This document shows, piece after piece, positions 1 through 64,000 of a stretch of 64,000 bases of DNA. The DNA comes from Sminthopsis crassicaudata (lineage: Eukaryota), in NCBI RefSeq assembly GCF_048593235.1, contig NC_133618.1, forward strand, positions 605,510,889 through 605,574,888, in the 5' to 3' direction. A program made the translations under genes and the position numbers. The notes under the pieces were generated by a model. The model saw only the letters and a program-made list of their open reading frames with translations. It had not been told where the DNA came from and did not search any database. Every line of letters starts with the position of its first letter. The stretch's first letter is position 1.

Positions 1-12600: not shown

Positions 12601-15600
12601 CCTATTTATTTTATAAAATCCAATTGAAAAAAAAAATCAAGGTCATGCTTAGCTAGTGGTTATACTGAATGTGTAGCATCTTAATTTCCAGGATAATGCC
12701 AAATTATTTCTCATTCAGGTATTTTTCAAAGTTCTACCCCATAAAATGCCTATATCTCAATCCTCCACCAGAATCTCACACTTAGTGATTTCATCAGTTG
12801 CTCTGGCTTCCATTATGATTTATATGCAGAAGACTTTCAGATCTACTTGTCTAACCCTCACGTCTCTCCTTATCTTCAGTCTCAAATCTCCAACATCAGA
12901 CATTTCACACTGGATGTCCAATATATTAAATTCAACATGTTGAAATTGAACTCATTATTTTCTCTCCCCTCCTTCCCCCATCTCATGTCTCTTCCTAAGT
13001 TCCTTGTTACTGTCAAGAGTACCTCTATCCTCCAACTCACTTTTTTTTCTTTTTGAATAAATCAGAGAGGAAACATGGTACAGTGACACTTTAAAGCGTC
13101 ATCTAGGCGACACTTTCTTGTAAAGGACATTACGCTGTCTAGTCTTCATTGTCCCTTATTCCCTATGTAACCAGCAGTTTAGCCCTGTCATTTTTACTTT
13201 CCTAAATTCTCTTGTATCCTTTTTACTCCCCTGATACTGCTGCCATACTTGTATGGACCCTTACTGTCTTAACACTTGAACAGCAGCAATAGCCTACTAG
13301 TTGGTTTCCCAGTCTCATGCCTCTGACCATTCCAATCCATCTTCAACTTAGCTGTCAAATTGATCTTAAAGTATACATCTGACCATATCACTTCCTTTTT
13401 CAATAAATTCCAGTGGCTTCTCACTACCTCCAGAATAAAATATAAAATCATTTTGCATGTAAAGCTCTTTATAATTTGGTATTTTCTTTCCTTTCCAGTC
13501 TTCTTATATCCCATCACATATTTTTCAGTCCAATGACATTAGCCTTCATTTTTACTGGTTGTCCCCCATACCTGCAATATTCTCCCTCCTTAGATTCATC
13601 TCTTTACTTCCTACTAGTCTCACTTGAAGTTTCCCTTCAGCAGAAGTATCCTTCTTAGTCTGCTGCCTTTCCTCAGAGACTATGCCTGCTTATCTGACTG
13701 TTTGCATGTTGTCTCATTCATTGGATGGTGAACTTCTTGACAGCAGTATCCATTTCTTTGTGTCCTCAGAGCTTAGCATAGTCTCTTCAGCATATAGCAG
13801 GTGCTTAATAAATGCTAGATGACTGATGATCCTCCCAAGCTCCAGAGTACATGAGTCATACGTTACCATTATCAGTTTATTTATTTATTCATTGAATCAA
13901 CAATTATTTTATTGAATGCCTGTTCTAAAGAAATGATTCCAGCTATTCTGGTCCTTCTGCCTCAGACCCTAGGCAAGGTCCATGCTACTAACCTTATAAT
14001 AAGAGCCATGGCTAAGCAGGGTACTTAGCGCTGATTAAACATTTCCCTGTTTACAGAATGGGGAGACGTATAGTGAAGTCATATATATTCCAGTACAAAG
14101 CAACAAGATGATAAAGAACCAGGCTAGAGGTCAGTTGATTGTGCCAGAGGCAGAAGTAGATTTAAAAACCAGAAATTCACAGAGAGGCAAGGGACAAGAT
14201 ATCGGTTTCAAGCTACTCAGTTTTTCTCTTATCCTATTCCATTCTTCAGCTTCACATAATCATCAAAAAGTTGAATTATACATAGAATGTAGATTGCATG
14301 AATCTCAAAAGCTAGCTCTCCTGACTTGCCCGAATCCTTATCAATTGGAGGGTTTCCCAGGTTTGATGCACTTTTGTTAACCTCTATAATTCCATAATCT
14401 GTATGGCAGCAAACTCATTAAAACCCATGAACTGGAGAGTTCCAACTGTTCTTATTAATCTCCATTTATGGGGTTATGAATACTAAGTGATGGAAGAAAG
14501 AGAATCAATTCTCCAGTGGAATCTAAAACTAAACATTTTCTTACTTGGTGGCTAATGATCCATATTCCAGAGATGCTTTGGTGATCACTAGGACTCACTT
14601 TCTCTGAACTTTGACTCTGCCTAATCCTACTTACTATATATAAAGTACTGTAGAAAATCCCAAAATGAAATTAACATAATAGTCTAGATTAAATCTGACC
14701 AGGAGAGTACAATGAAACTATTACTTCCTATGATCAATCATCAAAGATTTACTAGTGGTGTAATATATTCATGGCTCCATGAACTGAGGAGACCTTTGTC
14801 TTCACTTTTTTTTCTTTACAAAAGACCCTGTTCTTATGGATCTTATATATTCTATCAGAGAAGACAACATGCCCATCTATGTGTGTTTATTATATGCATA
14901 TGTACATACATTTATGTACAGAAAAAATACTTTATCAATACAAAAGAGGGATGGGAAATGACAGCAATTATGGAGTGGGAAGCAAGGACAGAAGAGATCA
15001 GGAAAGGTTTCAAATCTCATCTATCTTCTCCAGCACATGCACAAGCTAATATCAAATATAATGTGCTAAATGTGGTCTCTGAGCTGAGTTTTTTAAAAGG
15101 ATATAAGGGATTCTATAAGACTGAGGTGAGGAAGGAATATAAAACCAGCATGAAGGAAATCGAAGTACTGTATATGAAGTATTGTTTGAATAAGGCCCTT
15201 TTCAGAACTCCTTAAATTTTTTTTCCACTAGCAACCCTTTTTTGCCTGAGAAATTTTTATATGAGCCTGGATATATAGGAATATTAAATAGGTATACAAG
15301 TCAAACATTTATGATAATAAATCATAATTTCAAGACTCCTACATACAGTTAAAAGATACTATATAGGGTCAAGAACCATAGTTTAAGAAGCTGGGAACTA
15401 GACTATTGAGTTAAAGGAAGGACAGCAGTATTGGAGGCTAGAAAAGTCAAGTAATAAAGGACTTTAGAAGACGAGATTATATTTGATCCTAAAATTGCTC
15501 TTTTAGAGAAGACAGAGAAAATAGAGCAAGGACACAAATAGAAAAGATAGCCTTGAATAGAAGGGCTATCACAGTATAAGGAAGGATTAGAGGATAAGGG

Positions 15601-16243
15601 GTCGAGGCCAGAGGATTTAGGAATGAAGAGAGGGGAAAAAAAAAACTCAGGAGTTACTTGATCTATGTTTTTCAGCTAATTATAAAGTGAAGGCTGCTCA
15701 GCTAAGGGAATAGAATTAGGGGAATGTATGGGAAGTTTGTTAAAAGAGAAGGGTTAGAACAGCCTCTGTCCAGAGTAAGATATATAATCAAATAGTGAGA
15801 GGCAAAAGATTTTTTTTCTTTTTCTTTCCTGCAGCTAGGGTTAGATAATATACATTTGGAGGGGGTCCAGTCAGTTAAGTTGTTGCCTTCCTCCAGTTTC
15901 ATTCAGCTGCCTGTGAGTGGAAGCAGAAGAGTAAGATAATGATTAAGACAACATATTTTAGTAATATATCCTGAGAGTGTTAGATGTTTCAGCAACTGAA
16001 TTCTTTTGACTAATATTAAACTTACAGTCAACTAAAATCCTCCAATATATTACTCTTACAGATACAAGAGTTCCAGTAAGTTTCAGTAGTATCTATCTGT
16101 CTCTTCCTTAGGCATTCTAATTCAACTTGACCTAGAAATTCTATTTATATTTGTATGCCTTTTTATTTATGATATGCTTTGTTTCACAATTAGCTTGCTT
16201 AGTTGCTCTTGATGCTGTAATTTATGAAATACAGCCAAAGCTC

Positions 16244-16423
16244 TGATAAAAACAATAGCTTCCTAAAACTTCTGCCAGAAAAAAATTACTTGTCTAGGGA
16301 AGATCTTAAACATATACATGTATATTATAAAGTGATAAAAACAGTAGCTTCCTGAAACTTCTGCCAGAAAAAAATTACTTGTCTAGGGAAGATCTTAAAC
16401 AAATAAATTTATATTATAAAGTG
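16244..16423. repeat. 89-bp tandem duplication
   Basis: tgataaaaaca.tagcttcct.aaacttctgccagaaaaaaattacttgtctagggaagatcttaaaca at 16244 and 16333. Confidence 0.95.
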
Positions 16424-17639
16424 CTATGACCTTAATGTTTGTAAAGTGTTTTATATACCTGATCTCATTTGATCTTGCCTCCATTATTCTCCTTTATCCA
16501 ATTATCTTCCTACGAAAAAATAATCTTCATTATTGGCCAACTACTTTATCATTCCCTCAAAAATCTTGCACTTTCTATGGACTCTAACATAATTATGATA
16601 GCTACCATTTATATTGTATCTTACGATTAAAAAGAAGGTGCCATGAATTATCTCATTTGATCCAAGATAAAATCTCTATGGGATCTGACTCCAACCTGCC
16701 TTTCCTGCCTGATTTTATGTTATTCTTCTTTATACAGTATATATTTTCCAGCTAAACTGGACTATGGTTTATTTTGTTCAAGCTGCCTTGCCATCTCCCA
16801 TATCTACCCCCTTCAACTAGTTTTTCCTGGAATGCGCTCCCTCTCATTATCCTGAATCTTAATTAAGTTCTCTCAGGTTAACTCAGCTTCCAGTTCCATC
16901 AGTTCTGATTCTGATTAATAAATAACATTTATTAAATATCTACTATGTGTCAGGAATTACGCTAAATACTTTACAAACATTATCTCAATTAGATCCCCAC
17001 AACAATCCCATTACAATTCCCATTCTGAGGCAAATAGAATTAAATGATTTGCCCAAGATTAGGCAGCTAGTAAAGTGTCTGAGACTGATTTTGAACTTAA
17101 AGTTTATAAATACATGAATATACATCATCATACTGTGATGAGTGTAACTGAGGTTGTTGTTATCTCATTTATAGCTGAGGAAATTGAGACAGGCTAAATG
17201 GCTTGCCTGGGTTATAATCTAGGTAAAACTCAAGCCCAAGTGTCTGATGGCACTATGGTTAAAGTACCAGTCCTGGAGTCAGGGAGACTACTCTTTCTGA
17301 ATTCAAATTGGGCCTCAGACATTTATTAGCAGGGTGACCCAAGGTAAATCACTTAACTTTGCCTCAGTTTCCTCTTCTGTAAAATGAGCTGGAGAAGGAA
17401 ATGGTGAACCACTCTACCAGCTCTGCCAAGAGAACCCCAAAGGAGGTTACAAAGACCCCACACAGGACACAGGACTGAACATCTCCTCCAACTTGCTTGA
17501 CTGGAAGCCTAAATTTTCCCATTACACAGGGCTGATTGAAAGCAGGATTTTTTAAATTAAAAATTTTTATTTTTAGGGGGTTTGTGCCTTCCATTTTAGT
17601 TGTCTCCATCATGTCTGTGTGCTTTGCACATGGCAGATC

Positions 17640-18020
17640 CTTTATGTGGATTTATTTTTAATCCTGCAACTTGTTTCTAGTAGTTTTTCAGTTGATTCTC
17701 TAAATATGCCATCATGTCATCTGCAAAGATGGAGAATTTGGCTTCCTCATTACCTATTCTAGTTCCTTTAATTTCTTTTTCTTCTCTTATTGCTAAAGCT
17801 AACATTTCTAATACAATATTGAATAATAATGGTGACGAGGGCAATCTTGTTTCACCCCTGGTCTCATTGGGAATGTAATCCCCATGACATATTATTTTAA
17901 ATAGATGCTACAGATCATTTTAAGGAAAACTTCATTAATTCCTGTACTCTTTACTGTTTTTAATAAGAATGGATGTTGGATTATCATTTTTTTCTGCATC
18001 TATTTAGATAATCATAAGAT
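17640..18020 (-). mobile_element. L1 ORF2 (RT region) fragment
   Basis: atcatgtcatctgcaaa...ttcttctcttattgctaaagctaacatttctaatacaatattgaataata is typical antisense L1 RT sequence. Confidence 0.8.
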
Positions 18021-18290
18021 TTCTGTTAGTTTGATTACTGATATAATTATTTAGCAGATACTTTAAAAAGGATGGATTTAATCCTATGATTTCTGTTAGT
18101 TTGATTACTGATATAATTATTTAGCAGATACTTTAAAAGATGGATTTAATCCTATGATTTCTGTTAGTTTGATTACTGAGATAATTACTTAGCAGATACT
18201 TTAAAAAGGAGGGATTTAATCCTATGATTTCTGTTAGTTTGATTACTGAGATAATTACTTAGTAGATAATTTCAAAATGATGGATTTAGT
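18018..18290. repeat. Minisatellite: about 3.9 copies of a 68-70 bp L1-derived unit
   Basis: Units gatttctgttagtttgattactga... start at 18018, 18088, 18156 and 18226. Confidence 0.95.
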
Positions 18291-19038
18291 TTTCATCTTT
18301 TGGGCCGCACGTTCCAGCTCTTAAATGGACGAATTAGTTGAACTCAAAAAGTCCTTTTTAACTCGAGGGCTTGTGAATGCAGGTCACAGAAGGAGGAGGA
18401 ACTCAGTTGTAATACATCGTCATTGTAATGTGAAAAAAGTGTCCCCGGTTTACACGGGATCTGGCTTAGAACTGATTGAAGTGTTAAGGCATACAACCAT
18501 TGAAATACAATTGAAAAAATAAGCAGTCTCCCGACTATCACGGCGCGTCCGCGGAGCTGGAAAGTCTCGGTGGATCAGGAATTGCCTGGCCCGATCGGCG
18601 GTGCAGCGAAGAGGGCTGTGGAGGCCGGGCAGAAGACGAAGGCCCAAATCCTGGCGCTTTCCCCCTGCTTTTGAGGCCTTGGGAAGTCGGCTAACGTGGA
18701 CGGGGCCGTTTCGGTCAGTCAGTAAGCACGTAGGGAGCGCCCCGCTACAGCTTCGGAGACACAGAAGTCAGGGTCAGCTCTCCCCGGACTCACGGGCTAA
18801 GGGGCGTGGCCTGCTGGGGCTCTCAGGTCATTTTATGATCAGACTCTGTAAGGGATTTATTATCCGCTAAAAGAAAACTAGTTCATCGTTGGGAGGCTCT
18901 AATTTGGGGGGAAGTACTTTCGCTTTTCTTAATGGCGTTTCTCTCCTCGGTCCGTCAAGAGTGTACTTTGCACCTCATTAAGGGACAAGTACTCCCTCCA
19001 CACCCTCCTAAGGTATTCTTAACCCTGCCCACACGACT

Positions 19039-19046
19039 CTTTTATA
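19039..19046 (-). promoter_or_regulatory. TATA box (TATAAAAG) facing away from BTAF1
   Basis: The + strand cttttata is TATAAAAG on the - strand, embedded in GC-rich promoter sequence. Confidence 0.4.
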
Positions 19047-19085
19047 CCCGAGCGGAGGCGCGTGGGGACGCTCTCCCCGACGTCC

Positions 19086-19093
19086 TGACGTCA
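19086..19093. promoter_or_regulatory. Full palindromic CRE (TGACGTCA)
   Basis: Exact CREB/ATF consensus in the presumptive proximal promoter; occupancy is not shown by sequence. Confidence 0.6.
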
Positions 19094-19213
19094 CCGCGCG
19101 CCGACGGGAGGCTCTGCGCATCCTCGCACACTCGCCGGTGGCGGCGTGCTGACGCTTGCGTCAGCAAGGAGCGGGGCCGGGGGCACCCGTTTTGAAGTCG
19201 ACTGCTGGCCGGC

Positions 19214-19260
19214 GGCTGCTGCTGTTGCTATTTCCTTTGCTGGTGCTGTTGCTGCTGCTG
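19214..19260 (+). repeat. Interrupted (CTG/GCT)n tract in the presumed 5' UTR
   Basis: gctgctgctgttgct...gctggtgctgttgctgctgctg. Confidence 0.75.
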
Positions 19261-19317
19261 AACCCCCTCCGATTCTCTTCCTTCCGCGAGGACCGGCTCG
19301 GGGAAGCCTCGGGGCAG

Positions 19318-19353
19318 ATGCGCGAGAGGCAGCCGCGGGGTTCACTTGTTTAG
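19318..19353 (+). other. Candidate uORF in the BTAF1 5' UTR (MRERQPRGSLV*)
   Basis: The only ATG I found between about 19150 and the main ATG; weak Kozak context (cagATGc); stops at TAG 145 nt before the CDS. Assumes the TSS lies upstream of 19318. Confidence 0.45.
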
Positions 19354-19498
19354 GCTCCTGGCCCCGAGGCCTCGGGCCTTGCTCCCCGCCTCGGGGGCCC
19401 CTTGCTAGCGCCTCAGCCGCCACCCCCTTTCCTCTGCGCGACGCCCCGGGAGTCCCGAACCGCCGCCCCCTTCCCCCACGGCGCCGGGCCGGCCGGCC

Positions 19499-19512
19499 AT
19501 GGCCGTCTCCAG
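19499..19512 (+). CDS. BTAF1: BTAF1 coding exon 1 (MAVS-R)
   Basis: gccATGGCC GTC TCC AG|gtgagt in a CpG island. It encodes MAVS plus the first 2 nt of Arg, matching the BTAF1 N-terminus MAVSRLDRLF, and its phase joins exon 2. Confidence 0.95.
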
Positions 19513-20689
19513 GTGAGTACCGCGCGCTCGAGGGGGGCTGGGTCACCGAGGGACCGCGGGGCTGGGGCAGGGACGCGCCGACCTGCTCCCTTCTTTGGGC
19601 CGGGGCGCCGAGATCGGTGCCCACTTCCCTGAGGGACCGGCGCGAGGAAGGGGGGAGGCTCCCACCGCCGGGGGCAGAGGTGCCCATTGTCACCTGGCGG
19701 AGGCTCCAGCCGCAGAGTGTTCCGGGCTGGACCACTTGGCTCGGTTCCGGGAGGTTCCCCTTGTTGGGGAATCGGTTCCTGAGCATGTCAAGAGCCCCTC
19801 CAGTCGCTCCTTTCTTAACTGGTTTCCTTTCTGGGTTTTCGCCGTCCTCCTGCCAAACTCTAGCGCTAACTTTCCCCCCCCTGTCCCTTACGCATCTGGC
19901 TATTAAAAGTACATTCACCTTTTCTCTCTCGTGCTACGTCAGACGGCTGGGGTGTATACTATAGAAGTATGGAAAAGCTCATTCATTAAGATGAGTTAAT
20001 ACAGCCCAGTCTCCCACTGCTTTATGGATCAGCTCTTCCTTGTGAGAGCTTTAGTTGCTTTTCCTGTCTTACTCCTTTCATTATTGTTAACTCGGATTTG
20101 TCTTCCTCCCTTTAAAAGGCAATTCTTAAACATAAGCAGTCATCCTTTTCGTGAAGCCGACCTCACAAAATTTAAATGTTTTAGAAATGCTGGCAGTTCG
20201 AAGCAGTAAAAGGGAAAGTCATAAAGCAATTACAGAAATAAAAAATCGGGTATCGAACCCCTCCCCTTATCCCTTCTACTGCACTTTCCTTAGGTTCCCT
20301 CAGATGAGCCACTCCCCCTGGTCCTCCAAGCAGCCGGGGCTGGTAACTTGTATTTTGATCATTCTGTCCTACATAGCCATGCATGTGCATTGATGCCCCG
20401 TGAGATGATGGAACGCAGAGTCCAGCCATTTGCTCTGAGGCAAGTTTCAAAGCTGGAAATGATGTGTTCACTATATTCAGCAGAAACTTCTGGCTACTCA
20501 GAAAACAAAAATGTCTTCCTTGGATTTCCTTAAAATTAAATCACATTTATTGAGTGTTCAGTATATATATTTGGAGAGCTAATCTGTTGTGTAAGAATAG
20601 AGATGCTCTTATCGCTGATATATGTTTCACAGATACTCTTGCATCCTGATGGAGTGAGGAGAGGTAGTGGTATAGTACCAATTGGCTAT

Positions 20690-20915
20690 GATGAAAAAGA
20701 TGTTGCTAGGCTCATTTCACTCAGCATCAGTTCATGTAAGTCTCTCCAGGCCTTTCTGAAATCATCCTGTTGGTCATTTCTTACAGAACAATAATATTCC
20801 ATAACATTCATATACCACAGTTTATTCAGCCATTCTCCACTTCTCCAGTTTCCAGTTTCTGGCCACTACAAAGAGGGCTGCCACAAACATTCTTGCACAT
20901 ACAGGCCCCTTTCCC
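20690..20915 (-). mobile_element. L1 ORF2 3' fragment
   Basis: Near-copy of the L1 text at 32840-33060 (ctcatttcactcagcatcagttcatgtaagtctctccag...). Confidence 0.8.
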
Positions 20916-23900
20916 AGAGGAAAATTTTTAATAAGCTTCCAAAACTTAGTTTAAATATTTTCTGCTTTAAAATACTTTGACCCAACTCTTCCTATCTCAT
21001 TTCCTTTAATTTTTTTACCTGTCATATAATATTGAAATGTAAATGTAATCTGGCATCTGTTTGGTAAGATCCATAATGGTATTTAGAGGGAAATGAGTTG
21101 AATCAATTCCTAAGCACAAACTGGGAAATTTTTGATAACTGGAATTGTTTCTTTGGAGCAAGGTGGGTTATGGTGTTGAAATGACTTGGTTTTACCTTAG
21201 AAGATTTAAATATATTTTATTCAGTCAGTTAGCCTAGCACCTATGTGCCAAAAACTGTAAAACTCTGTAGAGACAAATAAAAAATGAGGCAGTCCCTCCT
21301 GAAAGGATACAACATTCTCACTATATGCAAATGCAAAGTATTTTAAAATGAATGCCAAAAAAAATTTTTTTCCTAGAAGGTCATTTGTGTATATAGTGTG
21401 ACATTGGAGCCAGATCTTGAGGGGAACTATAGATTATTAGAGAAGGATGAAAAGAGGAAAGAATATTTTAGGTAGGGGAGACAGCCTATGGAAAGACATA
21501 TTGGCCATCTTGGGTACTAGGAATAATTCTGTAGGCCAGTTTGACAGGGATGTAGAGTATGAAGGGGTCTGTAATGTCAGTCTGAAAAGATAGACAAGCT
21601 AAAGTATTAAGGACTGTGAAGTAGAGAAAGTTGCATTTTTTCTAGAGCTATTGGGGAGCTACTGAAGCTTCTTAAATAGGACAGGCAGACTCTGTACATA
21701 TGCCCTTTATCTGAATGGCTCCCATTTTCTACAGCAGATCTCTCCCTTCCAACATTCCCTTTCTCATGTTCAGTCACTATTGGTTCCTTCTTTGCTCCTT
21801 TCAAACATGAATATCATCTCCTTTGGCTGTCATCTCTTTTCCCTCTTTCATCTAAAGTCTAGGAAAAACAAGTAAATAATAAACTGTTTATACCTATTAT
21901 CTTCACTCTTACTCTTTTTCCTCTTCTTTATATATTTTCTCACTTTTTCAATTTCTAATATCACTCAACTGAAACTACTTTCTTCAAATTTAGGAATGAT
22001 CTCATAAATGCCAAATCTGATGATCTTTTCTCAGTCCTCAAGCTTCTTGAATTCTGCAGCATTTGATACTTTTTGATTACCCTTTTTTCTTGGATACTCT
22101 CTGTGGGTTGGTGTTTTATTTGTTTGTTTTGGAGGGGGGCACTACTCTTTCCTGATGCTCCTACCTTCCTATTCATTTCTTCTCAGTTTTCTTTACTGGA
22201 CATTCATCAATATCATACCTGCTAGCTATGGAGGTTACCCCATAGATCTGTCCTGGGCATCCTCTACTATTTCACTTGTTGAGTGCATTAGTTTACCTGA
22301 GTTTAATTATTTGTATAGATGAAAAGTACATTATATATAAGGCAACTGGGTGGCACAGAGGTTAGAGTGTAGACCCTAGAGTCTACAGGGATACAGGTCA
22401 GAAGACCTGAATTCAAATTCGGCCTTGGCTACTTACTATGGCACCTTGGGCAAACCATGAAATCTGTTTGCTTCTTCTTTTGTAAAATGGGTACAATAAA
22501 AACACCACCTCCTAGGGTTGTTGTAAGAATAAAATGATGTAATATTTGTAAAGTACTTTGTAAATATAAAAATGCGATATAAATCTTTGATATTATTATT
22601 ATGTACATCTAAATCCATTCATAAACTAAATATCCTGTTTACATCTTAAACTTAATGTCCAAAACATTCGTAATGCCACCTCTCTGCTGAACTTCCCTCT
22701 TTCTTTTACAGGTACTATTGTTCTTCCAGGGACATAACTTCAAAATTATCCTCAACTCTTCATTCTTCTTCACCCCACTTATTTAAGCTGTTGCTAAGTC
22801 TTGGTTTCTATACTTACAACATCTCTATTTTTTCATTTTTCTCTGTTTACCTCAGTTCATCACTTTTCAGATGGACTATTCCTTGACCTAGACTGTTGTG
22901 ATCTTCTAATTGATTACCCTGCCTCAAGTTTGTTTCCATTCCAGACCATTGTTTGTTCAACTTCTCAGAGATTTTTCCTAAATGTAGATCTCATCATGTG
23001 ATTCCTTTTCCAATAAAACTTGGGGGGGTTACTATTGTCTTCAGGATCAAATATAAAAGTTCTGTATTTAATTTTTGAAGCCCTTGGTGATATGACCTCA
23101 AAACTACTTTTCCAATCTTTTCATACATGTTAACCCAAATGAATCTTTATTTTGTTCCTTGGACTTAGCATTCCATTTCTGCTTTTGTTCTTGTTGGCTC
23201 CCAGGACTGATCAAATCTGGTCAACTGAGATAATAAATGTTTTTAAAAACAATTCTTACACATATAGTAGGTGCTATTTAAATAGTTAATCCCTTATCCC
23301 GTCCTTTGTTTTTCCTTTTCCTTTTTTTTGGAATTTACTCATGGCTCATTTGTAGAATTCTTATATCATTTATAGGATCCTTCACTTCCTAAATGACACA
23401 ATTCAAACTTAAAGCCTTCCTAGATCTTCTCAATAGCCTTTTCCTTCTGTTTTATATTTATTTCATATATATTTATTCTTCAAACTTTTATAGGTGTGTA
23501 AGTTGGTTGAGTTTTCATCCTCTGTTGCCTTTGTCCTCCTTTTCCCCCTTGTCGTAGGGTGCATGATAAATACTTCTTGATTATGGTATGCTTTAAGTCT
23601 TATCTATTTAGTAGCTGAAGAGTATGAATTGGAAAGGGTAGAAACCTTTGTTCAGAATGCTTAACAACTGCTTTCTGAGTGAATGCTTTTAAGTTTTCAG
23701 AGCTATTATTCCTCCTTTATATCATACTTCATACATTTCTCCAGTTAACTAGTTAACTATCTTTAGGCCATCAAAATCTCAAGGTGTGGAAAGTCCTCCA
23801 TGAGCAAAATGAAATATACTGTATACTAAGTAATAGCAATGTTCTGGGATGACCAGCTGTAAATGACTTCGCTACTCTCAGTAGTACAATCATCCATATC

Positions 23901-23979
23901 TACTCTGAAGGACTTATGATCACAATCCTATCCATAGCCAGAGAAGGAACTGATCTAGTCAGAATATGTATTGAAGCGC

Positions 23980-24016
<37 letters not shown>

Positions 24017-24070
24017 GTTTCTCTCTGTCTCTTTCTCTCTTTTTCTTTCTCTCTCTCTCTCTTTCTCACT
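23980..24070. repeat. (CTGT)n/(CT)n microsatellite
   Basis: Direct reading of the sequence. Confidence 0.9.
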
Positions 24071-24299
24071 TAAATTTTCTTGAAGGTTTTTATTTTTATT
24101 AGGGTAGGAAAATCTAGGTTTTCTTTCACAACTTGACTGTTATGGAAATTTTTTTTTACAAAACTTCACATATGGTTTCTTAATTGTGGGTGGGAATAAG
24201 GGAGAGAACCTAGAACTCAAAAAATCTTTTTTTTTTTTTTTTAACTCAAAAATCTTAAAAACAAATGTAAAAATTTTTTTGAAATGTAACTGGAAAATT

Positions 24300-24310
24300 T
24301 ATATAAAATA

Positions 24311-24354
<44 letters not shown>

Positions 24355-24365
24355 TTATATAAATA
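24300..24365. repeat. (TA)n microsatellite
   Basis: Direct reading of the sequence. Confidence 0.9.
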
Positions 24366-24527
24366 AAATAAATTTTAAAACTCAAGGTGTTCTAAAAGTA
24401 TTTTTTAAAAGAATATTATGCCACATTTGTGAAAGTTCTAGTCTTGTCATTGGATTCTAGTTAAATACTGTTCTAATGTCAACTCTTAGGGGTTATCCAT
24501 TGAATGGGAGTAGGAGTGTATGGAGAA

Positions 24528-24790
24528 GCTGGAGGTAGTAGCACAACTCTCCAATCCCTGTTGCAGAGGAGTCTGAGACTTGAGATCTCTAGGCTAGTAA
24601 ATTGCTGGAGTCCTGGAGTTTAAAAACTGCAGTAGAATTAAAGCTCATGAGGTGCATCAATATAGTGAGCCCCTGTAGTGGAAGGGTGAGGGAATTGGGA
24701 CACATTCAGGCTGCCTAAGCAGGGGCAAGCTGTCCCCAATCTGAAACGAGCAGGTCCAAACTTCTGGGCTGATAAGCAATGTTATCTTGT
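24528..24790 (+). mobile_element. Decayed 7SL (SRP) RNA-derived retroposon, P7SL-like
   Basis: gcatcaatatagtga, caggctgcctaagcagggg and gaaacgagcaggtccaaact...gctgat match the 7SL S-domain (GCATCAATATGGTGA, CAGGTTGCCTAAGGAGGGG, GAAACGGAGCAGGTCAAAACT); heavily mutated. Confidence 0.8.
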
Positions 24791-26157
24791 CTAAGAGTGA
24801 CACACATTTAGGGTTAAGGTTTAAGTTAGGCAGACTCAGTTGCTCTCCCTCTCTCCTCCCCCACTCCCCTCATCCCATTAAAAAAAGTTAACCACGTGTG
24901 GATGCACTCTGTGAATTATCCATTGCAAAATTTTAATCCCTGACCTTTTCACTACTCAGCATGTTTTCTGAGCTGCCTTCCTTCATTGTTTAGTTGGTGT
25001 ATGCTTAGGTATTAGCTAATTTTAATATTTAGCTTAAACAAACTGTAAGGAATGTAATATTGTTATGAAAAAAACACAATATAATAATGCCAAGATCAAA
25101 TATAAATGCCCAGTGTGCCTGCCCTAATTGAGAAGAAGCTGCAAAGTATTTAAATTTTCTGAAATTTCTAGAATTTTTTTCCCCATTATGTAGTATCTAT
25201 ATTATCAAAGAAAGAAAATGCTAAATTATTAGTGTTTTTCCAAGGATTCTCCTTGCTCTAGTGTCTTTGATAATTTCCCCATAATTTAGCCACTGTGAAA
25301 TTTTTCATAGTGTTTTTCAATAAATTTTTCTGAGTCTGACTCTAGTAAATTCCTTGGAAGCAAAAAAATTTCACATAAGAATAAAGTAATTTTGCAATAT
25401 TATTTGAAATTGCAATATTTAAAATTGCAATATTTTAAAATATCAACAATGCACTGGGCAGCTATAAACTATATGTAGTCACATTTCATTTATCTATAAA
25501 TGAATGTAGCTCTGTGACCCTTCTCCCTCCAGATCTTCTACAGTAAAGTTATGCCTTGGACATTATGAGGTAGAGACAAATTTAGAGGGCAGTACCAGGT
25601 TAGAAAAGTGAGTGTGTATGTCTGGGCGTGAGTTATCTTTTTGATTCTGTTCCAAAACCAAGTATAAGTGATTTTTAGATTGTTCTGTCTTTTACCTGCT
25701 CTTAAATGAGAATTGACGACTATTGCATGATTTTTAACTTAATTTAATATGAACCATTTTGTTTTCTTTTGCATCAGTTTCCTTGTTTTCTCTTTTGGTA
25801 GGGATCATATCCGTTTTCTATGTTGAAGAAAAGTCAATTTTGACCTTTTTTTTTTTTTCTAATTTTTGTGAGGCCAAATTGGATATATTAGACTTCTTCT
25901 AATTAAGTTTCCTTATATCCAGATATCTACTATATCAAATATGAATATAATTTAACATTATTTTAAAGATGTTGAATAGCTGTATCTGAAACAACTATAC
26001 ATTTCAGAATTTTTGTTTTGTGTCTACATGTAATTAGGAAACATTTGCTACCATGATTGTTTGTGACTAATAGTTTTTTAATATTTACCCATATTATTAT
26101 TATTAATCTCATTCATTATTATTAAAAATTGTATGCTTTTAAGAATATTCTGAATTA

Positions 26158-26517
26158 CAACAACAATATTCTATGAAGATATATTCTGATGGAAGTGGAT
26201 ATCTTCAACATAAAGAAGATCCAACTCACTTCCAGTTGATCAATGATGGACAAAAACAACTACACCCAGAGAAGGAACATTGGGAAGTGAATGTAAACTG
26301 TTAGCACTACTGTCTATCTACCCAGGTTACTTATACCTTCGGAATCCAACAAGAAAATTGGATTTACACACATATATTGTATCTAGGTTATACTGTAACA
26401 TATGTAAAATGTATGGGATTGCCTGTCATCTAGGGGAGGGAGTAGAGGGAGGGAGGGGAAAATTTGGAAAAATGAATACAAGGAATAATGTTTTAAAAAA
26501 ATTACTCATGCAAAAAA
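26158..26517 (+). mobile_element. 5'-truncated L1 (3' end) with a perfect 14-bp TSD
   Basis: Marsupial L1 3' UTR; TSD aatattctgaatta at 26144-26157 and 26518-26531. Confidence 0.9.
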
Positions 26518-27133
26518 AATATTCTGAATTATCTCAATTGCATTCATGGTGACATAGTTCTAGAAACCATTCTTTGGGCATATGAAATATGCATGTATTT
26601 GGTGAAATTTTGAGAGTGATGTACTTAAAAACAGAACTGATTTCAGTGACACCTGACTGCCATTTGTATTTTTTACTAGGGTAACTATTGTAGTTTAAAA
26701 ATGCTCTTGAATCTATTCATGGATAGTGCTTTTCCTAGGATTACTCTGGTAGTATTTTAGAGAATTATTTCCTTTGAACTGGGGTATTTTTCCCCCCAAT
26801 GCAAGGAGGTTTCCAGATGTTTGAGAGGTTCTAGATGATCCTCTTGGAAAGAGGGTTATAATTGGGAAGAAAGGGTCATAATTTTTACATAAAAGCAAGG
26901 ATTGTTTTGGATTACTAGACCTACTCTCAACTGGAAGGAAGGAAAGCAGTGTTCATTAAGCACCTATTATATTCCAGGCTAAGTACTATCTTACTTTACA
27001 AATATTATCTCATTTGATCCTCACAAAAACTCCTGAAAGTAGATGTTGAGCAGAGCTCAAGAATTCCAACCTATCATAGAGCTCAAAATAAGAAGAATGA
27101 ATTTAAGGGTCTAAGCCTAAAAAGTTTCATCTA

Positions 27134-27290
27134 GGGGCAGCTAGATGGTGCAGTAGATAGACCACTGGCCCTGAAGTCAGAAGGACTTGAGTTCAAATAT
27201 GACCTCAGACTTCTAATAATTCCTAGCTGTGTGACCCTGGGCAAGTCACTCAACTCCAATTGCCTAATCAGGGTGAAAAAAAAGAAAAGA
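27134..27290 (+). mobile_element. WSINE1-type SINE
   Basis: ggggcagctagatggtgcagtagatagaccactggccctgaagtcag... plus an A tail. Confidence 0.8.
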
Positions 27291-30200
27291 AATCTATCTG
27301 GAGAGAGAGGGAAAGGTCCCAGGAATTGTAGAAAAAATTCACCCGTATAAATTGTAATTTTCCTGGGTTCCTTTTTCTTGTTTGAATTTTAATTCCAGTG
27401 TGTAGTCTTTTTTGTATCTTTGTAGTCTTTGTATGTTGTATATGTTGTCATTTGTTTCTGTGACAATTTTCTAGAGAAACACATTTATTCTGAGAATGTA
27501 AACCAGTTTATAAATTCTTTGAAGTTATGTCTTACTCTTTTATACACGCTTTTTCACCTAGTATAACCATAGGCAGTTTGTGGCCCAATGAACAGAGTAC
27601 TGGGAGACCTATGTTCAAATACTGTCTCAGATACTTATTAACCATGTAGTCCTGGGTAAGGTTTCCTGCTTCAATTGTAAAATGAAGATAATAGTAGCAC
27701 CTATCTTGAAGGATTGATGTAAGGATCAAATGAAGTAATGTCTGTAAAACAAAATAAAACCATTTAGCACACTGCCTGGAATATAGAAGGCACTATGTAA
27801 ATTGTTATTTCCTTCCCTCACTCCTTTGTCACATATTAGAAACTTATTGAGTTTTTGGTTGATAAGTAGTAATCCAGAACATTTCTTACCTACTTATGTA
27901 AGTGAAGGTGATTTCTCTCAGTTTTTGTCCTATGAGAGTATTTTTTGAAATAACCACAAATGTATTCGTAGGCCTCAAATGATACCTATTTGATTTGAAG
28001 TAGACCAGGTGATGGTTACTCTACGTGGCCTAGTGCCTGCCCTAAAGTCAGTAAGACTCATCTTCCTGAGTTCAAATTTGGCTCACACCAGTTGTGAGCC
28101 TGAGTTTTCTCATATATAAAATGAACTGGAGAAGTAAAGGCAAACCATTACAATATCTTGCTTAAAAAAACCCAAGTGGGGTCATGAAGAGTCAGACAAA
28201 ACTAAAAAGACCTGAACAACAACAGACTAGATGATATTAGCATAATAGAATTCATAACCAGTGAGAAGCTGTCTCATTAAGTGGCTTGCCTAAGGTCAAC
28301 ATTGGTGGGTTCAAATTTAATTATTGAGTTTTCTCCTTCTCTGCCTCTGTCTTCCTCTTTCCCACCTTCTTCCTTCCCTCCCCCCTCTTTTTTCTCTCTC
28401 TCCGTCTCTCTCCCTTTTCTCCCAAAAAATCTGTCATTGAAAGGAAGGTGAGAAGTGAGAGAGTAGTTAGAAGGATTAATTGAAGATTGTTATTTAAAGT
28501 TTGGAGAAAGGTACCCCGCTTGATTTGATGCCTAGGAATAAGAATCAGTTGAGTCATTAGATCAATAAGCATTTATTAAGCACTAACTAGATGTCAGATT
28601 CTGAGCTAACTGCTGGAGGAAAAGAAAGAGGCAAAAGATAGTACCTACCCTCAAGGAGCTCCTACTACTCTAAAGGTGGGGACTAGAAGCAGACAAATAT
28701 GTACAGAGACTACATTTAGGAAAAATAGAAGATAAAGGAAGAAAGGCACTAAAATTAAGAGGGTTTGGGTAAAGCTTCTTATAGAAGATAGGATTGTAGT
28801 TGAACTTTCAAAGAAACCAAAAGGTGAAGATAAGAAAGAAAAACATTCCAGGGAATTGGGTCAACTAGGAAAATTATCTAGAGCTAAAAAATGGAGTTTC
28901 TTGTGGGACAGTCATGGGACTGAAGAGCATATATGGCAGGAAATAAGTTGTAAGGTATGTATGATGGGACTCAGTTATGAAAGGCTTTGAACACCAGACA
29001 GGATTTGATACTTGGAATAATAGAGTATCTATCACTGGCATTTATTAAATAGACGGAATGATGTAGTTAGTTGCACCTGGGTTTTAGGAAAATCACTTTG
29101 GTAGCTGAATAAAAAATGGCAGCCCCACCAGAAGGCTGTTGCAGTAGTCCGGGCATAGGGGGTGAGAAACCTGTTCTAGGTTGGTGACAGTTATCAGAGA
29201 AGATGGCACATTCAACAGATAGGATATTGGAAAGTTAGGAGTTGAGAATGACTAGATTTCAAGCCTGGAAAACTAGGAGGATGGTCCTGCTTTCTATAGC
29301 AAGAGTTATTTATTGGAGAGGAAAGAACAATGAGTTCAGTTTTGGATATGTAAAGGATGGATAAAAGATCTTAAAATGAGAAAATAACTGAAGGACTAAG
29401 GAGGTATAGGGATTTGCTAGAGATGTTAAAATAATGAAATTTTATTAATATTTTCCCGTACTTCTCCATATATTATGAGCATTATTATCTATTTTCATGG
29501 GTTATATTAAATATCAAAGTATCTCTTTAAATAGCTTTTTATGAACTGGGCTATCATGTTAGTATGTGCAAGAATGACATCAGGGTTTTGAGAAATAGGA
29601 AGCATTGAATAAAATTGTACAAATACCATTTACTATTTTAAGTCCTTTTTTTCTTTTCATCTTTAGTTTCTTTTATGAACCAAATGCTCTCAGCTTGTAT
29701 TCATACTGCTTAATCTTTCCCTTTCTTCTAGCTCTGGAGAAAAGTGTGATGTAGTGTAGGAGTGCTGAATATATGTTCAATTTCTTCCATCAGTGTGATT
29801 TTGGCAGAATACTTAGCTGTTTTCATTTTTCAGTTTCTTCATTTATAAATTAAGGATAATACTTTTCACTTTTCAAAGTTGTAGTTAGGGTCATAGGATT
29901 ATAGATGAAGGGTCATGGTATCATAAGATCATAGATTTAGAGCTGGAAGGAGCCTTAGAGAACATGAAGTTTTATTTAAAGCATTAATTTAACATTTAAT
30001 ATACCATACTTTGCCTCAAAACATGAAAGAACTTTAGGAGGTGATCTGTGTAGTCTTGTTTCCTTTAAAAAGAAAAGAAGATTAATAAGAAGCAGCAGTA
30101 GCTATTTTAAAGATCAGAATTTATGCCTTTTTCTATTGATAAATTTTCATATATCAAGTAGAGATATTCAAGATCACTTTACTGTTTATTCTACTTAAGC

Positions 30201-30916
30201 ATAGCTACTACATCTTCTAAATAGTTAAAGGCAGCCCTCAAAAGACTTTAGTTGTGAAAATTTGGAAGACATGTCATTTGAATTTGATTTTATTCCTTTT
30301 CTTTATTACACATCTTTTCTTCTGCCCTCCAAACAAACAATATCTAGAGCAGCTTGGAGGATTGTATATAATTGGAGGAGAAAAGCAATCACACTCCTTT
30401 TTCTAGATGCTGGTGGTGGGTGTGTTTAAGGGCTTTTTGGCAGAACTGTTTCCTTTTTTCCTGTTCTGCTTTTTCTCTAACTCATGATCCTGGTACAAAA
30501 ACTGATGGATGGAAGGAGTAAAGGACAGGAGAAGTTAAGTGCAGGTGTTTTAAGTAGTCGAATTAGGCTTTGAAATATGAAGCATTGAAAAAAACATGTA
30601 CTTCTGCATTCAATCTTACTGTCAGGTATTTTATTCCATATTTACATTATGATGCAGACTTTCCATTAAAAGCAAAGCCTCAATAAGAGACTGAAAATTA
30701 GAGATGCTAAATTATTTAGGTTGACGAAAAGAAAAATCGAGAGTACCCTTGAATGTTTTAATTTAATCAAAAAATTTTTTAAATTTATTTTTGATGTATT
30801 CTTTTCACTATCTTGTACTATAATAGTCAATTTTTTTTGAGAGTAAACATATTGTGATATCTTATGTTGCTGACCTCACTAAAATTATCTACTTATATGT
30901 ATTTAAACATAATGCC

Positions 30917-30966
30917 TATCTAAAGATGGCTTTTTTTTTTTTTTTTTTTTTGTATCTAAAGATGGC
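30917..30966 (-). mobile_element. Solo poly(A) insertion with a 14-bp TSD
   Basis: tatctaaagatggc-T21-g-tatctaaagatggc. Confidence 0.7.
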
Positions 30967-32399
30967 ATTGTTTTTATTGGTGTATTTTCAGGGACCAGCT
31001 ATTTGTAAATTTTACCTTTTTTGTATTCTATTTCCTTATGGATCCTTCTTTTTTCTTAGAAACCCTTTATTGCTCAAAAAGAAGCACACTTGACTATGCC
31101 TTGTATTTAGTAATAACTGATCAAATTTATTAAATAAGTGTATGTTATGTCTGCTGTTTAATATTTTTAACTTTGCAAAAGAAACAAACAAAAAAAAACA
31201 ACAAAATTGACTTTTGGCTAAGGCTCGAATTTGAGGCCTTTCTTCCCTTTTTTCTTGTGAAGTATTTGAAGGCCAGATTCAAATATTCATTAAATCTTAT
31301 CTGCCACTTGCCTTTATGTATTTACCCAGTAATGCTTAACAAGCACTCCTTGCCCATACAACTTACTTTATTCAACAGTCTATTAAGTAATATATTGTGT
31401 GTAAATCACTGTGTCTAGTGGCTAGAAGACAGGAAGACAAAATAAAATAAGGTGCTGCCTTCTTGCAGTTTACTGTCAGAGGTGGGAAATGGGTTAGGAC
31501 ATTTAAACATACAAATTTACAAATACAATTAGAAATATATACTGTGTTTGTATATACAGTTAGAAATATATACTATATTTGCATAATATAGTTATATAAT
31601 AACCATACAATAAAAACATACTAAAATGCAGTCAAACATAATGTCATAGAAGAAGTACAGAATACTTTGAAAGGTCATGGGAAGGAAAGATAGTTTTCAT
31701 CTGGGGATTGGAAGATTTGTGAAAGAAATAACATTTGAACTGGGCCTTGGAGTGGGGTAGAATTTCAAGAGTCAGGGTTAAGGAGGAGGGTATTCCAGTA
31801 AATAGTTATTGAGTTAGGAAAATACTGTGTACAAGGCATATGGAACACAGTCTAATTTGATTAGATTCTCAATATAGCATCTTTTTATCCTAGTAGTGTG
31901 AAAGTAGAGATGTACTAGATTGGGAAGGGCTTTGAATATTGGAGCAAAGATTTTATTTGGCGGGGGAAAAAAGACTTTGGATGATTCTGAGCACAGGAAA
32001 TATTAGAATTATGTATAAAGGAAGATTAATTGGACATTAGTGGATTCCTACCCTAGAAATTGGAGGCAGGAGTATAGAGCTTGGAAGACAAGTTTGACCT
32101 GGGATTATATCTGCATAGGAGGTGATGGTTGAAGCCATAGTTGTAGGTGTAATTTTTGAAACAGATAACAGCTGAAAAATTAAAGCCAAAAACAAACTTG
32201 AAGAATACTATTTTGAGGATACCATCATCTTCTTAGTCACCTAGGATTGTAATATATATGTCCTTCTCAATTCCTTACTCTGTTTTAACCCACTATATCC
32301 AATTTGTATATCCTATCACTTCTATCTTCATGATATCTTATATCTACTTCCTCTTCCTCCTCAGATACTGTCATCCCTTTCTTTTTTTTCCCTTTTTTC

Positions 32400-33197
32400 C
32401 CCTAATTTTATAATTATAAAAAAATTTTTGACAGTACATATGCATGAGTAATTTTTTTTTAAATAACATTATCCCTTGTATTCATTTTTCCAAATTTTCC
32501 CCTCCCTCCCTTTACTCCCTCCCCTAGATGACAGGCAATCCCATACATATTAAATGTGTTAACAGTATAACCTAGATACAATATATGTGTGTAAATCCAA
32601 TTTTCTTGTTACACGTTAAGAATTGGATTCCAAAGGTATAAGTAACCTGGGTAGAAAGACAGTAGTGCTAACAGTTTACATTCAATTCCCAGTGTTCCTT
32701 CTCTGGGTGTAGTTGTTTCTGTCCATCACTGATCAACTGGAAGTGGTTGGATCTTCTTTATGTTGACGATATCCACTTCCATCAGAATACATCCTCATAC
32801 AGTATCATTGTTGAAGTGTATAATGATCCCCTAGTTCTACTCGTTTCACTCAGCATCAATTCATGTAAGTCTCTCCAAGCCTCTCTGTATTCCTCCAGTT
32901 GGTCATTTCTTACAGAACAATAATATTCCATAACATTCATATACCATAATTTACCCAACCATTCTCCAATTGATGGACATCCATTCATTTTCCAGTTTCT
33001 AGCCACTACAAAAAGGGCTGCCACAAACATTTTGGCACATACAGGTCCCTTTCCCTTCTTTAGTATTTCCTTGGGGTATAAGCCCAGTAGTAGCACGGCT
33101 GGGTCAAAGGGTATGCACATTTTGGTAACTTTTTGGGCATAATTCCAGATTGCTCTCCAGAATGGTTGGATTCTTTCACAACTCCACCAATAATGCT
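32400..33197 (-). mobile_element. 5'-truncated L1, ORF2 C-terminus plus 3' UTR
   Basis: ORF 32782-33120 (IPFDPAVLLLGLYPKE...NGCPSIGEWLGKLWYMNVMEYY) is the L1 ORF2 tail; same family as the copies at 26158 and 41770. Confidence 0.92.
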
Positions 33198-36100
33198 CAT
33201 TGATGACTTTTAAAAGAATGATTTATGAAAAGTGCTGACTAAAATCTAACTTTCAAGTGAAGTTGGGGTATTTGGAATAGTAACTTTTTAGGGGTTTTTT
33301 TTTTTTTACATTTTTGTCATTTTGTAATTGTTTTCATGATTCTGCTTATTTCACTTAGCATGATTTTCTTTTGTTCTTCCCGTGCTTTCGGTATTTTTCA
33401 TTTTCATTGTTTCTTAGTATCCTATTACCTATTTGTATCATTTTGTTTTTTCTGAAAACTCCAATTTTGTATCCAGTTCATTGTTAATGTTACTGGAAAA
33501 AAAATTTGCTACAAATAGTTTGGTGCATCTTTCTAACAATTTCTTTGTGGATTTTTTTCTGGGCAAGGAAGGGTATCACTGGTTTGTTAATGTAGTTCCA
33601 TTTTGCTTTCCAGAATGGTTGGACAAATGGAGAGTTGCATATAGACAATGTATAACTTCTTATACCCCTGAAGCATTGACAGTTTCCAATTTTTTTCTTC
33701 TTTGCAAATTTTCTGGGTGTGTATATAAATTGATTTGTCTTAAATTTATTTTATTAGTAATTTGGAGCATTTTTTTCATCTGGTTCTTAATAGTTGGCAC
33801 TTCTTTTGAGAAGTATTCATATCTTTTTAATAGAGAAGTCTCAAGGAGATTAATTTTTGAAAGGCAGGAGAAATGGCACTGTAGTTCAATGAAGTAAAAT
33901 GGCCAAGAGATGGATTTCTGTTTGTTAACTTTAATTCTTGATATCTGAACATATTTGTGAGCAAATAAAAGGAACTAGGCCATTTGGTTGAGTCATTTAA
34001 TCTCTGTTTACCTTTGTTTCCCCAACTTCAGATTGTGGATAATGGTAGCACAAACTGTCAGGGTTATTATAAAGATCAAATGAGATAAAAATCTGTTAAA
34101 GTAATACGCCTAGCATATAGGTACTATATATATATGTTATCATTATTATTATCATCACTAGAGAGGAGGATGAAACTTGAGAGATGCAATCAAGTTGTAT
34201 TTGAGGAAGCATCAACGTATTTATTGAAGTAATAGATTCATAAAATAGGAAAAATTCGAGTTATTTGTTTTAAATACATTTTATGTGGTTGGATACATTT
34301 ATGTGGTAGTATTAGAAATCACTGTTTCTAAAACTACTTTTTTTGGTGTAGAAACCAAGTTTCAGCCACTTTCTTATATCTTTCCCTTGTCTTCATTGAG
34401 TTAGAGAATTTTGAGTGCAGGGCTCTGTCTTGGTCCCCTTTTACTCTGTACGTTTTTATTTTTTGAGTTTATCAGCTTCTGCATATCCCTATGCAGATGA
34501 CTTCCAGATATACTTATTCAGTCCTCACTCCTCTCCTGAGATGTTCTTCAATCTTCAGTTGCTTTTTAATCTCAAACTTTGTGTTCAAAACAAATCTTTT
34601 AACTCTGTTTCTGTCAAAAACATAATCACTCTTCTCACTTGGGTTTGTAACCACTTAGGAGTCATCCTCAAATCTTTTAATCTTTCTTACCTGTCATAAG
34701 TAATCAGTTATCAAGTCTTATTAATTCTACCTCTGAAACTACTGCTCTCTTCTTTGTGCTCTCTTCTTCACTCACACAGCCCCCACCCTAATGTAGTTTC
34801 TCATCATTTGTCTCACCAAAATTATTGCAATAGTCTCCCAATTGGTACCTTATATCTAGCCTTTCAGGGCTAGAGACTTGGCCCTGGAGTCATGAGGACC
34901 TGAGTTCAGATTTGACCTCAGGAACTTGACAGTTCTAGTTGTATGACCCTGGACAAGTCACTTAATCTCAGTTGCCTTGCAAAAACAAACAGTAATTTTA
35001 AAATTTTTTTTTAGTTTTTTCCCTTGTAGTATATCTTCTACGTTGCTGCCAAATTGATAGTTTTAAAACATAGGTCTGACAATATTGTTACTCCCCTACT
35101 CACTGAGTCCCTTTATTAGATGTAAGATAAAATACGAACTCTTTTGATTGTTTTTCAATTGGCATTTAAATGCCAAATCTGGCTTTAACCTGCCTTTCTG
35201 TGCTCATTATTCATCATTCTTGTTCACTAAATTTCTAGCCATACTGATCTTACTGGTCTCTGAACATCCATCTTCATGTCTTGATAAAGATTATCCTCCA
35301 TGCCTCACTTCACCCTCTTGGACCCTTTAGCTCCCTTTAAGGTTTAGCTTAAGTACCACCTAAATAAAAGGCCTTTCCTAATTGCTTTTCAGCAATAGCC
35401 TAACAGTTGGTCTGCCTACCACAAGTGTCTCCCCACTTTAGTTCATCTTCATTCAGGTGGATTTTCCTAGAGCGTAGTCCAGTGATATCCCCTGTTCTCA
35501 TTATCAGTAAATGCCAGTAGTTCCTTATCACCTCCAAGATCGAAGTCTTTGACATTCAAAGCCCTTCATAACCAAGCCCTCCTCTATCTTTCCATTCTTT
35601 TTATACCTTCCCACACCTGCCCCTCCTCACATACTTTTCAATTCAGTAACATTGACTACCCTGGCTATTCCTTACACCAGACACTATTTGCCTTCCCTAT
35701 TACATTGTGAGCTCTGAGGACGGACTTTGTACTCAGAGTTTAGCACAATTTGTAGCACATAATATAAGGTCCTTGATAATAAATGCTTGTTGACTATTTA
35801 AACCCCATGTGCTTAGTGTCCCAGTTTTCTCCTCTCTCTCCATTACTTTATATTTATTCTCTATTTATTTGTGGTTCCTCTCTGATATTCCTTTACCACC
35901 TCTTCAATGTCAGATCCTTGAGTTATATTCCTTTTTGTCTTTGTATCCTAAGTGCTTTGCACAAAGTAAATGATGGCTAAATACTTGTTGAATTAAATTT
36001 CCAATTTGAGTTTGAAAAAAAAGGCCCTAAAATGGCAAAGTTGTGCTAAGGAATAGAAGTAAATATATTTACTCTCCTAATTTTCTCATGTGATTTTGAT

Positions 36101-36799
36101 TTTAATTTTCTTTTCCCACCATATAGACTTTTCTCTAAAACTCAAAGGGTAATGATATAGCATTTCTGAAAATTAAATTAATTTCAGTTCTCTTTCATAG
36201 ATAATATAGAGAATATTTTTTTGGGGGGAGGGTCACATCAAAAAGCATTTATTAAGCACCAACTATGTGCCAGGCATTTTGCTTAGGACTGGGATACAAA
36301 GAAATTGAAAAACAAAAATAAAACAAACAATCCCTGCACTCAAGAAGCTCACAATCTAATGAGAAACAAAGTACAAATAACCTTGTACAAAAAAAGATAT
36401 ATGCAAGATAAACTGAAGATAATCACAAAGTCACTACACTTGCATTGGAAAACATTTCCTAAAAATAGGATTTTAGTTGGGACTTGAAAGAAGGCAGAAA
36501 AGTTAGAAGGCACAGAAGAGATGAAAGAGAATTCCAGGCATGTGGGCTAACCAGTGAAAAATGAATTGAGTTATGAGATATGGAGTGTTTTTGTTGTGTA
36601 ACAGCAAGGAGGTCAGCATCCTTGGCTTGCAAAATATGGTGGGAAATGGGGGTGAGGATAGAAGGCATAAGAAGACTAGAAATAGAAAAATAGGAAGGAG
36701 TCAGGTTATGATAGGCTTTTAAAAAGCCAAATGAAAGATTTTTGTGTTTGATCCAAGAGGTGATAAGGAGCCACTGGAGTTTATTAAATAGGAGAAGAA

Positions 36800-36939
36800 G
36801 GGGCAGCTAGGTGGTGCAGTGGATAGAGTACCAGCCTTGAATTCAGGAGGACCCGAGTTCAAATCTAGTCTCAGACACTTAACACTTCCTAGCTGTGTGA
36901 CCCTGGGCAAGTCACTTAACCCCAGTCTCAGAGGGGGAA
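36800..36939 (+). mobile_element. WSINE1-type SINE with TSD, inserted into an L2
   Basis: Close to consensus; TSD aaataggagaagaa (36786-36799) / aaataggagaggaa (36940-36953). Confidence 0.88.
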
Positions 36940-37191
36940 AAATAGGAGAGGAACCTGGTCAGGCTTGATTATTACTTTGTCAGCTAAGGGGAGGGAAGAC
37001 TAGAATGGAGAGAGAAATAAGGCAGCAAACTGTTGTAAGTAGTCCAGATTTGAGAAGATAGAAGTCTTGATCTACAGTGGTAACTGCTAGAGTAGAGAAA
37101 GGGATATATACAAGATGTTATGAAGGGGAAAAGAGGTATCACAAAATCAGATGACAAAGAATGTTGTAACAAAAACCCTGGGAGTCATCTC

Positions 37192-37323
37192 NNNNNNNNN
37201 NNNNNNNNNNNNNNNNNNNNNNNNNNNNNNNNNNNNNNNNNNNNNNNNNNNNNNNNNNNNNNNNNNNNNNNNNNNNNNNNNNNNNNNNNNNNNNNNNNNN
37301 NNNNNNNNNNNNNNNNNNNNNNN
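37192..37323. other. Assembly gap (132 N)
   Basis: Run of n. Confidence 1.
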
Positions 37324-37336
37324 TTGGAACTGTCCT

Positions 37337-37764
37337 TCATGTTTTTCTCATTGTTTCTTTGAATCTGAGAATTCTACTTTTCCAATCATTCGGGGTTAGG
37401 ACTTCATAAGACAAACCATCTAGTAATATTTTAACATAAGCTGATGTAGCCCCATAAAGGGTACAACCTTTTTTCAAATCCTTAATTTTATTCAAATCTA
37501 AAGGTGCATATCTTCTCCTTTTTTGACCTACAGAGTCAATCACTTCAATCACAGGATATGCATGTATAAAGTCACTTATATCCTGTCCTTCTCTTTTAGC
37601 TTTAACCAATGCTTTTTCTAATCTTGTCGTAGGCTTAGGCTGCTTCACAGGCAATTCTATTTGTGTTTCTGCCTCTTCCCCTCCTCCTTCTTCCTCCACC
37701 TCTGACGGTGGGGCTGTCAATAATCTGCTCTCTAGGCAGGGTTGAAGCTTCTTCAAGAGAATCA
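37337..37764 (-). mobile_element. gag: Betaretrovirus-like gag fragment (late-domain region and capsid N-terminus), matrix deleted
   Basis: LTAPP (PTAP-like), TRLEKALVKAKREG...AYPV and LNKIKDLKKGCTLYGATSAYVKILLDGLSYEVLTPNDWK resemble beta/ERV2 capsid (cf. HERV-K LKDMKEGVKQYGPNSPYMRTLLDSI..LIPYDW). Homology is lost after DWKS. Confidence 0.85.
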
Positions 37765-37782
37765 TGCCCTGTTCAGGCGCCA
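37765..37782 (-). other. Second primer-binding site, for tRNA-Lys3
   Basis: TGGCGCCTGAACAGGGCA vs TGGCGCCCGAACAGGGAC (15/18), also preceded by CA plus 3 nt. Confidence 0.75.
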
Positions 37783-37854
37783 AATTGCAAAGGTCTGGGC
37801 TAGCTCCTCTGAAGGGCTCAGAATATGTCCTTGTCAGGATAAGGAAAAGTCCTT

Positions 37855-37872
37855 GCCCCACATTGGGCGCCA
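37855..37872 (-). other. Primer-binding site for tRNA-Lys1,2
   Basis: TGGCGCCCAATGTGGGGC vs TGGCGCCCAACGTGGGGC (17/18; the mismatch is CpG decay), 3 nt after the LTR-terminal CA. Confidence 0.85.
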
Positions 37873-37875
37873 ATT

Positions 37876-38328
37876 TGTAATGTTCTTGAATTGTGAGGGT
37901 CTGGTCAATTATAATCCTTCTCTGGGAGGAGATCTGTAAAATCTTTTCCTCTGTGCACAGGTTTCTTGGGAGCTCTGAATCTCCTCCAACTCTTGTCCTT
38001 TCTCAAATCAGACTGGTCTCCTTTCAGCCTGCCTGGCATCAAGACTTTATCCCAGAGTCCATTCTCTCAGACCCAATGCTGCCCTTCTTTTATCCTCCCA
38101 GAGAATGGGCGTGGGATAATGCAAGGGCTTCTGGGAAATATTACTTCAAACAATAAGCTCCTCCTAGAGTTCCTAAGGTGTAAACTCCCTTTAAAGGCCC
38201 GAACCAAAGGTCTGAGCCAGAGAACTGTCAAGTCAACCTGAATTCTCACCTTGTCACTGTCCAGACAACCTGAGTTCTCACCTTGTCACTGTCCAGACAA
38301 CTTGAGTTCTCACCTGGTAATCCTAACA
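37876..38328 (-). mobile_element. 5' LTR of an antisense ERV in BTAF1 intron 1
   Basis: On the - strand it begins TGTTAGGATTACC and ends ...CATTACA directly before a tRNA PBS. It has a GATAAAA TATA-like motif and 32-bp direct repeats near its 5' (U3) end. Confidence 0.8.
38236..38315. repeat. 2.5 copies of a 32-bp direct repeat in LTR U3
   Basis: acctga.ttctcaccttgtcactgtccagaca at 38236 and 38268, partial copy at 38300. Confidence 0.92.
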
Positions 38329-38801
38329 ATTATCTTCAGACTTTTGACTTTGTGCTGTCTTAGAATGTGCTTCCTCCTCATCTCCTCTCATATTATCCCT
38401 AGTTTTATTCAAACTTCAGCCTGCCATTGTGAAGCCTCTCTTGATCCGTCCATCCCTTCTCTTATTTCCATTATATTTATTTTTTATCTATTTTTGCATA
38501 TATATCTACATTACATGTACATATTATCTTCCCTTATAGAATTTAAACTCCTTGATCAGAGGGACTATTTCACTTTTTAGTCACAGCATCTAGCCTTATT
38601 CCTGGCTTTTAATATGTATTGATTGATTGATAGTCAACAAGCAAGCACTGTAAATCGTTTATGTAACTGTTACAGAATATTGCTTTCCATAAATTGGTAG
38701 GGATTTGAAATAATTGAAGGGATTCTTTCAAGATTTTGGGATACTATGAGTGTTAATATGATAATAATAACAATAATTGTTGTTATTTTTAATCATTTTA
38801 G

Positions 38802-38925
38802 GCTTGATCGTCTTTTTATCTTACTGGATACTGGAACCACCCCAGTAACAAGAAAAGCAGCTGCTCAGCAACTTGGAGAAGTGGTGAAACTCCATCCCCA
38901 TGAACTAAATAATCTTTTATCTAAA
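38802..38925 (+). CDS. BTAF1: BTAF1 coding exon 2
   Basis: tttag|G CTT GAT CGT...TCT AAA|gtaag; encodes [42 protein letters not shown] (124 nt). Confidence 0.97.
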
Positions 38926-41769
38926 GTAAGTTTTTTTTTTTTTTCTTGATTCATGAGTAGGAAAGTGAAGGGAATGTAAAGTTAGATTTGATCTGTGTTG
39001 TGTCATTTTTAGTCCAGTTCCTAACATACACTAAATGTTTTTTATTTCTCTGAATATTTTTATATCTGTCTTTTCTCTCATTGCCTCTTAAGCTATGCTA
39101 ATTTCACTTTGTATATCACAAAGACTCAAAACACTATAACTCTATTGGCAGAGATATGTTAGGGGATTTAATTATTTAGAGACATTGGTAGTGAGATGTT
39201 GAATCCTTCATTTATGTCATCAATTGGAATCTGACCCAATTTGTTAATGAACTGAGTGGTTACTCTGGTTTTTAGTGGTCTGACTGGTTGGTAGTAGATT
39301 GTAATTAAATTATAATTCTGTCTCCAACTGACTCATGAGCAGTACTTGACTTTCTTACTAGTGCACTTTGTGAAATACATGAGGACTTCCATTTTTGCTT
39401 TGTTATATCCAATATTTGATAATCTATGTCTTCATCCTAAGTGATGATCTTTGGGGGTTTTTGTTTTTATTTTAAGAATAGCTTTTTATTTTCAAAATAC
39501 ATGCAAAAATAGTTTTCAACATTCACCCTTACAGAATCTTGTTTTTCATATTTTTCTCCCTCTCTTACCCTACTTCCCTCCCCTAGACAGCAAGTCATCC
39601 AATATTTGTTAAACATGTGCAATTTTTCTATACATATTTCTACATATATCATGCTGCACAAGAAAAATCAGATTAAAAAGAGAAAAAAGTGAGAAAGAAA
39701 AAACAAGCAAACAACAACAAAAAGAGTAAAAATAATGTGTTGTGATCCACAGTCAATCCCTATAGTCCTCTCTCTCTGGATACAGAAGGCTCTGTCCATC
39801 ACAAGTCTATGGAATTGGCCTGAATCACTTCATTGTTAAAAAGAGACAGGTTCATCATAGTAGATTGTCACATATGAGCCTTTGTTTTTAACTGAACCTT
39901 TTGAATCCAATGGGCAAAAGTTTGGAAGAGATGGAGGACAGGGTTACAATGCTAATCCTACATCACATTTTATTTTGGAAATTAAAAAATTCTAGGCAAA
40001 GAATCCAGGAAAGCTTTAAAAACAAATCACTCTCCCTATATATTCCAATAAAAAGATGCCCATTGAGATGAACTATTTGAACTTTTTGAAATGGAAATAA
40101 TCCCTAGAAGGAGTTAATTCAGGAGTCATCTAAGGTTAGTAGATGTTATCTTGGCATCCCTCTGGTTCATGTGTAGCCTTCTTTCCCTCCCAGCTCCTTC
40201 CCTGCCTTCCTCCCTTCTTTTGCTTTAATGGAAATTAGAAGTTTTTCTTACATTAATTTGCTCCACCAGCATTTTTTGTAGTAGTATAATAAACTAGTTA
40301 TAATGAAACTCCCCACAAATTTGAGAAATCAAGTCAGATTGACATTGGTTTTTTTGCAACTAATTTCCCCTGACCAAATTAAATGTGGATGCTGTGGTAA
40401 TGTTTGTATTTTAATCAAATAATAATATTAACACTAAAACTTGCAACATTTTAGATATGAATAGTTTCATTGGCTTGGGAAAATGGAAAGGGAAATTTTG
40501 AGAGCAGGAGTATAGGTCTAAATGTGTGTGTGGGGTACACTGATGTGTCAGAGCTATTAAAATCTGACCAGCAGAGAAGAAATGGTAGAAGGTAAGGATG
40601 ACAACTCAAAGCCCTCTTCACTTACTTTTCTGGTTCAAACCCTTTGTGTTTTTGTTCATTCTGAGACAAGAGATAGCAGAACTAAGTTTAGTCACTTTAT
40701 TCCAGGCTTCTTCAGCCTTTAGTTAACTGTGATGTTTCTCCAATTCATCCATACTCCTCCTTCACTGAGATGAAGAAGAAAACAAAGTGAAGTAAATGTT
40801 TTCTTGCTTTTGCTTTATTATTAGTACAGTGCAGTATTGGGGGAAGGGGTGTCCTAAGCCTGCAAATATTCATTATGTTCCAAGAACTGTGCTAAGTGAT
40901 GGGGATACAGATAGAAAATTGAGATAATAACCTGCTTCCAGGGAGCTGGCATGCTAATTGAAGGATAAAAAACTTATAGGTGGGTTCAGCTGGGTTAGCA
41001 CCAAGAACTTTCAGCATCAGCAGCTAACAATCACAGGAGGGAGAGGTGAAAAGGGAGGATATTTCATATGTGGAGGGTGACCTGGACAAAGCAAGATGTG
41101 AAAGTTGGAGGTAGAAATTCACATATAGAAAATAGCAAATGGGCCATTTTAGACTATGCTTAAAGGAGGAATAAGAGGAAATAAGTTGAGTGTTAAAGGA
41201 TAAAAGAACAGCCTTAGGGATGACAGCTCATGCCACTACCTAATTTGGAGACAGTGTAACATTTAGTCTTACAAGGAACAAAAGAAAAGACCTTTTATTT
41301 TTGGTTTATTTATTGCACATTCCCACAGTCTGCTTATTGTGGGGACATGTAGTCATCCAAAAAAAAAAGGGGGGGGATAAATTTTAAAATTGTGATCAAG
41401 AATTTACTTTAACAAGAGTTAAACTTTTTTGTGCTATCTGACTTCTTGTTGTGTTTTGGACTTAGTACCAGACTGTCTCATGGAAATTATTGGATACATA
41501 AATAGCATCCGTTATTTTTTTTCTCTCTTACTCTTCTTACCAATATTTTATAAAGAAAATCGGGATTTTCCTTTTTGTCTCCTCACCCAAAAAAAAAAAA
41601 ATGTCCTTTTCTTTTTCTTTTTCCTTGAAATAGCCATTGCTGCCAGGAGAGGCTTTTCCTTGTCAAAAAGTGCTTTTCCTTTGCTTTAGAGCAAAGTGAT
41701 AGTTAAAAGGATAGTTACAACTGGCATGTGGAGTGAAACTAGCTCCTTTGTACTTCTCTTACCCAAATT

Positions 41770-42441
41770 GATTTATTTATTTTTTCAAAGTTTTGGGTTT
41801 TTTTTAAGAATTTTTTTCCATAGTATATATGCATGAGTAATTTTTTTTTATAATATTATCCCTTGTATTCATTTTTCCAAATTATCCCCCCCCTCCACTG
41901 TCTCCCCCCAATGACAGGCAATCCCATACATTTTACATGTGTTACAATATAACCTAGATACAATATGTGTGTAAATACCATTTTCTTGTTGCACATTAAG
42001 TATTAGATTCCGAAGGTATAAGTAACCTGGGTAGATAGACAGTAGTGCTAACAATTTACATTCACTTCCCAGTGTTCCTTCTCTGGGTGTAGTTATTTCT
42101 GTCCATCATTGATCAACTGGAAGTGAGTTGGATCTTCTTTATGTTGAAGATATCCACTTCCATCAGAATACATCTTCATACAGCATTGAAGTGTACAGTG
42201 ATTTTCTGGTTCTATTCATTTCACTCAGCATTAGTTGATGTAAGTCTCTCCAAGCCTCTTTGTATTTCTCCTGCTGGTCATTTCTTACAGAGCAATAATA
42301 TTCCATAACCTTCATATACCATAATTTACCCATTCTCCAATTGATGGACATCCATTCTTCCAGTTTCTAGCTACAACAAAAAGAGCTGCCACAAACATTT
42401 TGGCACATACAGGTCCCTTTCCGCTCTTTAGTATTTCTTTG
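41770..42441 (-). mobile_element. 5'-truncated L1 with an 11-bp TSD
   Basis: ORF2 C-terminal remnant (KLWYMKVMEYYCSVRNDQ) plus 3' UTR; TSD ttacccaaatt at 41759-41769 and 42442-42452. Confidence 0.9.
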
Positions 42442-42904
42442 TTACCCAAATTTATGAAGCACTCTTTTCTCTTAAGTGTTGCTGAAGAATGAAAAAACTT
42501 AAATTTATAATTTAGTTACTTTTGAGGCTAATTTTGTGTTAACTATGAAATAAAATTTAGGATTAGAATAACCAGGACAATATTGTTTGTACTAATGTTC
42601 CCTTTTGATGCTGCAGGGAAAAACTGGACTTATTAATAATTAGAATGCAATCTTTTATGATCACTTATTATACTGAAGTGAAATAAAAAATGTACTTGAT
42701 CTTTCTTTTAGGTAAGTTTCAATTTTTTCCATTGGAAGACAATAGTGATCTTGAGTGTTAACCTTAGTACCTTAATATTTTGCTAGTATTGTTTGTGCTG
42801 TCAAATTATGGTAGCATATCTAAACACACTTATATTTCTTTTGTGTTTATTTAAAAATGTTATATTTGCTATATGACTGTTTCATTTTATACTTGTTTTT
42901 AAAG

Positions 42905-43019
42905 GTACTGATATATTTAAGGAGTGCAAACTGGGATACCCGAATTGCAGCTGGACAAGCTGTTGAAGCCATAGTGAAAAATGTACCTGAATGGAATCCA
43001 GTGCCAAGATTGAAGCAAG
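42905..43019 (+). CDS. BTAF1: BTAF1 coding exon 3
   Basis: aaag|GTA CTG...CAA G|gtgctt; encodes [38 protein letters not shown] (115 nt). Confidence 0.97.
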
Positions 43020-43589
43020 GTGCTTTTAAGTGAAATAATTGGAGTTTGACTTTATAACTGGTTAATTCCTTTTGTGGAAATTTAATTGTAGGTTTTAAAT
43101 AATTATAGATTTAAAGATAGAAGAAACCTCAGTACCTTCCTCATCGACTCCTTCATTTTATAAAAGAAGAAATTGGGTCCCAAAGAAAAAATGTGACTTT
43201 AGAGCCCAGAATTTGAACCTAGGTCATCTGACTCCAAATCTGGTTCCCCATTCTTCTCCAAGAAGAGCTATAAAACTTAAGAATTTTTTTTTTAATCATT
43301 TTTAATTATAAAACTTATGTGCCTTTAGAACATGCCAGCATTTTAGGAAGTGATCAAATAAGCTTAGGATGCTTATGATTTTTCATGGCTGGTAAATAAA
43401 TCCTGTATTGAGTATGCAATTTATTTAAATTATTAAGTAGGTTTTCATATGTAGTTTACAAAGAAAGTTCCAGTCAGTCAAATAACAAGCACTTCTAAAG
43501 TAACTGCTGTGCTCCAGGCCCTATACATTCTTTCTTTAATGGTTTTTGTGCTTTTTTAAAAAAAATAGGTCAATCTAAATTTGTAAAGA

Positions 43590-43633
43590 TAGACATGTTC
43601 GTAACAGATTCTTAGACATGTTCGTAACAGATT

Positions 43634-43662
<29 letters not shown>
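43590..43662. repeat. Perfect 23-bp tandem duplication abutting a 28-T run
   Basis: tagacatgttcgtaacagattct x2, then poly-T at 43635-43662. Confidence 0.92.
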
Positions 43663-43668
<6 letters not shown>

Positions 43669-45014
43669 CTTGCTTAGACAGTGGCAATAATCGTGGGTAT
43701 GGATTTTGAATTACATGAATGTATAGTAAGAAAAGTCTTGATTCTTGTTAGTATCCTGGAAATCATAGCAGAAAATATATTTAAGTTGTGTAACTGGGAT
43801 TTAACAATTTTTAAGTTTTTTTATTGCTATCTATGTTTTTATATTACCTTCATTTGACTTATTGGCAACTTAGTAGCACAGTGTTTTGAGCTTTCAGGTT
43901 TAAAGTCAAGAAAATAATTTCAATTTGGCTTAGAGACTTAATTGTGTGACTTTAGGCAAATTATTTAACCTCTTTTTGTCTCTACTTTCTCTTTTGTAAA
44001 ATGTGAATAATAATAGCATCTACTTCCCAAGGTGGTTGTGAGAATCAAATGAGATAATAATTGGAAAGTGCTTAGCTAATAAATATTTGGTTACTTTTGG
44101 TTTGCCTGAGATTTTTACTCTTATTTCCTATACATATTATTGAATAATGATGTTAATTTGTTTTGTCCCATAGAGCAGAATTTATCCTTTTTTTTTCTTT
44201 TAGCTATTTTAATGAGATATTTTTCTATGCAGTCATTTTTATTTGTCATTATTAGAAACAGCCAAAATTCAATCTCCTTTTTCTTTTTTGAATAATTTCC
44301 TTTTATTGATTCCTTTTGTCCTTACATTGGACTTATTTCCTATTTACCTTGCCCTGAATTGAAACTGCTTTTGTTGTGACTAAGTCAGAATTCAGATATT
44401 CTTCTCTTACCAATGTATATAACAATCTTTATAGGAGCCTCTCCCGATCATTACTGTGAGGGAAGTTTGTTTCATTATTTTGCTCCCAGGATCTTCATTA
44501 GTTTTTCTTTTTTCTGAATTCAATTTATGTATAGTAGTATTTTTGTATTTATATTTTATATTTATGTATTTTTCATTGAATATATTTACTCTCTCATAAT
44601 AGATTATTTTTAGTTTCCCCTTGTTAAGTACTTCTGGTAATCAGTGATTTGCTCTATAATAGTATTTTAAAATTTGGATGTAAATAGATTAGTACTCCCA
44701 AGTAAAGGAATTGGTCATGCCTGTGCTAATTTTCCTTTTTATATAGCAAACAAATTATGTTTCTTAGAGGTCCAAAATATTTTAGTCTCAATTCTTTAGA
44801 AGTTTTATTAAAGTTTAACCTTCATATAAAAATTAAATTTTGATCTAGAAAGTATTTCTTTACTTAATGTTATACTTTGAATCAGAAATGCATTTCAATA
44901 CCCTTCAGATTTGTTAAAATAATTCTTCTTCATGAAATAGAATGCTCTTATCTCCCATTCCTTAGACTTTGGTTTTCCATATAGTTAAATAAAATATTTT
45001 AAAACCTCATTCAG

Positions 45015-45161
45015 AACCTACTTCAGAAAGTTCTATGGAAGATTCACCTGCCACAGATCGATTGAGTTTTGACAGATTTGACATCTGTAGATTGCTGCAA
45101 CATGGAGCGTCACTTCTTGGGTCTGCTGGTGCAGAATTTGAAATCCAGGATGACAAATCAG
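45015..45161 (+). CDS. BTAF1: BTAF1 coding exon 4
   Basis: ttcag|AA CCT ACT...TCA G|gtgtgt; encodes EPTSESSMEDSPATDRLSFDRFDICRLLQHGASLLGSAGAEFEIQDDKS (147 nt). Confidence 0.97.
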
Positions 45162-47484
45162 GTGTGTATCAGTACAGTAGGAAAATGTGTCAGTTTTATC
45201 TTTTTTGTTAATTTGTTACAAATGAATGAGCTAATGTTTCTTATGATGTATATTGTCAGAAGTTTGTCAAAAAGTAGAAAAAAATATTTGGTGTAAAACA
45301 CCTTTGCTCTTATTTTTTTTTCCTCTGAGTGTATCAGTATTTTCTTCAAAGCTTTCTAGAGGACAACTATGGGTATTTCAGAATTGCTTTGTACTTTAGA
45401 CTAGCATGAATTAAGTAGCAGTCACCCAGAAAGTCTATTGTCATTGGATTTTTACTTTTAAAACAAATGTTTTTCTTGTTCCCTGCCCAGGATTATTCTA
45501 TGATACTCCATAGTCCTTATTGCCAAGTATTTGTGATTTAACAGTTTCTTTTCATTTAACTATTTATGTATTTATCTAGATTTGTCTATCTATGTATTGA
45601 TTTGTGTGAGGAAGTTGGGAATTAAATGACTTATGTAGGGTTACATAATAACTTAATATGAGGTAGAATTTGAATTCAGATCCTCCTGATTTCAGGAAGG
45701 AACCATTGTGCATCTAGCTGGCCCTAATTAATAGTTTCTAAAAGCAGTATTATATGGTGATTTGTCATAGGATCTCATGGATGAAAGGTACTTTAGGGAG
45801 GTCATTCAGGCTAGTTGGTAATATTTATGGAACTGTTAGAAACTGTGAGTTAGTTAATTTCATATCACAGATGTCTTGGGTATCATTGAATATATTTATG
45901 TTGATGACCAGAGGAGGGAAAATATGTGGGTAGGTAATTTTCCCATTATCTTTAAACTTACAGAATCCATCTGGATATAAAATAAATGTTTTGGCCATTC
46001 AAGAATGATGCCTTGAGTGGAAAAAACCTTGATGGTTTTTAATGGATTCCTGTAAGTAAATAAAATGCCCTTCTAATGAACATTAGTGTTTTGTTTGATT
46101 GCTAAGTATATGTCTAAATTAAATTTTTTAAGTATAACTTTGTTATTTTATAAGTTTGATCAATACTTAGTTGAGAAGTTAATCTTCAGTTTCTTAATTA
46201 AATGGAGTTATTAAATATACCTCCTTACATAGAAATCACTTGAAAAACAGGAGATATAATTGAATTTAGGAACCCTTTAATTTGCAATATACTAAAATAT
46301 CAAATTACAGATATTGGGAAGAGAATTTATTTTTAAAACATCAGATTTTCATAATAAAAACTCTAAAATTTTTGTGAAGAATTACAGATTTTTAAAAATT
46401 ATCTTTAAATTTTAATGAGTTTATTAAACTCACTAAACTGGTTAATAATGAAACATGAGAATATCAAATTTTCTTTTTTCCATTTATGGTAAAATTTAAG
46501 TGTTATTGACTCATTTGTCTCTTTCCTGAGAATTCATTCTGTAGAATTATATAAACCCTTGCATGATGTTTGTATTTATTTGGAAACCTAAAACATTTGA
46601 AAATTTAGAAAATTATTTCTAGGGCAGCAAAATAATTGAGGATTCTTTGATCGTTATTACATTAATTTAAAAACAAAATTAACACTTCCTCACTGAAATA
46701 CTAGCTTATGAATTCATAGTTCCGGGCAATATCAATCTCTATTGCACGCAAAGTATAGCAGCTGTTTCCAGGCAAAAATCTTCCTAGGCACCTGAGTTAA
46801 GATTAAAAGAGTGTTTGAATTACGAAACTAAAGAAGATTTGAAATGATCGCATAGGTTTTATCTAAATTATAGTGTAGACTAGTAGATACTTTTACTCTA
46901 CATCATTGTTGTCAATTGAAACAGATCACTTGTGATGATAGCATGTTAATTTAGAAAACCACAAATTAATGTGATCTATACTGTATTTTTTTTTTTGGTT
47001 TATTTCTCAGAAGTTTGCCCTCTCTTTGCAGGAGTTTTGCTGGTCAAGTATGCTGCTATCAGGGGAGAGGTTCAGGTCTATAGCACACATATGTCAGCAA
47101 AGAGAATTATGTGGCTCTTCTCTTATGTTAGGTTAGCCCTTGATTTCTCATCCTTCTAATATAAATCCATTTTCCTGTCTCATATTGATTTGCATTTATT
47201 TTTTCTCCTGATTATACAATTTTAGGACTAAAGGCGACCTTAGATAAATGCTAACCCAACTCCTTTATTTTATAAATGAGGAAATGGGGGCCAATGAAAT
47301 TAGGAGTTGGCCATGGCCACTCTTCTACTCAGTACCAGAGGTGATATTTGAATTTGATGTCATCTTAAATACTAATCCAGAAGCAATGTACTGGCAGTGA
47401 ACACTGTATCTCCTGTGATTATCTGTGCTGTTTATTGGCACTTAGTAAATGCTACTATTGATTTGATATTCAAAAGCCAGCTGT

Positions 47485-47640
47485 AGCCTGATAGCCAAAC
47501 CATCTGGCTAGCTTGTTTTTGTATGGCCTGCAAGCTAATAATAGTTTTTTTATTTTTTTAATGTGATAAAATTTTATCTAAAAAATTAAAAATTATTTTT
47601 ACCTTATAGCCAGTAGATTTGGGCCCTGTAGTTAGCCAAC
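47485..47640 (+). mobile_element. hAT-Charlie MITE-like remnant (MER58-type)
   Basis: tgtttttgtatggcctgcaagctaataatagttttt resembles the recalled MER58 consensus; family assignment uncertain. Confidence 0.4.
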
Positions 47641-50600
47641 GAATAACATAGTGTCTACTTTAAATTTATGGTAAAATTCTCATTCCTATTTTAACTTCTT
47701 TATCTTATATTTTGCATTTACCATAGGCAAAATACAATGTTCACTTATTAGTTTTTGTCAAAGAGATCTTTTCCCTTTTTAGATTGGGCACTTAATATAA
47801 TTTAGGAGCAAATAAAGTAGATCTGTTTTCTTCCACAGTTTTGAAATATATTCCTCACAGAGTGTTTTAATTCCTGTTCCTTTATTGTTTCTGTACCTGG
47901 TTTGTGCCTTCTGTCCCATCCTACTCTATTGCCTTTAAAGGCAAGCACACAAATAATAACCCTTTTTAAAAATTACTTGATTTCCATAGATGATAAAAGT
48001 ATGATTTACAAATCATAACTTTTATGTTGATAATACTTACAATTTTCATTGCTTAGTTCCTTCTCTCTGGTTTTATTTGCTAATTGAAGATAGGAAAGAA
48101 AAGAAACATTTGATGAAGAGCCAAATGAATGAAACTATTGGATACCTTATTTTCAAAATATTTTCTTAGGACTATTAAGTAGTAATTGTTTTGATCATTA
48201 GACATTCAATATATTTTTTAATTTTAAAAATTAAAAAAAATTCATTTTGAAATTAAATTTAGAGACAAAAAAAAAAAAGAAGAAGAAGAAAAACATTTCC
48301 ATGTACAAATTTCAGCAAAAGAGGATTCAATATAAAGCCTTGAATTTCCATTTTGATATTTACTTTTTTGGAAAAACTATGTAATATTGACATTATTTTC
48401 AAAGCTATCTTGCTTTTTTGTGCTTCCTTCTAAGTTTTCTTTTGTTCTGTGCAGTGCACTTTTCTTTCCCTTTCCCTCTCCACTCTACTCTAGAGGAGAT
48501 TACCATTGGACATTAATATGTATTTTTTGTAAAATAGTACTATACATTTATTTATCAATCCTCTCTCTCTGGATGTGAATAACACGTTTATAACCTCAAA
48601 ATGACTTATTTTCAAATTTTTTCTTAAAATGTTACTGCTATTGCTATATGTGACATTTTCTTGGTTTTGCTCATTCTTCATTATTCATGCAGGTCTTTCC
48701 TTTTTTTCTTCCTAAAATTGACAGGCTCATCATTTCTTATAGGACAGTAGTACTCCATCACAATCATGTAATACAACTTGTTTAGCCATTCTCCAATTGA
48801 CAGATATCCCCTTGATTTCCAATTTTTTATTTCCACAAAGAGAGCTGCTCTAAATATTTTAGAATTTATAAGTTCCTTCCCTTTTTTTCTAGACCCTTTA
48901 GGGAACAGACAGAATAGTGATATTGCTGGGTCAAAAGTTATAGTTTTCTAATTTGGGAGTCATAATTTCAGTTTGTCATCCAGAATGGTAGTGATATAAA
49001 CATTCAATATTTTTAAACTTCTTTTGGCTATGTTGTCATTTGAATTCTGCTGTAAGGAATTTTAAGCCCATTAAAGTTCTTAAGGCAGAATGAGGAGAGA
49101 AGGGACCAGATAACTTAGAGAGAGGGAAAGGATGACCTACATCTTTTCTCAACACCTTTTCTTTATTTTTTTAAATTCATACCTTCTACCTCACTTAGAG
49201 TTGGGAGAGAGAACAATTCTAGTACTATGTGAATGCTAGGTAATTATAGGTTGATAATGACCTATTGTATTGCTGTTGAGAGGCAATGTGAACCAGAGTT
49301 CATACATTCCTTCTGCCTTTTTCTATTTCTGAACTGAGCAGTAATAATGTGAACAGATGCTATAACTGCTACATTCTGTGTCTGAGCCTTTTACTGTTAG
49401 AGGAAGTAACAACTGCCCACCACATAGCTAGCATGTCTTGGTAATACTTCAAAGTTAGATGATTCACCATTTGAGAAGTAGTGGATTTAGGTTCCTCTTA
49501 ATATTCTTTTAAACTCCTTAATTCTGAAAATTTCACCAAAACCAATAAAGTTGTACCTTTTTGTTAGTTTTGAATAATACTCTTTTCTAAATACAAAGGA
49601 ACAAATTAAGCTCATATTATTTGTATTTCTAACACATACTTAGAGACCCATTAATTAATTAAGGTAGAAATAATTATGAAGCTTACTCTTTATTATAGAG
49701 TTATGTAGAATTAGAAGGTATAGGGACCTTAGAGCTTAATCTAGATTCTTCTTTTTTTTTTTTTTTAAAACAAATGACAAAGTAGACTGAAAGAGATTGT
49801 AAATATGGTACAAGTACCAGGTTTCAAACCCAGGTGGTCTGGTCCCAAATCTAGTATTCAAAGAATTGGAAATTTTGAAGGGAGTATGAAGGCCCTTCTA
49901 GTCCAATCTATACCTGTGGAGTGGTTGTCTAACCTTTGTTTGAAGACTTTGAATGAGGAGTAATCTACTGCTCCTTAAGATATACTACTCTACCTTTTGA
50001 TATTATTAGGAAATTTTCTTTATATCAAATTTCTTTTTGCATTTTCTACTTATTGCTTCGTTTTCTGCTCTTTGAGATTGTGCATAAAATATTTGATCCC
50101 TCTTTCAATTCTTTTAACAGCCTTTTTAATATTTATTATAATTATCATATCATGCCTGAATCTTATCTCCAAGTTCAGCACCCCTGCTTCCTTGAATCCA
50201 TATATAGCATGACCTTCAGACTTTTCACCATCTTAGTAGTTTTTGTCTGGATAGTCTCCCTCTTTTCTTTAATTAATTATTCATTTATTTGCAAAGCATA
50301 TGTTTGGGTAAATTTTTCCAACGTTGACATTTGCAAAACCTTTTGTTCCAAATTTTCCCCACCTTCCCCCCCCTCCCTTCCCTAGCTAGCAGGTAATCCA
50401 ATACATGTTAAATATGTTGAAATACATGTTAAATCCAATATATGTATACAGTTATCTTGTTTGCACAAGAAAAATCATTTAAAGAAGGAAGGAAAAGAAA
50501 ACAAAAGGCAAGCAAATAACAGAGAGAGTGGGAATGCTATGTTGTATTCCACATTCCCACAGTCTTTCTCTGGATATTCTTAAGCTTATGAAAGACTTAC

Positions 50601-52774
50601 CTAATATATAGCTTCCAAAATAAAACATTGTATTCCAGCTATGGTCTGATCTAGATAGCATACAACAGAACTATCACCTCCCTCGTCCTAGATATTGTAT
50701 CTTTGAGTCAAGCCTAACATCATATATAGTTTCTTTGATTTGTGTTACTATGTTATTGAATGGATTGCCCTGGATTCAAATATATCATTCTTTCATTTTT
50801 GAGGTTATACTTTAGTACTGCTTTTCTCAACCTTTTATTGACTATGAGGACTACTTCATTTCTTCCCAAGGATTTTAGTCACATTAGTATTTAATGATCA
50901 CATGTATTAAATTCTCCCATTCCTGTCCAAATTAGTTCCCTGTTAAGAGATTGTTTTCCTTTAATGTTAATTATTTTTGTTTTTCATCAAATTGTCCTTT
51001 ACTTTGTTTTTGTATTTCCAATCAGTTATCTCTTTTGTTCATTGATAAGGCTTGCCAACATAGGTACAAGTTTTTCTTTTCTGTTAGTTATTTCTGCTAC
51101 TCAGGTCATCAGTTCTGCTTTAGTGATTCTTAATACTTTTAAACCATTCAAGAACATTCTGCCTATGTTTCATATTCTCTTGCAAATCCACCGAGTCCTC
51201 TGTCTCATCGTTTTGATTGATTTTCATTTGTCTTATAGTATTTATTCATAGATAATTGAATTCATTTAGATGATCTATGGAACATATTTTCTTTCTTGGT
51301 TTTATCTGCTTGTGCTCTAGGTCTCGAGTTTTCTTCCTCTTTAATAGTTTCAATCTTTTCTCTTTGTATTGCCATATTCCTCACTTTCTGATTCCTCCTT
51401 TGATGGCAGTTTCTCCGGGAGTTAGCCTCAAAGCTGTTTCTACCTTCTAATGCTGGGCAATTCAGTTTTCTACTTCGTGTAATTTTTGAGGAAACAGAAT
51501 AATTGCCAGTTCCCTTTATTTCAGGTGTGATAGACCCAAACACATGCTTGTCTCCTGCCTTAGTTCCCCCTATTTCTTAATTCTCTGGCCGAGTACTTTG
51601 CAGCACAAAGAATAGACTTGTAGCTTTTGTTTTCCCTCTGGTGAAGGGATGGTTCCAGAACTAAGTTCCAGGTGCAAACCCATATGTTTGTATAGTTGAT
51701 GGCAGAAGGAATGTTAATTGAGCAAGTCTGCTCTTATTTCATTGCATTTTCACCTTGTTAGGTTTCTTGATGTCCCAAATCAGTGGGCAGTTGAAAATGC
51801 TTTCTCTCTTGTGCTAACTCCTTTTTTTCAAGGGTTTGAGAAGTTGAAAGGACTGGAGAAAGTGTCTAGTGATCCATCATTTGGAGGCAGATGATAGTGT
51901 AATCAGTAGAGCATTGGACCTGGAATCAGGAAAGCCTGGGTTCAAATTTGGTCACCTCAGACCTTTTGCTAGTTATATGACCCTGAGCAAGTCATGTAGT
52001 CTCTCTTTGCTGTATTTTAAAATGGGGTTAGAAGCATCTATCAAACAAGGTTATTGTGAAGATGAAATGGGAGGGAGGGGAACTCTGAATAGAGTCCTGA
52101 GAACTTTTGTGGTGGTTTTTCAGTTATTTCAATTGTGTCCTACTCTTCTTGATGCCATTTGGGGTTTTCTTGGCAAAGATATTAGAATGGTTTGTCTATT
52201 TCCTTCTCCAGCTCATTTTTATAGATGAAGAAAACAGAGTTAAGTGACTTGTTAAAAGTATTTCTGTAGGGTTGTTGTTAATCCTCTTTTTGTGTGTGTG
52301 TGTCAATCCTCTTTTTCCTGTATTTGAAGAAATATTCATCTTTCTATAACTGCTTTAGAGTAATTGGCCTTGTGTTTCTTTGGTTTTAAATTGGTTTTTG
52401 TTAGAATAGTTTCCAAATCTTGCACGGTCCATTTTACCAAAAGTGTAGTTTAAGATTGCTGATAATGCATAGGGTTTTAAATTTTATTTTTGTTAGTTAT
52501 TATCTTGTTTTCATTTTTTCAACAAGATTATTATTGCTTCCATTACATTTTCATCAGAGAAAAAATAAGTAGGTAGAAGAAAGTACTTTTTATACTAAAT
52601 GCATCAAGCATAGTATTAACCATAACAGTGCATTCATTCACTGTGACAATTTCTTTTGCAAAGAAGTTTTCACAATAACAGTATCTGTTCTAAGGAAATG
52701 ACTTGTATAAACTTCAGTACTTTTATTAGAATACTTTTTAACCAATTGAAAACAAATTATTTTGCCATTTAAAG

Positions 52775-52938
52775 GGGAAGTGGACCCTAAAGAGAGAATA
52801 GCTCGTCAGCGCAAACTGTTACAGAAGAAACTTGGCCTTGATATGGGAGCTGCAATTGGAATGAATACCGAAGAACTCTTTAATGATGAAGATTTGGACT
52901 ACACCCCGGCTTCAGCTTCCCTTGTAAACAAACAACCT
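52775..52938 (+). CDS. BTAF1: BTAF1 coding exon 5
   Basis: aaag|GG GAA GTG...CAA CCT|gtaggt; encodes GEVDPKERIARQRKLLQKKLGLDMGAAIGMNTEELFNDEDLDYTPASASLVNKQP (164 nt). Confidence 0.96.
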
Positions 52939-54907
52939 GTAGGTAAAACCTCGGGCTGTTTGATTGCAAGGAATATTACAGTGGGTTTGCTTCATTTGTG
53001 ATTCTGCCATTGTAAATCATTGCACTTTTGTTATAATGCTATACTGAATTCTTAACTCTGTAATTCTTGCCCTCAAGTTTGTCTTCACAAAATAGATTTT
53101 TCCAAACTCCTAGATTTGTGGACCTGGGTTGGTCTATTTTTTTCTTTTTTTTTTTTTCCCCCCCTCTATTTTTGGTTCCAATTCAAACCTATTGTTGATA
53201 GGAGGCTTGCTGCTCCATCCTTTATTGTCCTTTTAATATGTTTTCCAGGTAGGTGGAAGACAAAACTTCTTGATGAAGAGATATGAGGGACCAAGATAAT
53301 TCTTCCTGTTTAATAGCATTATGAACTAGCATTAGATTTGGAATCCAAAGACCTGGATTTAAGTCTGAGTTTTGCCACTTACTAGCTGTATGACCTTCCG
53401 CACATCGTTTCTCCTTTTTAGGCCTGTTTATTTATCAATAAAGTGTGGGGGGGGTGAACTAAATTGATTGTGAACCTCTGGTAATATTAGAAACTTTGTA
53501 ATCATTGCAAATCCCGATCTTCACCACTATATCTTCCCACTCTTGACTTGAATGGAGAACAATTTCAAAAGATTTGGACGTCTTTAAGTCTTAGCGCAAT
53601 TTAAGATGTCTCAGAAAAAAAAAATAACAAAAAGGTATGAGTAGAGAAAATGGATAGGGTTAAAAAAGTTTTTTTCTAAAGCAAGAAAAATAAGGAAAGA
53701 ATTTAAAAGTAGAAAATTCAGAGAGCAGTAGTAAGGAAATAAACAAAAAACGAAGGCATTAAAGAGTAGAAAATAATACAAGATAACAAAATATAAGATT
53801 AAAGATGTAAAAAAGAAGAATAATGAGAAATTAAGAAAGTAGAAAATCTTTATAAAATGAGTGTAGTATTTATACATGGGAGAAAAAAGTAGCCAACCTG
53901 GCAGAAATTAATAAGAAACGACTTTGGAAAAGTTTGATAGGTGGCAGAGGTTACATTGTAGGAGACAGAGGATACCCATGCAAAGGGTACTTAAAAGTAC
54001 CAATTTTTTTTTTAATAGATAGTCTCTGTATTTGATATGTTGGAACTCATCTTTTGCAATTGGACACTCTTGGCATTAGTTTTCTTGACTAAATCTAATG
54101 GGAGCTCCAGAGTTCTTCTAAGGATACAGTTATTTGTAGAGATATCATTTTCCTTCCGAGGGGAACTTCCTTTTTGAAATATTAACACATAAGTACCTTG
54201 GCTAGAGTGCATCATGCTCAGTAGAATGCTGTGTAGGAAGCTGGGAGAAATGGAATCCTTTCCAAAACACATAGTAGCTTTTGTAACATTTGAGAACCTG
54301 TTTAGGGGGAATATGTATATGAATCACAGCATTAGAATTATAGGGTTGGACAGATCCTTGATTTAGAATTCATTTTATGAGTAAGAGAATTGAGGCCCTG
54401 AGATGTCAAGTGAGTTGCCTGCTTGATACAGCTATATAGTAACAGAACCTGATTTAAACAGTGTTTGTTTTGTTTTGTTTTAATTATTGTACATTGAAAA
54501 TAGTGGCTGTATTAATAGGGGAAAGAATACTAAATAACTAAAAGAGACTAATATTTAGACAATTACTGCTGAAATAATTCCATTGTTTTTCTAATGGTAC
54601 TCCTTTTAATTGTAGGGTGATGGGTTAAAAATGTCTTTAGCTCCTTGTCATCATCATTGCTTATTCACTTCATTATTATCATATCTGTATTGTTTTTTTT
54701 CAGTTATTCATTCATTTTCATAGTACAAATTTTGGATGATGCTGTGCCTTTTTTGGAGTCTCCTCTCCTAGAACCCTCCAAATGGGACTTTATGTCACAA
54801 AATACGTCAGTCCTGTTCCAATAGGAGTCTCATCTTGATTCTGAGAAGATGGGAATGGCTCTTAATTCCACAAGAAATTGAAACTCAGCAATTTTTAAAT
54901 CTTTCAG

Positions 54908-55044
54908 GCTCTTCAAGCTGCTGAGTTGATTGACTCAGAATTTCGAGCAGGGATGAGCAACAGGCAAAAGAATAAAGCTAAAAGAATGGCAAAATTATTT
55001 GCAAAGCAGAGATCCAAGGATGCAGTGGAAAGCAATGAAAAGAG
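54908..55044 (+). CDS. BTAF1: BTAF1 coding exon 6
   Basis: tttcag|GCT CTT CAA...AAG AG|gtaaca; encodes ALQAAELIDSEFRAGMSNRQKNKAKRMAKLFAKQRSKDAVESNEK (137 nt). Confidence 0.97.
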
Positions 55045-58000
55045 GTAACAGTCTCTTTATTTACAGTTATGAAAATAGCTTGTTAAAAACTGTGCCAAAA
55101 TAGTTTACAATAATTATATTTGACATTGCACTTTAAATTATGCCAAGTGCTTTATATACATCCTCATTTGATCTTCACAGCCTCATGATAAGGTTGGTAA
55201 TATAGGGATTAACCAGATCTTACAAATGAGAACATTGAGTTCAGAGAGGTTAAAGGACTGGACTGTTATCTCTCAGTGGAAGGCAGGCTTTTTATCTTGT
55301 GTGTTAGGCGCCTTTTCTGGTCCTGGCACACAATAGGTGTTTAATAAGTACTGACTGATTGATTGCCTATTGTCATAGAGCCAGTAAGTGAAAGGATTGC
55401 ATTGGAACTCAGTCTTTATGATGTCATAACACCATAATCATGGTTTTTCCACTTGGTTGATTTCATCCTTTTGAACTTGTGGTTAAATGTTTAAAAAAAA
55501 AAAAAAAAAAAAAAGCGGGGGGAGTTCTATTAATAAAAGGAAGTTTCTGCCTGATTTCTACCACCAAGGGTTTGCTGAAGAAAACAAAATTTTAGTTATT
55601 ACCATTATGGAAATACCTCTTTCATGAGTAATCAGCCTTAAATATTTGATACCCAGGATCCAAAATGGGAGAAAGGTTTATTTTAGTAACTTCTTACTTT
55701 TAAAATAAAAATGAATAAATATTTCTTTTTTAAAAGTACAAATTAGAAGGGAAAAAAAGTTACATAACAAAAACCAGTAATCTGAACAAGCAGGATTTTA
55801 CTAGATTTTTTATAATATTTTTTGCATAAGAAGTGAGAAAGCAATATTACATATATTTTTGAAGGCTCCTAGATCTATTTTAGGGACCCTTGAGAATTTG
55901 TATTTCTCTGCCCCTCGAAGTTAGAAATGTATTATTAACATTACCATCATCTTCTGGGTATGGTTGCGCTGCACACCTTTAATTTCTGCTGTTATGGGAA
56001 ATTACATGATGTAAGGAACTCTGAGTTTCAGGAAGGCTAAAACTGATGAGTTGTCCTCATAAACTTTGATACTAATATGTGAACCCTTGGAAGCAAGAGG
56101 CTACCAGGAAAGAACCAGCCAATATCAGAAAATAGAACAGCTTAAAACTTCCATACTGATCATTGTTAGGATTGAGCTGATAGTGGGTAGATGCTCTTCT
56201 ATCATGGGCAAGATAGGAAGACCTAATGTCGAACAAATAAGCAAACATTTCTCCTTGCTCTCCCGCCCCCTCAAAATAAAGAAACCAAAACACAGCCATC
56301 TTTGATTGAAATGTTTTTCATTTTAAAAAAAAAAAGTCTTTTGTGTTTCCCCATTTTTATATCATAGTCATTTCCAGATCTGTTTGCTCTACCCCACACA
56401 CTACTTTTTTTGAGATTTCCATTATAACAGAAAAACAGATATGTTTTATTTATGTTCTCCTGGACTAAGCTGGTTCATTCAATTGCTCAAAGTTTGGCTT
56501 TCTTTTCATATTCTTTTCATCTACATTATTATAATTACTGTATATACTAGTCTCTTGGCTCTTGTTTTATTCTGCATTCATACAAGTTTTCCAATTTTTC
56601 TGAATTCTTCATATTCATAATTTCTTACTACACAGTTATATTCCTTTATATTTGTTTGTTAACATTTGTTAGATGTTCCTTCCCAATTTGGAGGGGCTCA
56701 TTTTGTTTCTATTTCTTCATGCAACACCTCTTCAATCTTTTAACTTTAGATAAAAAGAATATCATTAAGTCACATAATTTCCTAGCTTCTCTTCTTGAAA
56801 TGGATTCTGGGAACTGTATGACTGAATTTTCATTTGCTAACAGCCTCACTTTTACATAGTGACTCAATTAAAAGTCATTTGTTCAGCATCTTCATTTTGG
56901 GTTTTGACATTACCCATCCCTACCCTCAGAACACCCCTCCTCCCCTCTCCCCCCAGTCTAGGGCAGCCTACATGAAGTGTTTTCTGTGTACTTTCTCATC
57001 TGATCCTGATTGTGTGACATAGCTGGGGCAAGGATCATTGTTCCCACTTGATATGGAGTGTGAATGGTAAAGAAGTTAAGTGACCTATGGAAAGTCACAT
57101 AGCAAAGGAGTGGCAAAGCCAGTACCTGAATCTAGAATTTCCTCCCTGAGTCCAGGGATCTAAACCCATTCCCACCCCCAAACAGGATGATGCCATCACC
57201 AGTTTTAGCATCAGAAAGTTTTCTTCTATATTGAGGGCTGGTTTGGGCACCATCCAGCATCTGAATTTTTAATTCTCCACTTTTACTTTTTACTCCCACT
57301 TTGCTTCTTGTTTGAAAAAAATGATACATGAAAAGTCAGTCCCACTTTGCTTTCCTGGTGTGAATAGGGACAATGGTAATTGTTAAAACATTTATGGGAA
57401 AATCAACAGGTATTTTTTTTTTTTTTAATGTTCCTGGAATGTAGCTTATAAAACCTAATATTGACTTAACTTAGAAATTAAAAAAAATTTTTTTGACCCA
57501 TTAGGCTTTTCATGAAAGAGAATTAATAATTTTCACCTAATGGCGTTTTTGCTTCCATAAAGTACAAGTTTTTTATTAGTGTGTTTTGTAGTTCTTAGAG
57601 GAAGTAGGAATATAATTTCCTTCCCTAGCGTTTAAATTGAATCAAATAGCAATTTAATAAAAACTAGCTGTAAGATTTCAGATTATATAGAACTATTATT
57701 TGAAATTTAAAGTGTTTTAGAAATAGTAAAATCATCCCAAAATTAGTAATACAAAACTGAATTAATTTGGATAATACTAATTCTATATTCATTTTAATTT
57801 GAGGGTTTAGCTGAAATATACATTTTTCTTATGAAAAATTAATCATTCCAAATAAATTAATCATACAAGTATGATAGTGAAGGTGGGAACTTAAGAAAAT
57901 CATTTTTTAGCTTTTTTGTGAGAACTTGATAATTTTACAAATAAAACTTGCTTATTCTTTTCCTGTTTATTCACTAATGGAGATTTTTAAAGATTCCCTA

Positions 58001-58631
58001 GTAAGTTTTCTTTGCATTATTATATTAACCTAGTTTAGTTTGTAGTAAATATTTAAGAGGAACAACAAAATTTTCTTAAATTAATTTTCTAAATCAGATT
58101 TTTCATAATTTTGAGTATCACTTCTAAATTTAATAGAGTCCTTATTTTATGTTTTCTTTTCTTTTCAATTTATCCAGTTAAATATGCAATGAAATTGCCA
58201 CATTCACACACATGAATAAAATTTAGTCCCTTGTCTTTTGTGCATTAGGGTATGCCAGCCCAAAATGATGACTTGTACATGACTTAAACTGTTAGATTGG
58301 TTATCAAAAGGAATTGGAAGTGTCAAAAATGTAGTTTCTCTAAGAATATATCCCCTATATTTTAGTCATTTTTATCTTTTTAGGAAAATAAAAACTTACA
58401 ACCTGATCTCAACTCGTAAGGGCTCTTGGGAATAATAGACATTTTTAGTTCATTACATGATCTTATAAAATTTTTGTGAAATGAAACTTTGCTCTTACAG
58501 CACTATATAAGTGTTTGTTTCCTAATATTATAAGTGCAAGGCATTGAGTATAGTATGGTAAAAAAAAAAATCTAGTCAAATAATTATTTTACCTACCCTT
58601 ATATTACTTCAGTTTTTGTTTTTATTTTTAG

Positions 58632-58761
58632 CAATGATAGTGCGGATGGGGAACCAGAAGAAAAGAGACGGAAGATAGCCAATGTTGTTATTAATCAGCC
58701 TGCAACTGAGTCCAAGGTCTTGATTGATAATGTGCCAGACAATTCTTCCTTATTTGAAGAG
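58632..58761 (+). CDS. BTAF1: BTAF1 coding exon 7
   Basis: tttag|C AAT GAT...GAA GAG|gtataa; encodes SNDSADGEPEEKRRKIANVVINQPATESKVLIDNVPDNSSLFEE (130 nt). Confidence 0.97.
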
Positions 58762-60629
58762 GTATAATTTTCATGCCTTAAGTGACAGTTTCCTAATTTG
58801 TTTCTTGCTTCAAATATTTTTATGTCTCTAGTAATCTGCCAAAATCTAGAGAAGAGGTAGTTAGCAGATCCTTTGCGTTTAAAAATCCCTGGTCATCAGT
58901 TTTTCTAAAATTTGAACAATTTTATATCATCTCATTCTGTGGTGTCTTCTCTAGCAGATTACCTCCTCTGTAGTCCTCACTCTTTCAGATATTTTCAGTT
59001 GTTCCTTGTGTATTAACTTCTTTCCTTCTGCCTTCAAACATACTCATGTTGCCTCCATCCTCAGAAACCCCTCACTTGGTTTTTCCATGTCTAACTATAT
59101 AGTTTCTCATCTCTCCTACCTTTTGTGGCTAAACTCCTTGAGAAAAATCTGCTACAAATTTGTACTTCCATTTTCTGTCTTCTCACCCTCTTCTTAATTC
59201 CTTCTAACCCAGCTTCCAACCTTACCATTCCATTGAAACTTTCTCCCAAGTTACCCCTGGTTTTCTCAGGCCTCATTCTTCCTGTTGTCTTTGTATTGTA
59301 GCCTTTGGGAGTATGAATCACCCTTTTCGTCTTTGTACTCTGTGCTCTTCTACTTGTCCTTGCTCCTTCTTAATCTTCCTTGCTGGGTCCTCATCCAGAT
59401 TGTGCCCACTAACCATCAGTGTACCTCAGCTTCTCTTTTGGCTCTTCTTCTGCCTCTCTGCTGTTTCATTTGGTAATCTCATCAGCTCCCATGGATATAA
59501 TTATCGTCTCTATGCTGATGATCTTTAAACCTACTTAACAAAGTCTATATGTCTCCACATCTCCAATTGTCTTTCAGACATCTCAAACTGGACATCCAGT
59601 CCAGCTCAACACGTTCAGAACTCCATTTATAGTATTCTTCCTAAATTCTTCCTTACTTTCCTATTACTGATTATAGAGGTATCACCATCCTCCCACTCCC
59701 CCAGGCTTAAAGCCTATCTAAGAGCAAGTATGTCATCTTCAACTCCTCACTCTCCACATTGTACCCTTATCCAGACTGCTGCCAAAGCTTGTCAGGATCA
59801 CTTTTGCAACATTTCTCTAATCCCATCTCCCTTCTCTGACACTGCCAGCACTCGGGTTAGGCCTCAGGTGTGCAATAACTTGCTGATGAGTTTGCCAAAT
59901 TTTCTCCCTATTCTTATCCATCCTGCTTTCAACTACCAAAATATTTTTGCTAAATTGAAGGTCGACCATGTCACTCCCACTCTCCTCATCATCACCAATA
60001 AACTTCAATCACTCTTCTGTCATCCCTAGAGTTAAACACAAAATCTTCTATTTGGTGTTCAAAGTCCTTCATAATTTAGCTCAGCCCTTATCTTTCCAGT
60101 TTTCTTAGAATCTATATACCTCCTTTTCTCAAATGTATTCTTTAATCTAGTGATCCTTACTATTTCTTCAGTGAGACACTCCATCTCTCCATTCTGGTTG
60201 TTTTTTCACTGTCCCATTCCTGCAATCCTTTCCCTCCTCATCTTCACCTCTTTTTTGGCTTCTTTTAAGTCTCAACTAAAACTCGGCTTCTATAGGAAGC
60301 CTTTTCTAAACCTCTTTAATGCTAATACCTTTCCTTTATTGATCATTTTCTATTTTTCCTATATATAGTTTATACATAGTTGTTTGCATGTTATCTTCCC
60401 CATCGGTCTGAGTTTCTTGAGGGTAGGAACAGTCTTTTGCCCCTTTTGTATCCCCATTGCTTAGGACAGTCCTGGCACATAGTAAGTATTTGATAAATGT
60501 GTACTGACCATTGTATACATAAAAAAATTTTTAAGGTATATTTTTATTATTGGCATGAAAGACCTGTTCTGGAATATTTGATTTGTTAAATTTACTTAAC
60601 TTTTTTTTTTTTTTTTTTTTTTAATGTAG

Positions 60630-60698
60630 ACAAATGAATGGCCTTTGGAAAGCTTCTGTGAAGAGCTGTGTAATGATCTTTTTAATCCATCCTGGGAG
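60630..60698 (+). CDS. BTAF1: BTAF1 coding exon 8
   Basis: poly-T tract, tgtag|ACA AAT GAA TGG...TGG GAG|gtaaga; encodes TNEWPLESFCEELCNDLFNPSWE (69 nt). Confidence 0.97.
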
Positions 60699-62952
60699 GT
60701 AAGATTTGTGCACTGTAGCACCATCAGTCTCCTAATGATGCTATGATGTAAACCAAAGCAGCAGTTGCCTGTTTCTTCCTTGTGACCTTCTCTATCCTTG
60801 GCAGTTGACTCTTCATAGTAGATACAATAAACTTTGTATTTTCAACTTTTCATTGTTTTTTGTTCTTATTTAGTCTTTTTTTCCATAAGCTTGAGCTTCT
60901 TCATGTGTTCATGCTTTTTCTTTTTTTTAAGCAAGTTTTTTAAAATTTTATTTTATTGTGAGCTTACAGTCAATAACACAAACACTTCAACATCCAGAGA
61001 TCAATGAGAGAGGGTTGCATAATAAAATTGAACTTGCATTACATATAGTTTGTTTTTTAAATCTACATAAACACATATGCATTTGGTTTAACAAAATAAC
61101 AAAAATTATCCTATTTGTGGTTTTTGTACACACAAAAAAAAAAGTTTTAAAAGTTTTATTGATGTTTTTTCCATGTTTGTTACTGCTATTAAGTCACTTT
61201 CCCGTCTTTCTTTGTAGAATGCCCTTCCTTATGATAAAGAGGAGGGAAGGAAAAAAAAGCAATATAGTAGTCATTTCTGAGAATACTCATCTTATTTTGT
61301 ACCTCTTGTCTGTCCCTTTTTTTTTGGGGGGGGTCAACATTTTGTAGTTTTTCATGTTTATTTATTTTTAAAATTTTGGGGGGGTTTTTTGTTTTCATAC
61401 TACCAACATTTTCCACCGTATCCTCTCCTTCAAACCTTTCAGAGAGCTGTTTCTTTAACAGAATAGATAAAGAAAAAAGGGCAGCAAAAATAATCAATAA
61501 AAGTGAAAATAATCTAAAATTAAGGGCAGTGTTCCACATTCATAGTTGTAAATCTCTCCAAAGAAGGTGGAGATTTGGGACCAAGTTTGGTCACTATAAC
61601 TTAGAAGCATTCAGTTCTTTGCATGTACTCTTATTGTCATGCATATTTTTTCTTTGTTTTATAGATTTTATTTTGCACTAGTTTGTGTAAGTCTTCCGAT
61701 AATTCTCTAAATTCATTGAATTCTATTGGTTTCATCAATACATGGATATTCTCTTATTAGTCATCTATCATAGCTTGTTTAACTATTCATCATCTGATGA
61801 TGCTTGTGCATTTTCATCCCTTCAGCCACAATCTTCATTTGGATTTTGGTTATTTCTCCCTCTTTTCCATTATGTCATCATTTTTGGCTTCATTTTTAGG
61901 AATACACTGATCTAAGTTACAGGTATATCACTGCTTTGTTAAGATCTTTTATTTAAAGCTACTTCAATCTTGAGCCAATTGGGAATGATAATTACCAGAT
62001 ACTAGGTCAATACCCTCTTTATCTACCATTCATATGATAACTGCATAGTTCAGAAGCAGCTCTCCAGTGCTCAAGTACTGCTAATTTTCATCTACTTAAA
62101 GCCTTTAATATGGTAGTTGATCCTGGAGTTTCAGTGAAGTAGTCAAAAGACTTTGAGGATAGTTTGCTATTGCACCTATTATCAATTGAGTGAATTTTGA
62201 GATTTTCTGTGATTGCTCATAATCTAAGGACTACTTTTCCTACTTCTCTCTCTTCCCCGAGGAATAAAGTTCTTTTTTGTTTTGTTTTGTTTTTTTTGTT
62301 AAGGTGTGATGGACAAGTGGGATTTAGAACTAATTTAGAATTTAGAACCAGAAAGGACCTTAGAATTTTTGCAATCCAAGTCCCGTATTTTATTTATTTA
62401 TTTACTTTTTTATTATAGCTTTTTATTTACAAGATATATGCATGGATAATTTTTTTTTCAGCATTAACAATTGCAAAACCTTTTGTTCCAACTTTTCCTC
62501 TCCTTCCCCCTATCCCTTCCCCCAGATGGCAGGTTGATCAATACATGTTAAATATGTTACAGTACAAGTTAAATACAATATATGTATACATGTCCATACA
62601 GTTATTTTGCTGTATAAAAAGAATCAGACTTTGAAATTAGCCTGTGAAGGAAATCCATAATGCAGGTGGCAAGTCCCTTATTTTATAGGTGAGGATACCG
62701 ATAGTAAGGATTTAGACTATAATTCAGATTCATGTAACTTAGAACCTACCATGGTTCTAACATTGTAGCATATAATATTGTAACATATTGTTTTTACTAC
62801 ATATTAACTAGGATTTTACCCAAAAGAAGGCACATTATTTTGAATTGCCAATAGTCTAATTTTATGGAAAGAATTTTTTTTTCCCTCATTGAAAAGAAGA
62901 TAAAATAATTTAAATGTTCAGACTAACATTACTTAATGTTGATAACTTTTAG

Positions 62953-63042
62953 GTTCGACATGGTGCTGGTACTGGACTGAGGGAAATTCTCAAAGCTCAT
63001 GGGAAAAGTGGTGGTAAAATAGGAGATAGCACTTTGGAGGAG
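62953..63042 (+). CDS. BTAF1: BTAF1 coding exon 9
   Basis: tttag|GTT CGA CAT...GAG GAG|gtaagt; encodes VRHGAGTGLREILKAHGKSGGKIGDSTLEE (90 nt). Confidence 0.97.
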
Positions 63043-63795
63043 GTAAGTATATTAGACTAATAACATGTTATTATATATTTATATATTTTTTTTACAATAA
63101 CATAGATTAACAAACCTAATATTAACAAACAGGATTTATCTTCCTAAGGAGGATAAATGCTCAAAATGAGAGCTAAAGGGAAAAGAATAAGAGAAAAGGA
63201 AGAGTGAAATGCTCAGGTTAAAAAGGGGTTAGGCAGAAAAGCAGGTTAAAAAAAGGGTAAGGAGAAGTGGGATGACATAGAATGGGAGTGAAGGCTGATA
63301 AATGAGATATTAAATGGGTCAGTGAGACTAACAGAGTTTAAGTGCTAAGTTTAGTTGAATGAATTGCAGCTAGTAGACTGAAAAAGAAGATATGACAAAA
63401 AAATGGGAGAGATGATATTTGAATACAGTTTTCAGTAGAGTATGAATTGACGACATATAGTTGATCATCAAACTGACCTTATGGAGGTAATTTTTTAGTG
63501 TGTGCATGTAACTTAACTAGATTATGGATTACATGTCTTTATTGGAGATTTGGTGCAGTTCTATTGGAATCAAACTGATCCACACATGGTCTGTGATTTA
63601 TGATGCCAAAGACATTAGTTGGTGTCATTTTTTGGGCAATGTAGTTAAAATGACTTACTTATTTGATCTCTATTTTTTAGTCTATTTTTGTGTGCAATTT
63701 AGATGTTAAGTTGAGGAAATAAAGTTTTCCCAGTAAAAAAGAATAATTGAAATGGTATTTGTTTCTATATTTAATAGTAATTGTGTTTTTTGTAG

Positions 63796-63891
63796 ATGAC
63801 TCAACAGCATCAGGATTGGCTAGAAGACTTGGCCATTAGACTTCTTTGTGTTTTTGCATTAGACAGATTTGGTGACTTTGTTTCAGATGAA
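63796..63891 (+). CDS. BTAF1: BTAF1 coding exon 10 (gene continues beyond window)
   Basis: tgtag|ATG ACT CAA...GAT GAA|gtaagt; encodes MTQQHQDWLEDLAIRLLCVFALDRFGDFVSDE (96 nt). Confidence 0.97.
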
Positions 63892-64000
63892 GTAAGTATC
63901 TCACTTAAAGGAGTCTTTATTCAATTAAATTCTAGTTTTTTGTTTTGTTTTGTTTTTTTGTGCATAATCTGAGGCTAATTTTGAACTTTTTTTCCTTTCT

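Follow-up and report, generated by a model that had tools for sequence, protein, structure and literature searches.

A retroviral genome usually has a single primer site and a single LTR end, and in typical betaretroviruses gag and pro are not in one reading frame. More than one tRNA-binding site is found in Ty3, which has a bipartite primer-binding site (PBS), and a laboratory HIV-1 mutant described by Li et al. in 1997 is said to have stably maintained a dual PBS for tRNA-Gly and tRNA-His. Since the position of the primer sets the right-hand end of the DNA, as passages of two papers on retroviral reverse transcription explain (PMC13191261, PMC11181671), a genome with two used sites is predicted to leave LTRs of two lengths. 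Among beta-like endogenous retroviruses (ERVs), sections of the work on SERV-1 and SERV-2 (PMC8775094) and on mouse ETn/MusD (PMC7472051) describe switching between tRNA-Lys3 and tRNA-Lys1,2, as well as PBS insertion and mismatch variants that are common across the tree and are interpreted as a way of evading tRNA fragments, with 50:50 reversion; the block of a perfect PBS by tRNA fragments is reviewed in the same sections for both groups. Drosophila Gypsy has a 5' and a 3' PBS for the same tRNA at opposite genome ends, only the 5' site being needed for cDNA, according to part of its description (PMC1635307). In HIV-1, plus-strand strong-stop products that copy the whole tRNA (P1) or stop at ms2t6A37 (P5) are characterized in extracts of two papers as minor and unable to complete transfer or integrate (PMC13191261, PMC8599865). 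The closest named element is marsupial endogenous betaretrovirus 3 (MEBrv 3), presented in portions of its report as class II, env-less, abundant in dasyurids and equipped with identical LTRs, with a Pol value of 44.4% to Bat faecal associated retrovirus 1 in the paper's table (PMC11334065). A term search of that report detected neither PBS, primer binding nor tRNA in the main text, and neither PBS, primer nor tRNA in the supplement.

The locus analyzed here lies on the minus strand of a 64-kb stretch of DNA (the window), for which the original prediction, made from the sequence alone, had proposed an ERV leader with two different tRNA-Lys sites in tandem followed by gag. The 5' LTR of this copy belongs to an older subfamily and in its short form, TG...CA1, spans 453 nt (37876..38328, with TG at 38328 and CA at 37876); it is 93-95% identical to both LTRs of L148 and L154. 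Three nucleotides after the LTR begins PBS1 (37855..37872), which matches the 3' end of tRNA-Lys(CTT) (Lys1,2) at 17/18 positions, the sole mismatch being at a CpG. It is followed by a 72-nt spacer ending in CA-ATT (37783..37854) and by PBS2 (37767..37782), which matches a tRNA-Lys(TTT) (Lys3) isodecoder in L064 at 16/16 positions and the common gene at 15/16. The predicted order of sites and the predicted spacer were confirmed with the tRNA-Lys genes of the host's own genome, and the claimed 13/16 match between the spacer end and the U5 was found as described, in an alignment reached by 1/1000 shuffles. The long LTR form, TG...CA2 (37786..38328), takes in PBS1 and the spacer, and in other copies target duplications flank this whole unit. 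Within the spacer, 9 nt (37798..37806) are complementary to the tRNA-Lys(CTT) 5' end and are where whole-tRNA copies land at other loci. The spacer also contains a second attachment site that copies a U5 end (37783..37795), where CA2 ends at 37786 and is followed by 3 nt; other copies use it as an LTR end. An older-looking end is also present in the window U5, 16 nt inside CA1.

Comparison with 5 sister copies revealed a deletion of 0.61-0.66 kb in the window copy, which removed the leader and the 5' part of gag and left a joint with 4-nt microhomology. It clips PBS2, so that the predicted site is real but only 16 of its 18 nt are left, the last two letters assigned to it lying past the deletion. 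Likewise, gag does follow PBS2, but what is present is its middle, up to the start of the capsid domain (37379..37762; Gag_p24, E=5.5e-9, Pfam), rather than its start. The gag piece ends at 37379, beyond which the sequence does not belong to the family, and no 3' LTR of this copy was found within the 64-kb window. Folding of the window leader gave z=+0.41 and no stable structure. Part of the window stretch was detected in 20/24 rows of public runs, all under a single organism label and none recorded as RNA, in contigs too fragmented to span the cassette, and the LTR-flank junction of the copy was recovered in contigs of two public runs. The window copy is a broken member of a high-copy dual-PBS ERV family, and its interest rests on that family. 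Elsewhere in the window, a GC-rich region (17939-18346 and 18001-20000), probably a CpG island, contains a ~70-nt tandem repeat and has 129 CpG in 2 kb, and the dispersed repeat families D1-D11 (e.g., 9401-9651, 20618-20868, 32747-32997, and 42122-42372) are probably remnants of old LINEs and SINEs.

A DNA search of the host's own genome returned 5,053 candidates, 40 of which were scored, and the cassette was present in nearly all of the best 30 fetched. Exact patterns gave 2,458 matches genome-wide for the spacer core and 2,542 for PBS2 plus leader, compared with 0 for the reversed control patterns. The first 30 PBS2-plus-leader loci comprised 27 double forms, 2 with a single Lys3 site directly after U5, and 1 truncated copy, and both sites were present in 59/60 fetched proviruses. 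Single-site copies (including L213 and L220) account for 2/78 distinct PBS2-plus-leader starts in a sample biased toward the cassette. The arrangement LTR-PBS(Lys1,2)-spacer-PBS(Lys3) is therefore the family norm and is common to several diverged LTR subfamilies and spacer lengths; the youngest subfamily, also the commonest young one, has a 51-nt spacer, and the window copy represents an older 72-nt subfamily. Between the two options that the original prediction left standing, a dual-primer lineage and a chimera of two ERVs, the data favor the former: the double form has undergone replication in thousands of copies, and each site defines an end of integrated DNA; a one-off chimera is rejected for the present family. 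By these searches, the cassette is neither a chance match nor a misassembly beside the sequence gap, the other concern raised with the prediction.

The family is a class II (beta-like) ERV by its Pol, its LTRs, a polypurine tract (PPT) before the 3' LTR in 54/60 proviruses, a 6-bp target duplication in 46/60, and tRNA-Lys sites 2-3 nt past the LTR (a 2-nt gap at site 1 in 49/59 and a 3-nt gap at site 2 in 59/60 fetched proviruses). Its Pol shares 93% identity with a Tasmanian devil protein and 44% with that of Bat faecal associated retrovirus 1, in line with MEBrv 3 and hence with a host that is probably a dasyurid, and the best named viral matches are betaretrovirus Pol proteins. Having two sites and two ends, the family departs from the single primer site and single LTR end usual in class II ERVs; as class II is defined by Pol, this is no reason to remove it from the class. 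Elements are mostly ~3.2 kb (the dominant, non-autonomous class) or ~6.2 kb (gag, pro, and pol, no env); the internal region is at most 5.4-5.5 kb, and in the 7 long copies checked pol ends ~0.3-0.6 kb before the 3' LTR. Pfam domains in L275 are Gag_p10, p24, zinc knuckle, RVP, RVT_1, RNase_H, and rve. In most 6-kb copies checked, including L275, gag and pro occupy one reading frame, unlike in the published MEBrv 3 representative. Some copies have been multiplied by tandem segmental duplication, with 11 mostly ~22-26 kb apart near the start of C1 (L033-L043) and 5 spaced 27.9 kb apart (G000:C1:375744821-375856319).

The original prediction overlooked the main consequence of the double arrangement, namely that priming at PBS2 places PBS1 and the spacer inside the LTR. 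We examined LTR ends in 60 proviruses of one chromosome, picked in positional order from the PBS2-plus-leader match list, with the first 8 Mb and one inverted pair skipped; 13/60 are the same places as in the first-30 set, and the exact selection pattern favors the youngest subfamily. A short 3' LTR ending at CA1, before PBS1, with a 6-bp target duplication was found in 42/60 proviruses, and a long 3' LTR ending at CA2, before PBS2, with PBS1 inside and a 6-bp target duplication, in 4/60. The rest were 5 short forms in which no duplication was called automatically, 3 whose ends were not found, and 6 that had no 3' LTR within 9.3 kb. Two further long proviruses were chosen by place (L325 and L326). 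The median identity of LTR pairs is 99.79%, and 20/46 pairs are identical; pairs with 100% identity occur in the long form (L228, L254, and L326) and in 18 short copies, so the two forms are contemporary. Because the nearest family members differ by ~2% in U5, the near-identity within pairs argues that both LTRs of a provirus came from one template type. Solo LTRs likewise end at either position: target duplications were located at CA2 in 14/30 spacer loci (12 without segmental copies), and, among 30 U5 loci, at CA1 in 13 (8 without segmental copies) and at CA2 in 1. Young long LTRs ending in flank number 66 among the first 100 matches listed. Long LTRs are common in the older subfamilies with 72-nt spacers and make up ~1 in 10 among young proviruses.

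Single copies can nevertheless mislead. In 5/20 older loci the R/U5 of the 3' LTR belongs to another subfamily, and L164 carries a Lys3 copy at PBS2 yet has a short 3' LTR. Plus-strand transfer between molecules thus occurs and looks common in the family, which means that a double 5' end combined with a short 3' LTR is no proof of dual use in any single copy; the argument rests instead on identical LTR pairs, the scarcity of single-site donors, and tRNA copies left at the sites. Mosaic structures include proviral LTRs with a shared U3 and different R/U5 (L150, L152, L155, L156, and L167) and, in L164, a 5' end and a 3' LTR from different priming sites. At two places (G000:C3:195400864 and G000:C3:551185784) U5 is followed by an inverted primer site and then a second LTR. 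A 50-nt tandem repeat of the second half of the spacer adds CA-ended units before PBS2 in 11 loci (L014, L015, L022, L044, L121, L141, L159, L161, L162, L167, and L028); four PBS-like sites are present in L028. Repeated extension seems to shift the LTR end outward.

Copies of the primer tRNAs themselves were found at both sites. Lys3 copies were sought with a 31-nt pattern from L023, by which only copies of at least 39 nt are detectable; its 27 matches comprise 9 tRNA-Lys(TTT) genes (ARAGORN) and 18 non-gene copies with a CCA end, 17 of which sit after the spacer. All 18 stop at 39-44 nt, 9 of them at exactly 39 nt, which corresponds to tRNA position 38 and adjoins ms2t6A37. The ms2t6A37 block is a known minor stop of plus-strand synthesis in HIV-1, as noted in an extract of PMC13191261. 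Copies of tRNA-Lys(CTT) with CCA number 75 in the genome; among the 30 fetched, 24 have a family LTR upstream (BLAST), 25 run for at least 54 nt, and 11 are whole. They begin exactly at site 1, and whole copies are 76 nt long. In several loci (L092, L102, L104, and L112) the whole tRNA copy rejoins the cassette at the 9-nt spacer match and continues into CA2 and PBS2, and whole-tRNA captures carry two different isodecoders, which indicates that capture recurs. Of these loci, L092 and L112 are complete proviruses in which U5 is followed by a whole 76-nt tRNA-Lys(CTT), CA2, and PBS2; both have a target duplication, a short 3' LTR, and LTRs that are 100% identical. To form this structure, Lys1,2 must prime at site 1 and the acceptor strand must have been copied past PBS2, i.e., from a double-site template. 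Cross-priming is rare and runs both ways, with Lys1,2 copies at site 2 (L090, L099, and L101) and Lys3 copies at site 1 (L095 and L065). Read-through copies essentially lack target duplications at their tRNA end, and most of them therefore look like one-ended insertions.

Fold-back elements made of an LTR, a tRNA copy, and an inverted LTR also occur (L091, L097, and L107), with a 6-bp duplication at the two U3 ends in L107. The tRNA-Lys(TTT) gene at L064:1464-1536 carries a compensatory acceptor-stem change and matches the T at position 8 of the window PBS2. That T is present in 8/18 Lys3 read-through copies (L061-L084), compared with 0/18 for the comparable first-CpG change (p=0.003), and its excess suggests that the minor isodecoder in L064 may prime a large share of read-through events.

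Since insertions of this high-copy, env-less, beta-like ERV terminate at one CA or the other, reverse transcription is likely primed from both sites, a reading of integrated DNA to which we assign a probability of about 0.92. In the proposed scheme, one RNA would carry R-U5-PBS1-spacer-PBS2. Priming by Lys1,2 at PBS1 would yield U3-R-U5 LTRs and leave PBS2 in the leader, whereas priming by Lys3 at PBS2 would copy the spacer and PBS1 into strong-stop DNA, producing LTRs 70-90 nt longer with PBS1 inside. Integrase would then use the second CA, trimming 2 nt at site 1 and 3 nt at site 2 to judge from the gaps. Either provirus would again transcribe both sites into an RNA ending in R, and the double form would renew itself. 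In the youngest subfamily, ~9/10 insertions appear to have come via PBS1, as estimated from 46 copies on one stretch of a single chromosome. The cassette would be lost by mis-transfer from one site to the other; collapse to one site does happen and stays rare.

Three other accounts of the two ends can be weighed against this one. A lineage that shifted between sites, with one working site per subfamily or period, would agree with the drop in long LTRs from common in the older 72-nt subfamilies to ~1 in 10 in the young one, and the ratio may indeed have moved; however, the youngest subfamily shows both ends with 100% identical LTRs and has left 66 young long LTRs ending in flank among the first 100 matches listed, so that succession is largely refuted and very unlikely. 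Scarcely credible is the proposal that short LTRs arose by intermolecular transfer from co-packaged single-site (Lys3) RNAs, with PBS1 a mere passenger in the long LTR. Single-site copies do exist (L213 and L220; 2/78 starts), intermolecular transfer is visible in L164 and L150, and PBS1 variants lack the expected correction, but single-site copies are too scarce to supply 42/46 ends, the 5' and 3' U5 are identical within a provirus although relatives are ~2% apart (46 pairs match their own 5' LTR), and the Lys(CTT) copies start exactly at site 1, two of them in complete proviruses. That the arrangement is a one-off recombinant of two ERVs or a misassembly by the N stretch might be suspected from the window copy itself, deleted as it is and truncated 55 nt from that stretch; with thousands of copies bearing distinct flanks and target duplications, and the window LTR-flank junction in contigs of two public runs, this explanation is next to impossible.

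Given dual priming, the origin of the cassette can be considered. We put at about even odds, on the basis of sequence comparisons, that it arose by capture of a whole primer tRNA, which we prefer to a plain duplication followed by a primer switch. Plus-strand DNA would have read through the whole tRNA-Lys(CTT) and landed by microhomology on a U5 end, duplicating the attachment site, and the captured tRNA body would then have decayed into the spacer. The spacer end is a copy of a U5 end (at most 1/1000 shuffles reach either alignment), and the U5-PBS duplication of the original prediction is upheld in this part, the attachment site before PBS2; the remainder of the spacer may instead be a decayed captured tRNA, as it shows a weak in-order alignment with the tRNA-Lys(CTT) body (p=0.03; p=0.06 for Lys3). 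A tandem duplication of the U5 end and PBS, after which the second site switched to Lys3 by mispriming, stands a little below even odds. It accounts for the alignment of the spacer end with the U5 ends, and the cross-priming seen in both directions speaks for it; it leaves unexplained that the part of the spacer just before the U5-end copy resembles the tRNA 5' end more than U5, and that the spacing of the two sites is nearly equal in the window (90 nt) and in whole-tRNA captures (86 nt). The idea that U5 is itself a decayed Lys3 copy was rejected, as the similarity was not above shuffles (p=0.42).

Whatever the origin, many copies carry a variant of PBS1 that differs by one substitution and an insertion of 1 nt. 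Its derivation from another tRNA was rejected, since the variant plus tRNA continuation has 0 matches in the genome. The variant is present in 20/42 short proviruses and 31/66 long LTRs (the latter scored by eye among the first 100 matches listed); L286 was rescored by eye from perfect to variant. One parent pool with 50:50 reversion would give an expected share of 23.5% in short copies, compared with the observed 48% (p=0.0005); the variant is thus not depleted in PBS1-primed copies, and the simple 50:50 reversion model does not explain the data. The PBS1 state is unlinked to adjacent sequence (agreement 0.52 compared with 0.49 shuffled, 54 copies), and nearest-neighbor agreement is 0.37 for U5 and 0.50 for the spacer, compared with 0.49 shuffled, with all four closest pairs discordant. 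Two further signals were discarded: an association of the PBS1 variant with a CpG change in PBS2, seen in 5/5 early copies, was gone genome-wide at ~49 variant to 51 perfect (by eye, first 100 of 112), and an excess of variant PBS1 in one pattern count was an artefact of a trailing H in the pattern.

A variant share near 50% in every class is what escape from tRNA-fragment silencing would predict, and it fits the hedging against tRNA supply or tRNA fragments that the original prediction put forward as a possibility, although rival explanations exist. We tentatively suggest, as the weakest of our inferences, that the two sites are kept because tRNA fragments block a perfect PBS1, a mismatched PBS1 escapes, half the progeny revert, and PBS2 serves as a bypass. 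On one such reading, nearly all site-1 progeny would come from variant parents, half of them reverting, and copies with a perfect PBS1 would replicate mainly via PBS2, in keeping with the block of perfect sites reviewed for ETn/MusD and SERV. It is also possible, at somewhat short of an even chance, that the pair confers no benefit: a few highly active source copies would renew it mechanically, and repair that keeps the RNA-derived strand, together with recombination, would hold the variant at ~50%. Selection would then be unneeded, since either route regenerates both sites, and the equal variant share in long and short classes is what an absence of correction predicts. However, the cassette occurs in several diverged LTR subfamilies and with spacers of different length, derivatives with a single site remain rare although they do arise, and the independence of the PBS1 state even from adjacent U5 and spacer, with the closest pairs discordant, fits reversion in each round. 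The complete account, in which one RNA serves two reverse-transcription programs, the second site was born by whole-tRNA capture, and the pair is kept as a counter-defense against tRNA fragments, is unlikely to be right in all its parts.

These results bear on how such elements are annotated and interpreted. A single primer site and a single LTR end are taken for granted by LTR finders and in solo-LTR counts and LTR dating; in this recently active family, which has two sites in use, the place where the LTR ends can be decided anew in each round. Two sites also offer a route for LTR growth and primer switching without a dead intermediate. Long LTRs keep the PBS1 of the parent uncorrected and short ones pass it on via tRNA copying, so that thousands of copies can separate reversion from selection, and the persistence of a mismatched PBS by escape from tRNA fragments becomes a countable question; if the proposed scheme is true, each long LTR would preserve the primer site of its parent uncorrected, as a record built into the element. 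Read-through copies provide germ-line evidence for stops known mainly from HIV-1 in vitro reactions and may, on the same proviso, record germ-line tRNA modification states.

Comparison with described systems places the family nearest to MEBrv 3, with which it shares the env-less state, the identical LTRs (20/46 pairs), and the 44% Pol match to Bat faecal associated retrovirus 1; its Pol is, as judged by eye, nearly identical to that of the MEBrv 3 representative. In the parts of its record compared by eye, that representative differs in an unrelated-looking LTR, one Lys1,2-type site with no second one in its leader, separate gag and pro frames, and a length of 7.3 kb, whereas in the family there are two sites and two LTR ends, most 6-kb copies checked have gag and pro in a single frame, and a non-autonomous 3-kb class dominates. 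A shared Pol combined with a different LTR, leader, and layout makes the family a sub-lineage of the MEBrv 3 clade rather than the form of the representative. SERV and ETn/MusD carry one site per genome and switch between copies, whereas here both sites stand in one leader and long LTRs record the uncorrected PBS1 of the parent. Gypsy and Ty3 also have more than one tRNA-binding site in their RNA, but the bipartite type uses one tRNA and one priming end and has no alternative LTR ends, in contrast to the two tRNAs and two DNA ends found here. The tRNA-Lys(CTT) and tRNA-Lys(TTT) copies stop at the same positions as the HIV-1 P1 and P5 products; in this family, however, dozens are fixed in the germ line, and some whole-tRNA products completed a provirus through the spacer landing. 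The dual-PBS laboratory HIV-1 likewise has, by the title of its report, two different primer sites in one genome; it was engineered and kept in culture, whereas the present family is natural and germ-line, with thousands of copies, LTRs of two lengths, and an additional attachment site. Among open-licence texts in PubMed Central and bioRxiv, no natural element with two tandem, different, used PBSs and alternative LTR ends was found, although notes in repeat libraries may list two LTR lengths. Primer switching between copies, bipartite sites, and a two-site laboratory HIV-1 are already known, and what appears to be new is a natural tandem dual PBS with two LTR ends.
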